Assembly: GCA_028282585.1 (NCBI GenBank)
Contig: JANQHR010000040.1
Coordinates: forward strand, 32,299 to 96,298
Length of the DNA: 64,000 bases
Direction of reading: 5' to 3'
Source: Bacteroidales bacterium
Lineage (GTDB): Bacteria; Bacteroidota; Bacteroidia; Bacteroidales; UBA12077
This document shows, one piece after another, positions 1 through 64,000 of this stretch (positions within the stretch are counted from its first letter, which is position 1; the number at the start of each line of letters is the position of its first letter). The notes beneath the pieces are model-generated. The model was not told where the DNA came from and made no database searches. It saw only the letters and a program-made list of their open reading frames with translations. A program made the translations under genes and the position numbers.

Positions 1-1865
1 TTGGTTCCCTGTTTTGCAGATATATCTTGTGATTGATACTTTCCTCCCCATTCTTCAACAAGATAATTCATATTTGCCAGCTCTTCTTTTATTTTTTCAG
101 GATTAGCTCCTGGCTTATCTATCTTGTTAATTGCAAATACAATTGGCACACCTGCTGCGCTCGCATGGTTAATCGCTTCAACAGTTTGAGGCATTACATT
201 ATCATCCGCAGACACCACAATAATTGCAATATCAGTAACTTGGGCACCACGAGCACGCATAGCTGTAAATGCTTCGTGACCCGGAGTATCAAGGAATGTT
301 ATTGTTTTTCCTGTTTCAAGTCCAACACTATAGGCTCCAATATGCTGTGTAATTCCTCCTGCCTCACCGGCAATCACATTAGCTTTACGAATATAGTCAA
401 GCAATGAAGTTTTACCATGGTCAACATGACCCATAACAGTAACAATTGGAGGTCTTGAATGTAAGTCCTCTTCTTTATCTTCCTCTTCCTTAATTGCTTC
501 TTGAACTTCTACACTAATAAATTCTACTTTATAATTAAACTCATCAGCAACCAAAGCCATGGTTTCAGCGTCAAGTCTTTGATTAATTGAAACCAACAAT
601 CCTAAGTTCATACAAACCGATATTACATCTGTTGCAGGCACTGCCATCATGGCGGCTAGTTCATTAACCGACACAAACTCTGTTACCTTTAGGATTTGCT
701 TTTCTGCTTCTTGCTTTTCAAGCTCTTCCTGTTGTTTTTGACTTATCGCATCGCGCTTTTCGCGGCGATGTTTTGCTCCTTTTGATTTACCTTTTGTAGT
801 TAAACGAGCTAACGTATCTTTAATTTGCTTTTGAACGTCCTCTTCACTAATCTCAGGACGTAATTGTTTCTTTTTCTTCTTTTTAGATCTAAATTGCTCT
901 CGATCTTCTTGTTTTTTTTGTGGTTGTCCCTGCTTCTTTTGACCTTCCTCACCTGGTTTTACTTCTACCTTATCTTTGTGTATACGTTTTCTTTTTTTCT
1001 TTTTATTCTTTTGATCATCAGACGAAGAAGCTACAGGCTCTTTTTTCTTTTCTTTTGGTTTTTCTGGCAAATCAATTTTTCCAACAACTGTTGGCCCCGA
1101 TAATTTTTCTACCGATGACTTATAAACTGAATCTGCCTGAGGTTTCTCCTGTTCAGGTTCTTTCTTTACTTCTTCTGCTTTTCTTTTCTTTTCTGCTTCT
1201 TGTTTTACTATTTCTTCTCTTTTCTTAGCCTCCTCAGCCTTTCTCTTCTTATCAGCTTCCTGTTTTGCAACTCGCTCTTCTTCCTCTCGCTGTTTTTTGC
1301 TTTTTTTATCTGGTCTTGTCTTTTGATTTAATGAATCTAAATCAATTTTTCCAACCACTTTAACAGGTTCTTGGCTTTCAGGTTCAGTTTCTTTTTCTTC
1401 TTTCTTTTCTATTTTCTGTGGAGCTTCAACTTTTTCTTCTACAACAGGTTCTTCTTTAATTTCAACAGGTTCTTTCTCTTCTTCAACTTCCTCTTCTATT
1501 TCCGGCTTAGGAGTAACTGGTTTAGTGGAACTACTAACATCCTTAATAATTATTTCTTCATCTTTTTCAAATGACTCTTCTTCTTCTTCAACTTTTTCTT
1601 CTACATCCTCTTTAATATCATTAATTGATATTGTCTCATTTTTAGTTCTAAGCTGATTCAAACTGAGTTTTTCAGATTCTTTTTTTAGGTCTACATCCGT
1701 ACTATATTCCTCCACCAGTAGATTGTACAATTCTGGTGCAATTTTAGTATTAGGATTGGAATCTATATTAAAACCTTTCTTTTTAAGAAAATCAACAATC
1801 GTTGATATTCCAACATTAAATTCTCTCGCTGCCTTACTTAATCTTGTTGCTTTACCTGTTGTCAT
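1..1865 (-). CDS. infB: Translation initiation factor IF-2 (5' part; runs off the left edge of the window)
   Basis: Not in the ORF track. The minus strand from ATG at 1865 reads [27 protein letters not shown], then a long Lys/Glu-rich region, then the G1 motif [20 protein letters not shown] at about 395-455. It follows nusA. Confidence 0.97.
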
Positions 1866-1935
1866 ATTGTAATTCTAAACCAATTTTATATTTCCCAAAA
1901 CTAAATTTCTGCTAATTTATAACTAAAGTAATGAA

Positions 1936-3174
1936 TTATTCAAATTCTGATTTGAAAATCTGAATAATTTCATCAACTGTTTCTTCCTCTAAATCAGTTC
2001 TTTTAATTAAATCTTCCCGTGATAACTCAAGAACACTCTTAGCTGTATCACATCCTACAGCCTTTAGTGCATCTAAAACCCAACCTTCAATCTCATCTGC
2101 AAATTCATCTATATTAACATCTTCTTCGTCTTCTTCATCAGTTTCACGGTAAACATCAATTTCATATCCGGTAAGCTGACTTGCCAATTTAATGTTTAAA
2201 CCTCCTTTACCAATTGCCAAAGATACTTCTTCCGGTAATAAATAAACATCTGCTCGTTTATCTTCTTCGTTAAGTTTTATAGAAATTATCTTAGCCGGGC
2301 TTAATGCTCTCTGAATAAATAATTGTGTATTGTTTGTATAGTTAATTACATCAATATTTTCATTTCTTAATTCTCGAACAATTCCATGAATTCTTGAACC
2401 TTTCATACCAACACATGCACCCACAGGATCAATTCTTTCATCGTAGGACTCAACAGCAACTTTGGCTCTTTCTCCCGGAATCCGAACAATATTCTTAATT
2501 GTAATTAATCCATCAAAGATTTCCGGAACCTCAAGTTCAAACAATCTTTCAAGGAAAACCGGGCTAATACGTGATAAAATAATTAACGGATTATTATTTC
2601 TCATTTCAACACGCACAACAACTGCACGAATTGTATCTCCTTTTCTGAAATAATCCGAAGGTATTTGTTCTGATTTTGGTAAAATCAATTCATTTCCCTC
2701 ATCATCTAACGTAAGAATTTCTTTTTTCCACACCTGATAAACTTCACCTGTTACAATATCTCCAATCTTATCTTTATACTTATTGTAAATATTATTCTTT
2801 TCAAGATCAAGGATTCGGTTTGTTAGATTTTGCCTTAACGCTAAAATTGCCCTGCGCCCAAAATCAAGAAGTTTTACTTCATCTGTAACTTCTTCACCAA
2901 TTTCATAATCTTCATCTATCTTTTTAGCTTCCTTTAAAGTAATCTGAAGGTTTGGATCTTCTAACTCTCCCTCTTCAACAACCTCACGGTTTCTCCAAAT
3001 TTCAAAATCTCCCTTATCGATATTAATGATTATATCGAAGTTTTCATCAGTTCCAAATTTCTTAAGTAATAAACTACGGAAAACGTCTTCCAGAACTGTC
3101 ATCATCGTTGCACGATCGATATTCTTAAGCTCCTTAAATTCAGAAAAGGTGTCGATCAAATTCAAATTTTCCAT
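1936..3174 (-). CDS. nusA: Transcription termination/antitermination factor NusA
   Basis: S1 and KH motifs (RIPGERAKVAV, DPVGACVGMKGSRI, AIGKGGLNIKLASQLTG); rimP-nusA-infB synteny. Confidence 0.98.
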   Translation of the reverse strand: MENLNLIDTFSEFKELKNIDRATMMTVLEDVFRSLLLKKFGTDENFDIIINIDKGDFEIWRNREVVEEGELEDPNLQITLKEAKKIDEDYEIGEEVTDEVKLLDFGRRAILALRQNLTNRILDLEKNNIYNKYKDKIGDIVTGEVYQVWKKEILTLDDEGNELILPKSEQIPSDYFRKGDTIRAVVVRVEMRNNNPLIILSRISPVFLERLFELEVPEIFDGLITIKNIVRIPGERAKVAVESYDERIDPVGACVGMKGSRIHGIVRELRNENIDVINYTNNTQLFIQRALSPAKIISIKLNEEDKRADVYLLPEEVSLAIGKGGLNIKLASQLTGYEIDVYRETDEEDEEDVNIDEFADEIEGWVLDALKAVGCDTAKSVLELSREDLIKRTDLEEETVDEIIQIFKSEFE

Positions 3175-3194
3175 TCTACTTATATATTTTTAGC

Positions 3195-3662
3195 TTATTT
3201 AAACTTTATAATAACCTTTGTTGACTTTACCTGATCGTAAGCATAGTTATGTTTTTCAATCACATTTTGCTTTTTCTTCTTACCCTCAACTTTTACCATT
3301 TTAGATTCTTCAATTTCAAATTCATTTTCGGTAACATTTGAAAGTATTCCTTTTATCTTAATTCCTTCTGTTGTAATTATTTCAACATCTTTCCCAATAT
3401 TCTTTTTATATTGCTCAATTACTCTAAAAGGCTCTGATAAACCAGCAGAAGAAACCTCTAACTCAAAATCTTCTGCATCTCGGTCCAGCTTACTTTCTAC
3501 TAAACGACTAACCTCAACACAATCATCAATTGTAAATCCCTCCATACTATCAATTAAAATATTGATCTTATTCGACGAACTTACGTTTATATCAACTATA
3601 AAAGCTTCTTTTTCCTTTATAATGTCCGATATAATTTCTTGTATAGCTTCTTTCGTTATCAT
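3195..3662 (-). CDS. rimP: Ribosome maturation factor RimP
   Basis: IDDCVEVSR and LEVSSAGL motifs; first gene of the nusA-infB operon. Confidence 0.95.
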   Translation of the reverse strand: MITKEAIQEIISDIIKEKEAFIVDINVSSSNKINILIDSMEGFTIDDCVEVSRLVESKLDRDAEDFELEVSSAGLSEPFRVIEQYKKNIGKDVEIITTEGIKIKGILSNVTENEFEIEESKMVKVEGKKKKQNVIEKHNYAYDQVKSTKVIIKFK

Positions 3663-3685
3663 TGCTTTGAATTAAGATAATAATA

Positions 3686-3704
3686 AAGGGGACTATGTCC
3701 CCTT
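3686..3704 (-). promoter_or_regulatory. rimP leader hairpin
   Basis: Perfect GC-rich stem AAGGGGAC-N3-GTCCCCTT about 25 nt upstream of the rimP start, in AT-rich DNA. It matches the position of the known rimP leader hairpin. Confidence 0.65.
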
Positions 3705-3729
3705 ACACAAATCAAGCATAATTCAGCCG

Positions 3730-3760
3730 CAAAAGTATAAATAAACTTACAAATCTCAAA
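3730..3760 (-). promoter_or_regulatory. Bacteroidota sigma-A promoter of the rimP-nusA-infB operon
   Basis: Minus strand TTTG (3760-3757), a 19-nt spacer, then TACTTTTG (3737-3730). This fits the -33 TTTG / -7 TAnnTTTG consensus. Confidence 0.7.
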
Positions 3761-3894
3761 ATTATTAATCTGAAAATTAGGGTTTTTTGAGTTATTTGAA
3801 TCAATTATTTCTTAAATTGTGTTTTAGCATGATCATTTAAGCTAGTGATTTACCTAAAATCTTTTATTTTTGCTATTTACTAATACTTCCTGAT

Positions 3895-5154
3895 GTGCAA
3901 GAAAATTGGCAAAATAAGAGAAAAATTGTAAATGATCCTGTTTATGGATTAATCAATATTCCTTCAGAGACTGTTTATGATATAATTGAGCATAAATATT
4001 TTCAAAGATTACGAAGAATAAAACAATTAGGTTTAACTGACTATGTATATCCGGGAGCTGAACACACCAGGTTTCAACATACTTTAGGAGCGGTTCATTT
4101 ATTAACTCTTGCAATCAATGTTCTTAAATCTAAAAATATTGAGATTACAGAAGAGGAAGAGGAGGCGGTTTCGCTGGCAATTTTACTTCACGATATTGGA
4201 CATGGTCCTTTTTCACATACATTGGAAAAAATTATCGTTGAAAAGTATAGCCATGAGGAACTTTCAATTCTTTTCATGGAATCTTTAAATGAAGAATTTA
4301 ATGGCAAGTTAAGTTTAGCAATTAAAATTTTCAAAAATCAATATCACAAAAAATTCTTACATCAGTTAGTTTCAAGCCAACTTGATGTTGACAGGCTTGA
4401 TTATTTGCGAAGGGATAGCTTTTATACCGGGGTTTCGGAAGGCATTGTAAGTTCAGACAGAATTATTAAAATGCTTAACGTAGTTAACGATCAATTGGTT
4501 GTTGAAGCAAAAGGAACTCATTCCATAGAAAAATTCCTTATAGCCCGTTGGTTAATGTATTGGCAGGTTTATTTACATAAAACCGTTGTGTCAGTTGAGC
4601 AATTGCTTATTAAAATAATGATGCGAGTAAAATCCCTGATTTCTAATGATGAAGAAGTTTTTCTAAATAAAAATCTAGCTCTACTTTTAAAAAATCCAGC
4701 TTTATCCAACATTGAAAATAAAGATTTACTCAATGCTTTTTCTTCTATTGACGATACCGACATTTTTAGTTCTTTAAAAGAATGGGTTCATTCATCAGAT
4801 CATATATTATCTGCACTTGTTAACAAATTATTATATCGTAGGTTATTTAAAATAGAAATACAGGATTCTCCTTTTGATCAAAACAAAATTGATGATTTAA
4901 AGGATGAAGTATTTAAAAAAATGAATATCTCAAAAGATGATATTGATTATTTTGTTTTTACGAACAATATAAGTAAAAATGCATATAGTGCGTTTGATGA
5001 TAAGATTCGGATTTTATACAAAAACGGTGAGCTTGTTGACATTACTGAAGCTTCAGACATGTTAAACATGTCAATATTATCAAAAACCGTTCGTAAATAT
5101 TTTTTGTGTTATCCGAAAGAAATAGTTTCTAATTCAAATTCACAATCCTTATAG
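3895..5154 (+). CDS. HD-domain phosphohydrolase (YdhJ/dNTPase-like)
   Basis: DPVYG, FQRLRRIKQLG, HTRFQHTLG, LLHDIGHGPFSH and DVDRLDYL motifs. Typical gene upstream of lpxD in Bacteroidota; GTG start. Confidence 0.9.
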   Translation: MQENWQNKRKIVNDPVYGLINIPSETVYDIIEHKYFQRLRRIKQLGLTDYVYPGAEHTRFQHTLGAVHLLTLAINVLKSKNIEITEEEEEAVSLAILLHDIGHGPFSHTLEKIIVEKYSHEELSILFMESLNEEFNGKLSLAIKIFKNQYHKKFLHQLVSSQLDVDRLDYLRRDSFYTGVSEGIVSSDRIIKMLNVVNDQLVVEAKGTHSIEKFLIARWLMYWQVYLHKTVVSVEQLLIKIMMRVKSLISNDEEVFLNKNLALLLKNPALSNIENKDLLNAFSSIDDTDIFSSLKEWVHSSDHILSALVNKLLYRRLFKIEIQDSPFDQNKIDDLKDEVFKKMNISKDDIDYFVFTNNISKNAYSAFDDKIRILYKNGELVDITEASDMLNMSILSKTVRKYFLCYPKEIVSNSNSQSL

Positions 5155-5366
5155 TAACTTTTTACTTGCTTAAAGTTTTTAGAATTATATAGGACATAAT
5201 GAAAATATAGAATTTTGTATTGCTTTTTATTTTCGAAATTTTCCAACACTCCATTCATCCCTTTTATTAGCAAACTAAAATCGCGATCTTAATTTAGCTA
5301 CTTGAATCATACTAATTATTAATATTAATACTATTTTTGTCGATATACATTTTAAACCTAATAAAA

Positions 5367-6404
5367 ATGGAATTTACCGCGAAGGCTATTGCCGAATTTT
5401 TGCAAGGAGAAGTTGTTGGAGATCCTGAAGTCAAAGTAAATAATGTTGCTAAAATAGAAGAAGCCTCACCAGGAACTCTAGCTTTTCTTTCTAATCCAAA
5501 ATACAATAAATATTTATATACTACGGAAGCTTCTATTGTTCTAATAAACTTAGACATGGAACTTGAAAAGGAAGTTTCTGCAACATTGATAAAAGTTGAA
5601 AATGCTTATGAAAGTTTTGCTAAACTTTTAGAACTTGCTGAGCAGGCCAGGCCAATTAAACAAGGCGTTTCTGAATTAGCCTTTATAGAAAAATCCGCCA
5701 CAATAGGCGATGGTGCTTATATTGCCCCATTTGTTTATATAGGAGAGAATGTTGTTATTGAAGACAATGTTAAACTATTCCCACATGTTTTTATTGATGA
5801 TAACGTTACCGTAAAAAAGAACTCTACATTAAATTCGGGAGTAAAAGTATATCATGAATGTAAAATTGGAGAAAACTGTATAATTCATGCAGGTGCTGTA
5901 ATTGGATCAGATGGTTTTGGTTTTGCTCCTGACGAAAACAATGTATACAGAAAAATCCCTCAATTAGGAAATGTGATAATTGAAAATAATGTTGAAGTAG
6001 GATCCAATACTACTATTGATAGAGCAACAATGGGATCAACCATCGTTAAACAAGGTGTTAAATTAGATAACTTAAACCAAATAGGACACAATGTTCAAAT
6101 TGGTGAAAATACAGTTATAGCAGCTCAGAGTGGTATCGCAGGAACAACAAAAATTGGTAAAAATTGTCAGTTTGGTGGGCAATCGGGTATAGCACCGCAT
6201 ATTCAGATTGCAGATGGTGTAAAAGTTACTCCTCAAGCCGGGATTCCAAACAGTATTAAAGAACCAGGAAGCATTGTAATGGGAACACCTGCTTTTAATA
6301 TAAGAGAGTTCCAAAGATCATTTATTGTTTACAAACAACTACCCGATCTATTTAAAAGAGTCAAAGAACTAGAAAACGAAATTAGAAGACTTAAAGGGGA
6401 ATAA
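5367..6404 (+). CDS. lpxD: UDP-3-O-(3-hydroxyacyl)glucosamine N-acyltransferase
   Basis: Hexapeptide repeats, GSDGFGF, IDRATMGST and KLDNLNQIGHN. The ATG at 5367 (MEFTAKAIAEFL) is preferred over the TTG at 5337, which overlaps a TATTTTTG -7 box. Confidence 0.96.
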   Translation: MEFTAKAIAEFLQGEVVGDPEVKVNNVAKIEEASPGTLAFLSNPKYNKYLYTTEASIVLINLDMELEKEVSATLIKVENAYESFAKLLELAEQARPIKQGVSELAFIEKSATIGDGAYIAPFVYIGENVVIEDNVKLFPHVFIDDNVTVKKNSTLNSGVKVYHECKIGENCIIHAGAVIGSDGFGFAPDENNVYRKIPQLGNVIIENNVEVGSNTTIDRATMGSTIVKQGVKLDNLNQIGHNVQIGENTVIAAQSGIAGTTKIGKNCQFGGQSGIAPHIQIADGVKVTPQAGIPNSIKEPGSIVMGTPAFNIREFQRSFIVYKQLPDLFKRVKELENEIRRLKGE

Positions 6405-6520
6405 AAACAATTTACCTTTACTTAAAATTATTATTCGAATTTCTTATAAGGTTATTTAATAAGTTTTTTTGTAACTTGCGGCGTTTTTTTTATACTTGAA
6501 ATTATTTTAAAAATTATAAT

Positions 6521-7912
6521 ATGTCGCAAATGCAAAAAACACTTCGTGCTCCCGTATCAATTAAAGGGAAAGGATTACATACAGGATACGACGTTGCTGT
6601 AACATTCAAACCTGCTCCGGAAAATCACGGGTACAAATTTCAACGTGTTGATTTAGAAGGAAAACCTTTCATAAATGCAGATGCCGATAATGTTGTGGAA
6701 ACATCAAGGGGAACAGTTCTGGAAGAGAATGGAGTACGCATTCATACGATAGAACACATGTTAGCTTCTCTTGTAGGATTTGAAGTTGACAATGTATTAA
6801 TTGAAATGTCAGGCCCTGAAGCACCAATTCTTGATGGTAGCGCAATTAAATATGTTGAAGCTATAAAATCTGTTGGAATTCAGGAACAAAATGTAGAAAG
6901 AAATTTCTACGAAATAAAAGAAAGAACAGTATTTCGCGACGAAAAGAACAATGTTGAGTTAGTTGCATATCCTGATACAGAATTTTCTGTTGATGTAATG
7001 GTCGACTATAACTCAAAAGTTTTAGGACACCAATATGCTTCCTACCATCCAACACATGACTTCGAAAATGAAATAGCTCCTTCAAGAACTTTTGTGTTTT
7101 TTCATGAATTGGAGCAACTTTTAAAACATAATCTTATAAAAGGTGGAGATTTGCAGAATGCGATAGTTATTATGGAAAATGAGGTTTCGCAGGAAGAACT
7201 TGATCGAATGGCTGATTTATTCAACAAACCTCATGTAAAGGTAAAAGAAGGTATTCTTAACAATGTTGATTTAAGGTTTAGCAACGAACCTGCAAGACAT
7301 AAATTACTTGATGTTTTAGGAGATTTAGCATTAATAGGTCAACCGATTAAAGGTAAGATCGTAGCATCAAGGCCTGGGCATTATGCAAATACGCAACTTG
7401 CAAAGGTTATAAAGGAAACAATTAGAAAAGAATTATCAAGAATAGCAATTCCAAAATATGATCCTAATAAAGAACCTGTTTACGATATTAATCAGATTAA
7501 GAATATGCTTCCTCACAGGTATCCATTCTTGTTGATAGATAAAATTATCGACTTGGATGATAAATCTGTAATTGGTATTAAGAATGTTACCATGAATGAA
7601 AATTTCTTTTTAGGACATTTCCCTCATGAACCAATTATGCCAGGAGTTCTGCAAATTGAAGCTATGGCTCAGGTAGGAGGTATTTTAGCTTTAAGTAAAG
7701 TTGACGATCCTGAAAATTACGGAACTTTATTCTTAAAAATTGATAAGGTAAGATTTAAAAGAAAGGTAGGGCCCGGTGATACAATTGTTTTTAGATTAGA
7801 ATTATTGGCACCAATTCGTAGAGGTATAGTTAATATGTTCGGACAAGCATTTGTTGGTGACGAACTGGCAATGGAAGGTGAATTAATGGCTCAAATTTCT
7901 AAAATTAAATAA
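6521..7912 (+). CDS. lpxC-fabZ: Bifunctional LpxC deacetylase / FabZ dehydratase
   Basis: LpxC motifs GKGLHTG, TIEHMLA and RHKLLDVLGDL; FabZ motifs LPHRYPFLL, GHFP and PGVLQIEAMAQ. Confidence 0.97.
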   Translation: MSQMQKTLRAPVSIKGKGLHTGYDVAVTFKPAPENHGYKFQRVDLEGKPFINADADNVVETSRGTVLEENGVRIHTIEHMLASLVGFEVDNVLIEMSGPEAPILDGSAIKYVEAIKSVGIQEQNVERNFYEIKERTVFRDEKNNVELVAYPDTEFSVDVMVDYNSKVLGHQYASYHPTHDFENEIAPSRTFVFFHELEQLLKHNLIKGGDLQNAIVIMENEVSQEELDRMADLFNKPHVKVKEGILNNVDLRFSNEPARHKLLDVLGDLALIGQPIKGKIVASRPGHYANTQLAKVIKETIRKELSRIAIPKYDPNKEPVYDINQIKNMLPHRYPFLLIDKIIDLDDKSVIGIKNVTMNENFFLGHFPHEPIMPGVLQIEAMAQVGGILALSKVDDPENYGTLFLKIDKVRFKRKVGPGDTIVFRLELLAPIRRGIVNMFGQAFVGDELAMEGELMAQISKIK

Positions 7913-7922
7913 TATAATTCCT

Positions 7923-8705
7923 ATGATAAGCGAATTAGCATATATACATCCTGATGCAAAACTGGGAAATAATGTTAAAGTAGAAGCGTTTGCATGGATT
8001 GATAAAAATGTAGTAATTGGAGATTACACCTGGGTTGGCCCAAATGCAACAATTATGGAAGGGGCAAGAATAGGTAAGAGTTGCAAAATATTCCCAGGCG
8101 CAGTTGTATCGGCAATTCCACAAGATCTAAAATTTAATGGTGAGGAGACAACCGCTGAAATTGGAGATAATACTACATTACGCGAGTGCGTAACAGTAAA
8201 CCGGGGAACAGCTTCAAAAGGAAAAACTGTAGTTGGAAATAATTGTCTTTTAATGGCCTATGTTCACATTGGACATGATAGTTTTTTAGGTAATAATATC
8301 ATAATATCAAACAGTACGAATGTAGCAGGTGAAATTATTATTGATGATTTTGCTATAATAAGCGGAGATGTTCAAATTCATCAATTTGTTCATATTGGCG
8401 GTCATGTTATGATATCAGGTGGATCATTAGTGCGTAAAGATGTTCCTCCTTATATCACGGTCGCCCATGAACCTGTTTCTTATGTTGGAGTAAATTCAAT
8501 TGGTTTACGCCGAAGAGGTTTCACTAATGAACAAATCACGTTAATACAAGATATTTATAGAGAGATTTTTGTTAAAGAACAAAATGTTACACAAGCTTTA
8601 AAATACATAGAATCTGAAATTGAGGTAACTCAGGAGCGGGATTATATACTCGATTTTGTGAAAAATTCAGAAAGGGGAATAGTAAGAGGATATAACGGGG
8701 TTTAA
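7923..8705 (+). CDS. lpxA: Acyl-ACP--UDP-GlcNAc O-acyltransferase
   Basis: Hexapeptide repeats, PQDLKF, HIGHD, KDVPPY and NSIGLRRRGF. Confidence 0.97.
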   Translation: MISELAYIHPDAKLGNNVKVEAFAWIDKNVVIGDYTWVGPNATIMEGARIGKSCKIFPGAVVSAIPQDLKFNGEETTAEIGDNTTLRECVTVNRGTASKGKTVVGNNCLLMAYVHIGHDSFLGNNIIISNSTNVAGEIIIDDFAIISGDVQIHQFVHIGGHVMISGGSLVRKDVPPYITVAHEPVSYVGVNSIGLRRRGFTNEQITLIQDIYREIFVKEQNVTQALKYIESEIEVTQERDYILDFVKNSERGIVRGYNGV

Positions 8706-9211
8706 TAGTTTACAGTCTCCAATAATTCAAAATCTTTTTCGTGACCATTTTTTTTTATTGTTTCCCAATATTTAAGGGAAATTTCTCCTGTTTTGCCGGT
8801 AAGTTTATTTTTAACTTTGAGTCTTGTTCTTTCTTTTACCTGAACTTCTTTCATATTAAACTCAAAAGGTATTTTAATCATTGACTGAAGATCATCTCCG
8901 ATCTCCAGAACTGTTTCATCTCCCTCCTCATATGTCCACAAGATTTTCATATTAAAACCTGCCTGAAATTTCTGATCAAATCGTTTTAAAAGATCACAAA
9001 TTTTTTTGGTAGAACAGCTATTTAAATATGAAAATTCTAAATCTATTTTTGTAAAACCTGCAGGATTTTCCAAATATTCATTAACCCATTCTTCAACAGG
9101 TTTAATAAAAAGCCTAATATTTTCTGGCATTAAACGCCCTTCAATTCTTACTAATCCTTCTTCCAAAAAAACATAAGGAGTATCTATTGATTGTTCTATT
9201 TCCAGGCTCAT
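8702..9211 (-). CDS. SiaC-family (DUF1987) protein with a short extra C-terminal domain
   Basis: DTPYV, IEGRLMPEN, SYLNSCSTK and WTYEEGDE pattern typical of DUF1987. The stop codon overlaps the lpxA stop. Confidence 0.8.
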   Translation of the reverse strand: MSLEIEQSIDTPYVFLEEGLVRIEGRLMPENIRLFIKPVEEWVNEYLENPAGFTKIDLEFSYLNSCSTKKICDLLKRFDQKFQAGFNMKILWTYEEGDETVLEIGDDLQSMIKIPFEFNMKEVQVKERTRLKVKNKLTGKTGEISLKYWETIKKNGHEKDFELLETVNY

Positions 9212-9286
9212 TTTACAAATATATTTTTACTTCTATTTTGTTTTATTACGTAATGTATTTATTTTGGTTACTTAAAAGCTAATGTT

Positions 9287-12200
9287 TTATAAACCACTGC
9301 CAGCCTGCATCTTACTTCTTTTTCTGTTAAGATATCTTTCTCTAAAATTGAGTGACTGCAAGTATTTCAACCCCCTTCTTAATAGATCAAATAATAGTGC
9401 TAAATAAAGTAAACCTGATAGTACCCAAAGTAAGATAAAATTATACCAAAGAGTGTCAACTTTTATATTGTTTATAATTTTTATTGGTGCATACAAATGG
9501 GCTCTACCAAAATTTGAAGTAGGTTCCATAAAAACCGGATCTTTTTTTTGCACTAACCTTTTTCTTGTTTGATATACTTTATTAATCTCATTTCTATTTA
9601 ATACAATATCCGCAAGTTTTTTATTATAATACTTTTGTTTAAAATTTACAAATCCATCTTGCCCAAGCTCTGCAACCATTTGCTGATACTTCGCACTTTT
9701 ACGATCATTGGCATCCCTCTCTTTTTCACTTAATAGGTTATCTAAACGAACTAAAGCCTGATAAGCCTGCTCCATTACATTCTCATTAAAGTTATTATAG
9801 TTTAACAAATGGTTATACTGAAATGAAAAACCTTCTTCAGTTAAGGATATTATATCTAATTCATTTCTAATTATTTTTAAATCTCTAACCAAGGCATTTG
9901 AATCTAAACCGCTATCCTTCCTCCTCATACAAAGATTAAGTTTATTTTGAAGTTCAGGTATCAAGAAAGAAGTTTTATAGTCAGCATTGCTTATGATTTT
10001 TTCATCTTCATAAAAGATCTTTTCGAACTCATTGTTCTTAAACTGTTCAACCATCATAGCTTCATACGCCCAACGTGTTGTCATTAGGTTACCAATAAAA
10101 GGCACATAAGTTTTATTTGTAAAACCTTTGTGCAGATCATCAAAATGAATCATTGCGCCACCGAGAAGTAATTTTGGTACCAGTATTAATGGTATAAGAA
10201 TATATATAGCAATTACCGAATCTAATCCTGACGAAATATTTAGTCCGATAAGGTTACCCATGCAAGCTGCAGAAAAAAGAATTAACCAGAAAGGAATCAG
10301 CATTCCATGAATTTCCAGAATTGTATTACCTATTAAAGTGTATAGAAATGTTTGTATTGCTGAAATCGTAAATAATATTACAATCTTTGAATTTATATAA
10401 CTAAACCAGCTAAGGTTTAGAAATGATTCTCTCTCAAGTATTTTCCGATCTTTTATTATCTCTTCTGCACTGACTGTCAGCCCCAGAAAAATTGCAACCA
10501 CAACGGCCATAAATAAGAATACCGGTAAGTTTTTATTCTCACCAAAAACATAACCATTAGGTGTAATATATTTTGTAAAGTAACCTAATAAAAGAGCCAA
10601 AAGAGGAGCCTCTAGCAAATTAATTAATAAATACTGTTTATTTGTTAATTTCGATAAAATATTACGCATACTAAATACCTGAAACTGCCTAACGAAATTT
10701 GGTATCTTAAAATCTGAATCAGGTAATATCGTTTCAATTTGTTTTGGTTCGATTTTCTTTTCAATATTTTCTAAATATCTATAGTACCATGTTTCCGATT
10801 GAGTTTTTCGTTTACGAATCGTTTTACCATATTCGTTTATTTCTCGTTCCTCTATAATTTGAAGAATCTGATCCGGATTTATATTCCCACAACAAGCACA
10901 TTCACTTTCTGCCGCATTAACCAGGGAAGTAACCGTTTTAAAATAAACAACGGCATCCACAGGATTTCCTTGATAAATTGGATAACCACCTTTATCTAAA
11001 ATCCATAGTTTGTCGAATAATTTAAAGATATCCGATGACGGTTGATGGATATTAGCAATAACAAGTTTTCCTTTATGAGCTTGTTCTTTCAGAAGATTCA
11101 TGATCGTCATCGAATCCATTGAAGATAAACCTGAAGTTGGTTCATCAACGAAAAGAAGCATTGGTTCGCGCATTAATTCAAGAGCTATATTTAATCTTTT
11201 TCGCTGACCTCCACTAATAATCTTTTTTAAAGGATTACCAACTTGTAGGTCCCTTGCATCGTAAAGGTCCGTATCAATCATCACAGAATTAACTTTCTCG
11301 ACTAATTGCTGTTCTGTGAAATCACTAAAACAAAGCCGTGCATTGTAATATAAATTCTGAAATACAGTTAGTTCTTCAAACAACATATCATCTTGTGGAA
11401 CATAACCAATTAGTCCGGTTAAACCTTCGCTATGCAAGTGCACTGAATGACCATTTATCTTTATTCTTCCTTTGGTAGGTTTTAATTTACCACACAACAA
11501 GTTTAGTAAAGTTGATTTACCAACGCCACTACCTCCCATGATAGCAATCATTTGACCTGATTGCTCGAAGAAATTGAATTTTTGAATCCCATTTTTACTA
11601 TTACGAAAATAAAACTCCACATCTTTTCCTTCAAACGTTATTTGGGTTTCTTCAGAAGTTAAAATAAACTTTGAAGCTATATCATAATAATAAATTGATT
11701 CTATATTAGGACCTTTTATGATTGCTCCTTTGTTTAGAAAATAAGTTCTTCCATACCTTATCTTTTGTCCTTCAATATATAAATTGAGTTCACCAAAATA
11801 CCTGAATATGAATGCTTGAATGGATTGAATATAAAAAACGACAATTTTACCATATAGATTCTCGCGGAATAAATGCTTGTATGGTTCTTCTTCCTGGGAT
11901 TTTTTCTTTTTCATCAACCAGGCTAGGTTATCTGACCATTCTCTTACCTGGTTATCTATTACTAATACTTTATCGTTATCAAGTTTGTCCGGATCACCTT
12001 CGAAAATGAAAGATCTAAAATTTGTAAATTCACTTTCCGATAAACTAAATGATTTTGCAACTGCTTTAAGGAACTCAAATTCTTGTTCTGTAATAAGGTG
12101 ATCTTCATAAACGAACTCTAATAGCTCAAGAAACACGATAACACGTTCATCTCGTAAAAGTCCTTTTTTGATTTGACTACAAACATTTGCTATTTGAAAA

Positions 12201-12436
12201 GATATTAATGAAGCACTATCTTTTAAATCTTTTACATTTTCCTGCTCAAGCTCTCTTCTATAAAATTCGAGATAATTATCAAATAATCGCAAATACTCCT
12301 CAATAAGTTCGTTTTTGAGGTATCTTGCTAAATACGCTTCTACGATCTTTCTACCTTTGGCGGTAACTCCTTCCGGGTTCACATTTGCAACAATTGCAAA
12401 TAAGTGAATTAATGCATTTAATATTGATTCGCTCAT
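9287..12436 (-). CDS. ABCG/White-like ABC transporter (NBD followed by TMD) with an N-terminal TerB-like domain
   Basis: Walker A GGSGVGKST, signature ISGGQRKR, Walker B LFVDEPTSGL, H-loop IHQPS and C-terminal ABC2-type TM helices. The helical N-terminus (ILNALIHLFAIVA...) is TerB-like. Confidence 0.85.
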   Translation of the reverse strand: MSESILNALIHLFAIVANVNPEGVTAKGRKIVEAYLARYLKNELIEEYLRLFDNYLEFYRRELEQENVKDLKDSASLISFQIANVCSQIKKGLLRDERVIVFLELLEFVYEDHLITEQEFEFLKAVAKSFSLSESEFTNFRSFIFEGDPDKLDNDKVLVIDNQVREWSDNLAWLMKKKKSQEEEPYKHLFRENLYGKIVVFYIQSIQAFIFRYFGELNLYIEGQKIRYGRTYFLNKGAIIKGPNIESIYYYDIASKFILTSEETQITFEGKDVEFYFRNSKNGIQKFNFFEQSGQMIAIMGGSGVGKSTLLNLLCGKLKPTKGRIKINGHSVHLHSEGLTGLIGYVPQDDMLFEELTVFQNLYYNARLCFSDFTEQQLVEKVNSVMIDTDLYDARDLQVGNPLKKIISGGQRKRLNIALELMREPMLLFVDEPTSGLSSMDSMTIMNLLKEQAHKGKLVIANIHQPSSDIFKLFDKLWILDKGGYPIYQGNPVDAVVYFKTVTSLVNAAESECACCGNINPDQILQIIEEREINEYGKTIRKRKTQSETWYYRYLENIEKKIEPKQIETILPDSDFKIPNFVRQFQVFSMRNILSKLTNKQYLLINLLEAPLLALLLGYFTKYITPNGYVFGENKNLPVFLFMAVVVAIFLGLTVSAEEIIKDRKILERESFLNLSWFSYINSKIVILFTISAIQTFLYTLIGNTILEIHGMLIPFWLILFSAACMGNLIGLNISSGLDSVIAIYILIPLILVPKLLLGGAMIHFDDLHKGFTNKTYVPFIGNLMTTRWAYEAMMVEQFKNNEFEKIFYEDEKIISNADYKTSFLIPELQNKLNLCMRRKDSGLDSNALVRDLKIIRNELDIISLTEEGFSFQYNHLLNYNNFNENVMEQAYQALVRLDNLLSEKERDANDRKSAKYQQMVAELGQDGFVNFKQKYYNKKLADIVLNRNEINKVYQTRKRLVQKKDPVFMEPTSNFGRAHLYAPIKIINNIKVDTLWYNFILLWVLSGLLYLALLFDLLRRGLKYLQSLNFRERYLNRKRSKMQAGSGL

Positions 12437-12480
12437 TAATTTCTATTTGGAACAAAATTTAAGAAATAATCTGAAAAATA

Positions 12481-12511
12481 AAAAAAGCTCATGCATTAAA
12501 ACACATGAGCT
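12481..12511 (-). terminator. Intrinsic terminator after the lipoprotein gene
   Basis: Stem AGCTCATG/CATGAGCT followed by a U-tract on the minus strand. Confidence 0.65.
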
Positions 12512-12533
12512 GTTGATTATTTAAATAAATTAT

Positions 12534-13379
12534 TTAAAGAATAATCTTTTCTCTTAGTGCATTTGTTTGTTCAATTATGCTATTTAACTGTGCTTCAGTG
12601 ATACCTGTTTCATCTATACTATCAAATACTTCTTTGATAGGATTAAGGTCAGCTAATAATGTTTTAATTGACTCATGTTCTTTGTGTTCTTCCAACATTT
12701 TAACCAGTTTATCTAGCGAAGATTTTTGATGTAAAATAACTTTTACTAAATCAGGATTATGGTAAACTGTTTCAGAAATATTGCAAGAAATATACATAGC
12801 CTCGATCCATGTACCTGCCAATACAAGAAGCGATAAATCTTCTTTATTATTTCTTACCAGGTATTCATAAGTATCGTAAAAAGAGCCAGTAATTAAATCA
12901 ACTAAAACATCTTTGTTATCAATATTTTCTTCAACCTCATCGATAAAACTTATTGAAAATGCTCCTGTAATTCCAAGTTCAACAACTAAGTTCTCAAGAG
13001 CTTCCATATAAGTCATGATTTCCTGCCTCATATTATAAGTACTTGCATAACTTAAATCTGCACTATAAACACCTAAATTAATTGCCTGGTCCTTATCAGT
13101 AAAATATTTATCTATACTCTCGGTTTTATTTGTAATACCTATGATATAACTGGCTTCTATATCGTTAATCATTTCAGTTATTTCAAAAGCCGTAGGTAAT
13201 GGATATACTATCTCTCTCACATTTTCTTCGAATTCTTCTTTATCAATTTTTGACTCTGATAAAGATTCACTTGAAGTATCTTCTTTCTTACCTCCCGTAC
13301 AGTTAGCAAGAGACATCAACAATACTACTGATAATAATACTATTACTGATTTTTTGATGAAAAATTTTAATGTTTTCAT
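12534..13379 (-). CDS. Hypothetical alpha-helical lipoprotein
   Basis: Signal peptide with lipobox LANC; conserved-looking AINLGVYSADLSYA and GTWIEAMY segments. Confidence 0.75.
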   Translation of the reverse strand: MKTLKFFIKKSVIVLLSVVLLMSLANCTGGKKEDTSSESLSESKIDKEEFEENVREIVYPLPTAFEITEMINDIEASYIIGITNKTESIDKYFTDKDQAINLGVYSADLSYASTYNMRQEIMTYMEALENLVVELGITGAFSISFIDEVEENIDNKDVLVDLITGSFYDTYEYLVRNNKEDLSLLVLAGTWIEAMYISCNISETVYHNPDLVKVILHQKSSLDKLVKMLEEHKEHESIKTLLADLNPIKEVFDSIDETGITEAQLNSIIEQTNALREKIIL

Positions 13380-13484
13380 TGATCCTTATTTTTTAATTCT
13401 TTTTCTTTTATTTACTTTCCCGAAAAAAGTGGTTTATTTAACGCCTGAAATTTACAGTTTTTTTGTTTATTATCAATTCTAAAA

Positions 13485-14405
13485 TCAGAATAATTTTCTA
13501 TATCCAAAGCCCCAAAGCTCTATTCGTTTAGCAATATATCCAAAAATTAGGGTTGAAAAAAAAGTAAAAGACCCATAAACCACTGATACCATAGCCATCT
13601 CATAATTATTTAAAAGACTTTCTGCTATATAAATTCCCACAATACTGTTTTTTAATCCCACCTCAATACTTATCGTAAAGTTATTTTTTCCACCCAGCCT
13701 AAGGTATTTGGAAATTAAATAAACAATAAGCATTGAAACAAAATTTAATAGTAAGGCCCAAGGTGCAATGTATAAAAAATCGTTGAATCCATTTTCAGAA
13801 CCATTATCATCGAAGAATATCATTACAAAAAATACAGAAAATAGAATTAATGGCAGAATAAATCTTAAAGGTTTCTGAGCCTTAATTGCAAATTGAAAAA
13901 AGTATTGTCTTATAAACATTCCAAAAAGGGTGGGTAAAATAATTGTAAGAAGAATATTTAATATTGTATTTAAAACATCTAAATGTATTGTTTTAGCTTC
14001 GCCTAAAAATATTTCTAATCCTAGTTTAACTACTAAGGGTAAACTAACAAGTATAATTAAACTATTTAATGCTGTTAATGAAATTGAAAGAGCAAGATTG
14101 CCTTTCAACATGTGAGTAATAACATTTGTAGCTGAACCTCCTGCACATGCTGTAATAAGAATAAATCCGACCTTGATATATGGGTTTAAATTTGTAAATC
14201 CAAATAAAAGAAAAGCAACAAGTGGGAGAATAAATACCTGGCTAATAATCCCAGTCAGAACTGGCTTTGGATAACGCAAGATATTTCTGAAATCTCCTCT
14301 CTCCAGAGATAATCCCATTCCCATCATAATAATTGAAAGGGATAGGGGTAACAGGTATGTTGAAAAAAAAGACTGCATTTCTACGAAATTAATTAAGAAA
14401 CGCAT
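13485..14405 (-). CDS. Bile acid:sodium symporter (BASS) family transporter
   Basis: IMMGMGLSL, GGSATN, GNLALSISLT and EVGLKN motifs; about 9 TM helices. Confidence 0.9.
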   Translation of the reverse strand: MRFLINFVEMQSFFSTYLLPLSLSIIMMGMGLSLERGDFRNILRYPKPVLTGIISQVFILPLVAFLLFGFTNLNPYIKVGFILITACAGGSATNVITHMLKGNLALSISLTALNSLIILVSLPLVVKLGLEIFLGEAKTIHLDVLNTILNILLTIILPTLFGMFIRQYFFQFAIKAQKPLRFILPLILFSVFFVMIFFDDNGSENGFNDFLYIAPWALLLNFVSMLIVYLISKYLRLGGKNNFTISIEVGLKNSIVGIYIAESLLNNYEMAMVSVVYGSFTFFSTLIFGYIAKRIELWGFGYRKLF

Positions 14406-14434
14406 AATTATAAAATTCTGTTATACCAATTTAC

Positions 14435-14471
14435 AAAAAAAGAGAGGGATAAATATTTATCCCTCTCTTTT
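14435..14471 (-). terminator. Intrinsic terminator (perfect palindrome)
   Basis: AAAAGAGAGGGATAAATATTTATCCCTCTCTTTT just past the stop codon at 14488. Confidence 0.8.
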
Positions 14472-14487
14472 ACTAATATTTATGGTT

Positions 14488-15105
14488 TTATTTTTTGTAA
14501 TTTTTATCTTTAATTGTACAACCAATTGCTTTAGTAAAGTTTGGATCAGGTTTCTTTCCGTCAAGAACCGCCAAAACCGCGTCTGCTAAATAAGCTTTCT
14601 CAACAGCATTTGCATCTTTATAATTATCATCTATTGCTCCAATATAAGAAACAACAAAACCATTTTCTTTTTTACTCAATAAATAAACATGCGGTGTTCG
14701 CTTGGCTCCATAAATTTTGTATACCTCCTGAGTTTCATCTAATAAGTACGGGAACGTAAATCCTTTCTCCTTTGCCCTAATAATCATATTTTCATAAGAA
14801 TCTTTAGGTTGAATCTCAGGATCATTTGGATTTACAGCTATTACCGGATATCCTTTTTTACTAAATTTTTTATCCAAATCAATTATTCTATCCTCATAGG
14901 CAATAGCGTAAGGACAATGATTACAAGTAAAAATTACAATTGCTCCTTTGGTTGCTTTATCAAATTCAAATAATGAAACCATTTTACCGTCTATATTTTT
15001 AAGTTTAAAATCTGCGGCCTTATCTCCTACTTTATATCCATCTTGCGCATTTAAACCTAAAATGGCAAACATTAAAAACAAACCGGTTGTTAAAATTTTT
15101 TTCAT
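14488..15105 (-). CDS. Exported AhpC/TSA-type thioredoxin-family protein
   Basis: Signal peptide, [25 protein letters not shown] and AIGCTIK. Confidence 0.88.
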   Translation of the reverse strand: MKKILTTGLFLMFAILGLNAQDGYKVGDKAADFKLKNIDGKMVSLFEFDKATKGAIVIFTCNHCPYAIAYEDRIIDLDKKFSKKGYPVIAVNPNDPEIQPKDSYENMIIRAKEKGFTFPYLLDETQEVYKIYGAKRTPHVYLLSKKENGFVVSYIGAIDDNYKDANAVEKAYLADAVLAVLDGKKPDPNFTKAIGCTIKDKNYKK

Positions 15106-15132
15106 CGTTTTTTAGTTTAGTTAAACACTTAT

Positions 15133-15615
15133 TTATAAGAATTTTTTTAATTCTGTTTCTAAATCTTCATATTCGAATTCCTGCTCAAAAAAAGCTCTTT
15201 TTGTATTATTATAAATTAATGTTGCCGGAATTGCACCAGACCAATCTTGATTTACCAAATTAATCCAGGAATTACTATCCGGATCATCAAGTATTATAAT
15301 TTTTGATTTTATAGCATGTCTTTTTTTAAAATCAGATATTCTACCCTGAATGTTTTTACCAAAGTCAAGACTGACTAATATAATTTCAACATTCTTGTCA
15401 AGATATTCTTCATAAAGCTTATTAAACGCTGGCATTTCTTTTACACAAGGTCTGCACCATGTAGCCCAGAAATTAATTACATATACTTTATTATCCTTTT
15501 TTTCAAGTAATGGTTTGAATGAATCGAAACCTTCATAGACTTTAAAGTCTTGAGAATTAACATTAGTTATTCCTAACAATAAAAAGGAAAGTATTATTAC
15601 TAATTTTAGCTTCAT
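15133..15615 (-). CDS. TlpA-family thiol:disulfide oxidoreductase
   Basis: NFWATWCRPCVKEMP and GAIPAT; signal peptide. Confidence 0.9.
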   Translation of the reverse strand: MKLKLVIILSFLLLGITNVNSQDFKVYEGFDSFKPLLEKKDNKVYVINFWATWCRPCVKEMPAFNKLYEEYLDKNVEIILVSLDFGKNIQGRISDFKKRHAIKSKIIILDDPDSNSWINLVNQDWSGAIPATLIYNNTKRAFFEQEFEYEDLETELKKFL

Positions 15616-15741
15616 TTTTGCATGTTTTCAATGTATAACAGATTTATTATTAAATTGTTTTAAATTACTAATTATTGTTTAAACTTTCGGAAAAACAAAT
15701 TAGTCTAATTGTTAAATTTTATACCCTAAAATATTACAACT

Positions 15742-18357
15742 ATGTCAAAAAAAATCCTCGTTCATCCATGGTGTTATGTATTTTTCGCTTTTGCGTTTAT
15801 TTTCTTTTCTTCTTCTGTATCTGCACAAAACTCAATTCCTACTCCGGAAAGTCATTTTGGTTTTGTTCCCGGTACCGATCGTATGCTTTTTAATTACGAC
15901 CCCTTAATAGATTATTTAAAAAAGCTCGAAAATGTTTCTCCAAAAATCAGAACGGAAGAAATTGGAGTTTCTCCAATGGGAAAAACTATGTATGTAACTT
16001 TCATTTCTTCTGAAAAGAATATCAACAACCTGGAAAAGTTAAAAAAGATAAATAAAGAACTAGCATTAAACTATGATTTAAGCCCGGAAAAATATAGTGA
16101 ATATGTTAAAGAAGGTAAGGTATTCTTTTTATTTACTCTTTCGATGCACTCAACCGAAGTTGGGCCAACGCAAGCATTACCAAACATAGCTTATAACCTG
16201 TTAACAGCTACTGACAAAAAAACGTTAGATATGCTGGATAATGTAGTTTATATGGTAGTGCCAAATCACAATCCTGATGGAATGGATATGGTGGTTAATC
16301 ATTATAACAAATACAAAGGAACTAAACATGAAGGTTCTTCAATGCCGGGAGTTTATCATAAATATGTTGGTCATAATAACAATCGCGATTTTGTTGCATT
16401 AACTCAAAGCGACACCAGAGCTATTGCTAACTTATACAATAAAGATTGGTTCCCACAAGTTATGGTAGAAAAACATCAAATGGGTTCACGCGGCCCTCGG
16501 TATTTTATATCACCTCCGCATGATCCAATTGCTGAGAATATTGATGCAGGGTTATGGAATTGGATGAAAATATTTGGTTCAAATACAATAACTAAAATGA
16601 CAGATGCAGGGTTAACCGGAATAGCACAAAATTATTTGTTTGATGATTATTGGCCAGGTGCTACCCAAACCTGTCTTTGGAAAAACGTTATTGGTATGCT
16701 CTCGGAAGGTGCCAGTGTAAAACATGCTACACCTATTTATATAGAACCAAACGAATTAAGTGTTATTGGTAAAGGTTTGGGAGAGTATAAAAAAAGTATA
16801 AACTTAGTTGAACCCTGGAAAGGCGGATGGTGGCGTTTAAGTGACCTTGTTGAATATGAAACGGTTTCTACAATGGCATATCTTGAAACTGCTTCTTTGC
16901 ACAAAGAAGAAATTTTAAAATTTAGAAATGAAATTTGTAAAAGAGAAGTAAATAAAGGTTTAAATGAGCCTCCATATTTTTACATATTTCCAAAGGAACA
17001 ACATGATCAAAGTGAATTAGTAAATTTAGTAAACCTTTTGGATGAGCACGGAGTAAATGTGTTTGAGCTTACCAAAGATTTAAAGATAAAAAATACGATT
17101 TTTAAAAAAGGCGATGTGATTGTTCCTTTAGCACAACCATTCAGAGCTTTTATCAAAGAAGTTCTTGAAAAACAAGTTTTCCCTGCCAGACATTATACTC
17201 CGGGCGGAGAAATGATAAAACCTTATGATATTACCTCATGGTCCCTACCCCTGCATAAAGGAGTTCATGTTTTTGAAATTAATGAAAATCCGGAAGTATT
17301 TCAGGGAAATTTTTCGGAAGTAAAATTACCATACAGTTTATATAAGCCTTCAAATAATGATTATAATTCGATTATCTTAAGTGCACAAAACAACAACAGT
17401 TATAAAGCTGCTTTTAAAGCCCTTAAAATAGGATTAAATGTTAGGCAATTGCAAGAACCTTATTTAGATTACCCTATTGGAAGCTTTGTAATCGATAAAT
17501 CTAAAAATATAAATCAAGTTTTAGACGAAATCAATTTTACTCCAGCGTATGTTAACCAAAAAATAGATTTGAAAACACGTGAATTAAAATTACCAAGAAT
17601 ATATTTGCTTGAAACTTATTTTCATGCCATGGATGCAGGCTGGACAAGGTTTATTTTTGACTCATATAATATTCCTTTTAAAACCATTAAGCCTACAGAC
17701 GTTAAAAGCATTGATTTTGAAAAAAACTGTGATGTCCTGATTATTCCTGATGAGAGTAAATCGGCATTAATAAGTGGAAATTATAACTCAGAAGGAAATA
17801 GATACTTTTTAAAATATCCACCTGAATATATGAAAGGGATGGAACAAAAGGGACTTGAGAAAATTTTGAAATTCATTCATAACGGTGGCAAAGTAGTTGC
17901 ATGGCGCGAAGCAACAGAATTATTCTCCGGAATTCAAAAGTACTCAATAAATGATAAAGAAAAAGAAGAGTTTGAATTTCCTGTTAAAGATGTCTCAAAA
18001 CAACTTGTTAAAGATGGCTTCTTTTCTCCCGGTTCGTTACTTAGAATTAAACTTAAAGCAGATCACCCTATTACTTATGGGATGCCAAATGAAATAGGTG
18101 TTTTTCATAGAAATGGGCCGATTTTCAGAACATGGCAGCCATATTTTGATGTAGATAGAAGAGTTATTGCTACTTTCCCTGAAAAAAATATTTTGTTAAG
18201 TGGTTTTATTAAAAATGAAGAAAAAATTGGAAATAAGACTTCAATTGTTTGGATGAAAAAAGGTAAAGGCGAAGTTGTACTATTCAGCTTTAATCCACAA
18301 TTTAGAGCTTCAACACCTGTAAGCTATAAACTATTATTTAATTCATTATTACTATAG
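15742..18357 (+). CDS. Secreted M14-family zinc carboxypeptidase with a C-terminal GATase-like domain
   Basis: HxxE (SMHSTE), NPDG, NNRD and EKHQMG motifs; signal peptide; MDAGWTRFIFD. Confidence 0.85.
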   Translation: MSKKILVHPWCYVFFAFAFIFFSSSVSAQNSIPTPESHFGFVPGTDRMLFNYDPLIDYLKKLENVSPKIRTEEIGVSPMGKTMYVTFISSEKNINNLEKLKKINKELALNYDLSPEKYSEYVKEGKVFFLFTLSMHSTEVGPTQALPNIAYNLLTATDKKTLDMLDNVVYMVVPNHNPDGMDMVVNHYNKYKGTKHEGSSMPGVYHKYVGHNNNRDFVALTQSDTRAIANLYNKDWFPQVMVEKHQMGSRGPRYFISPPHDPIAENIDAGLWNWMKIFGSNTITKMTDAGLTGIAQNYLFDDYWPGATQTCLWKNVIGMLSEGASVKHATPIYIEPNELSVIGKGLGEYKKSINLVEPWKGGWWRLSDLVEYETVSTMAYLETASLHKEEILKFRNEICKREVNKGLNEPPYFYIFPKEQHDQSELVNLVNLLDEHGVNVFELTKDLKIKNTIFKKGDVIVPLAQPFRAFIKEVLEKQVFPARHYTPGGEMIKPYDITSWSLPLHKGVHVFEINENPEVFQGNFSEVKLPYSLYKPSNNDYNSIILSAQNNNSYKAAFKALKIGLNVRQLQEPYLDYPIGSFVIDKSKNINQVLDEINFTPAYVNQKIDLKTRELKLPRIYLLETYFHAMDAGWTRFIFDSYNIPFKTIKPTDVKSIDFEKNCDVLIIPDESKSALISGNYNSEGNRYFLKYPPEYMKGMEQKGLEKILKFIHNGGKVVAWREATELFSGIQKYSINDKEKEEFEFPVKDVSKQLVKDGFFSPGSLLRIKLKADHPITYGMPNEIGVFHRNGPIFRTWQPYFDVDRRVIATFPEKNILLSGFIKNEEKIGNKTSIVWMKKGKGEVVLFSFNPQFRASTPVSYKLLFNSLLL

Positions 18358-18380
18358 AGATTTAAAATCATGGTATAAGT

Positions 18381-18416
18381 AATCAGACCAAAGTATATAC
18401 TTTGGTCTGATTTTTT
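18381..18416 (+). terminator. Intrinsic terminator (perfect palindrome)
   Basis: AATCAGACCAAAGTATATACTTTGGTCTGATT followed by a T-tract after the M14 gene. Confidence 0.8.
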
Positions 18417-18422
18417 CGTACA

Positions 18423-20657
18423 ATGCATTATAATTTTTATATTTATAAGATGAATTTAAAAAAGTGGAAATATATTGCTATTCTGGTTCTGGTTTTAATT
18501 AATTCTAACATATATTCACAAAATAAACAAGACAGCCTTTCTGCATTCAGTTTGAACTCAGGTTCTTTAAATGCTGCCATTGAATTAATCGACTTATCGG
18601 AGCATCATTATACAAGAGGAAACTTAACCAAAGCCATTGTACTTAGTTTCGATGCTTTATCAATAGTAGAGAATAATAATTCAACAGAGTTATTATTCAA
18701 TATATATATTAATTTAGGTAAAATTTATCTGGTTCTTAAAGATTATGAAAAATCATATTATTATATTAATCGGGCTTACCTCATCTCCTTAGAAACAGAA
18801 AAACATGATTTAAAAATCAATTCAATTAATAATCTTACAACATTTTATTATAAGATTAATGAAATTGACAGTGCCTCTAAATATTCAAACATCGCTTCAT
18901 CAAAATATGACATTAGTAATTATGGAGATAATTTAGCCCAAACCCTGCACAATCAGGCTCTGGTATTTAAATATTATCGTAAATATGAAGATGCAATTAA
19001 TTCGTTTAAAAAATCCATTGAAATTTGTAAAAATGAAAATAATAACCTTCTGCTGTTAGAAAACTTTATTTCGCTAAGCGAAACATATTTACTTTTAGAA
19101 GAAATTACAAAAGGAGAAATTTACATTAACAAATGCTTGGTAATTTTAGATAATCATACCCTTTTAAATGAATATAAAGTATATAAAGTATTATCAAAAA
19201 TATATCAAACCAAAGGATTTTATAAAGAATCCTTACAGAATTATCAAAAATATGTAAATTTAAAAGACTCTGTTTTACATTCATCATTGATTAAAAATGT
19301 TGCAAATTTAAAAACCACTATCGATTTACGTAAAAGAATAAATGCAATAAATTCATTATCAAAAACAAACGAAAATCAAAAAGCTTTTATTTCAAAACAA
19401 CAAAAGAATAAACTTATTCTTATTGCTGTATCTCTTATATTTATTTTACTTATTGTAATTCTAATTTTATTATTTAATGGAAAACAAAAAGCAAATAAAA
19501 TATTAAAGAAACAAAATGAACTTATTAGAGCAAATAATATTGAGATTAAGCAAAAAACAAATCATCTTACAGAAGTTAATCGTGAATTAGAAAAATTAAG
19601 TATTGCAGCAAGCCAAACAGACAATGCCATACTTATTACAAATACAGAGGGTGAAATTGAATGGATAAACGAAGGATATACAAGACTATACGGATATTCC
19701 TTAAACGAACTAATTCAAGAGAAGGGAAAAACTTACAAACAAACAATATCAAATACTGATATTCATTCTATTGTTGAAAATGTAATAAAAGAAAAAAAAT
19801 CACAGATTTTTGAAGCAAAAGTAGGCTCAAAACAAGGAAAAACATATCGAATAAACACGACATTAACCCCCATTTTGGATTCAAATAATGAAGTAATAAA
19901 ACTAATTGCAATTGATTCGGATGTAACTAAATTAAAAGAAGTTGAAGAAGAGTTACAAAAGCTTTTAATTACTAAAGATAAATTCTTTTCAATTATAGCC
20001 CATGATTTAAAAAATCCTTTTAACTCCATTATGGGATTAGCGCAACTCTTGGTTCATGGTTATGATCGATTAAGTGAAGAAAAAATAAAATACTATCATA
20101 GTAATTTATACCAAATCTCAAAAAATGGATATGAATTATTAATAAATCTTTTGGAATGGTCGAGATCCCAAATGGGAACCATGCAATTTATACCAACTGA
20201 AATAAATCTATGTTCAATGGTAGAGGAAACTTTTTCCTTATATAAAGGAAAAGCTGCTCAAAAGGAAATAACACTAACAAATGGTGTTAGGAAAGAATCA
20301 ACTGTTCATGCTGATCAAAACATGTTAAAAACGATTTTAAGAAATTTAGTATCTAATGCTTTAAAATTTACAGATCGCGGCGGTGCAGTTGAAATTATCG
20401 AGAATAATTTTAAAGAATATAAGGAAATCACAGTTCGGGATACCGGAATAGGTATAGAACCGGAAGATTTAAAAAAGCTTTTTGAGTTAGATAAAGGTTT
20501 TACAACAGTGGGAACTGAAGAAGAAATGGGCACCGGATTAGGATTAGTTCTTTGTAAAGAATTTATTGAAAAACATACCGGTAAAATGCGGGTTGAGAGT
20601 AAAGTAGGTTTTGGTTCAAAATTTATTTTTACGCTTCCGGTTAAATCAAATATTTAG
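18423..20657 (+). CDS. Membrane histidine kinase (periplasmic TPRs, TM helix, PAS, HisKA, HATPase)
   Basis: TPR-like helices, a TM helix at about aa 331-352, PAS (IEWINEGYTRLYGY), H-box AHDLKNPF, N-box NLVSNALKF and G boxes. Confidence 0.92.
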   Translation: MHYNFYIYKMNLKKWKYIAILVLVLINSNIYSQNKQDSLSAFSLNSGSLNAAIELIDLSEHHYTRGNLTKAIVLSFDALSIVENNNSTELLFNIYINLGKIYLVLKDYEKSYYYINRAYLISLETEKHDLKINSINNLTTFYYKINEIDSASKYSNIASSKYDISNYGDNLAQTLHNQALVFKYYRKYEDAINSFKKSIEICKNENNNLLLLENFISLSETYLLLEEITKGEIYINKCLVILDNHTLLNEYKVYKVLSKIYQTKGFYKESLQNYQKYVNLKDSVLHSSLIKNVANLKTTIDLRKRINAINSLSKTNENQKAFISKQQKNKLILIAVSLIFILLIVILILLFNGKQKANKILKKQNELIRANNIEIKQKTNHLTEVNRELEKLSIAASQTDNAILITNTEGEIEWINEGYTRLYGYSLNELIQEKGKTYKQTISNTDIHSIVENVIKEKKSQIFEAKVGSKQGKTYRINTTLTPILDSNNEVIKLIAIDSDVTKLKEVEEELQKLLITKDKFFSIIAHDLKNPFNSIMGLAQLLVHGYDRLSEEKIKYYHSNLYQISKNGYELLINLLEWSRSQMGTMQFIPTEINLCSMVEETFSLYKGKAAQKEITLTNGVRKESTVHADQNMLKTILRNLVSNALKFTDRGGAVEIIENNFKEYKEITVRDTGIGIEPEDLKKLFELDKGFTTVGTEEEMGTGLGLVLCKEFIEKHTGKMRVESKVGFGSKFIFTLPVKSNI

Positions 20658-20750
20658 AAATCACCTTTTATTTAGCTTATATTAAATTTCTATCTCTTTT
20701 ATGCCTCTGTAAAAAATATTTTATACATTTATTTTTTAATTTTTAATCTT

Positions 20751-21812
20751 ATGAAAGAACCCTTAGCTCCCTTTAGTTGTACTTACAGCCCAAATGTACC
20801 CGAATTACTAAAAGATTTAAATATTTCTCTTGCATTAAGTACTTACCAGGCCGGTAAAGTAGTTTTTCTTTCGGCAACAGATAGAGAAAAAATGATTCAA
20901 CTCCCACGCAACTTTGAAAAGGCCATGGGAGTTGCCATTTATAAAAATAAAATGGCTATAGCATCAAAAGATGAACTTACAATTTTAGCAAATGCACCAA
21001 TTTTAGCAAAAGAATATCCTCCCAAACCGGGTGTTTACGATGCTCTTTATTTACCAAGATTAACATATTATACCGGACAACTTGCATTACACGATACTGC
21101 TTGGACCAAAAACGGATTAGTTTCGGTTAATACGAATTTTTCTTGTTTATCGGTTTTTGATTCTGAATTTAGTTTTAAACCCATTTGGAAGCCACCTTTT
21201 ATTACCGAATTACACCCCGAAGACAGATGTCACTTAAATGGTATGGCTGAACAAAATGGAGAAATAAAATATGTAACTGCATTAGGAAATTCAAATCAAC
21301 CTCAAGGTTGGAGAGAAAATAAAATGAATGGAGGAATTTTAATGAATGTTCCGGAAGGCAAAGTTATTCTGGATAAATTACCTATGCCTCATTCACCACG
21401 AATTTATAATAACAAACTTTATATGCTTTTATCTGCTGCTGGTGAATTAATTGAAGTAAACCCTGAAAAGGGAACCTATGAAACTTTAGTTAAAATTGGT
21501 TCATTTGCCCGTGGAATGGCAAAATTCGGTGATTATCTTTTTATCGGAACCTCTAAGTTAAGACATAACACTTCAGCATTTAAAGATCTTCCAATAGCAA
21601 AAACATCCGTAGCTGGAATTAAAATAATCTACTTACCTTATAAAAATATTATTGGAGCAATCGAATATCAAACAAGTGTTGAAGAAATTTATGATGTTCA
21701 GGTATTGCCCGGGATTAACCGTCCAAACATAATAAATCATAATCAGGATGTTCACAAATTAGGATTAGTTAGCCCGGATAATTCTTATTGGGCCAAAGTT
21801 GAAAATAAATAA
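20751..21812 (+). CDS. TIGR03032 / DUF4915 family protein
   Basis: Family-typical motifs STYQAGK, VNTNFSCL, SFKPIWKPPFI, PEDRCHLNGMA, MPHSPR and EEIYDVQ. Confidence 0.88.
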   Translation: MKEPLAPFSCTYSPNVPELLKDLNISLALSTYQAGKVVFLSATDREKMIQLPRNFEKAMGVAIYKNKMAIASKDELTILANAPILAKEYPPKPGVYDALYLPRLTYYTGQLALHDTAWTKNGLVSVNTNFSCLSVFDSEFSFKPIWKPPFITELHPEDRCHLNGMAEQNGEIKYVTALGNSNQPQGWRENKMNGGILMNVPEGKVILDKLPMPHSPRIYNNKLYMLLSAAGELIEVNPEKGTYETLVKIGSFARGMAKFGDYLFIGTSKLRHNTSAFKDLPIAKTSVAGIKIIYLPYKNIIGAIEYQTSVEEIYDVQVLPGINRPNIINHNQDVHKLGLVSPDNSYWAKVENK

Positions 21813-22007
21813 TCCATTGTTAAGGTTTTGTTAAGGTATTCATTTATGCTTCATTCTAAGATAAAGGTATTTTTATCATTACAATAGTTTTGCATCTTTT
21901 ATTCTTTAATTAAAAGTTAATCAAGAATTTACATCAAATGTTGAAATTTTGATTAACTTAGTATTCAAATGACTAAAAATTTTATTCTATAACTATAATT
22001 ACTGCTT

Positions 22008-25000
22008 ATGAAGAAACCATTACTTTACAAAAATCCAAAGTACTTTAAGTTATTTAAAAAATTTCGAAACCTGTACTTACGAATAAAAAGTATGCTCCAT
22101 GATGGATCATATTTTCTTTTAGCGGACCGATTTAAAAAATCTCTTTTTCAAAAGTTCAAATTACTATATGAACGTTTAAATAAAATGCAGTTAAACCTTG
22201 GAATAAAAACTGCGGGCATAGCTACTGCTTTTCTCTTCATTAGTAATATTGTTGATGCTCAAACAGAAATGCCTAAGGTGTGGGTTGAGAATGAAAAGGG
22301 AACCGATATCTTCAATAGTGGTATTATGCATGATGATTATACTATTGCAAAATTTGTAGATATTGATAACGATGGTGATGAAGACTTATTCTTAGCTGGC
22401 TTAGATAATAATTCTGGAAAATATTCCTTTAGGTTTTTTGAAAATCAAGGATATGGCGAAGAAGAAATGTTTATAGAGGAAAGTGAAGCAGATACTTTAC
22501 TTCCATTTACAGGTTCCAGTTCTAATCCTCCATTTTTCGATTTTATGGATGTAGACGGAGATAACGATTTAGATGCATTCATAATTAACCATGCCGTTTC
22601 TGCAAAAGTTGAATATTACGAAAATATTGGAACTGTAAGTTCTCCTGAATTTGAGCCAGGTGATAATTGCGATAATCCATTTTATAATATTCTTTTTAAC
22701 GCTTCAATAGTATTTGAAGATTTAGACGGTGATGATGACTTAGATGCTGTTTTACCCTATGACGGTGCAGTAAATTATTATGAAAATGATGCAGGCATTT
22801 TTACCCATACTACAGGATCAGATAACCCTTTTAATAGTGTCTACCTTTATTATTATTCAGTTCTTGATTTTGAGGACATTGATGGTGATGGAGATATAGA
22901 TGCAATAGTTGGGGACCAATGCTATGGTACCAGGTTCTTAGAAAACATTTCAACCACCGACTTAGCATATTTTGCTTTTTCATGCAACAATCCAATAGAA
23001 TTTCAATATGGATATAACCATCATCCAAGTTTTGCAGACTTAGACGAAGATGATGATATGGATTTAATTGTATCTGACTATCGTCGAGAGAATATAAATT
23101 TACAATATTATGAAAACGGCGTAGACACATTCATATTCCAGGGAGCTCCGCCTAAGGTTCAAATCCCAATAGTTCTTGAGTATGGACAAGCTTCTCTTTT
23201 TTTAGATTTAGACGATGATGGGGACCTAGACCTGTATATTGATAATAAATATTATAATGGTGCTGACCGCTTTTATGAGAATATTGGTAATAAAGAAAAT
23301 CCCAAATTTAGAGCAAGAAATTTATCAGGTTTTGGATTACCTGAAAACCTGCATTACACCAGAGAATCATTTATTGATATTGATAATGATGGTGATTACG
23401 ATATGTTTGTTGCTAATTACTATGCGTATTATGGCGATTATACCGAATACTATAAAAATATTGGAACACCGGAAAACTCAAACTTTGAATTACAAGATCA
23501 ATCAAACAACCCACTAAATGGGATATATGCGGGAGACTATATAAATGCATTAGCCATGGCGGACATGGACGAGGATGGTGATTATGATGTAATTTACAAT
23601 ACCTATATATCTGGGTCAGGCAGCATGACATTTGTTTATGAAAATACGGGAACGGTTGAAGAAGCAAGTTTTGTTCAAGCAAGTTTTTCTGATAATCCTT
23701 TCGAAAACATATATTATCCTTATCATATGGTTTTTGAAGATATGGATAATGACGAGGACCTTGATTTGTTGATCGAAGAATGCGGAGGGTTTTCTTATTT
23801 TGAAAATATAGATGAAGCAAAATCTGACATTTATTTTATTGAAAGAACTGGCGAGCTTAACCCGTTAGATACAATGGGGAATGCTGACTCTAATTGGGGA
23901 TTCGGAAGATTATTTGATGAAGATGAGATTGCTTTAATTCTTCAGGACCGTAGCTCTCCAGTTAAAGGTAAAGACTTTAAACCTGGCATAAAAGGGAATA
24001 AAGGCAAAAACTTTAAAGCTCCTGTTCCTGATGAGCTTGAAGTTAAATATTACAACTACAAGGACCTCCTCTCAATAGATGACAAAACTATATTGATGGA
24101 TGAGAACACAACTGAAGAAACTTTAATTGAAACACTAGCTGCTGAATATTATGGAGACGGAACTTTAACTTATACATTAGATGATGACGGAGTATCAGTC
24201 CCATTTAGTGTTACAGCTGACGAATTAAGCACAGCGTCAGGGTCAAGTTTCGATTTTGAAACATTAGATGATCCTAGTTATGAGTTTAAAATTAAAGTTA
24301 ATGATGGAACGTATACTGATTCTGCTTCCTATATTGTTACAATTGTCAATATTAACGATAATGCGCCAGTATTTAATGACCAAATAGTAAGCCTCGATGA
24401 AAATCCTAGTGTTGATGATATTGTTGCAACCTTCAACGCTACCGATGCTGATGAACTTGGCGACTTAACATATTCAATAACAGCAGGAAATACCGATGAT
24501 GCCTTTGAGATAAGTGGTAATACGGTTGTAGTTAAAACTGCAGGTGTTATAGATTATGAAACTTTATCCCAAACTACTTATTCTCTTACGGTAGAAGCTT
24601 CTGATGGAACATTGACAGATGATGCAACAATTACAGTTAATATCAATAATATTAATGATAATACACCTGTATTTAATGACCAAACAGTAAGTCTCGATGA
24701 AAATCCTAGTGTTGACGATATTGTTGCAACCTTCAATGCTACAGACGCTGATAACTTGGGTGCTTTAACATATTCAATTGTTGATGGCAATACAGGTAAT
24801 GTATTCGAAATAAGCAATGATGACATTATTGTCAGCGCTGCAGAATTAATTGATTATGAAACATTGCCGCAGGATCATTACACATTAACTGTGCAAGCTT
24901 CCGATGGAACAAATACCGATGATGCTCAATTAACCGTAAACATCAATAACTTAAATGACAATGCTCCTGTGTTGGATGACCAAACAGTGAACATTGATGA

Positions 25001-25517
25001 AAGTCCTGCTAACGGCAGTCTGGTTGCGACATTAAATGCAACCGATGCTGATAATTTAGGTACTTTAACCTATTCCATTACTGCTGGAAATACCGACGAA
25101 GCATTCGAAATTAGCACCAATACTGTTATTGTAAAAACAGGTAGTGTTATCGATTATGAAACTGTAACAAATCATCAATTTATTTTAACAGTTCAGGTTT
25201 CCGATGGAGAACTTACAGATGATGCTGCAATTACAGTTAATATTAATAATCCGACAGGAATTGAAGATATCTTGAAGAACGAATTGTTGTTCTACCCAAA
25301 TCCTGCTAAAGATGAATTAAACCTGGTAATAGGTTCTGAACTAAAAGAGGAAATTGATATTAAGATTGTAAACAGCATTGGTAACATTGTTAGATCAGAG
25401 AAATTTAATAATCAAAATGAATTTAGACTGGATGTTTCTAACTTAAGCTCTGGTATTTATTTCTTACAAGTAAACGTTGGAGAAGAAACAGTTACCAAGA
25501 AAATAATTATTAAATAA
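22008..25517 (+). CDS. T9SS-secreted FG-GAP (DxDxDGDxD) repeat and cadherin-domain protein
   Basis: About 9 DxDxDGDxD...Y(F)ENxG repeats, 4 cadherin-like domains (DYET, ATDAD, NINDNAP) and a CTD with YPNP...LSSGIYFL...KIIIK. Confidence 0.9.
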   Translation: MKKPLLYKNPKYFKLFKKFRNLYLRIKSMLHDGSYFLLADRFKKSLFQKFKLLYERLNKMQLNLGIKTAGIATAFLFISNIVDAQTEMPKVWVENEKGTDIFNSGIMHDDYTIAKFVDIDNDGDEDLFLAGLDNNSGKYSFRFFENQGYGEEEMFIEESEADTLLPFTGSSSNPPFFDFMDVDGDNDLDAFIINHAVSAKVEYYENIGTVSSPEFEPGDNCDNPFYNILFNASIVFEDLDGDDDLDAVLPYDGAVNYYENDAGIFTHTTGSDNPFNSVYLYYYSVLDFEDIDGDGDIDAIVGDQCYGTRFLENISTTDLAYFAFSCNNPIEFQYGYNHHPSFADLDEDDDMDLIVSDYRRENINLQYYENGVDTFIFQGAPPKVQIPIVLEYGQASLFLDLDDDGDLDLYIDNKYYNGADRFYENIGNKENPKFRARNLSGFGLPENLHYTRESFIDIDNDGDYDMFVANYYAYYGDYTEYYKNIGTPENSNFELQDQSNNPLNGIYAGDYINALAMADMDEDGDYDVIYNTYISGSGSMTFVYENTGTVEEASFVQASFSDNPFENIYYPYHMVFEDMDNDEDLDLLIEECGGFSYFENIDEAKSDIYFIERTGELNPLDTMGNADSNWGFGRLFDEDEIALILQDRSSPVKGKDFKPGIKGNKGKNFKAPVPDELEVKYYNYKDLLSIDDKTILMDENTTEETLIETLAAEYYGDGTLTYTLDDDGVSVPFSVTADELSTASGSSFDFETLDDPSYEFKIKVNDGTYTDSASYIVTIVNINDNAPVFNDQIVSLDENPSVDDIVATFNATDADELGDLTYSITAGNTDDAFEISGNTVVVKTAGVIDYETLSQTTYSLTVEASDGTLTDDATITVNINNINDNTPVFNDQTVSLDENPSVDDIVATFNATDADNLGALTYSIVDGNTGNVFEISNDDIIVSAAELIDYETLPQDHYTLTVQASDGTNTDDAQLTVNINNLNDNAPVLDDQTVNIDESPANGSLVATLNATDADNLGTLTYSITAGNTDEAFEISTNTVIVKTGSVIDYETVTNHQFILTVQVSDGELTDDAAITVNINNPTGIEDILKNELLFYPNPAKDELNLVIGSELKEEIDIKIVNSIGNIVRSEKFNNQNEFRLDVSNLSSGIYFLQVNVGEETVTKKIIIK
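24352..25250 (+). repeat. Three tandem ~300-bp cadherin-coding repeats
   Basis: Exact 300-bp period. For example, GTATTTAATGACCAAAxAGTAAGxCTCGATGAAAATCCTAGTGTTGA occurs at 24370 and 24670, and a third, diverged copy begins near 24970. Confidence 0.9.
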
Positions 25518-25543
25518 GTTATTCATATTCTCTTTATAAATTT

Positions 25544-25572
25544 GAGTGTCTCTAAAATTGGGACACTCTTTT
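25544..25572. terminator. Terminator between convergent genes
   Basis: GAGTGTC-N11-GACACTC followed by TTTT, between the stops of the FG-GAP and GT41 genes. Confidence 0.65.
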
Positions 25573-27973
25573 ATTTAATATGAAAAGATTGTGCCACACT
25601 GCCAGATAAATAATTTTCCCAGATCTTGTCGAATCCTTTTTCAAGATTTCTGGCAAATTGCTTAGAATCAAATAAAGCTGAATTTAAAATACTGCTTTCC
25701 AATTCCTGGCTTATTAACTCTAATTTATCAGGATTTTTTCCGTAATAAATTGCTCTTTCTTTATACTCTTCAATTGAAGTACAAATAAAATCATTTAAAC
25801 CAGCTGCATTAAGGATAGAAGTTCCCATACGTGAAGCATTTGTATTTCCGGTATAAGTTAAAACAGGCAAGCCAGCCTGCAAAGCATTTACAGCAGTTGA
25901 TCCCGCCGTATAATAAAATGTATCCAAAAATAAATTACAAACCGAATTTCTTGCCATATAATCAGGGAACGGTAAATTCTCTGCAAAAATTATTCTGCTA
26001 GAATCTAAACTTCTTTTTTTTATCTCATTTATTACGTTTTGTTTATAAATACCTGATCCTCCTTTAAGTAAAAGAACACTTTCAGGTACTTTTTTCAGCA
26101 CTTCAACCCAGATATCAAATATTTCAGGAGAGAGCTTATATTGAGAGTTAAAGCAACAATAAATAAAAACATTTTCAGGCAAATTAAAATCACTTCTTTT
26201 CTTTTTATCTTTATTAACATCCAAGACAGAACCCGGAAAGCCATAAGGCAATCGTACAACTTTTTCGTAATAATATGGTTCATGATCATGAGGAATCAAT
26301 TGCTCATCACCAAAAATATATTGAATAAACGAATCTCCCATTGTACCAGGAAAACCAACCATTTGACACTGAACCGGGGCTGGTTGTAAAGCTAAAATTT
26401 CTGTTCTTGTATAGGTTGTGTAACCCGATAAATCGATTAAAATATCAATATTTAGATCATAGATCTTTTTTGCTGCCTGCCCTAGTGGAACGTTATATAA
26501 AGAAATAAAATGATCACAATGTTCTCTGAACTTATTCTGAATAGGGTCCTTTTCCAAATCAGCTATAATTGAAAAGCAGTATACCTCATATTCATCTTTG
26601 TTATGTTCGCCAATAAAATCAACCGTTACTCTACCTGTCGGATGATCCCGAAAATCAGGTGAAATATAACCAATGCGAAGTTTTTCTTTCACCACTGGCC
26701 TATGCTTAAACTTAACTTCAGATTTTAATCGTTCAACTTTTCTTAAATTATTTCTAGCTGTATGCTCTGATGCTCTTTTTAAAAATTCTTTATCTTGTTT
26801 AAAGTAGTTAAGGTTTAAAAATGGAATGGGAGCATTTGTTTCCTGTTCAATTTGTTTTAAACTTATTTCTCTTAAAGTTCTTTCATCATCTTTTCTTTGA
26901 CTCCAATCACAAACATTTAATCTATGCCTAATTAATTCATGTTGAACAGTAAAATTATCCGGATTTACTCTTATCGCTTTTGATAAAAATTCTATGGCTT
27001 TTTCATCCTGCTTTAAATCACTGTATGATTTAGCCATCGCATATAATAAAAGATCCGAATCTTGATTAAGTTTATAGGCTAAATTATATGCCTTCTGCGC
27101 TTTTTTAAAAAAACCTGTTTGATGATAAGATATTCCTAATTGATACAAAGTTTCGTAATGTTCTGGAAATAATTCATGATTTTTTGATAAAAGCCTGATT
27201 GCCAATTTAAAATCTCCATTATTGATAGCAAGTATGGCAGACCCGAATAAAATATCAGGGATTTTTTGAGTTTTTTTGAATAAATCTTCAAATGCCTTCA
27301 TAGCCTTTTCATAAGGGTAAATCCTTCCGTAAAGTTCCATCAAATTCTTATAACCTTTTTCCAATCCAGGATTTAATATTATGGCCCTTTCATATTCCTT
27401 TAAAGCTTCCTCATATTTATTTTTTAATTGTAAAATATTCCCAAAATTCAAATGAAGCTGAGCATTTTCAGGATTCAATTTGAGGGCTTTTCGATACAAT
27501 TCTTCAGCTTTATCAACTTTTCCTGTACCATGGTATATATTACCTAAATTATTTAAAGCTATAATAGATTGAGGTTTTATTTCTAATACCTTATTATAAA
27601 TTTCAATTGCTTCCTTATTTTTATTTTCTTTTCGATAAATTTTAGCAAGATTTATCATCGCAGGAGTATACTTCTCATCCAAAATAATTGATTGCGAAAA
27701 AAAATTTTTAGCATTCACTAAGTTATCTAATTGAATATATGCTTTACCAATATTATTTAATATCTCGGGGTTATTAGCATTTACTTTATTTGCCCTTTCT
27801 AAAAATCGTAAAGCTATGTTTGGTTTTTTAGCTTTTAAATACAACTTACCAGCGTTAACAAGCCCTTGTAAATGATTTGGATTTTGCTTTAGTATTTCTT
27901 GGTAAAGATTAAGTGCTTCTTGATATTTTCCTTCTTTATATTTTTGCAGTGCAATTATTAAGATATCTTCCAT
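25571..27973 (-). CDS. TPR-repeat O-GlcNAc transferase / SPINDLY-like glycosyltransferase (GT41)
   Basis: About 10 TPRs followed by GYISPDFRDHPT, DILIDLSGYT, PAPVQ, FNSQYKLSP, FLDTF and GLPVLT. No signal peptide. Confidence 0.9.
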   Translation of the reverse strand: MEDILIIALQKYKEGKYQEALNLYQEILKQNPNHLQGLVNAGKLYLKAKKPNIALRFLERANKVNANNPEILNNIGKAYIQLDNLVNAKNFFSQSIILDEKYTPAMINLAKIYRKENKNKEAIEIYNKVLEIKPQSIIALNNLGNIYHGTGKVDKAEELYRKALKLNPENAQLHLNFGNILQLKNKYEEALKEYERAIILNPGLEKGYKNLMELYGRIYPYEKAMKAFEDLFKKTQKIPDILFGSAILAINNGDFKLAIRLLSKNHELFPEHYETLYQLGISYHQTGFFKKAQKAYNLAYKLNQDSDLLLYAMAKSYSDLKQDEKAIEFLSKAIRVNPDNFTVQHELIRHRLNVCDWSQRKDDERTLREISLKQIEQETNAPIPFLNLNYFKQDKEFLKRASEHTARNNLRKVERLKSEVKFKHRPVVKEKLRIGYISPDFRDHPTGRVTVDFIGEHNKDEYEVYCFSIIADLEKDPIQNKFREHCDHFISLYNVPLGQAAKKIYDLNIDILIDLSGYTTYTRTEILALQPAPVQCQMVGFPGTMGDSFIQYIFGDEQLIPHDHEPYYYEKVVRLPYGFPGSVLDVNKDKKKRSDFNLPENVFIYCCFNSQYKLSPEIFDIWVEVLKKVPESVLLLKGGSGIYKQNVINEIKKRSLDSSRIIFAENLPFPDYMARNSVCNLFLDTFYYTAGSTAVNALQAGLPVLTYTGNTNASRMGTSILNAAGLNDFICTSIEEYKERAIYYGKNPDKLELISQELESSILNSALFDSKQFARNLEKGFDKIWENYLSGSVAQSFHIK

Positions 27974-28045
27974 AGGTTCAAATTTATCACAACGAACTTA
28001 GGAAATATTATTGAATTTTGGAATTTCTCTTCATTAAATTATAAT

Positions 28046-28072
28046 TTAAAAACCCTCGCTTTCACGAGGGCT
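28046..28072 (-). terminator. Intrinsic terminator with a GAAA tetraloop
   Basis: Minus strand CCCTCGT-GAAA-GCGAGGG-TTTTT. No protein gene ends here, which implies a non-coding transcript upstream on the minus strand. Confidence 0.65.
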
Positions 28073-28185
28073 AACGCTTTTGCAAATTCTAAAAACTCTA
28101 CTGATTTTTTTACAAATAACCCTAATCTAACTTTGCAAGAGTGCTATATGAATCCTATGAAGAAACTGGTGTTTTTCATAAAACT

Positions 28186-28295
28186 AAAAAGGGCAGAGAG
28201 GTTGTCTAAGAATTAGGCTCATTATATTTAAATCTCGGCTTAATCTCTAAAGGCATATATAATTCCTAAGTTCAGCTTAACCACTCTACCTTATA
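28186..28295 (-). ncRNA. Probable 6S-like RNA (6S-Flavo / Bacteroidota type)
   Basis: The minus strand forms a rod: GGUAGAGUGGUU pairs with AACCUCUCUGCC and GAACUUAGG pairs with CCUAAUUC, followed by a U-tract. The AACUUAGGAAUU...CCUUUA...GCCUAAUUCUU pattern resembles 6S-Flavo as I recall it; it was not searched. Confidence 0.55.
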
Positions 28296-28389
28296 TATTG
28301 CTCTTGCCAATATGATAACATTAACACTGTTTACCCTATCTAAATAAACTTTTTTTTGTTTTAACTGTTTTCTAATAAAACTTTAAAAT

Positions 28390-28968
28390 ATGGCATTTAC
28401 ATTACAAATTGGAGATAAAGCACCGGATTTTAATTTACCGGCAACAGATGGTAGTTCATATCAATTATCTGACTTTAATGAGAAAATACTGGTTATATTT
28501 TTTACTTGCAATCATTGTCCATATGTAATTGGTTCTGATGAAACAACAAGAAAAACAGTGGAAAAATATACACCGCAAGGAGTTCGGTTTATAGGTATTA
28601 ATTCTAATAGTAAAAATACTTATGAAGAGGATAGTTTCCCTAACATGGTTAAAAGAATGGAAGAAAATAGTTTTCCATGGTTATATTTATATGATGAATC
28701 TCAAGATATAGCTATGGATTATGGTGCCTTGAAAACACCGCACTTTTTTGTTTTCAATGAATCAAGGCATTTGATATATACAGGACGCGCTATTGATAAT
28801 CCACGGGATCCATCAAAAATGACAGTAAACGATCTGGAGAATATTTTAGATAAACATTTAGCAGATAAAGAAATTTGCCCGAAAGTTACAAATCCTATTG
28901 GTTGTAATATTAAATGGGAAGGAAAAGATAAACACTGGATGCCTGCAGAAGCATGTGACTTAGTGTAA
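28390..28968 (+). CDS. Cytoplasmic AhpC/TSA-type thioredoxin-family protein
   Basis: [25 protein letters not shown] and PIGCNIKW; no signal peptide. Confidence 0.9.
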
Positions 28969-28984
28969 AACTGAAAAAGCTACA

Positions 28985-29180
28985 TTAATTTATACATGGC
29001 TTTCTTCTTTTTGGTTTTCATCAATTAATGAAATGATTGTCATAATTTTACCTGATAAAATTGATATAATATAATTCTTGACACATTGCGTGTTGGGATA
29101 TATTTATAATATTTAATAGTGATTCTTTCTAAAAACCTTCCTATAACCCTTACTTGCAATGATGTTCCATGGGATAATTT
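28985..29180 (-). pseudogene. Decayed duplicate of the small gene at 37240-37494
   Basis: TTAAT...TGGCTTTCTTCTTTTTGGTTTTCATCAATTAATGA matches the 3' end of the 37240 gene. Further colinear patches (GTCATAATTT, CTGATAAAA, ACCCTTACT, GGGAxA) are interrupted by indels. Confidence 0.6.
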
Positions 29181-29290
29181 AGAATGGTTTACTGCAGAAT
29201 TTATTTCATTAGTTTTGTATACAATTATTGTTCAAATCAGTTTAAAATAAGTCAATTTTCATGTAAATTAGATCCTATTAAATTGTCTTA

Positions 29291-31906
29291 ATGAAAAAGG
29301 TATTTTTAACACTCTGTTTTATTACAATTATATTTAATTTATTATCCGGACATGACTATCTAAAAAAACTTTATGATAAAAGTGATGGTTTGTCCAGTAC
29401 CAATATATTTTCAATTTATCAAGATTCGGAAGGTTATATATGGATTGGAACGGATCAAGGCTTAAGTCGTTTTGATGGCTATGAATTTATTAATTATTCG
29501 GAACCAAAAGAAATTATAAACAATCCAATTGTAGACATTGTACAAACCAAAAATGATAAGTTTTTATTAATAACAAAAGACGGGAACCTATGGAAATTTA
29601 ACCGGGTAAACATATTAAAGTACTCAGATAAAGAAATATTTCTTAACCATCGATTCACTAATATTGAAAATTATAGTAATCAATTATTAGTATCTTTTTA
29701 TAACAAGCCCGGATTGTATAAATTGCTTGAAGATTCATTAATCATTACTGCCAACGAGATAAAAAATGATAAAGTTTTAAAGCTTAAACAAGACCGTAAC
29801 AACAACATTTTTATTACTACAGACAAAGGGATTCTTCAATACAAAAATGACTCTGTTTTTCCTTTGTTAATAAACGATACAACTATATACAGAGATTATC
29901 TGATCCAACCTGTTGACACAAGTTGGTATGGCAATCAATATAACAAAGAAGTACATTGGCATACAACTAAAGAACATGGAATATTTATTAATTATGATAA
30001 TTTCTGGGAACATTATGCCGGGGATGAAAATTCCTGGTTTACAGATTTAAATGATAATTCTTACGGAGAGGTTTGGGCTTCAACCTTAATAGGGATGTTT
30101 CGATTAATTTTCTTGAACCCTGATTACGGATATTTATACACTGAACTCCGGCAAAAAAAAATTATTTCAACCTTAATTGATAATAACGATATTCTTTGGA
30201 TTGGAGCACTTGGTAAAGGATTGTATCAATTTACGCGAACTAATTTTATAAATTATTTATTTCCTTACGGTTTTCCTGGAACATCAGCGAAAGTTCTATT
30301 CAAAGATGGTTACGATGATATTTGGTTTGGTGCTAAAAGTTATGGTATTGTAAAACTTCATCCGTATTTCCTTAAAAAATATGATTTAAGGGATAAATAT
30401 CCGTCGCCCAATGTTCTTTGTGGCTTAAAAAAGGATTCTTTACTAGTTTTTGGAGGGAAAAACATTCTTTTGGAGTTTAAGGAAGATCATTTTATTGACT
30501 TTAACCGTAAAGGATTACCTGCAAAATTTTTAATGTCAAACCTGGAATTAACATCTGCCGGTAATTTAGTAGCATTGATCAACAAATCGGAACTATGGGA
30601 ATATAATGATACCGGTTGGACAAAAAAAACAATTCCCTCCGAATTAAATATTATTAATAGCTTATATAAGGACTCTAATAATGTTGTTTGGTTATGTTCA
30701 AATCAGGGTGTTTACAGTTATTCCGAAGAAATAGCTCAAAAAAGATATCATATAACCGGTGCAACAACAATTTGTCAATCTGACAGTAATACATTTTGGA
30801 TTGGTACGGGTAATGGAGTTCATGTAGTAAAAAATGATTCCTTAACAAATCATTTCACTACGATTGACGGATTAATTAGCGACAACGTTAATTCTATTTC
30901 TGCTTTAGATGATAAGATTTTTATTGGAAGCGAACAAGGGTTAGTTATTTATTACAATAAAGAATTTCATCAGTTTACAACTAGTTTAGGTTTAATTAGC
31001 AATAATATTTCGGAAGGAAAAATTGAATTTGTTGAAAACCATTTAGCTTATATTGGTACAAAAAACGGTTTCTCAGCATTTGAATTAAGGCATTTCGATG
31101 AAAAGTCAAACCCAATTTGTAATTTAAATAAAATCACTACCAATAAAGACACAATTATTCTAAATAAAAAAACGAATGTACTCCATAACCTATCTTATTC
31201 AGCCAAAGTAAATGATTTAAGTTTCTTCTTCAGTATTATTGATTTTAGGCATTCCAATAAAAAGCTTCGGTATAAAGTTTTCAAAAACAGCAAACTAAAA
31301 GAAGTAAATGAAATAAAGTCACCGCAAATAATATTTAAAAATTATGACCCAGGCTATTATCAAGTAGAACTGGAAACAAATACTATTACAAAAAATTGGG
31401 AACTACTTTATACAATAAATTTTAAGATTAAACCTAAATGGTATAACACAATGCTTGCCTATATTATTTATATCTTAATACTTGCTTCATTAGCTCTTAT
31501 ACCATATTATTTAAGAAAACAAAGCAAACGGAAAAAGTATAAGACAAGTTCTCTGTCGAAAGTAAAAGCTAAAGATATTATTTGTCAATTGATAGATTTA
31601 CTGGAAAAAGAAAAAATCTATCAAGATCCTGATTTATCTCTCAATTCCTTATCTAAAAAGCTTAGTTGTTCCAAAGAATATATTTCACAGGTAATTAATA
31701 CCGAATTCAAACAAAATTTCAATTCCTTAATTAACAGATACAGGGTTAAAGAAGCTGAATATTTGCTTAAAAATAAGAAGGGAGACTTTAGCTCCATTCT
31801 TGAGGTTGGTTTTGAAGTCGGTTTTAATTCAAAGTCTGCATTTAATACCGCTTTTAAAAAATTTACAAACTATACACCCACAGAGTATCGAAAGAAGTAT
31901 AGTTAA
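29291..31906 (+). CDS. One-component transmembrane AraC regulator (sensor beta-propeller, TM helix, AraC HTH)
   Basis: Reg_prop repeats (DGLSST...IYQDSEGYIWIGT), PKWYNT followed by a TM helix, and a C-terminal GFNSKSAFNTAFKKFTNYTPTEYR. No kinase or receiver domain. Confidence 0.9.
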   Translation: MKKVFLTLCFITIIFNLLSGHDYLKKLYDKSDGLSSTNIFSIYQDSEGYIWIGTDQGLSRFDGYEFINYSEPKEIINNPIVDIVQTKNDKFLLITKDGNLWKFNRVNILKYSDKEIFLNHRFTNIENYSNQLLVSFYNKPGLYKLLEDSLIITANEIKNDKVLKLKQDRNNNIFITTDKGILQYKNDSVFPLLINDTTIYRDYLIQPVDTSWYGNQYNKEVHWHTTKEHGIFINYDNFWEHYAGDENSWFTDLNDNSYGEVWASTLIGMFRLIFLNPDYGYLYTELRQKKIISTLIDNNDILWIGALGKGLYQFTRTNFINYLFPYGFPGTSAKVLFKDGYDDIWFGAKSYGIVKLHPYFLKKYDLRDKYPSPNVLCGLKKDSLLVFGGKNILLEFKEDHFIDFNRKGLPAKFLMSNLELTSAGNLVALINKSELWEYNDTGWTKKTIPSELNIINSLYKDSNNVVWLCSNQGVYSYSEEIAQKRYHITGATTICQSDSNTFWIGTGNGVHVVKNDSLTNHFTTIDGLISDNVNSISALDDKIFIGSEQGLVIYYNKEFHQFTTSLGLISNNISEGKIEFVENHLAYIGTKNGFSAFELRHFDEKSNPICNLNKITTNKDTIILNKKTNVLHNLSYSAKVNDLSFFFSIIDFRHSNKKLRYKVFKNSKLKEVNEIKSPQIIFKNYDPGYYQVELETNTITKNWELLYTINFKIKPKWYNTMLAYIIYILILASLALIPYYLRKQSKRKKYKTSSLSKVKAKDIICQLIDLLEKEKIYQDPDLSLNSLSKKLSCSKEYISQVINTEFKQNFNSLINRYRVKEAEYLLKNKKGDFSSILEVGFEVGFNSKSAFNTAFKKFTNYTPTEYRKKYS

Positions 31907-31909
31907 TAA

Positions 31910-34069
31910 CTAATAATTCATAATTTCTATATTATCAATTTTGTTATCCATCAAATTCTCAACAAAATAAAGCCAAACTCTTTTCTGAACATACTTTCGA
32001 TTCTCACTCCAACCATGATCTCCTCCCGGCACAACCAAATAATCAAAATACTTACCGGCTTTCATCAATTCGTTTACTAAACGTGCAGAGTTTGAAGGAT
32101 GAACATTGGTATCGATTTCGCCATGAATAATAAGTAATTTACCTTTTAGATTTTTTACCAGTGAAGTATTTGTATAGATTGTATCATTTACACCAATGTT
32201 TACTTCTGAATTGAAAACGTCTGTCCACCAGCCATGAAAAATATTTGGGTCATGTTGTCCGGCTCTACTTACACCAACTTTATAAAATTCAGGATATTTT
32301 AACATTGCTGTTGCAGTCATAAACCCTCCGCTTGAACCTCCCCAGATACCAACTCTGTCAATATCAATAAAAGAATGTCTATAAGCAAGCTGCTCAATCA
32401 TAAATTTATTATCCCCAATAGGATAATCTCTAATATTGGTGCGAAAATATTCACTAAACTCAACCGATCTGCCATAGGAACTCCCTCTTGTATCACACAT
32501 AACCACAATAAATCCGTATTGTGCTAAATGAGCGTTATTAAGCCCTTGAAAAAACTCGACAGGTACAAAGTTGTGTTGTGGCCCAGGGTATACAAAGGTT
32601 ATAACGGGATATTTTTTTTCAGGATTAAAATCAAAAGGCTTCCACATTACTCCCCAAAGATTGGTAATTGAATCTGTCGCCATTACCTTAAATATTTGTG
32701 GATTTTGCCAATCACTTTTTTCAAGTTCCAATTTATCCGCTTCCTCTAACAATAAAATACTATTCCCTTCTGTATCCTTTAATACCGACTTATGGCTTTG
32801 ATCGACACGAGAGTAAATATCTATATAATATTCAGAATTTGGTGAAATTATAATTTCGTGTTCCGCATTTTCAGAGCTTAATGGTTTGATCTCTTTATTA
32901 TTTATATCAATCTTATAAAACAATGAATAATAAGGATTTACTTCTTTCTCTTTTCCTTTTGCTAAAAAGTAAATATAACTACCAGCTACCGAAACAATTT
33001 TATCAACATTAAATTTACCTTTAGTTAACTGTTTTATTTTTTTACGTTTATTATCATATAAATAAACATGTCCCCATCCATCCTGTCTCGAAAACCATAG
33101 ATATTTATCATCCTCAATTTCAATAAATTCTTTAGGATAAATATTGGCTGAAGGTTTTTCTGTAATAATTACTTCATACTTTCCTTCTTTATTAACTTTC
33201 AATATATCACATTTTGTTTGAGTTTGATCTATTCTTTGAATAAAGAAAAACTCTCCATTCCTACTCCACCCTAAAAACCAATAATTTTCACCTGTCCACT
33301 TTTTCAAATCTGCTTTAAAAAACATATTATTCTCAATATTATAAATCCAAATTTCGTCCTTACTTTTTTTCTCCTTAGGATTTCTTTGTTTAAAAGTTAT
33401 AAGAGAAGGTCTCGGTTCAGTAATCGAATTAATCACCCAATTATCTTCTAATTCTCTGGAGTCTTTCCGAAATGCAACGAAATACTCAGATTTTTTTGAC
33501 CATGTTATACTTGGTGGTTGTATTAAGGTATCTTCATTATTAAGTTCATTCGTATATAAATAATCAATATTTCCATTGAAACTATAAAACTTTTCTCCAT
33601 CAAATGACAATTGCATATTTGCCTGAGACCGATTATCAACGAAATAAAGATTGTTATTTTTACAATAGACTGAATATAAATTATTAGGAGAAAAGTTATT
33701 TTCGCTAATTTCAAAAGGTGTTTCGCTAAAAATGTTAATTGAATTTAAAAATTGATTATAAATATACTTTACTGAATCAACTTGAAATATAAAATTACTA
33801 TCATCTATTTTGTCAATTTGAAGAGTGAGCTTTTGTTTTTCTGCTTTTTTTGGATTAACATAAAAAACATCGATACTATCCCCTTGTTTAACGCAATAAA
33901 TAAATTCACTATTCTTGCTTATCCAATAAGGCGATACTTTTTTTGGATTATATTTCTCATTTAACTTACTAATTGTGTACTTATTAGCTAATTGATAATT
34001 AGCCTCCATTTTTTGCGCATAAAGCGAAGAATACCAAATGATTAAAAAAAATAATATTAAATTTTTCAT
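31910..34069 (-). CDS. S9 family dipeptidyl-peptidase IV-like peptidase
   Basis: YPGP, nucleophile motif GGSSGG, HGEIDTNVH and GGDH. The signal peptide begins at the ATG at 34069 (MKNLILFF). Confidence 0.9.
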   Translation of the reverse strand: MKNLILFFLIIWYSSLYAQKMEANYQLANKYTISKLNEKYNPKKVSPYWISKNSEFIYCVKQGDSIDVFYVNPKKAEKQKLTLQIDKIDDSNFIFQVDSVKYIYNQFLNSINIFSETPFEISENNFSPNNLYSVYCKNNNLYFVDNRSQANMQLSFDGEKFYSFNGNIDYLYTNELNNEDTLIQPPSITWSKKSEYFVAFRKDSRELEDNWVINSITEPRPSLITFKQRNPKEKKSKDEIWIYNIENNMFFKADLKKWTGENYWFLGWSRNGEFFFIQRIDQTQTKCDILKVNKEGKYEVIITEKPSANIYPKEFIEIEDDKYLWFSRQDGWGHVYLYDNKRKKIKQLTKGKFNVDKIVSVAGSYIYFLAKGKEKEVNPYYSLFYKIDINNKEIKPLSSENAEHEIIISPNSEYYIDIYSRVDQSHKSVLKDTEGNSILLLEEADKLELEKSDWQNPQIFKVMATDSITNLWGVMWKPFDFNPEKKYPVITFVYPGPQHNFVPVEFFQGLNNAHLAQYGFIVVMCDTRGSSYGRSVEFSEYFRTNIRDYPIGDNKFMIEQLAYRHSFIDIDRVGIWGGSSGGFMTATAMLKYPEFYKVGVSRAGQHDPNIFHGWWTDVFNSEVNIGVNDTIYTNTSLVKNLKGKLLIIHGEIDTNVHPSNSARLVNELMKAGKYFDYLVVPGGDHGWSENRKYVQKRVWLYFVENLMDNKIDNIEIMNY

Positions 34070-34260
34070 ATAAATGAAGTTTGAGAATATTCTATTCTTA
34101 ATTCGAGGATTCATAACAAATATAACTCTTTAACTAATTTAAATTACGTAACCATAAATTTTCATCATGTGCAAAAACAATTGAATTTCTTCACAACATT
34201 AGTTAGCTAATAAATTAATTAGTTGGCGGTTCCAAAATAACATTATCGATTGTTTTAAAT

Positions 34261-34334
34261 GTCTCAAATAATGATCTGAAACTTCTTAAAATATTAAACC
34301 AAATAAAAACTTGTCCAAAATCATTATTCAAGAC
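34261..34334. promoter_or_regulatory. Pair of inverted 22-bp candidate operator sites in a divergent promoter
   Basis: The reverse complement of 34261-34282 (GTTTCAGATCATTATTTGAGAC) matches 34313-34334 (GTCCAAAATCATTATTCAAGAC) at 16 of 22 positions. Confidence 0.5.
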
Positions 34335-34385
34335 ATTTGATTTGCTTTCTCTGAATATTTTTATGTAAAACCTAAAAAACTTGAT

Positions 34386-36419
34386 ATGAAAACTTCTTAT
34401 TATTTTAATTTTACTTTCGTTCTAATTTTACTATTTGTTATTTGTAAAACTGCATATACGCAACAGACTAAAATTCTTATTTTACTGCCCGAAAATTATG
34501 GTGCAAACTATCATTTAAATAAAGATAATTTTGAAAATTTTGGCTGGGAAGTTATTGTTGCAGGAACTTCAGCTAACATTACTCCATGTCCGGTTTATGC
34601 TCAACCACTGGGATGTCCAACCGTTATTCCGGATGTTCTTATATCAGAAATTACAGATATTAGTACTTATAATTGTATTACAATAATGTCTGGCAGTCAT
34701 TGGGCCGGAAATCCGTGCGGAGATTTTATTTCTAGTACTACAACAATACAATTAATCCAGGAAGCAGTAGAAAAAAATATTCCAGTTGCTGCCTGGTGCA
34801 CAGGAGTAAGAGTTTTAGCTGCTGCTGATGTCATAAGCGGAAAAAACGTAACCGGCAATCCAAATTATAGTAATGAATATTCCAATGCAGGAGCAAATTA
34901 TCTTGGGAAAAATATATTACCTGTCATCGACGAAAATATCATAACTTGCTCTGCAGGAGATCACTATAACAAACAAAATTGCAATGCAATATTAGAAATC
35001 CTAAACTACAACTTTATAGCAAAAAATGAAAATTCAAATGACGCGTATAATTCCAGTGGTCAACACAACGATGGCGGCAAATCAATTATTCATACCAGTT
35101 CAGATAGCTTAATTGTAAGTGGATATACTTTTTCACAGGGTAATGGGAAGTCAGACGTATTAATAATCAAATCGGATACTTTTGGAAATTCTTCCTGGCA
35201 AAAAACTTATGGAGGTTCCGGTTGGGATTACAGTAACTCAATAATTGAAACAAGCGATAATAATTTTATAAGTGTTGGACTTACTACATCTTTTACTTCT
35301 AAGAATGTGGATGGTTATGCTATAAAGATTGATAGAAATGGGGATTTAATCTGGGAAAACACTTTTGGTGGTGAGAATTGGGACATTTTTAACTCAGTTT
35401 GCCAAGATAATAATGATAATTTATATATGTGCGGTTACACCGAATCTCTTGGCGCAGGAGAAGATGATATTTATTTAGTAAAAATAAACCCTGATGGTAA
35501 CATTATTTGGGAAAAAACTTTTGGAACACCGAATTCCGAAATGGGGTTTAAGATTATTCATACCAGCGATAATAATCTTTTAGTTATCGGAAATACCGGA
35601 AAATTTGTTTCATCCGGAGATAGAGACATTTATGTAATTAAAATTAACCTGGATGGAACAATATTGTGGGAAAAAACATATACTTCAAGAGGGTCTAATG
35701 TTTATCACGAAAGAGGGGTTGATATTATAGAACTTTCCGAAGGTGGATATTTAATAACAGGCTCACATGCAATTACATATAATGATGTGAGTAATATAAT
35801 TGTATTAAAAACCAACTCAGAAGGAAAAGAAATTTGGCGACAAGATCTCGGAGAAAGTAGCTATTATGATTATGGAATTGCTGCTCTCGAGTTAAGCAAT
35901 GCGTACTTAGTTGCAGGTGTTACAAAGTCAACAACAAATAATAATGATGTCATTTTTTATCACTTAAACCATAATGGTCAAAAAATTAATACAAGAAAAT
36001 TTACACATGAAGGTAATAGTTGGATTAGTTCTATGGCATATGCTAACAATAAAGTCATATTTTCCGGGCATAACAAGTCTGAAGAAAATTCCTCTTTAGA
36101 TTTTATGTTATCCGAATATATAATCGAAAGAGGAACAAATATTAATCCAGAAAAACTACCAGGCAAAGAGTCTCTTAAAGTCTTTCCAATACCTGCTGAT
36201 AACCATATAAATGTAACGTATAATTTAGAAGATAATGAATATGGCTATCTTGACATAATTAATGTTCAGGGGCAAATTGTTCATTCATTTGGAAAAATTT
36301 CCGGTGAAAATAAAGTCAAACAATGGAGTATTGAAGAAAATCTAAATGAAGGAGTATACTATTGCAGGTTACGTATTAAAAATGTGGTTTCTTATAAAAA
36401 GTTCATTATAGTAAAATAA
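34386..36419 (+). CDS. T9SS-secreted protein with DJ-1/PfpI domain, beta-propeller repeats and CTD
   Basis: KILILLP...VAAWCTG...GKNVTG...DENIIT (DJ-1 fold), xWEKTFGG propeller repeats and a CTD VFPIP...GVYYCRL...KFIIVK. Confidence 0.8.
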   Translation: MKTSYYFNFTFVLILLFVICKTAYTQQTKILILLPENYGANYHLNKDNFENFGWEVIVAGTSANITPCPVYAQPLGCPTVIPDVLISEITDISTYNCITIMSGSHWAGNPCGDFISSTTTIQLIQEAVEKNIPVAAWCTGVRVLAAADVISGKNVTGNPNYSNEYSNAGANYLGKNILPVIDENIITCSAGDHYNKQNCNAILEILNYNFIAKNENSNDAYNSSGQHNDGGKSIIHTSSDSLIVSGYTFSQGNGKSDVLIIKSDTFGNSSWQKTYGGSGWDYSNSIIETSDNNFISVGLTTSFTSKNVDGYAIKIDRNGDLIWENTFGGENWDIFNSVCQDNNDNLYMCGYTESLGAGEDDIYLVKINPDGNIIWEKTFGTPNSEMGFKIIHTSDNNLLVIGNTGKFVSSGDRDIYVIKINLDGTILWEKTYTSRGSNVYHERGVDIIELSEGGYLITGSHAITYNDVSNIIVLKTNSEGKEIWRQDLGESSYYDYGIAALELSNAYLVAGVTKSTTNNNDVIFYHLNHNGQKINTRKFTHEGNSWISSMAYANNKVIFSGHNKSEENSSLDFMLSEYIIERGTNINPEKLPGKESLKVFPIPADNHINVTYNLEDNEYGYLDIINVQGQIVHSFGKISGENKVKQWSIEENLNEGVYYCRLRIKNVVSYKKFIIVK

Positions 36420-36434
36420 CTAATATTAAGTTCT

Positions 36435-37181
36435 ATGAAATATTTTTTTATTATTCCCTTGATTTTATTATCTGCAAGTATTTTTAGTCAAACTGACTCT
36501 CTAAACCTTATAATTAATAAATATATTGATGCAATAGGAGGAAAAGATAATCTGGACAATATCAACACAGTTTATATTAAAAGAAAATTAATTCACGAAG
36601 AAAATAACACTTCTCGTTTGAACTATAGCTATCAGAAAAAACCAAATTATAGAATCTTCGGGAACTTAACTGCTCACAGGTTTACAACAACAGATGGAAC
36701 AGATTCGTGGAAAGCAGAATTTGACTCCACCGATAATGTCTATAAATGGTCAAAGCTTACGGAAAAATACTCAAATGCATTAATAATAAATGGAAATTTT
36801 TATTGGTTTTTAGGGGTATTTGTTATGGGCCCCAATGACAAAATGAGTTTGGAATACATCGGTACAAGGTTAATTAACGCAATTAAGACAAACGTTATTA
36901 AAGTAAAATGGTTTGATGGTTCAAGTTGGGAATACTATTTAGATACTAAAACCAATTTAATATACCAGTTAAAACCAACTGAAACCTCTACTATAAGATT
37001 TTTAGATTATAAAAAAGAACAAAATATACTTATTGCTCACAAAACTATTGGTAAAGGAGAAGGGCCTAATGGTCCATACGAACATATAAATATAATCCTA
37101 GAAATCGAATTCAATATTCCGTTAAAGGAAGGAATATTTACTCCTTCAAACAACAAAATCTTAAGAATTCCTGTGTTGTGA
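36435..37181 (+). CDS. Exported LolA-like fold hypothetical protein
   Basis: Signal peptide and IINKYIDAIGG, YYLDTKTNL, FLDYK pattern. Confidence 0.6.
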   Translation: MKYFFIIPLILLSASIFSQTDSLNLIINKYIDAIGGKDNLDNINTVYIKRKLIHEENNTSRLNYSYQKKPNYRIFGNLTAHRFTTTDGTDSWKAEFDSTDNVYKWSKLTEKYSNALIINGNFYWFLGVFVMGPNDKMSLEYIGTRLINAIKTNVIKVKWFDGSSWEYYLDTKTNLIYQLKPTETSTIRFLDYKKEQNILIAHKTIGKGEGPNGPYEHINIILEIEFNIPLKEGIFTPSNNKILRIPVL

Positions 37182-37239
37182 TATTACATGATAGTAATTT
37201 TCTCAATGCATTTAGTTATTTTGGTATAAAATAACTAAA

Positions 37240-37494
37240 TTAATCTAAGTGTGGCTTTTCTTCTTTTTGTTTTTCATCAATATAATGATCGATCCGGGAA
37301 AGATCCGTCATAATTTCAATTTTATCAATTTTGTCTGATAAAACCGAATAAAAAACTTCCACAAAAAAATCATCTATTGAATAAAGGTTCAATAGTTGGT
37401 TACCTTTTTTAACCTGAGTTAAATGTTTACCCTTACTAATTAGAAGCATCCCTTGCTCTGCAAGGGACATTTCACTAAACTCCTCCCTTGTCAT
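37240..37494 (-). CDS. Small hypothetical protein (84 aa)
   Basis: Clean ORF with the EF..MSL.EQ...LYSIDDFFVEVFY pattern seen in small Bacteroidota proteins. Confidence 0.7.
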   Translation of the reverse strand: MTREEFSEMSLAEQGMLLISKGKHLTQVKKGNQLLNLYSIDDFFVEVFYSVLSDKIDKIEIMTDLSRIDHYIDEKQKEEKPHLD

Positions 37495-37597
37495 ATATTA
37501 AAACACATTAATTATCGTATCGTATAAACTAAAACAAAAAAATAACGGTAATGTTTTAACTGTATATTATAATAATATGAACTCATTAAGATTTTTC

Positions 37598-37870
37598 TTA
37601 ATCAAGAAACTTCTTTGTTTTCAATGGTATTCCCTCCAGTAAAGCAATAGTCTTGTAAGCTTCTTCAGCACTATCTCCACAAACTAACTTTTCCGGTTTA
37701 AATCCTGTGCAAACCTTGGGTCGTTTTGGTGAATCAAAGATCTTACAACTTAAATCTTCTTTTAACTGAACACAAGGAACCCCTGCCGGCTTACCGTTTG
37801 GCATACCAGGGATTGAAGAAGATATAGATGGATATATGCAACATGCTGCACAACCTGAGCGACATTTCAT
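37598..37870 (-). CDS. YkgJ-family cysteine cluster protein
   Basis: CRSGCAACC, GKPAGVPCVQL, CKIF and RPKVC. Confidence 0.9.
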   Translation of the reverse strand: MKCRSGCAACCIYPSISSSIPGMPNGKPAGVPCVQLKEDLSCKIFDSPKRPKVCTGFKPEKLVCGDSAEEAYKTIALLEGIPLKTKKFLD

Positions 37871-37988
37871 TTTCAAAATTTTTTACAATATTAAAAAAGT
37901 ATTATGAATCCTTAATACTTATTAGTTTGAATTGTTTATAACTTTTTGTAATTTGCATAGTAACAGGCAACAACAAATGAAATAACTC

Positions 37989-39047
37989 ATGGAAAATTTA
38001 GGTGCAATTATTAAAAATGAACTTTCGTTACAAGCTGGAGAGTTAGCTGAAAAAATAGTTGAACTTCAATACAATCGCCAACCAGATTTCTGGAACAAAT
38101 ATGGAAAAAGAGGCAAACAACTTAGTCTACGTGATGCTGCTTATCACTTACCTTTTTTAGGCGAATCTATTGAAATCGGGGATAAAACTATTTTTACAAA
38201 TTACGTGAAATGGGTTAAAAAACTTTTCCGGGGTTTAAAATTCCCTGATGAAGTAATGATTGAAACCTTAAGATGCACGAAAGAAATTATAGAAAAAGAG
38301 TTTCCAAAAGAACAATCCGATTTGGTAGCTGAATACATTGAAGCAGGTCTGGAACAAATGAAAATGCCTTTAGAGGAATCTAAATCTTATCTCAATGTTC
38401 TTGATCCTCTGGGCGAACTCGCTATGGATTTTAATAAAGCCCTTCTTGATGGCGATAGGAAAACTGCAAGCAGCCTAATTTTAGACGCTGTAGAAAAAGG
38501 AACTCCTATTGAGGATATATACATGCATGTTTTCCAAAAGTCGCAATACGAAGTAGGACGCTTATGGTTAAATAATAAAATAACTGTTGCCAAAGAACAT
38601 TTCTGTTCCGCGGCAACTCAACAAATTATGAGCCAACTTTACCCCTATATATTTGCAAGAGAACGCATTGGACGTAATATGGTTGCAGCAAGTATAGGTG
38701 GAGAATTACACGAAATAGGTATAAGGATGGTAGCCGACTTTTTCGAAATGAAGGGTTGGGATACATATTATCTTGGTGCAAACACTCCAACTGATTCTAT
38801 ACTTTATTCAATCGAAGAAAACAATGCTGACTTGGTTGGATTATCCATTGCAATTCCTTATCAGATCGGACTACTTAAAAATACCATTGAACGCATACGT
38901 GAAAATATGAACGGAAGCCTTAAAATCCTGATCGGTGGATATGCGTTGCATGGTATAGGACAAAACTGGCAAGAGTTTAAAGCAGATGGTTATGCTGAAA
39001 ACGCCCAAAAGGCAGTAATACTAGCAAATACTTTAATGGATAGTTAA
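37989..39047 (+). CDS. Phycobiliprotein/globin-like domain fused to a CarH-type cobalamin-binding domain (putative photoreceptor)
   Basis: W193-x9-E203-H204 (GRLWLNNKITVAKEH) and E239-x-H241-xxG (GELHEIG), plus YLGANTP. The N-terminal SLRDAAYHL..L...I..GD resembles the phycobiliprotein CLRDxxYYLR....GD segment. Confidence 0.82.
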   Translation: MENLGAIIKNELSLQAGELAEKIVELQYNRQPDFWNKYGKRGKQLSLRDAAYHLPFLGESIEIGDKTIFTNYVKWVKKLFRGLKFPDEVMIETLRCTKEIIEKEFPKEQSDLVAEYIEAGLEQMKMPLEESKSYLNVLDPLGELAMDFNKALLDGDRKTASSLILDAVEKGTPIEDIYMHVFQKSQYEVGRLWLNNKITVAKEHFCSAATQQIMSQLYPYIFARERIGRNMVAASIGGELHEIGIRMVADFFEMKGWDTYYLGANTPTDSILYSIEENNADLVGLSIAIPYQIGLLKNTIERIRENMNGSLKILIGGYALHGIGQNWQEFKADGYAENAQKAVILANTLMDS

Positions 39048-39052
39048 AATTT

Positions 39053-40246
39053 ATGGCAAAAGTTAGCGGATGCGCGTTCCTGTGCGATGAAAGTGGAGTT
39101 ATTCAACAGGTTTTAAGAGACGATTTTGGTTTTTCTGAAAATGGTTGCCAGGGTAAATTATTTACTTCAATTATAGATCAGCATTCACGAAGTAAATCAT
39201 TAAATATGATTTTGGAAACTAAAAACAAAAACTTGGCTTTCGATTACAGGTTAAATGTTTTTATTCAAGATCAGCTAAAATCTCTCTATTTTATGGGAGT
39301 GTATTTGGGTAAACAAATATTAATAATTGGTGCAGATAATCATAACGAAGCCATTGAGTTTACCAATCAATTACAACAGATCAACAATGAACAATCAAAC
39401 CAGATTCGGATACTTCTAAAAAAACAAAACGAAAAAATTACAACTCAGGAAAAAGAAAACGAAGCAATATTTGATGAACTCAGTCGTGTAAACAACGAAT
39501 TAATCAATTTACAACGAGAATTGAACCGTAAAAACGCAGAATTAGAAAGGTTAAACGATTTAAAAAACAGGTTTTTAGGAATGGCTGCTCATGATCTCCG
39601 AAATCCTTTAAGCAATATTAACGCCATATCTGATTTTTTACAGAAAAAAAGCGACAATTTTGACGAAAGACAAAATCGGTTTGTAAACCATATAAAGGAA
39701 TTAAGCTCATTTATGCTGAATTTAGTAAATGAACTATTGGACATCTCTGCTATCGAATCCGGCAATGTAAAGATTAATAGTACTCCGACCAACTTAGTAC
39801 TTTTAATTGAAACTAATATCAATTTGAATAAAGAACTTGCGAACAAAAAAAATATTGAAATCCTATTCGAATCAAATGTTGATTCTTTAATATTGAAGAT
39901 CGATAATAATAAAATTGATCAGGTTTTAACTAATTTATTAACAAACGCAATTAAGTATTCAAATAACGATACAAAAATTTTTGTATCTTTAAAACGACAG
40001 GAAACAGAAGTACTAATTAATGTTCAGGATCAGGGACAGGGAATTGCAGAAGATGAGGTAGTTTCTTTATTTAAACCATTTCAAAAAACCAGTACGAAGA
40101 GTACTGCCGGGGAAAAAAGTACCGGATTAGGATTGTACATAGTTAAAAGAATTGTTGAGGCTCATCAAGGTCAAATAGAAGTAGAAAGCGAAGTTGGAAA
40201 AGGCTCAACATTTTATTTTAGTTTACCATTAAACTCAACAAGCTAA
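39053..40246 (+). CDS. Soluble sensor histidine kinase (PAS-like, coiled coil, HisKA, HATPase)
   Basis: H-box AHDLRNPL, N-box NLLTNAIKY, DQGQG and STGLGL; no TM helix. Confidence 0.93.
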   Translation: MAKVSGCAFLCDESGVIQQVLRDDFGFSENGCQGKLFTSIIDQHSRSKSLNMILETKNKNLAFDYRLNVFIQDQLKSLYFMGVYLGKQILIIGADNHNEAIEFTNQLQQINNEQSNQIRILLKKQNEKITTQEKENEAIFDELSRVNNELINLQRELNRKNAELERLNDLKNRFLGMAAHDLRNPLSNINAISDFLQKKSDNFDERQNRFVNHIKELSSFMLNLVNELLDISAIESGNVKINSTPTNLVLLIETNINLNKELANKKNIEILFESNVDSLILKIDNNKIDQVLTNLLTNAIKYSNNDTKIFVSLKRQETEVLINVQDQGQGIAEDEVVSLFKPFQKTSTKSTAGEKSTGLGLYIVKRIVEAHQGQIEVESEVGKGSTFYFSLPLNSTS

Positions 40247-40247
40247 T

Positions 40248-41021
40248 ATGAGCAAATCTATTCTGATAGTTGATGATGATCATACCAATATAGAAATTAT
40301 TTCCATAATCATTGAAGAAGATACAGATTATCATGTGGATTCAGTAGATACTGGAAAAGCTTGCCTGGAATATCTCAAGAAAAATAAACCCGATTTAATC
40401 TTGTTGGACGTTATGCTCCCAGATATACTAGGAACTGACGTTTGTGTCCAAATAAAAAACAACCCCAAATTTGTTGATGTAATTATTATTTTATTATCAG
40501 GGATTAAAGTTACGAAAGACGACTACATTTTTGGTTTAGAAATAGGTGCTGATGATTATTTAAGCAGACCTTTTGAAGCTCGTGAATTAATCGCACGAAT
40601 TAAATCAATTATAAGGTTAAAAGAATCGATTGTAAAGCTTCGAGAAACGACCTTTGAACCATTCGACCGGCGAAGTACAGAGCAAACCGCTAAAATCTAT
40701 GAACAGGAACTTATAAAAATTGCTTACCATAAAGAATTCAAAAATATAACTAAAGAATATACAGCAATTTTAAATAAATCAATTCAACAAAGGATGTTTA
40801 AAAATAATGAAAATGACCCTGATCCAATTAAGAAATTAGCTGCCGAATTAAGTTTTCTTAAGGCAGGTGCAAGAGATATAATTGACATTCATAAAGAAGC
40901 ACTAAAATATATGTTAAATGAAGACTCAGCCAAACGAGCGTTTTTAATTAAAGAAGAATCAAGAATCGTTTTGCTTGAAATAATGGGTTATTTACTTAAT
41001 TTTTATCGAAACAAAATATAA
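40248..41021 (+). CDS. Response regulator with a KaiA-like C-terminal domain (KaiA3-like)
   Basis: REC domain with D9/D10 and phosphoacceptor D54. The C-terminal IIDIHKEAL...ESRIVLLEIMGYLLNFYR parallels the KaiA consensus IIEIHMELI...DYRLTLIDILAHLCExYR. It lies directly upstream of kaiB. Confidence 0.78.
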   Translation: MSKSILIVDDDHTNIEIISIIIEEDTDYHVDSVDTGKACLEYLKKNKPDLILLDVMLPDILGTDVCVQIKNNPKFVDVIIILLSGIKVTKDDYIFGLEIGADDYLSRPFEARELIARIKSIIRLKESIVKLRETTFEPFDRRSTEQTAKIYEQELIKIAYHKEFKNITKEYTAILNKSIQQRMFKNNENDPDPIKKLAAELSFLKAGARDIIDIHKEALKYMLNEDSAKRAFLIKEESRIVLLEIMGYLLNFYRNKI

Positions 41022-41108
41022 TTTGTATTTGTAATATTTTATATAATATCAATAAATAAAATACTCTAAAAAAGGTGAAGTTAAAATTAAGAAAATCATA
41101 TCTAAATT

Positions 41109-41387
41109 ATGACTAAATATTTGTTAAAACTCTACATCACAGGAAAAACAGCGCGGTCTGACCGTGCGATAAAAGCGTTGAAGGAGATCTGCGCTAAAGA
41201 GTTGGGAAATAAGTACGAGTTAAATGTAATTGACGTATTAGAATCTCCACAAGAGGCTGAAGACGATAAAGTTTTAGCCACACCGACGCTAATAAAATCT
41301 CTACCTCCCCCTATTAAACGTATAATTGGAGACCTATCGGATAGAGAAAAGGTGCTAATTGGGCTAGACCTAGTTAAAAATGTATAA
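41109..41387 (+). CDS. kaiB: Circadian clock protein KaiB
   Basis: [53 protein letters not shown]. Confidence 0.97.
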
Positions 41388-41397
41388 AATTATAACT

Positions 41398-42915
41398 ATG
41401 AATAAAAAAATAAACCTGATAGAAAAACTACAAACCGGAATTCCTGGATTTGACCACGTTTCAAAAGGTGGTTTGCCAACAAACAGAACAACCTTATTAT
41501 CTGGTTCTGCCGGTAGCGCAAAAACTGTTTTTGCGGCACAGTTTTTAGCTGAAGGAATTTCCCAGTTCAATCAGAATGGTGTTTTTATAACATTTGAGGA
41601 ACCTGTTGAAGATATTAGGCGAAATATGTTAAGTTTTGGCTGGCCAATTGAACAATGGGAAAAAGAAAATAAATGGGCCTTTGTTGATGCTTCCCCACAA
41701 CCAAATGAAGCACATATAATTACTGGCGATTATGATTTAGGAGCCCTTCTAGCACGAATTGAAAATGCAGTAAAAAAGACCGGAGCGAAAAGGTTATCCA
41801 TGGACTCTATTGGTGCCATCTTTACGCAATTTACAGATACCTTTATTGTTCGGCGCGAACTTTTTAGAATTGCTTATGCTTTAAAGAAAATAAATGTAAC
41901 ATCATTAATGACAGCTGAAAGAATAGATGAATACGGTGAAATTGCTCGATTTGGTGTTGAAGAATTCGTTGCAGACAATGTAATTATTTTAAGAAATATT
42001 CTGGAAGATGAAAAGAGAAGAAGAACAATTGAAATACTTAAATACAGGGGCACAAACCATCAAAAAGGAGAATACCCGTTTTCCGTTTCACCCGAATCCG
42101 GCTTAATAATAATCCCACTTTCAGCTATTGAGTTAAAACAAAAATCATCCAATATCAGAATTACTTCGGGAAGCCAGGAATTAGACGATATGTGTAATGG
42201 TGGATTTTTCCGTGATTCAATCATCTTGGTTTCCGGCGCTACCGGAACAGGAAAAACTTTAATGGCAACGGAATTTATGGAAGGAGGAACTTCAAAAGGA
42301 GAACGTTCGTTGCTATTTGCATTTGAAGAAAGTCGAGAACAATTATTTAGAAATGCTTCTGGCTGGGGTATCGATTTTGAAAAGGCCGAAAAAGATGGAT
42401 TACTCAAGGTTGTTTGTGAATATCCTGAAGTTACTGGTTTGGAAGACCACCTGATTCGAATGAAAGAAGTAATTGAAAAATACAACCCTCAACGCGTAGC
42501 AGTTGACAGCCTTTCGGCTCTGGAGAGAGTTTCAACATTAAAAAGCTTCCGAGAGTTTATAATTGGTTTAACTTCCTTCATTAAGCATAAAGAAACTGCC
42601 GGATTATTTACCTCAACAACTACATCGCTTATGGGTGGCTCTTCAATTACGGAAGGACATATTTCGACTATTACCGATTCAATTATACTTCTTCGTTATG
42701 TTGAGGCTTATGGCGAAATGCGAAGGGGTTTAACCGTATTAAAAATGCGTGGATCGAAACATAATAAGGATATTAGAGAACTAACAATTGATGAAAATGG
42801 TATGCATATCGGTAAACCATTTCGGGATGTTTCAGGAATAATATCCGGAAATCCTCATTTAGTTTTTAGGGGAGAAATTGATCGTTTAGATGATTTATTT
42901 AATAACGATGCATAA
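41398..42915 (+). CDS. kaiC: Circadian clock protein KaiC (double RecA-like domain)
   Basis: CI P-loop GSAGSAKT, TFEE and ARFGVEEFVADNV; CII GATGTGKT, AFEESREQL, phosphosite HISTITD, KMRGS and A-loop IISGNP. The ATG at 41398 is preferred to the overlapping 41380. Confidence 0.97.
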   Translation: MNKKINLIEKLQTGIPGFDHVSKGGLPTNRTTLLSGSAGSAKTVFAAQFLAEGISQFNQNGVFITFEEPVEDIRRNMLSFGWPIEQWEKENKWAFVDASPQPNEAHIITGDYDLGALLARIENAVKKTGAKRLSMDSIGAIFTQFTDTFIVRRELFRIAYALKKINVTSLMTAERIDEYGEIARFGVEEFVADNVIILRNILEDEKRRRTIEILKYRGTNHQKGEYPFSVSPESGLIIIPLSAIELKQKSSNIRITSGSQELDDMCNGGFFRDSIILVSGATGTGKTLMATEFMEGGTSKGERSLLFAFEESREQLFRNASGWGIDFEKAEKDGLLKVVCEYPEVTGLEDHLIRMKEVIEKYNPQRVAVDSLSALERVSTLKSFREFIIGLTSFIKHKETAGLFTSTTTSLMGGSSITEGHISTITDSIILLRYVEAYGEMRRGLTVLKMRGSKHNKDIRELTIDENGMHIGKPFRDVSGIISGNPHLVFRGEIDRLDDLFNNDA

Positions 42916-42917
42916 TT

Positions 42918-44771
42918 ATGGAAGAAAAAGCAAAAGATAAAATATTACTTGTTGATGATGAACCATTCAACTTAGAAATCTACTCTGAAATGTTTTCCGA
43001 TGTAGGTTATGAAGTTTTTACCGCTTCTAATTCAGGTGAAACTTTCGAAATATTAAAAAAGAATGAACCCGATCTTTTGCTTTTGGATATAGTACTCCAT
43101 AATGAATCAGGACTGGATATTTTAGAAAGAATTAAAACTGACAAGTTGCACCCTTTTATGTTTATTGTAATGATAACGGGTGCATTTACTTCATCACAAC
43201 AACAAGCTGCTGGTTTAGAACAAGGTGCAGATGGTTACATAATACGGCCAATAGATAATCGGGAATTAATTGCGCGAGTTGAAGCATTTATGAGGCACAA
43301 ACGCACTTTAGACTCTCTTCGTAGAAGCGAAAGCCGTTTCAGAAAAATAATTGCTCGTAATCCGGATGCTATTTTAGTGGTTGGTACCGATGGAAAAATA
43401 TCATTTGCCAATCCTTCAGCAGAAGATATGTTTAAATTAACAATTGATGAATTACTTAGTAGAGTATTTGGCTACCCGATTATTCAAGGTGAACATACAG
43501 AAATTAATATTGTTCGACAAGACGAAGAAAAACGTATTGGCGAAATGCGAACCATTGATATTGACTGGAATGATAAGGAAACATTTCTTACATCAATACG
43601 AGATATAACCCATCATAAACAAATTGAAGAAGAACTAAAAAAAGCTTTGTTAAAAGCTGAAGAAAGCGATAAACTAAAATCAGCATTCCTTGCTAACATG
43701 AGCCATGAGATTCGAACACCTATGAATGGTGTACTTGGTTTTACGAGGTTTCTTAAAAAACCAAATCTGCCCATTGAAAAGCAGCGAAAATATATATCAA
43801 TTATTGAACAATCTGGCTTAAGAATGCTTAATCTTATTAATGATATTATTGATATATCAAAAATTGAATCCGGTAACATGGAAGTTAATTACGGTAATAT
43901 AAACATACATGAAATGTTTGCTTCCTTATTTAGCTTCTTTGAGCCACAAGCAAAGAAAAATAAGAATAAATTATTGTACGTAACAAGTCTGCCAGACCAC
44001 AAAGCTTATGTTTTTACAGATAATGAAAAGATTACTGCGATATTTACAAATCTGATAAAAAACGCAATAAAGTATACCTCTAATGGTAAAATTGAATTTG
44101 GTTACGAGTTAAAAGAAAATATGTTTGAGTTTTACGTGAAGGATACAGGGATAGGAATTCCACAGGATCGTTTAGATGCAATATTTGAGCGTTTTGTTCA
44201 GGCAGACCTAAGAGTAGCTCAACCTTATGAGGGGGCAGGATTGGGATTATCCATTGCGAAAGCTTATGTAGAAATGCTAAGGGGAAAAATACGAGTAGAA
44301 TCAGAAGAAAATAAAGGATCAACGTTCTATTTTACTATACCAATTAAAGGTAAAAAAGTTGATAAAAAAGTTGTTACGCAAGAAAAAGAAATTGATATCA
44401 ATGAAAAATTAAGGGAAATAACGGTGCTTGTTGCCGATGACGATGAAACTGCAAATGTTTATTTAGAAGAGGTACTAGAAGGTAAATGCAAAAGAATATT
44501 ACACGCGCGTAACGGCAAACAAGCTGTGGACATAATTCAAAAAGAAAAAGATATTAACCTTATTTTGATGGATATAAAAATGCCGGTTATGGATGGTTAT
44601 ACAGCTACCCGAATGATAAAACAGTATAATGAAAATGTTATCATAATTGCCCAAACTGCCTATGCAATGTCAGGTGATAAAGAAAAAGCTATTAAAGCGG
44701 GATGCAATGGATATATCACAAAACCGATTAATCAAAACGAGCTTTTATTAATCATGAATCAACTACTTTAG
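42918..44771 (+). CDS. Soluble hybrid histidine kinase (REC-PAS-HisKA-HATPase-REC)
   Basis: N-terminal REC (LLLDIVL), PAS (NPDAILVV...FANPSA), H-box MSHEIRTPMNG, G boxes and a C-terminal REC (LMDIKMP, ITKP). Starts 2 nt after the kaiC stop. Confidence 0.93.
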   Translation: MEEKAKDKILLVDDEPFNLEIYSEMFSDVGYEVFTASNSGETFEILKKNEPDLLLLDIVLHNESGLDILERIKTDKLHPFMFIVMITGAFTSSQQQAAGLEQGADGYIIRPIDNRELIARVEAFMRHKRTLDSLRRSESRFRKIIARNPDAILVVGTDGKISFANPSAEDMFKLTIDELLSRVFGYPIIQGEHTEINIVRQDEEKRIGEMRTIDIDWNDKETFLTSIRDITHHKQIEEELKKALLKAEESDKLKSAFLANMSHEIRTPMNGVLGFTRFLKKPNLPIEKQRKYISIIEQSGLRMLNLINDIIDISKIESGNMEVNYGNINIHEMFASLFSFFEPQAKKNKNKLLYVTSLPDHKAYVFTDNEKITAIFTNLIKNAIKYTSNGKIEFGYELKENMFEFYVKDTGIGIPQDRLDAIFERFVQADLRVAQPYEGAGLGLSIAKAYVEMLRGKIRVESEENKGSTFYFTIPIKGKKVDKKVVTQEKEIDINEKLREITVLVADDDETANVYLEEVLEGKCKRILHARNGKQAVDIIQKEKDINLILMDIKMPVMDGYTATRMIKQYNENVIIIAQTAYAMSGDKEKAIKAGCNGYITKPINQNELLLIMNQLL

Positions 44772-44818
44772 ATTGGATTTTTTTGTTATATTTGGTTCCC
44801 ATTTGAATCGAACGTATA

Positions 44819-45319
44819 GTGAAACCAGTTTTGAAAATATTTCTCTTTTTCTTTTTAGTATCTATTGTTGTTTCATGTAATTTTTTAACTAATTCTTCAG
44901 CCAAAATTAATAGTAGTTCGCTTTTAGAAGAAGTTAGTTGGATAATTGGCAATTGGGAAAACAATATTCCGGAAGGTAAAACCATTGAAAGTTGGCAAAA
45001 ACTTAATGATTCGGTTTTAATAGGAAAAAGTATTTTTATTAAAGAAAAAGATTCACTTTTACTTGAAAATATTTTAATAGTTCAGCGCCAAGAAGGTCTT
45101 TATTATATTCCTACTGTTATAAATCAAAATGAAGGAAATTCGGTTGAATTTAAACTTTCCTATAAAAGCGGAAGAATGTTGGTTTTTGAAAATCCGCAAC
45201 ATGATTTCCCACAAAAAATAAGCTATAGCAAAATTTCAAACGATTCTATTTTAGCAGAAATATCTGGTATTTCAAATGGTAAAGAAAAATCGGTTAAATT
45301 TCCAATGACCAGAAAATAA
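44819..45319 (+). CDS. DUF6265-like lipoprotein
   Basis: Lipobox VVSC; WIIGNW, ESW and FENPQHDFPQKISY. Confidence 0.7.
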   Translation: MKPVLKIFLFFFLVSIVVSCNFLTNSSAKINSSSLLEEVSWIIGNWENNIPEGKTIESWQKLNDSVLIGKSIFIKEKDSLLLENILIVQRQEGLYYIPTVINQNEGNSVEFKLSYKSGRMLVFENPQHDFPQKISYSKISNDSILAEISGISNGKEKSVKFPMTRK

Positions 45320-45320
45320 T

Positions 45321-46013
45321 ATGTTTTTTGTCGAAAAACTTATTCACGGCAGGTTAATAAAACGATACAAACGTTTTTTGGCTGATGTCCAATTGGATGA
45401 TGGAAAAATCGTAACAGCACACTGTACCAATTCCGGGTCTATGAAAAGCTGTTTGGAAAATGATGCGGAAGTTTACTTATCTCCTGTAAATGATTCAAAA
45501 CGTAAAACAAAATTTACCTGGGAAATGATCAAAATTAATAATAACTGGATTGGAATAAATACAGGAAACCCAAACAAGCTGGCCTTTGAAGCTGTTTTAA
45601 ATAACCAAATCGAAAAATTAAAAGGATATTCTGAAGTTAAAAGAGAAGTTAAATTTGGCGATAGCCGATTTGATATAATGGCTAAAAATGAGACTGAAAT
45701 CTGTTTTATAGAAGTTAAAAATGTTACCCTAAAGGTAGGAGATTATGCTCTTTTCCCCGATGCAATTACAAGCCGTGGAAAAAAGCACTTGGAAACCTTG
45801 ATAAAGGTTAAAGAAAATGGTATGCGAGCAGTGATGTTGTACATAATTCAAAGAACGGATGTTTCAATTTTTGCTCCTGCTAATGAAATTGATCCCGAAT
45901 ATGCTAAAACCTTAAAAAAAGCATATAATAATGGCATTGAGATAATTCCAATGCAAGCAAAAGTAACACCTGAAAAAATTGATTTAGTCAAAGAATTACC
46001 TTTTGAAATTTAA
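45321..46013 (+). CDS. sfsA: Sugar fermentation stimulation protein A (nuclease)
   Basis: RYKRFLADV, AHCTNSGSM, SRFD, EVKNVTL and FPDAITSRGKKHL. Confidence 0.96.
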   Translation: MFFVEKLIHGRLIKRYKRFLADVQLDDGKIVTAHCTNSGSMKSCLENDAEVYLSPVNDSKRKTKFTWEMIKINNNWIGINTGNPNKLAFEAVLNNQIEKLKGYSEVKREVKFGDSRFDIMAKNETEICFIEVKNVTLKVGDYALFPDAITSRGKKHLETLIKVKENGMRAVMLYIIQRTDVSIFAPANEIDPEYAKTLKKAYNNGIEIIPMQAKVTPEKIDLVKELPFEI

Positions 46014-46014
46014 A

Positions 46015-47115
46015 ATGAGATTTATAAAATACGTACCAATTTCATTCATTCTTATTATCTTTTCTTGTTCTAATGAAACAATTAATCCGGATTTTATAAG
46101 CGATGGAGAATATGATGGAAAATACTTTCCTACAAATGAATGGAGATACTGTAACCCTGAAGAAGTTGGCGTAAACATAAATGCTCTGTTAGAGGCACAC
46201 AAATATGTATCAAATTCTGATTTTGGTACAAATGGTTATATGATTATCAAAGATGGTTATATAGTTGCCGAAGATTATTTTAACGGTTTAACTTTAGAAG
46301 TAAAGCATGCAAGTTATTCAATTGCTAAAAGTATTACTTCTGCAATTATAGGAATTGCAATCGATCAAGGCTATATTGAAAGTGTAGAAGATAAGTTTTC
46401 CGATTATTTTACCGAACTCAACAATGGTAATACTCAACAGTGGAAAAAGGATCTTAAAGTATCGCATGTTCTTACTATGACATCAGGAATTGATTGGGCA
46501 GAAGAAGGTATTTTTTCAAATGACATTATTCAAATGTCTCGTTCCGAAGATTATCTTGAATACGTAATGAATAAGCCCCTGAATAATAAACCCGGAACAG
46601 ATTGGTCATACAATAGCGGAGAATCGATGTATTTGTCCGGATTAATTAATTTAACAACTGGAAAAAATATGCTTCAGTTTGCAGAAGAAAATTTACTAAA
46701 TCCGATAGGGATATGTAATATAAACTGGATTGCAGATTCAAAAAACCATACAGTTGCCGGATGGGGAATTAATGCTACCATGCATGATTTTGCCAGGTTC
46801 GGATATTTATTTTTAAACAATGGAAACTGGGATGGGTCGCAAATAATTTCAAAAGAATGGATTAAAGAGTCAACATCACCTTTTAGTAATGATTATCCAT
46901 TTTATGGCTACTTATGGTGGATAGGAGAAGATGCTTTTTTTGAAAGTACAATTGATTTGCCAGATGATTTATATATGGCCATTGGTGCATTTGGTCAATA
47001 TCTAATAATTATTCCCTCTGAAAACTTAATTATTGCAAGATTAGGACAGGATCTATATTCTCGGAATAGTTGGAAACCTGAAGAATTTATTCGTTTAGTT
47101 CTAAAAGCTGTTTGA
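46015..47115 (+). CDS. Serine hydrolase, beta-lactamase/AmpC-like lipoprotein
   Basis: SxxK (SIAKS), LTMTSG, YNS and YGYLWW; lipobox IFSC. ATG at 46015 preferred. Confidence 0.85.
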   Translation: MRFIKYVPISFILIIFSCSNETINPDFISDGEYDGKYFPTNEWRYCNPEEVGVNINALLEAHKYVSNSDFGTNGYMIIKDGYIVAEDYFNGLTLEVKHASYSIAKSITSAIIGIAIDQGYIESVEDKFSDYFTELNNGNTQQWKKDLKVSHVLTMTSGIDWAEEGIFSNDIIQMSRSEDYLEYVMNKPLNNKPGTDWSYNSGESMYLSGLINLTTGKNMLQFAEENLLNPIGICNINWIADSKNHTVAGWGINATMHDFARFGYLFLNNGNWDGSQIISKEWIKESTSPFSNDYPFYGYLWWIGEDAFFESTIDLPDDLYMAIGAFGQYLIIIPSENLIIARLGQDLYSRNSWKPEEFIRLVLKAV

Positions 47116-48207
47116 TTTATACTTTTGCAGTTCATATTTTTGATTTCTTAGTTTAGGTTCAAAACTTGCTTCACGAATTGCATTCTGTATACCTTCTGCA
47201 TCAAACTTATAATTCGCTCCTGCTGAAGAAACCACATTTTCTTCAATCATTATTGAACCAAAATCGTTTGCTCCGGCATGCAAACAAACCTGAGCTATAT
47301 CTTTTCCAACAGTTAACCAGGAAGCCTGTATATTTTGAATGTTTGGAAGCATAATTCTGCTTATAGCAATAGTCTTAATATATTCTTCAGATCTAACTTC
47401 GTTTTTTATACCAAACTCTCTTTGCAAAAATGTATTTTCATCTTGAAAAGGCCATGGAATAAATGCTAAAAATCCATATGCAGATTCTGGCTTCTGTGAT
47501 TGTGTATCCCGTATTGCAACAAGGTGTTCAATACGTTCTTTTCTAGTTTCAACATGTCCAAACATCATAGTTGCTGATGTTACCAAATTTAATTTATGCG
47601 CTTCCTTCATAACATCCAACCATTGTTCTGCACTTGCTTTTGCAGGAGATATACTTTTTCTTACTCTATCGCATAAAATTTCAGCGCCCGCACCTGGCAA
47701 ACTATCCAAGCCTGCGTTCATTAGAGCTTCTAAAATTTCTTTATATGATTTTTTCTCTAACCTTGCCAAATGAACGATCTCAGGAGGTCCTAATGCATGT
47801 AATTTCAAATTTGGAAATTCAGATTTTAATTCACTGAACAAGTTGGTATAAAAATTTAGTTTTAAGTTGGGATGTAACCCACCCTGCAATAAAAGCTGCT
47901 CCCCTCCCAATCCAAAAAGCTCTTCGACCTTGGTTTTATATTCTTCCATCGAAGTTACGTAAACCCCTTCATCTTTGGGTTTTTTATAAAAATTACAAAA
48001 CTTACATTGAGATATACACGCATTCGTAATATTTACATTTCTATCAATCTGCCATGTTACAACATTATCCTGCTTATGTATTTTTCTAAGTTGATTTCCA
48101 ATAAATATCAACTCTTCCAAAGGAGCTTCTTCGTACAACAAAAGGCCTTCTTCCGTTGTTAGAAAATCAAGATTTAGTGCTTTTTTATATAAATTATTAA
48201 GGTTCAT
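47101..48207 (-). CDS. mqnC: Cyclic dehypoxanthine futalosine synthase (CofH/MqnC-like radical SAM enzyme)
   Basis: IDRNVNITNACISQCKFCNF, LLLQGGLHP, PGAGAEIL, AFIPWPFQ, NIQASW and DFGSIMIEENVV. ATG at 48207 preferred. Confidence 0.85.
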   Translation of the reverse strand: MNLNNLYKKALNLDFLTTEEGLLLYEEAPLEELIFIGNQLRKIHKQDNVVTWQIDRNVNITNACISQCKFCNFYKKPKDEGVYVTSMEEYKTKVEELFGLGGEQLLLQGGLHPNLKLNFYTNLFSELKSEFPNLKLHALGPPEIVHLARLEKKSYKEILEALMNAGLDSLPGAGAEILCDRVRKSISPAKASAEQWLDVMKEAHKLNLVTSATMMFGHVETRKERIEHLVAIRDTQSQKPESAYGFLAFIPWPFQDENTFLQREFGIKNEVRSEEYIKTIAISRIMLPNIQNIQASWLTVGKDIAQVCLHAGANDFGSIMIEENVVSSAGANYKFDAEGIQNAIREASFEPKLRNQKYELQKYKSNSF

Positions 48208-48304
48208 ATCAAATCTAAATAAGTTATGCCAATTTGTTGTACATTGAATTAATGGGATGTCAAATTTATTAACTTTACAATTCAAAATTAAATAAGTTTA
48301 AATT

Positions 48305-49738
48305 ATGAAAATCAATATATCAAAAATTTCAGAGTTAGATCACAACATATCAATAATTTATATATCAGAATCACCTGAAAAAATAAATAAGGATTATTTT
48401 AATCGGGAAGAACTTGAATATATTAAAAATCAATTTGAAAATAAGAAAAAGTCCGTTGCAATAAATACTTATAAAAATTGGAAATACATTGAATGGATAG
48501 AAACAGGTAAAGAACAATATATTGTAAAGGAAAAATTAAGGCGAGCAGCAGGAAACTTATATTCACAATTAAAAAATAGTAAACTGGAACAAATATGTCT
48601 TGTTGATTTATCTGATAATGCTGAAAATACAATTGCTTTTGTTGAGGGATTAAGTTTAAGTCATTATCAATTTTTAAAATACTACAGCAAACCCGAAGAA
48701 AAAAAGAATTTTTTAAAAGAGATCCAAATTTTTGGTTCGGCAATTGATAACGAACAAATCTCAGAGCTTGACATTTTAATTGAATCAGTTTATCATGCAA
48801 AGAATTTAGTTAATGAACCTGTTTCATTCTTAAACGCCGAACAGTTTTCATATGAGATCGAAAAACTTGGTCAAGATGCGGGTTTCGAGGTAGAAGTATT
48901 TAATAAAGTAAAAATAGAATCTCTAAAGATGGGTGGATTATTAGCTGTAAATAAAGGCAGCGTTGATCCTCCTACATTTAATATTCTAACATGGAAACCT
49001 AAAGATGCTGTTAATCAAAAGCCTTACGTGCTGGTAGGTAAAGGTGTAGTTTATGATACAGGCGGAATGAATATCAAAACAGAAAATTATCTTGATACGA
49101 TGAAATCTGATATGGCAGGAGCTGCAACAGTTACCGGAACTATCTACGCTATTGCCAAAGCCGAAATCCCAATTTATGTAATTGGACTAATCCCTGCAAC
49201 TGATAATCGTTTAAATGCAAATGCATATGTCCCCGATGATGTTATTACAATGTATAATAAATCGACTGTTGAAGTTAGAAATACTGATGCAGAAGGAAGA
49301 TTAATATTAGCAGATGCTTTACATTTTGCTAAAAAATATGATCCCGAATTAGTAATTGACCTGGCGACATTAACAGGATCAGCTCTTATGGCAATTGGTA
49401 ATTTAGGAATGGTTGCAATGACTAATGTCACAGATGATCAATTTGAACAGTTAAAAATTTCGGGTAACAATATGTATGAAAGAATAGTAGAACTTCCACT
49501 TTGGGAAGAATATGCGGAAATGTTAAAATCAGATATTGCCGATATTAAAAATTTAGGAGGAAGAGAGGCCGGAGCTATAACTGCCGGAAAATTTCTTGAA
49601 CATTTTACTGAGTATCCATGGATTCACTTGGATATAGCAGGATGCGCATTCCTTACAAAAAAAGATAACTACAGGGGTGTTGGAGCGACCGGGGTTGGAG
49701 TTCGTTTACTTTTTGATTTTTTCAATAATCAATTGTAA
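48305..49738 (+). CDS. pepA: Leucyl aminopeptidase (M17)
   Basis: VGKGVVYDTGG, MKSDMAG, NTDAEGRL, DLATLTG and HLDIAG. Confidence 0.93.
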   Translation: MKINISKISELDHNISIIYISESPEKINKDYFNREELEYIKNQFENKKKSVAINTYKNWKYIEWIETGKEQYIVKEKLRRAAGNLYSQLKNSKLEQICLVDLSDNAENTIAFVEGLSLSHYQFLKYYSKPEEKKNFLKEIQIFGSAIDNEQISELDILIESVYHAKNLVNEPVSFLNAEQFSYEIEKLGQDAGFEVEVFNKVKIESLKMGGLLAVNKGSVDPPTFNILTWKPKDAVNQKPYVLVGKGVVYDTGGMNIKTENYLDTMKSDMAGAATVTGTIYAIAKAEIPIYVIGLIPATDNRLNANAYVPDDVITMYNKSTVEVRNTDAEGRLILADALHFAKKYDPELVIDLATLTGSALMAIGNLGMVAMTNVTDDQFEQLKISGNNMYERIVELPLWEEYAEMLKSDIADIKNLGGREAGAITAGKFLEHFTEYPWIHLDIAGCAFLTKKDNYRGVGATGVGVRLLFDFFNNQL

Positions 49739-49820
49739 ACTCCTAAATCCTTATTATTAAAATATTATAGTTAATTTTGTGTTAAATAAAATAATCGTTT
49801 GACGGAATAATACAATATAT

Positions 49821-50888
49821 ATGATTCAAAATAAGATAGTTGTTGGTATTTCACACGGAGATATAAATGGAGTAAGCTACGAAGTGATCATAAAGGCTTT
49901 AATGGATAACAGAATATTCGATTTTTCTATTCCTGTTGTTTACGGTTCAGCTAAAGTAGCTGCTTATCACCGTAAGGCATTAAATATTGCAAACTTTAGT
50001 TTCAACAATGTAAAATCAGCCGAAGAGGCCAATATTAAGCGAGCCAATATAATTAATTGTTTAGATGATAATGTCAGGGTTGAACTTGGGAAATCAACTA
50101 ATATTGCCGGAGAATCCTCTCTAATATCATTAGAGCATGCTGTTAAAGATTTAAAAGAAGGAAAAATTGATGTTCTGGTTACGGCTCCCATCAATAAAGA
50201 TAATGTACAGTCCGATAAATTTAATTTTCCGGGCCATACTGAATATCTAACCAAGGAATCCGAATCAAAAGAATCTTTAATGCTTATGGTAAGCGAAAAT
50301 TTAAAAGTTGGAGTTGTTACAACGCATTTACCTCTTTGTCAAGTTCCTGAGGCTGTCACCGAAGATCTAATTTTATCTAAACTCAGAATAATGAATAAAA
50401 GTCTTATTCAGGATTTTAGAATAAGAAAACCTAAAATTGCAGTTCTTGGATTAAATCCGCATGCGGGAGATAACGGACTTTTAGGAAAAGAAGAAGTTGA
50501 TGTTGTGATTCCTGCAATAAATAAAGCAAGAGAAGAAAATATATTAGCTCTTGGACCTTATCCTTCAGACGGATTTTTTGGAAGTGACAACTTCAAAAAA
50601 GTAGATGCAATTTTAGCGATGTATCATGATCAGGGATTAACTCCCTTCAAAGCATTGGCTTTTAATTCCGGTGTAAACTATACAGCTGGTTTAGATTTTA
50701 TCAGAACATCGCCCGGACACGGAACAGCTTATGAAATAGCTGGTTTAGGCAAAGCTTCTGAGGTTTCATTTAGAAATGCGATATACCTGGCATGTGATAT
50801 TTTTAGAAGTAGAAAAGAATTTAAGGAAATAAGCGCTGAACCTTTACAACATTACGAAATTTCGGATAAGGAGACTGATCAGGAATAA
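49821..50888 (+). CDS. pdxA: 4-hydroxythreonine-4-phosphate dehydrogenase
   Basis: TAPINK, FPGHTEYL, GLNPHAG, AMYHDQG and RTSPGHGTA. Confidence 0.96.
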   Translation: MIQNKIVVGISHGDINGVSYEVIIKALMDNRIFDFSIPVVYGSAKVAAYHRKALNIANFSFNNVKSAEEANIKRANIINCLDDNVRVELGKSTNIAGESSLISLEHAVKDLKEGKIDVLVTAPINKDNVQSDKFNFPGHTEYLTKESESKESLMLMVSENLKVGVVTTHLPLCQVPEAVTEDLILSKLRIMNKSLIQDFRIRKPKIAVLGLNPHAGDNGLLGKEEVDVVIPAINKAREENILALGPYPSDGFFGSDNFKKVDAILAMYHDQGLTPFKALAFNSGVNYTAGLDFIRTSPGHGTAYEIAGLGKASEVSFRNAIYLACDIFRSRKEFKEISAEPLQHYEISDKETDQE

Positions 50889-50894
50889 AAAATT

Positions 50895-50923
50895 AAAAGG
50901 GTGATTAAAAATCATCCTTTTTT
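50895..50923 (+). terminator. Intrinsic terminator after pdxA
   Basis: AAAAGGGTGATT-AAA-AATCATCCTTTTTT. Confidence 0.7.
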
Positions 50924-51057
50924 GTTGAATGTTGCACAACATAATAATAAGCCAATAACTAGGCTTTTAGCTCTATTTTTAAGGTAAATTATTTAGTATT
51001 TTTGTTAGATACCTAAATTAACAAACTAAATAACTAAAATTAAATACGGAGGTTTTT

Positions 51058-52512
51058 ATGTCAAAAATTGATCTGTCCTTAAAAAATCTGGACGAATTAT
51101 TCCCCAGCAACTTTACCCAGGAACAAATTGCAAAAGCAAAAACGGTTTTTTTAAAGGAATTGGCTTTATTAAGTCATGAATTTTATGGTGGTAAAATGCA
51201 AACCTTACCAAAAGCTGGAATCTATGGTTTTAACTGGTTCAATGTTTATTATACACCAGGCGTATCTAAAATATCTACAACCATAAGAGATAATAATGAT
51301 ACTTCTTTCGATATTTCTAACCGTGGTAATATGGTTGCCGTTGTTTCTGACTCTACAAGGGTTTTAGGAGATGGAGATTGTACTCCTCCCGGAGGAATGG
51401 GCGTTATGGAGGGTAAGGCATATTTAATGAAGTATTTAGCGGGCGTAGATGCTGTTGCGTTGTGTGTAGACAGTTATAACGACAAAGGCGAACACGATCC
51501 TGATAAAATTATCGGCTTTGTTAAAATGGCACAACCAAGTTTTGGTGCAATAAATCTTGAAGATATTTCTCAACCCAATTGTTATAAAGTACTTGATACT
51601 TTAAGAGAAGAATGCGATATTCCTGTATGGCACGATGACGCTCAGGGAACTGGGTCGGTAACAGTTGCAGGGTTAATTAATGCTTTAAGGATTGTTGAAA
51701 AAGATTTAAAAGACGTTAAAATTGTACTTTATGGTGCAGGGGCATCAAACACTACTATTGCACGCCTTTGTCTACATGCCGGAGCAGACCCTGAAAAAAT
51801 GATTCTTTTTGATTCAAAAAGAGGATTACATACAGATAGAGATGATATAAAAGCTGATGAACGATTCTATAGAAAGTGGGAGCTTTGTGAACAAACTAAT
51901 CCTGATAAAATTGATGATGTTTTGGAAGCATGCAAAGATGCAGATGTTTTAATAGCTCTAAGTAAACCAGGACCAGATGTAGTTAAACCAGAATGGATTA
52001 AAAATATGGGTACAAAACCAATTGTATTTGTGTGTGCTAATCCAGTACCTGAAATTTATCCTTATGCAGCAAAAGAAGCTGGAGCTTATATAGTTGCTAC
52101 CGGCCGTGGTGATTTTCCTAATCAAGTTAATAATTCTTTAGGATTCCCTGGTATTCTTAAAGGAGCTTTGCTTGTTCGTGCTCGTAAAATTACTGATGAA
52201 ATGGCTGTAAGAGCTGCTTATTCAATGGCTGATTATGCAGAAAAGAATGGTATAAATCCTGATTATATTATTCCAAAAATGGACGAAACAGAAATGTTTG
52301 CTGTTGAAGCTGCTGATGTAGCAATGGAAGCAATTAAAAATGGAGTTGCTCGTGTAGAAATGACATGGCAAGAAGCTTACGACCGTACTTTGGCAGATAT
52401 CAAACAAACAAGATCTACCATTGATGCGATGATGGAAAAAGGATTTATTCCGAAACCAAATGTTGAATTGCTTGAGAAAGCGCTAAAAATTGCAGTTGAT
52501 GCAGTATCTTAA
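51058..52512 (+). CDS. Stand-alone NAD(P)-dependent malic enzyme
   Basis: YYTPGVS, VMEGKA, INLEDI, HDDAQGT, GAGAS, ANPVPEI and TGRGDFPNQVNNSLGFPG; no PTA domain. Confidence 0.92.
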   Translation: MSKIDLSLKNLDELFPSNFTQEQIAKAKTVFLKELALLSHEFYGGKMQTLPKAGIYGFNWFNVYYTPGVSKISTTIRDNNDTSFDISNRGNMVAVVSDSTRVLGDGDCTPPGGMGVMEGKAYLMKYLAGVDAVALCVDSYNDKGEHDPDKIIGFVKMAQPSFGAINLEDISQPNCYKVLDTLREECDIPVWHDDAQGTGSVTVAGLINALRIVEKDLKDVKIVLYGAGASNTTIARLCLHAGADPEKMILFDSKRGLHTDRDDIKADERFYRKWELCEQTNPDKIDDVLEACKDADVLIALSKPGPDVVKPEWIKNMGTKPIVFVCANPVPEIYPYAAKEAGAYIVATGRGDFPNQVNNSLGFPGILKGALLVRARKITDEMAVRAAYSMADYAEKNGINPDYIIPKMDETEMFAVEAADVAMEAIKNGVARVEMTWQEAYDRTLADIKQTRSTIDAMMEKGFIPKPNVELLEKALKIAVDAVS

Positions 52513-52531
52513 TAATACTTTTTAAAAATGT

Positions 52532-52566
52532 AAAAATAGAGTGATTTATAATCACTCTATTTTTTT
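52532..52566. terminator. Bidirectional intrinsic terminator
   Basis: AAAAATAGAGTGATT-TAT-AATCACTCTATTTTT between convergent genes. Confidence 0.8.
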
Positions 52567-55364
52567 ACCAGGAACTTATAAGAATAACTTTCTTGCAAAG
52601 AAGATATTTGAATAAAATAAATTCCATCCGCAAAATCCTTTAATTCAATATTTTTTGTCTTTTCTTCAGAATTCAATTTTCCTGTTTGTCTTAATTTTCC
52701 TGTAATATCATAAATCCTGTAATTAAATATTTCCGATTCAAAAGTCTCAATTTCTATTGTAAAAAACCCGTTATTAGGATTTGGATAGATTTTAAATCGT
52801 TCATTCGAATCTTCTTCAGGACTCTCTGGTATATTTGTCACAATTAATTTCTTTTCTTCAGATACGGAAACGCAATTGAAAACATTTGTAACTTCAACAT
52901 AATAATCTCCGTCCTCAGTAATAATATATTTTTTGTCTGTAGCATCTTCTATAGGCTGTCCATTGAAATACCACTGATTTCCTATATCAGAGCTCGATGT
53001 TAATGTATCGCCACTATTCACAAAACTGGGCATTGAAGGAGATTCATAAACTACTGCTATATCATATACTTGCTTTATATAAGTACTGTTAACCGTTAAT
53101 CTTACAGGCACTAAGCCAGAATTATTATATTTTACCCAATGAGGTCCCTTCCCAACTGCTTTTTGCGGATTTGCACTATCTCCAAACTCCCATAAAAAAC
53201 TATACGTATTATCTAATGTAGTTGAAAATTGTAAACTGTCGACACTACATATGGTATCCTTGTCAACAAAAATAGTAGGTTCCACGAATGTTGCATCTTC
53301 AACAATAGATACACTATCAATACAAATTCCATATCCCTTCGATCCGACCCCCTCAAATGCGATTTTATATTTATCGCTTAATTCAGGAAGAGGAATTTCC
53401 TTTTTTTCCCAAGTTTCAATATTTGTATTATAAATTCTAATTGTTTTCCATTCAACTGTATCAACATCTTTATACAATACTCTCAATTCGTGAACCTCTT
53501 CATTAGCTTCCTGCATATGCATATAAAAGGTCAGTTTTAAGTTAGTGTATGAAGAAAAATCAAAATTCGGTAAAACTAATTTCGAAGTTTCATTATTTTC
53601 GTCAAAAAAATAAGCATTATAACTACCTTCAAATGCTGTATCTAAAATGCCCGCAAATCCACCTGCTTTATATACCCAACCAATGGTGTCATTAGATCTT
53701 TCTTCATACCAATCCATTGGGATTAATTCATTTACAAATGTTTCAGAAAATGGTAAAGTTAATGTGTCTGTAATATGAACATACACCGTATTTGAAGGGT
53801 TGGACTCCATTACTTCAGGGGAACTATATTTTGCTGTAACGAAATAATTATGTAATATATTTCCCTCGCCTAAAGTATCGTTATAATTAGAATCACCTAT
53901 AGAATCCAACTTTAAAGAATTTCTATAAACGTAATAGAACTCAATACTTGAAGTGTCTTCAACATGATTCCATTTTAAGTTTACAATAGTATCCCGGACA
54001 GATGCACTAAGATTGCTTGGTATCGTATCATAAGGTAAGTATCCGTTTAACAAAACGACTCCATAATCTAAAGGATCTAACCAAGGTTTCAGTTGATAAA
54101 CAGAATCTTCAAAATCTTGCCAGGAACGATGAAATTGTTGATAGTAATCATTAAAATTAAAACTACAATCAGCATCTCCGCCTGTTAAATCTCCAATAAT
54201 TCTTCCATTTTGATCAAATAATGGTGAACCTGAAGAACCACCTTCTGTTGTACCTTCATCCCATTCATCTATGTACCAATGTTTATTAACATCGTAACCT
54301 TCTCCGAAATCACTGGTTGTAGCTCCATCAAAAGATTTCGTAATTTTCTTAATATCTCCACGCGGATGGTGAATTGAAGTAACACTGGTTGGGTCACTTA
54401 TATCTCTATTCCATCCTGCATAATAAGGTTTATAAGCCGGAGGAGGTTTAATACTCAATTCCAATAAGCTAAAATCGATGGTCCTTTCCGGAGGAGTAGC
54501 TATAATGGTTGATCCTGAGATAGTCATGTCTTGATTTCCATCCTCACTTGTACAACCCGGACTTTCGTAATTGAAGTAAAAAATTGCGTTTGTAGCTTCA
54601 GAAGCATTATTAATACAATGATTTGCAGTTAATAAATAAGGATATCCATCTTCTTTTGTATTATTTATTAACGCTCCGGAACAAAGCCATCCGTTATAAG
54701 TAATTTTACATACTGAGTGCTTTAACAGTTGCCAAAGTTCATCATTGTCACAATTAATATTTATATTACAGTCTCCAGATTGACCAAACCCTTTTTCACT
54801 TTTTGATAAATAATTAAAAACATTCTTATAATCATGCGCTATTGAAGAAATATGTAATTCCCCTTTAAAATCCACACAAAGTGATTCGTGATATTCCAAA
54901 ACAATCTCATCACCTTTTACCGGTGCTACAGGTAAAACATAGTTTATTTTATTATTTTTATATGTAAAAGCACCCCTTACATGGTCTTTATCCGCATTAT
55001 AAATAAATAATTTAGATCCTACGGGCAATCGATATCGATCAAAAACTAAACTTAATGAATATGCTCCCGGTGACTTTATTTTCAAATACCAAATCCGCTT
55101 GTTTTTTAAGTTTACCCAAATTCCATGTGTCTCAGGGCTAAAATCCACCTCTAATACTTCTGCAAATCTTAAAGTTTTTAATCTTGATTCGATTCGTCTG
55201 TCTTCCCTATTTAGTTTTCTAATTTTAACATCAGGTAAAATCTCAACGGGAATATCTTGTGTTAACTCGAAATCAAAAGCCGGTTTTCCTTTGTAATTTA
55301 TCTGTCCCCCGCTATAAAAGGGGTATAATACCAACAGTAAGATTATTAAAGAAAAATATCTCAT
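52557..55364 (-). CDS. T9SS-secreted S1 serine protease (lysyl endopeptidase-like) with FN3/MAM/PKD-like domains
   Basis: Catalytic triad segments TANHC, DFSL and GSSGSP, plus HHPRGDIK; CTD IYPNP...DGIYFI...KFLVKK. Confidence 0.88.
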   Translation of the reverse strand: MRYFSLIILLLVLYPFYSGGQINYKGKPAFDFELTQDIPVEILPDVKIRKLNREDRRIESRLKTLRFAEVLEVDFSPETHGIWVNLKNKRIWYLKIKSPGAYSLSLVFDRYRLPVGSKLFIYNADKDHVRGAFTYKNNKINYVLPVAPVKGDEIVLEYHESLCVDFKGELHISSIAHDYKNVFNYLSKSEKGFGQSGDCNININCDNDELWQLLKHSVCKITYNGWLCSGALINNTKEDGYPYLLTANHCINNASEATNAIFYFNYESPGCTSEDGNQDMTISGSTIIATPPERTIDFSLLELSIKPPPAYKPYYAGWNRDISDPTSVTSIHHPRGDIKKITKSFDGATTSDFGEGYDVNKHWYIDEWDEGTTEGGSSGSPLFDQNGRIIGDLTGGDADCSFNFNDYYQQFHRSWQDFEDSVYQLKPWLDPLDYGVVLLNGYLPYDTIPSNLSASVRDTIVNLKWNHVEDTSSIEFYYVYRNSLKLDSIGDSNYNDTLGEGNILHNYFVTAKYSSPEVMESNPSNTVYVHITDTLTLPFSETFVNELIPMDWYEERSNDTIGWVYKAGGFAGILDTAFEGSYNAYFFDENNETSKLVLPNFDFSSYTNLKLTFYMHMQEANEEVHELRVLYKDVDTVEWKTIRIYNTNIETWEKKEIPLPELSDKYKIAFEGVGSKGYGICIDSVSIVEDATFVEPTIFVDKDTICSVDSLQFSTTLDNTYSFLWEFGDSANPQKAVGKGPHWVKYNNSGLVPVRLTVNSTYIKQVYDIAVVYESPSMPSFVNSGDTLTSSSDIGNQWYFNGQPIEDATDKKYIITEDGDYYVEVTNVFNCVSVSEEKKLIVTNIPESPEEDSNERFKIYPNPNNGFFTIEIETFESEIFNYRIYDITGKLRQTGKLNSEEKTKNIELKDFADGIYFIQISSLQESYSYKFLVKK

Positions 55365-55531
55365 ATTGTCCCAAGCATTTAATTCAAAAATACCAAATTA
55401 ATTTTAATTCTTCACTAACTTGAATTTCATTTCGTTCTTAATTATTTATTGATTTTTGATACAAATATTTTTTTCAAATTTTTGGATAGCTTATTTTTGT
55501 TTATTTTTAGTAATTATTTAGATTACTCATC

Positions 55532-56113
55532 ATGTTCGAATACATTAAAGGAGAAATAAAAGAAATTTCGCCAGCACATATTATTATTGAAAATAACCAA
55601 ATCGGTTATTTCGTTAATATTTCCGTTAATACCTTTTCTCAATTATCAGGCCAAGATAATGCAGTGATATATATTTATGAAGTTATACGTGAAGATACAC
55701 ATCAACTATATGGCTTTTTTGAAAAAAAGGAACGTGAAATATTTTTACATTTAATTTCTGTTTCTGGAGTCGGTGCAAATACTGCAAGAGTAATGCTTTC
55801 TTCATTGACACCGGCTGAAATTCAAAACGCGATCTCAACTGGCACTGTAAATGTTTTAAAAAGCATTAAGGGTATTGGAGCAAAAACAGCGGAAAGAATA
55901 ATAGTAGATTTAAAAGATAAAGTAGGAAAAATTTTAGATGGAGAACAAATAATTGCTCCTGTAAACAATACAATTAAAGACGAAGCGTTATCAGCTTTAG
56001 TAATGTTAGGATTCCCTAAAACAAAAGTCGACAAAATTATTAACGAAATTCTTAAACAGAATGCGATGCGGTCTGTAGAAGAGCTTATTAAGGAAGCCCT
56101 TAAGAGAATTTAA
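55532..56113 (+). CDS. ruvA: Holliday junction DNA-binding protein RuvA
   Basis: REDTHQLYGF, VSGVGANTA, KGIGAKTAERIIVDLKDK and ALVMLGF. Confidence 0.97.
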   Translation: MFEYIKGEIKEISPAHIIIENNQIGYFVNISVNTFSQLSGQDNAVIYIYEVIREDTHQLYGFFEKKEREIFLHLISVSGVGANTARVMLSSLTPAEIQNAISTGTVNVLKSIKGIGAKTAERIIVDLKDKVGKILDGEQIIAPVNNTIKDEALSALVMLGFPKTKVDKIINEILKQNAMRSVEELIKEALKRI

Positions 56114-56130
56114 CAGGTATTTTTTATCAG

Positions 56131-59100
56131 TTGAGAAAAATATTTATATACAAAGTTTTATTCTTTCTTTTAAGTTTAGTTTGTGTAAATAACGTACAAG
56201 CTAAATTTTTATTTTCACAACAAGTCAATAATCAACAAGAAGATACGCTGAAATTTGAATTTCAAGATCAAGGAAAATACGAATATGATAAGCCAGATGT
56301 ATCCCCATTATACCTTGAAAATCCAGCTAATATAAAAGATACGGTAGAATACGACCCTGCAACAAACGAGTATATAATTTCTAAAAAACTTGGAAATTTT
56401 GATTATCGAGCCAGTAAACGAATGACTCTTGAAGAGTATCAAGATTATCAGTTCGAGCAAGCTATAAGAAATTATTGGCGAAATAGAGCCCGTGGTCAAA
56501 GCATGGATGCGCAAACAGGCCTATTTCCTAACCTACGGCTTGGTGGCGAAGCATTTGATAAAATATTTGGAGATAATGCTATCAATATTGTTCCAATGGG
56601 ATCTGCTGAGCTAATTTTTAAAATAAATGTAAACAACAACGAAAATCCAACTATATCAGAAAATTTAAGAAAAACCACCACTTTCGATTTTGAAGAAAAA
56701 ATCATGATGAATGTAACTGGTAATATTGGTGACAAAATAAAACTTGGTGTAAATTATAATACGGAAGCTACATTCGATTTTGAAAATCAAACCAAATTAG
56801 AATATGTTGGTAAAGAGGATGAAATCATAAAAAGAATTGAAGCTGGTAATGTAACATTACCACTACCTGGTAGTTTAATTACTGGTAGTCAAAGCCTGTT
56901 TGGTATTAAAACTGAATTACAGTTCGGAAAACTAACTATGACAAGTGTTTTCTCTCAACAAAAGGGTGAAACCAAAGTAATTGAAGTAAGAGGTGGAGCA
57001 CAAACACAGCAGTTTGAGATACATGGAGATGAATATGATGCGAACAGACACTTTTTCTTATCACAGTACTTTAGGGACAATTATGAAGAATCACTTGCAG
57101 AATTACCGGTAATTAAATCATCTGTTACTATAACCAAAGTTGAGGTATGGGTAACAAATTCGGTTAATAATAACGAAGAATACAGAAATGTTCTTGCTTT
57201 ATTAGACCTTGGAGAAAGCGGGAACAATGTTTTTGCCTCAGAATCAGTAATTCCATTTACCACCGGTGGTCAATATCCAAATAACTCTACAAATGCTTTG
57301 TTCAACCAAATTTACAGCATAAATCCGGATAAAGTTTTTGATGAGATTAGCGATGATCTGGAATTGCAATGGGGTTCATTTAATTTTAAGCTAGGTCAAG
57401 ATTATGAATTAATTGGTAGCGCACGAAAATTAAAATCAAATGAATACGACTTAAACGAACGATTAGGTTACATTTCACTTAATATCTCTTTAAAACCTGA
57501 TGAGATTTTAGCAGTTGCTTATGAAATTGATGTTGCAGGAACAAGGTATCAGGTAGGTGAATTCTCAACAGATGGTACGGGTACATCCAGTGATCAGGAT
57601 AAAAGCCCATATATTATTGCTAAATTACTAAAAGGGACAAATTTATCTCCCAGCGTTCCAACTTGGGACCTAATGATGAAAAACATTTACTCAATTGGAG
57701 CTTACCAAGTAAATAGGGAAGATTTTATACTAAATGTGCTTTACCAAGATGATAAAACCGGAAATGCCCTGACTTACATTCCCGAAGGTAATATCAACAA
57801 AACACATTTAATAAGTGTTCTAAATTTAGACAATTTAAACACGCAGCTTGATGCTCAACCCGATGGTCGTTTTGATTTTATTGATGGCGTAACAATTAAT
57901 GCATCTAATGGACGAGTTATTTTTCCGGTATTAGAACCATTTGGAAGTTATCTAAAAAATCAGTTTACAGATACTACAATTGCAGAAAATTATATATTTC
58001 AAGAGCTTTATGACACTACGTTAACATTTGCCCGTTTATTAGCCGAGAAAAATAAATTCAAGTTAAAAGGTCAGTACAAATCGGCATCGAGTTCTGAAAT
58101 AATGCTTAATGCTATAAATATTCCTCAAGGCTCGGTAAAAGTAATAGCCGGAGGATCGGTACTTACAGAAAACATTGATTATACGGTAGATTATAATCTT
58201 GGGAGAGTTAGAATTCTTAATGAAGGTTTGTTAGAATCAGGTACACCACTGCAAATATCTCTTGAAAGTCAAGCATTATATAGCATTCAGACCAAAACAT
58301 TATTAGGTACACACTTAAATTATCAGTTCTCGGATAATTTTAATATTGGTGCCACAGTAATGAACCTAACAGAAAGACCGTTAACACAAAAGGTAGCGAT
58401 TGGTGAAGAACCTATCTCAAATACCATATGGGGCCTAAATACTTCCTATAGAACAGAATCTCAGCTTGTAACCTCTATGGTTGATAGATTGCCTTTTATA
58501 GAGACCAAAGAAAAATCGACCGTTTTAGTAGATGCAGAATTTGCTCATTTAATTCCCGGACACTCTAAAGCTATTGGAGAAGAAGGTAATGCTTATATTG
58601 ATGATTTTGAAGGAAGCGAAACTTCCATGGATATGAAAAGCTATAATGCTTGGGTAATGGCCAGTACGCCACAAAGTCAAGAAGATTTATTTCCGGAAAC
58701 AACTCCAGGTATTGAAAATAAGTTGGTACAAGGATTTAACAGAGCAAGAATCGCTTGGTATAAAATTGATCCTTTATTTTTAAGAAATACAAGTAATACT
58801 CCTGATCACCTTACTAGTGAAGATCAATCAAATCACTTTGTTCGTGAGATTTATGAAAGAGAGATATTCCCGAATAAACAGTCTGAAACATCGGTTCCTA
58901 CTGCCTTACAAGTACTAAACGTTGCATACTATCCAGATGAAAGAGGTCCGTATAATTATGTAACCGATGATACCTTAAGTATTTATGGATTAGATGCGAA
59001 TGGAACATTAAAAAATCCTGAAACTCGATGGGGAGGTATAATGCGCGAGGTTCCAACTACTGATTTCGAAGCTGCAAATGTAGAATATATTGAGTTCTGG

Positions 59101-62100
59101 TTAATGGATCCATTTGTTTATGATTCGACTGGAAATATAAGTGGAGACCTATACTTCAATCTGGGTAGTATATCTGAAGATATTTTACAAGACTCAAGAA
59201 AGGCATTTGAAGATGGATTGCCAAGTACTGAAGTTATTGAAAAAGTTGACACTACAGATTGGGGAAGAGTACCAAGCAATGATTTCTCGGTTAATACGAA
59301 TCCAAATGAGAATCAAGATGTAGGTTTAGATGGATTAAATGATATAGATGAAGAATCCTTTTTTAGCTCTTATTTAACTAAAGTGGAAGAATTAGTTAGT
59401 CCAGAAATATTTGATGAATTTATATCGGATCCATCAAACGACAACTATAGATATTATCGAGATGGAGAATATACAAACATTGAAGCCAGCATCTTGGACA
59501 GATACAAAAGATTCAATGATTTACAAGGAAACTCAACTGGCGATGCCGGTAGTTTATATTCAAAATCTCCAGATTCTGAGGATATTAATGGTGATAAAAC
59601 TTTAGATCGTACTGAAAGCTATTTCCAATATAAAGTAGAACTTGATCCAGAAAAGATGAATGTTGGTGAAAACTTTATTGTTGATAAAGTATTAGGCCAT
59701 GATGTTGACCTTGCAAATGGAGAACAAAATGTGAGAATAGCCTGGTATCAGTTTAGAATTCCCATTCGTCAACCAGAAAGAATAATTGGATCCATACAAG
59801 ATTTTTCTTCCATTCGTTTTATGAGAATGTTTTTAAAGGAGTTTGAAGATACTGTAATATTAAGATTTGCTAAGTTAGAGTTAGTTCGCAGCGATTGGAG
59901 GAAATACGATCTTTCATTAATGGAAGGGCACGAAGGACTTTCATCTCCTGAAACAACTAATGGAACTTTTGAAATCGCATCAGTAAATATTGAGGAAAAC
60001 GATAACTATGTTTTACCACCAGGAGTCGACAGAGTCATTGATCCAACCAATCCACAACTTCGACAGTTAAATGAACAGTCGATGGTATTAAAGGTAAATA
60101 ATTTGGATGATGGAGATGCCCGCGCAGCATATAAAACGCTAAACTTAGATATACGTCAATATGAAAAGTTAAAGATGTTTGTTCATGCTGAGCAGCTGGA
60201 AAGTAATATTTTAAGAGATGATGATTTACGAGTATTTATTAGATTGGGAACAGATAATAATAGTAACTATTATGAATATGAAATTCCTGTAGAAGTTACG
60301 CCTGAAGGAAATTATGACGATGGTGATCGTGAAATAGTATGGCCAGAAGAAAATAATATCGAAATAAATTTAGACGATTTAGTTGATGTAAAAAGAGCCA
60401 GAAACGAAGAGCTTCGACAAGCAAATACAGTGTTTACATACAACTCTATTTATTCTGTTTATCGAGAAGATAATCACAGGATTTCTGTCCGAGGAAATCC
60501 TAACTTAAGTAACGTAGTTACAATTATGATCGGTGTTCGAAACCCAAGTAGGCAAAACAATACTACTTCAGGAGACGATGGTATGCCAAAGTCAGGGGAA
60601 ATTTGGGTAAACGAACTTAGATTGACTGATTTTAGACAGGATGGTGGTTGGGCAGCTCGCGGTAGACTTTCTACTCAATTAGCTGATTTAGGATCTGTTA
60701 ATTTTGCTGGTAGCATTAGCACTCCCGGCTTTGGCAGTATAGATCAGAGTGTAAGTGAACGAAATAAAGAAGAAACTATCCAGTACGATGTTTCAACTAA
60801 CCTGGACCTTGGAAAGTTTTTCCCGGAAAAAGCTAAAGTAAGTATTCCCGTTTATGCTGGTTATTCCGAAACATTTATTAACCCCGAATATAATCCATTA
60901 GACCCGGATGTACGATTAGAAGATGCTTTAAAAGATGCTGATTCAAAAGCGGAAAGAGATTCAATAAAAAATGTAGCTCAGGATTATACAAGAAGAAAAA
61001 GTATAAACTTTACAAATGTTAAAATAAATAAGCAAAGTCAAAAGCCTAGATTTTATGATGTTTCAAATTTCTCAGTAAGTTATTCTTTTAACGAAACCTA
61101 TTCAAGAGACATTAACACAGAATATGATATACTTAAAAACTACCGTGGTGCATTTAATTATATCTATAATACGCGACCAAAAAATGTTGCACCTTTTCGA
61201 AAATCAAGAGGATTATTAAGTAAAAAAGCGTTTGCAATTATAAAAGATTTTAACTTTTATTATGCCCCGACCAGTATATCATTTAGAACAGATGTTGATA
61301 GAAGATATCAGGCAAATAAAACCAGAAATATTTATGATCCTAATACAGTATTTGAACCGACCTTTGTAAAAGAATTCAATTGGAATAGATACTATGATGT
61401 AAAATGGGATTTGTCAAGATCGTTAAAAATTGATTTCTCTGCTACTAACATTGCTAAAATAGACGAACCTTATGGTGAGGTTAACAGGCATGGAGTAGAT
61501 TCCGTTTATGATGCCTGGAAAAGAGAAGTTTGGAATAATATATTAGAAGGTGGTCGAAATACCCAGTATAACCATAACATTAATGTTACATATCGTGTTC
61601 CAATAAACAAATTACCTTTATTGGATTGGACAAACTTAACCGCCCGTTACAATGCTACTTATAACTGGGAAGCCGGACCAAGAAATGCTGATGGAGAATC
61701 TATTCTTGGGAATACATTGCGTAACTCAAACACTATCCAGTTTAATGCGCAAGCCAACATGGTAAATCTTTACAATAAAGTTGGTTTCCTTAAAACCATT
61801 AACCAAAAATACAGTAGAGGAAGATCAAATAAGAAAGTAGAGTACGAAGATGTAAGTTATCAGCAACAAGACATTTGGTTTAGAGAAGGCCGCTTTCGTT
61901 CCATCTACCACGATTTAAACACAGAAGATATTACTCGCGTTAGCGTGACAGATGCCAGCGGTGCTGAAGTTCGCGGTGAATGGGAAGTATCAACTAAGCG
62001 AAAAATCAGATTTAAAACCGAAAAAGATATTGACGGAGCTCAAATTTTGGTAGAAGGACGAATTGAAAAGAAAGAAAACCCTCTGATATTTGTTGCAGAA

Positions 62101-63444
62101 AATACGGCAAGGCTAATTATGTCAGTAAAAAATGTTTCTGCATCTTACACTATAACACAAGGGTCAAGTCTTGCGGGATATACTCAGAATACTCATATGT
62201 TAGGTATGAATTCTGGTTTTGAAGCTCCCGGCTGGCCATTTGTATTAGGATGGCAAGATGATCAGTTTGCTTCAGAAGTAATAGGAAACAATTGGTTCTT
62301 AAAAGATTCTTTGAATTTACCGTATTTAATGACTCAAAATCAAAACCTTAATTTTAGAGTTACTCTTGAACCAATAAGAGGTTTAAAAATTGACTTAACA
62401 GCCAACCGTTTAAAATCGGAAAACAATAACCGTTATTACTACCATACATCTACTGAACCATATTCCGAACAAATAACCGGAAACTTCTCAATGACATATA
62501 TCACCATTGGTAGTGCCTTTGAAGATATTTCGAATAAAAACAACTATTATTCAAAAGCATTTGAAGAATTTAAAGAAAATCGTACAGCGATTTCGAGTCG
62601 TTTAGGCGATGGTACACACATTGATGAAGCCGGTTATACCTATGGATATGGTAGTTTATCTCAAGATGTAATGGGGCCAGCATTTTTAGCGGCATATGGA
62701 TGGTATTATGATGCAAGTAACATTCCTCTTGATATGTTCCAAAATATTCCTTTACCAAACTGGAGTATTCGTTACGATGGCTTAAAAGAAATACCTTTCT
62801 TAAAGAAGATTTTTAAATCTATTAACTTAAGCCACGCTTACCGTTCTTCATATAACATTGGTTCATTTATAAATAATGATGATTTTTCATTTGGACCTTC
62901 ATATACGCTGGCACTTGATAGTGCTAATAATTTCATTCCTCAATTCGATTTTAACAGTGTTTCCATTAATGAACAATTTAGCCCATTAATTAATATTGAT
63001 CTAACCTGGATAAATAATTTAACAACTCGTTTCGAAATAAAGAAAAGCAGAACTGTTTCCTTAAGTTTTACCAATAACCAGATAACAGAGGTATTTACAG
63101 ATGAATTAGGTTTTAGTTTAGGTTACCGCTTTGATGATTTTAATTTAATTTTCAATTTCGGTGATGGCCAAGAAAATTTCAAAAGTGATTTAAACGTTCG
63201 AGCTAATTTAAAAATTAGAGAAAATTCAACAATTCTAAGAAGAATTGTTGAAGACGATGATATTCCTTCTGCTGACCAAAGGGCAACTATCATAGGTGTT
63301 TCAGCAGATTACTTACTGAGCAACAGATTAACACTACGACTTTTCTATGATCAAAATATTTCAGATCCAAAAGTGGGAACCAATCCATATCGTATATCAA
63401 ATACTGATGTCGGATTTAGTCTAAGATTTACTTTAACTCAATAG
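56131..63444 (+). CDS. sprA: Type IX secretion system translocon SprA/Sov
   Basis: 2437 aa; NYNTEATFDFEN, GSQSLFG, YIDDFEG, RWGGIMR, IEFWLMDP, WYQFRIP and WVNELR; ruvA-sprA-gcvH synteny; TTG start. Confidence 0.96.
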   Translation: MRKIFIYKVLFFLLSLVCVNNVQAKFLFSQQVNNQQEDTLKFEFQDQGKYEYDKPDVSPLYLENPANIKDTVEYDPATNEYIISKKLGNFDYRASKRMTLEEYQDYQFEQAIRNYWRNRARGQSMDAQTGLFPNLRLGGEAFDKIFGDNAINIVPMGSAELIFKINVNNNENPTISENLRKTTTFDFEEKIMMNVTGNIGDKIKLGVNYNTEATFDFENQTKLEYVGKEDEIIKRIEAGNVTLPLPGSLITGSQSLFGIKTELQFGKLTMTSVFSQQKGETKVIEVRGGAQTQQFEIHGDEYDANRHFFLSQYFRDNYEESLAELPVIKSSVTITKVEVWVTNSVNNNEEYRNVLALLDLGESGNNVFASESVIPFTTGGQYPNNSTNALFNQIYSINPDKVFDEISDDLELQWGSFNFKLGQDYELIGSARKLKSNEYDLNERLGYISLNISLKPDEILAVAYEIDVAGTRYQVGEFSTDGTGTSSDQDKSPYIIAKLLKGTNLSPSVPTWDLMMKNIYSIGAYQVNREDFILNVLYQDDKTGNALTYIPEGNINKTHLISVLNLDNLNTQLDAQPDGRFDFIDGVTINASNGRVIFPVLEPFGSYLKNQFTDTTIAENYIFQELYDTTLTFARLLAEKNKFKLKGQYKSASSSEIMLNAINIPQGSVKVIAGGSVLTENIDYTVDYNLGRVRILNEGLLESGTPLQISLESQALYSIQTKTLLGTHLNYQFSDNFNIGATVMNLTERPLTQKVAIGEEPISNTIWGLNTSYRTESQLVTSMVDRLPFIETKEKSTVLVDAEFAHLIPGHSKAIGEEGNAYIDDFEGSETSMDMKSYNAWVMASTPQSQEDLFPETTPGIENKLVQGFNRARIAWYKIDPLFLRNTSNTPDHLTSEDQSNHFVREIYEREIFPNKQSETSVPTALQVLNVAYYPDERGPYNYVTDDTLSIYGLDANGTLKNPETRWGGIMREVPTTDFEAANVEYIEFWLMDPFVYDSTGNISGDLYFNLGSISEDILQDSRKAFEDGLPSTEVIEKVDTTDWGRVPSNDFSVNTNPNENQDVGLDGLNDIDEESFFSSYLTKVEELVSPEIFDEFISDPSNDNYRYYRDGEYTNIEASILDRYKRFNDLQGNSTGDAGSLYSKSPDSEDINGDKTLDRTESYFQYKVELDPEKMNVGENFIVDKVLGHDVDLANGEQNVRIAWYQFRIPIRQPERIIGSIQDFSSIRFMRMFLKEFEDTVILRFAKLELVRSDWRKYDLSLMEGHEGLSSPETTNGTFEIASVNIEENDNYVLPPGVDRVIDPTNPQLRQLNEQSMVLKVNNLDDGDARAAYKTLNLDIRQYEKLKMFVHAEQLESNILRDDDLRVFIRLGTDNNSNYYEYEIPVEVTPEGNYDDGDREIVWPEENNIEINLDDLVDVKRARNEELRQANTVFTYNSIYSVYREDNHRISVRGNPNLSNVVTIMIGVRNPSRQNNTTSGDDGMPKSGEIWVNELRLTDFRQDGGWAARGRLSTQLADLGSVNFAGSISTPGFGSIDQSVSERNKEETIQYDVSTNLDLGKFFPEKAKVSIPVYAGYSETFINPEYNPLDPDVRLEDALKDADSKAERDSIKNVAQDYTRRKSINFTNVKINKQSQKPRFYDVSNFSVSYSFNETYSRDINTEYDILKNYRGAFNYIYNTRPKNVAPFRKSRGLLSKKAFAIIKDFNFYYAPTSISFRTDVDRRYQANKTRNIYDPNTVFEPTFVKEFNWNRYYDVKWDLSRSLKIDFSATNIAKIDEPYGEVNRHGVDSVYDAWKREVWNNILEGGRNTQYNHNINVTYRVPINKLPLLDWTNLTARYNATYNWEAGPRNADGESILGNTLRNSNTIQFNAQANMVNLYNKVGFLKTINQKYSRGRSNKKVEYEDVSYQQQDIWFREGRFRSIYHDLNTEDITRVSVTDASGAEVRGEWEVSTKRKIRFKTEKDIDGAQILVEGRIEKKENPLIFVAENTARLIMSVKNVSASYTITQGSSLAGYTQNTHMLGMNSGFEAPGWPFVLGWQDDQFASEVIGNNWFLKDSLNLPYLMTQNQNLNFRVTLEPIRGLKIDLTANRLKSENNNRYYYHTSTEPYSEQITGNFSMTYITIGSAFEDISNKNNYYSKAFEEFKENRTAISSRLGDGTHIDEAGYTYGYGSLSQDVMGPAFLAAYGWYYDASNIPLDMFQNIPLPNWSIRYDGLKEIPFLKKIFKSINLSHAYRSSYNIGSFINNDDFSFGPSYTLALDSANNFIPQFDFNSVSINEQFSPLINIDLTWINNLTTRFEIKKSRTVSLSFTNNQITEVFTDELGFSLGYRFDDFNLIFNFGDGQENFKSDLNVRANLKIRENSTILRRIVEDDDIPSADQRATIIGVSADYLLSNRLTLRLFYDQNISDPKVGTNPYRISNTDVGFSLRFTLTQ

Positions 63445-63521
63445 TATTTTAATAAAATTTGATTAATTTTGGCTTGAAATTTAAATTACAGTCAAGTTAT
63501 TTAATTAAAAATTAAAATATT

Positions 63522-63902
63522 ATGAACATCCCAGAAAACTTAAAGTACACTAAGGATCACGAATGGATCCGCGTTGAAGGTGAAGAAGCATATGTTGGTA
63601 TTACCGATTATGCTCAAGGTGAACTTGGAGATATCGTTTTTTTAGAAATAGAAACTGAAGGCGAAGAATTAGCTAAAGAGGAAGTATTCGGAACTATCGA
63701 AGCTGTAAAAACAGTATCTGATATGTATATGCCAGTTAGTGGTGAAGTTGTTGAAGTAAATGAGAAACTTGAAGAAACTCCAGAAATAGTTAATAAGGAG
63801 CCTTATGGAGAAGGTTGGTTAATTAAAGTTAAATTAACAAAAACAACAGAGTTAGATGAATTATTGGATGCTACTGCGTATAAGAATCTTTTAGAGGCTT
63901 AA
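63522..63902 (+). CDS. gcvH: Glycine cleavage system H protein
   Basis: [20 protein letters not shown] and lipoyl-Lys motif EAVKTVS. Confidence 0.97.
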
Positions 63903-63925
63903 GATAAAAAAATCATGAATTAAAA

Positions 63926-63964
63926 GAGGCTGTCCAAAAAGTAAAAGGACAGCCTTTTTATTTT
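63926..63964 (+). terminator. Intrinsic terminator after gcvH
   Basis: AGGCTGTCC-N12-GGACAGCCT followed by a T-tract. Confidence 0.75.
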
Positions 63965-64000
63965 GTTGTCCCCTTAAAATTTACGATCTTAAGGGTGAAC

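Follow-up and report, generated by a model that had tools for sequence, protein, structure and literature searches.

A photocobilin-class sensor with an N-terminal globin and its PAS histidine kinase upstream of kaiB and kaiC in a Bacteroidales bacterium: a candidate light input

The sensor gene and its neighbours

The window, that is, the whole stretch of DNA analysed here, comprises 64,000 nucleotides of a Bacteroidales genome. It contains an operon of six genes in the order sensor, PAS-kinase, REC protein with a possibly KaiA-like domain, KaiB, KaiC and hybrid kinase. The genes and the sensor motifs are the following:

37989..39047, + strand: photoglobin-B12 (photocobilin-class) sensor, 352 aa from an ATG start (ORF translation, Pfam, phmmer, AlphaFold2), with a globin at aa 1-125, a B12-binding_2 four-helix cap at aa 148-217 and a Rossmann B12-binding domain at aa 231-343
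38124..38135, + strand: S46-L-R-D49, corresponding to the CxRD bilin site of phycobiliproteins, with Ser for the ligating Cys and Asp49 retained
38565..38600, + strand: W193-x9-E203-H204, adenosyl-capping and light-state motif of CarH-type AdoCbl photoreceptors, invariant in 60 sequences and aligned with the W...EH of SasPcob
38703..38720, + strand: E239-x-H241-xx-G244 (ELHEIG = ExHxxG), from the first base of E239 to the last of G244; H241 is predicted to bind Co as its lower axial ligand (base-off/His-on)
39053..40246, + strand: partner histidine kinase, 397 aa, with a PAS-fold N-domain (aa 1-96), a coiled-coil linker (aa ~97-165), HisKA (aa 171-237, H-box HDLRNP) and HATPase_c (aa 284-394)
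40248..41021, + strand: response regulator, 257 aa, with REC at aa 5-119 (PF00072) and an unnamed C-terminal domain at aa ~125-257, always found with kaiB
41109..41387, + strand: KaiB, 92 aa (PF07689, E 2.1e-28)
41380..42915, + strand: double-domain KaiC, 511 aa, the only KaiC found in the source genome
42918..44771, + strand: hybrid kinase of 617 aa (REC-PAS-HisKA-HATPase-REC), whose place behind kaiC is conserved in related loci

Scans of positions 37000-46500 showed no excess of sites over shuffled sequence, with 35 sigma-70-type promoters against a mean of 41.7 and eight terminators against 5.1, and are uninformative for this organism. The sensor family is large, with about 2,700 matches in one search and relatives in 548 genome stretches.

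The B12-binding half of the sensor

The C-terminal part of the sensor matches PF02607 (B12-binding_2, aa 148-217, E 4.1e-16) and PF02310 (B12-binding, aa 231-343, E 5.7e-20), both above cut-off, and its two B12 motifs fall within these matches. The sequence holding W-x9-EH is WLNNKITVAKEH, with the W193 codon at 38565 and H204 ending at 38600. An earlier note made from the DNA letters had reported W-x9-EH at 38565-38600 and ExHxxG at 38703-38720, and the ORF translation places both exactly there. Since they lie inside the Pfam B12 matches and their residues W193, E203, H204 and H241 are invariant in a 60-sequence alignment, these motifs are not chance occurrences. The translation also carries the full light-responsive signature, G190RLW193, E203H204, G238ELH241 and G263ANTP267, whose motifs GxxW, EH, GxxH and GxxxP are those named for the light-responsive B12 module in the available text of PMC11796333. 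Residues W193, E203, H204, H241, G190, G263 and P267 are invariant in the 60 sequences, which come from several phyla.

AlphaFold2 produced one confident model of the sensor (pLDDT 93.9, pTM 0.87), with six helices in aa 4-124 and the B12 module packed against the phycobiliprotein-like globin. Among solved structures, VIA-align matched the B12 half (aa 139-352) best to SasPcob 8j2w_B (Z 26.6, rmsd 1.8, 208 residues aligned), and phmmer against PDB sequences ranked the photocobilins 8J2X/8J2W (E 4e-19) and 8J2Y (1e-14) above CarH (about 3e-7) and corrinoid proteins. The photocobilin-like identity suggested in the earlier note is thus borne out by the nearest solved relatives of this half, 8J2W, 8J2X and 8J2Y. 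So is its description of a protein devoid of a DNA-binding domain, as the Pfam scan detected neither an HTH nor any other DNA-binding family in the sensor at E<=0.01. The NCBIfam CarH model matches aa 122-291 only and, at 54.3 bits, falls well short of its cut-off of 400.

Two methyl-corrinoid protein models score like CarH (54.0 and 52.8 bits), all of them far below cut-offs. It could be argued from the NCBIfam MtbC, MtgC and pyl_corrinoid subfamily scores of 51-54 bits, and from the fit of the model to 3ezx (Z 23.3), that the protein is a corrinoid carrier of a methyltransferase system (MtbC/MtgC-like) whose signalling neighbours are incidental. However, the curated cut-offs stand far higher, at 215-370 bits, the sensor has ExHxxG and W-x9-EH motifs and not the DxHxxG type, the operon holds signalling and Kai genes and no methyltransferase gene, and a sensor kinase is the neighbour in 69 of the 80 loci compared, all of which makes the carrier role highly improbable.

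The globin half and the supply of cofactors

The phycobiliprotein-like nature attributed to the N-terminal domain in the earlier note is supported at both the sequence and the structural level. PF00502 (Phycobilisome) scores 26.3 bits on sensor aa 17-119, above its curated cut-off of 22.2, and the match covers positions 43-150 of the 155 in the profile. The 41 matches of aa 1-130 obtained with phmmer against PDB sequences at E<=1 are all phycobiliproteins or fluorescent proteins derived from these. In the best of them, 6kgx_VH (E 9.3e-6), S46 is aligned under the Cys of allophycocyanin LCLRD, which confirms the exchange of the bilin-ligating Cys for Ser (SLRD versus CLRD) noticed before; phmmer likewise aligns D49 under the Asp of LCLRD. 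The structural comparison that had been proposed for aa 1-125 gave a globin/phycobiliprotein-like model that superimposes on residues 33-159 of allophycocyanin 8or7_A with Z 17.1 and rmsd 2.0 over 125 residues (VIA-align). Both this alignment and the start of the Pfam match place the sensor globin after the two N-terminal phycobiliprotein helices, which it lacks. A heme-binding globin-coupled sensor was considered as well and appears less likely, as phycobiliproteins (Z 17.1 and 15.1) outscored heme globin sensors (Z 14.1 and 13.6) and 41 of 41 sequence matches were of phycobiliprotein type. RsbR, with Z 12.8, was also below allophycocyanin.

The residues of the putative bilin pocket are well conserved. 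All 29 close homologs aligned, mostly Bacteroidales, share S46, R48 and D49, and Ser46 replaces in every one of them the thioether Cys of light-harvesting phycobiliproteins. Within the broader set of 60 sequences, D49 is present in at least 90% and W75 in all. Of the photoglobin signature, the sensor has Ser46 where the Cys would stand, Asp49, and L79/F80 for the hydrophobic residue. The spacing of D49 and W75, the presumed bilin contacts, is 26 residues and equals that of Asp270 and Trp296 in SasPcob, and HMMER aligns both pairs within a sub-threshold stretch.

As for the cofactors, PduO-type and CobA-type adenosyltransferases for AdoCbl supply are encoded in the source genome. A search for heme oxygenase (PF01126) gave no match in this genome, which is 98.35% complete, nor in any of the 14 Bacteroidota-titled genomes carrying the sensor gene, and a source of bilin is therefore not evident here. 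Neither PMC8717448 nor PMC10979010 treats heme oxygenase as defining for the class; its presence is supportive. Anaerobic heme breakdown (ChuW/HutW) was considered as an origin of linear tetrapyrrole and discarded for want of a match above the family cut-off. Heme oxygenase is present in seven of the 46 carrier genomes overall. In nine of the 80 loci, all Desulfobacterota-type, its gene precedes that of the sensor by 81-839 nt (one case confirmed by Pfam). This adjacency in one lineage and absence in another offer a natural comparison between photocobilins with and without a bilin supply. Use of a bilin by the sensor in the source organism is, on genome content, unproven.

These data bear on whether the sensor works here with AdoCbl only, its bilin-free globin shielding the corrin edge and/or docking the kinase, as in AbDPcob. 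The missing heme oxygenase in the source genome and in 14 of 14 Bacteroidota-titled carriers agrees with such an arrangement, and the available text of PMC10979010 reports that the diguanylate-cyclase photocobilin AbDPcob binds biliverdin poorly and that the globin shields the corrin edge. The same source, however, ascribes the weak binding of AbPcob to a His replacing Asp270, whereas the corresponding D49 is retained here. Moreover, D49, R48, H53, Y72 and W75 are all invariant in the 29 close homologs, heme oxygenase adjoins the sensor in nine of 80 loci of the same subfamily, and biliverdin could enter from outside the cell. An AdoCbl-only sensor is possible, the balance of these points being somewhat against it.

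Many carriers of the sensor are titled strict anaerobes of sediments or digesters, for which light may be scarce. In this regard, the sensor might act in the dark, reporting cobalamin availability or redox state to tune the kinase and keeping its CarH-like motifs only for adenosyl binding. Methanogens, syntrophs and sulfate reducers figure among the titles of the carriers, and the structural neighbours include AerR (7te2, Z 20.8) and the SCHIC domain of AppA (4heh, Z 20.2), whose B12-type domains also integrate non-light signals. Nevertheless, the light-responsive signature is kept in full, without variation, across phyla, the nearest solved relatives are proven photoreceptors, and the domain fused to the B12 module is a bilin-type globin, with heme oxygenase as an adjoining partner. 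In addition, the only sequencing run listed with the full DNA of the locus is labelled coral metagenome, although it may be the source sample itself; a second run contains a 0.06 share, and no RNA run was listed. Sensing in the dark is hence judged unlikely.

The partner kinase

A homolog of kinase aa 1-160 is encoded directly downstream of the sensor gene, on the same strand, in 69 of the 80 loci, and two of the 11 loci without a match have no room for it on the contig. The titles of the loci span Bacteroidota, Desulfobacterota, Chloroflexota, Acidobacteriota, Verrucomicrobiota, Gemmatimonadota and one archaeon. Most of the 25 downstream ORFs scanned, out of 65 complete ones, combine this N-domain with HisKA and HATPase; elsewhere it is fused to GAF-GGDEF (L084), PAS (L079) or HisKA_2 (L043). 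At locus L081 sensor and kinase form a single ORF of 649 aa, globin-B12-HisKA-HATPase. In 40 relatives without a full-length sensor the N-domain profile was matched twice, once at a contig end and once weakly. Genome G035, a candidate for carrying the kinase N-domain without the sensor, was rejected, its contig ending inside that gene.

The fold of the kinase N-domain is that of PAS, the best 50 VIA-align matches being all PAS or LOV domains (top Z 12.5). Searches for its sequence relatives gave chance-level matches only, both in Pfam at E<=10 and with a profile against the PDB. Among 51 sequences, Cys11 is present in at least 90% and Gly15 in 100%. The complex predicted for the sensor and kinase aa 1-165 had an ipSAE of 0.01 in both runs, made without control pairs. 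The signalling in trans to the adjacent kinase postulated in the earlier note gains support from the partner gene in 69 of 80 loci and from the L081 fusion; from this synteny and this one fusion only we infer that the sensor would bind the kinase. A dedicated PAS-kinase partner would provide the sensor with a concrete, assayable output.

The nearly invariant Cys11 leaves room for a different arrangement, in which the kinase PAS domain senses a separate signal and the sensor acts on the REC/KaiA-like protein, on KaiC or on an unlinked target. Cys11 and Gly15 could indeed bind a ligand of their own, and the partners predicted for SasPcob are STAS/SpoIIE-type proteins and not kinases (available text of PMC10979010). 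Yet the sensor-kinase pair persists in the 71 loci without Kai genes, both proteins are fused in L081, and the PAS domain of the kinase was not found in 38 of the 40 relatives without sensor, so that a target other than the kinase appears decidedly unlikely.

The Kai genes

The REC protein gene starts 1 nt after the kinase gene and lies directly upstream of kaiB-kaiC, and its acceptor aspartate is D54 in LILLDVMLPD. KaiB occurs in nine and KaiC in seven of the 80 loci; these loci belong to Bacteroidota and Chloroflexota and show two gene orders. The linkage of the sensor-kinase pair to Kai genes is optional, because the closest relative among the contigs searched (L021, 76% identity) has sensor and kinase without RR-KaiB-KaiC, and 71 of the 80 loci are missing KaiB.

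The C-terminal domain of the response regulator may be KaiA-like, as weak signals suggest. Its top three Atlas clusters are KaiA-related (0.84, 0.82 and 0.80), which are to be read as leads only. Three of the first 100 family members scanned reach PF07688 at E<=0.01 (best 0.0014), and one member, P0201, scores 15 bits with a match to positions 18-120 of the 122-position profile. For the domain encoded in the window itself, Pfam and PDB sequence searches returned chance-level matches only and none to KaiA.

On this basis, the sensor and the PAS kinase can be tentatively pictured as a portable light-input cassette, wired to a KaiA3-like/KaiB/KaiC timer here and in at least eight other Bacteroidota/Chloroflexota loci. 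Light, perceived through B12 and perhaps a bilin, would set the kinase; phosphorylation of the REC of the KaiA-like protein by the kinase would follow, and this protein would in turn set KaiC phosphorylation. We hold this picture to be doubtful at present, and the Kai linkage stays at the stage of an interesting lead from gene order. Were it true, it would represent the first photoreceptor-to-Kai phosphorelay, and a clock or hourglass entrained by light in a bacterium that is not phototrophic. The recurrent coupling of sensor and kinase to REC(KaiA-like)-KaiB-KaiC operons suggests a route for light into non-cyanobacterial Kai timers, and no paper treating this subject was found in the full texts searched.

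Proposed mechanism

The reading that we favour, and consider fairly probable, is that of a stand-alone photocobilin-class photoreceptor, with its domains reversed with respect to the solved examples, that is read in trans by the co-operonic kinase and whose likely output is a light input to a KaiBC timer. In this reading, the dark form would bind AdoCbl base-off/His-on through H241, the adenosyl group being capped by W193 and E203-H204. UV-to-green light would break the Co-C bond, H204 would become the upper ligand and the quaternary state would change, as occurs in CarH and SasPcob. Biliverdin, if available, would sit non-covalently in the globin pocket and add sensitivity to red light. Given that the sensor has no output domain, its light-dependent change would be read in trans by the N-terminal PAS domain and the coiled-coil linker of the kinase. 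The likely physiological output would be a light input to the KaiBC timer, since the kinase gene is followed by those of the REC/possibly KaiA-like protein, KaiB, KaiC and the hybrid kinase.

Comparison with known systems

With CarH (Thermus thermophilus 5C8D; Myxococcus xanthus) the sensor shares the AdoCbl four-helix cap plus Rossmann arrangement, W-x9-EH and the His lower ligand, and it differs in having no MerR HTH, in an output other than DNA binding and in the extra globin domain. A B12-type protein without output domain that works in trans has precedents in AerR, which acts on the PAS protein CrtJ, and in AppA, which acts on PpsR. The B12 half of the sensor is matched by both (7te2, Z 20.8, and 4heh, Z 20.2), and the kinase N-domain has PpsR (4hh2) and the AppA-PpsR2 complex (4hh3) among its own PAS matches. 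In those systems, however, the partner is a transcription factor and not a histidine kinase, and there is no globin domain.

The segment 40248-42915 resembles the KaiA3-KaiB3-KaiC3 system (Koebler et al. 2024, PMC11372060), in which a REC with a C-terminal KaiA-like domain is likewise encoded directly upstream of kaiB and kaiC, although the KaiA-likeness of the domain in the window comes from weak signals only. The five non-cyanobacterial genera listed in the available text of that paper include none of Bacteroidota, and no upstream photoreceptor-kinase pair appears there.

Judged by its sequence, the sensor is a member of the already described photoglobin-B12/photocobilin family, and its kind is not new. 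The novelty implied by the earlier note was overstated, as the family and its two-component association have been published (Schneider 2021, PMC8717448; Zhang 2024, PMC10979010) and the available texts of both papers already state that the globin can stand before or after the B12 domains. Photoglobins, as depicted in PMC8717448, are non-heme, phycocyanin-related and without the two N-terminal phycobiliprotein helices, are fused to B12-binding_2 and B12-binding, and share their operons with sensor kinases, REC proteins and, in some cases, heme oxygenase. Their N-terminal representative has C/S/T46, D49 and L80, where the sensor has S46, D49 and L79/F80. Bacteroidetes are absent from the groups named in the available text of PMC8717448 (actinobacteria, firmicutes, proteobacteria, chloroflexi and archaea), and KaiB and KaiC are unmentioned in it. 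The photoglobin motif is CxQD according to the accessible part of PMC10151467, whereas the subfamily of the sensor has SxRD, the phycobiliprotein-like form with Arg.

The likeness is closest to the photocobilins SasPcob and AbPcob (8J2W/8J2X/8J2Y; PMC10979010), with their CarH-type B12 module, W-x9-EH and E/DxH. SasPcob in particular, as described in the available text of PMC10979010, has a globin without the ligating Cys that retains the Asp, and is a stand-alone protein without output domain, thought to act via protein-protein contacts. Identity over the B12 half is nevertheless about 25%, the globin halves align only below threshold, and no heme oxygenase was found in the source genome. The sensor is paired with a PAS histidine kinase, where the photocobilins have STAS/SpoIIE proteins or a fused diguanylate cyclase, and the globin is N-terminal here while it is C-terminal in both solved proteins (same source). 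The sensor thus adds a well-conserved globin-first subfamily to a class of which two members only have been characterised, both of them globin-last.

Domain architecture and predicted structure of the sensor

The sensor gene and the domains of its product are arranged as follows.

37989-39047, plus strand: sensor gene, ATG start, 352 aa
Residues 17-119: Phycobilisome domain (PF00502), Pfam 26.3 bits versus a curated cut-off of 22.2
Residues 148-217: B12-binding_2, Pfam E 4.1e-16
Residues 231-343: B12-binding, Pfam E 5.7e-20

The earlier note had assigned two motifs to this protein, W-x9-EH and ExHxxG, and both are found exactly where it had placed them, enclosed by the two Pfam B12 domains. 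From sequence and translation, WLNNKITVAKEH at 38565-38600 corresponds to W193-x9-E203-H204, and 38703-38720 encodes ELHEIG, that is E239-x-H241-xx-G244. The Pfam scan lists no DNA-binding family for the sensor, as had been claimed. The phycobiliprotein-like character proposed for the N-terminal domain also holds: PF00502 exceeds its cut-off, and in a phmmer comparison of residues 1-130 with all PDB sequences every one of the 41 matches at E<=1 is a phycobiliprotein or a derived fluorescent protein. In the best of these alignments (6kgx_VH, 9.3e-6) Ser46 lies opposite the Cys of LCLRD, in agreement with the substitution of the bilin-ligating cysteine noticed before. The motifs and the domain architecture of the sensor are thereby confirmed, far beyond chance.

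A 60-sequence alignment served as input for an AlphaFold2 model (mean pLDDT 93.9, pTM 0.87), in which six helices within residues 4-124 lead through a linker to a four-helix cap and then to a Rossmann domain. Foldseek with this model places photocobilin 8J2W at the top (E 1.9e-10 over 206 columns), and in a VIA-align comparison with 48,161 chains residues 139-352 match 8j2w_B with Z 26.6 and 8j2y_B with Z 26.4. Residues 1-125, whose structural prediction had been suggested as a check, match allophycocyanin 8or7_A (Z 17.1, rmsd 2.0, 125 residues aligned to 33-159), above the heme globin sensors (Z 14.1 and 13.6) and the RsbR-type globin (12.8). The N-terminal domain is thus a phycobiliprotein-like globin that lacks the two helices with which true phycobiliproteins begin.

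The PAS domain of the partner kinase

39053-40246, plus strand: partner kinase, starting 5 nt after the sensor stop; HisKA and HATPase behind 165 residues (39053-39547) without a Pfam match

The model of the kinase N-domain (pLDDT 76-95 over residues 1-100) has a PAS fold. All 50 rows listed by VIA-align are PAS or LOV domains, the best being 5y7y_B (Z 12.5, rmsd 1.9, 94 aligned), and the best Foldseek match is 8px4_C (7.5e-6). Behind the domain comes a coiled coil that is likewise conserved, INNEQ..N..R ... LNNEL.NLQREL. Cys11, retained in at least 90% of the sequences, and Gly15, present in 51 of 51, are both located on the first two PAS strands and could constitute a ligand, redox or contact site.

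In 69 of the 80 related loci kept, the gene directly downstream of the sensor gene, in the same orientation, encodes a homolog of the N-terminal 165 residues; in two of the other 11 the sequence stops no more than 145 nt from the sensor gene. Of the 65 complete downstream ORFs, 25 were scanned for domains. The majority of these combine the N-domain with HisKA and HATPase, three carry an additional REC, and the exceptions, one each, are N-domain with GAF and GGDEF, N-domain with PAS, N-domain with HisKA_2, and an ORF with no family. In a Thermoanaerobaculia MAG (locus L081, 775-2721) a single 649-aa ORF joins Phycobilisome, B12_2, B12, HisKA and HATPase in a natural sensor-kinase fusion. The N-domain profile has one match in the genome of the window. 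Of 40 relatives that lack a full-length sensor, only two give a match: G035, in a gene cut off by the end of its contig, and G021, with a weak score. Conserved adjacency, the variety of outputs attached to this N-domain, one fusion and this co-absence, all from comparative genomics, argue that the kinase PAS domain receives the signal of the sensor, and we infer that it does so by direct contact. Of the PAS/linker region, the L081 fusion retains the second half alone.

Family and conservation

A single word-indexed search with the sensor retrieved 2678 proteins at E<=0.001. The best 120 of these are all 347-380 aa long with both B12 domains, and 49 of them, by our count, have a precomputed PF00502 match; the few that are named are called 'cobalamin-dependent protein' or bear mis-transferred corrinoid or MerR labels. 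S46, R48, D49, H53, Y72, W75, W193, E203, H204 and H241 are invariant in 29 close homologs. In 60 sequences reaching down to 41% identity H53, Y72, W75, W193, E203, H204 and H241 are invariant, and D49 is retained in at least 90%. Scanning one genome per species gave 548 sensor-encoding stretches, and the titles of the 80 kept comprise Bacteroidales, Desulfomonile/Syntrophaceae, Anaerolineae, Acidobacteriota, Verrucomicrobiota and Gemmatimonadaceae, together with Methanotrichaceae and Methanohalophilus.

No full-length copy of the sensor is found in 24 other species genomes of the same genus. Five of them encode a B12-only ORF, 34-39% identical to sensor residues 146-341. The kinase encoded behind this ORF resembles the window kinase from about residue 120-145 on and is devoid of its N-domain. 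At loci L002-L006 (genomes G020, G006, G017, G022 and G007) the B12-only ORF spans 218-232 aa with no globin, and the kinase is related from the coiled coil on, with a different N-terminus; the genus thus has a second, parallel pairing of a B12 sensor with a kinase.

Cofactor supply

The genome of the window, 98.35% complete, contains PduO-type and CobA-type adenosyltransferases. It has no match to the heme oxygenase family and none above cut-off to HutW/ChuW, so bilin in this organism would be either imported or absent. Heme oxygenase is present in 7 of 46 carrier genomes and in 0 of the 14 with Bacteroidota-type titles. At nine of the 80 loci, all with Desulfobacterota-type titles (L038, L041, L042, L046, L048, L051, L057, L058 and L066), the sensor gene is preceded, at a distance of 81-839 nt, by a heme oxygenase gene, which is transcribed divergently in seven of them and in the same direction in the other two; Pfam confirmed one of the nine (33.6 bits). 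This adjacency ties the sensor subfamily to bilin synthesis in one lineage. Desulfobacterota-type organisms are usually regarded as anaerobes, and canonical heme oxygenase requires O2.

Kai genes downstream of the kinase

40248-41021: REC protein, separated from the kinase stop by 1 nt
41109-41387: KaiB, second gene after the kinase
41380-42915: KaiC, overlapping KaiB; the sole double-domain KaiC found in the genome
42918-44771: hybrid kinase REC-PAS-HK-REC, behind KaiC

Receiver domains usually have a conserved Lys before Pro. In the response regulator (DDYLSRPF) and the hybrid kinase (GYIIRPI) the REC has an Arg at this position, as it does in L071 and L086; L073 has Lys.

KaiB is encoded in 9 and KaiC in 7 of the 80 loci. 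The Kai-bearing loci belong to Bacteroidota (L027, L028, L049, L073, L089) and Chloroflexota (L071, L075, L077, L086), with the Kai genes mostly downstream of the sensor-kinase pair; in L071 and L077 they precede it. In the closest relative among the genome contigs, L021, the order is CxxC protein, sensor, kinase, SfsA and a beta-lactamase-family gene; nothing separates kinase from SfsA there, whereas the response regulator, KaiB, KaiC, the hybrid kinase and DUF6265 do so in the window. Given the loci with and without Kai, and this comparison, the Kai and sensor-kinase cassettes are separable modules that have been combined repeatedly. Compared with the window (44819-47115), L021 (12275-14055) shows a clean indel of the entire Kai cassette. 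The CxxC gene, upstream of the sensor gene, is a divergent one on the minus strand (37598-37876) for a 92-aa CxxCxxCC-type putative zinc/iron-chelating protein (PF03692), kept at the same position in L021 with 75% identity.

The REC protein ends in a domain (residues ~125-257) that is shared by the window, L028, L071, L073, L077, L086 and L089 and is always encoded just upstream of kaiB, as REC-X, REC-PAS-X or PAS-X. Searches of Pfam and PDB sequences gave no match for the copy in the window. The unnamed family of this domain comprises 1721 representative clusters, mostly labelled 'hypothetical', in which the domain is always C-terminal, behind REC and/or PAS; in one member, P0333, it is fused to KaiB. 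The top three Atlas clusters, to be taken as leads only, are KaiA-related (0.84-0.80), PF07688 is matched at E<=0.01 by 3 of 100 family members, and the member P0201 aligns with the KaiA model over nearly its full length with 15 bits. These weak similarities hint at a KaiA/RsbU_N-like fold, that is, at a possible KaiA3-type protein in Bacteroidota. KaiA3, according to the text of Koebler et al. 2024 (PMC11372060), combines REC with a KaiA-like domain, is encoded upstream of kaiB3-kaiC3 and was reported from cyanobacteria and five other genera, none of Bacteroidota; the window protein shares with it the REC plus C-terminal domain arrangement and the gene position upstream of kaiB-kaiC. Full-text searches found no literature linking KaiC or KaiB to B12 binding or to a cobalamin photoreceptor, and the word 'Kai' is absent from the main texts of the photocobilin and photoglobin papers (PMC10979010, PMC8717448).

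Proposed mechanism and relation to photoglobins and photocobilins

The most likely mechanism comprises four steps. AdoCbl would be photolysed at the H241/W193/E203-H204 site, as strong homology indicates; a non-covalently bound bilin could optionally extend the response to red light; the PAS kinase would read out the state of the sensor, as comparative genomics suggests; and in the window genome the signal might be handed over to a REC(KaiA-like)-KaiB-KaiC timer, a step to which gene order and weak similarity point.

The 'photoglobin' was defined by Schneider et al. [quoted passage not shown] Its operons also encode sensor kinases, REC proteins and, in some cases, heme oxygenase; an N-terminal representative has C46/D49/L80, the Cys position being often Ser or Thr (PMC8717448). 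Photoglobins have been placed with the bilin-binding BBAG-2 globins and said to carry CxQD (PMC10151467). The photocobilins SasPcob and AbDPcob, as described by Zhang et al. 2024, bind both AdoCbl and biliverdin, and their Co-C bond is cleaved by green light, or by red light via biliverdin, with changes in quaternary structure; the bilin is held by Asp270 and Trp296, and AbPcob, in which His replaces this Asp, binds biliverdin poorly (PMC10979010). That paper groups the predicted family by N- versus C-terminal position of the AdoCbl domain, and the light signature GxxW, EH, GxxH, GxxxP is named in PMC11796333. The window sensor has S46, D49 and L79/F80 at the C46/D49/L80 positions, SxRD instead of CxQD, and all four signature motifs. 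The earlier reading of a photocobilin-like B12 and bilin-type sensor is essentially right, and the protein is therefore an added member of an already published class, with the less studied globin-first order.
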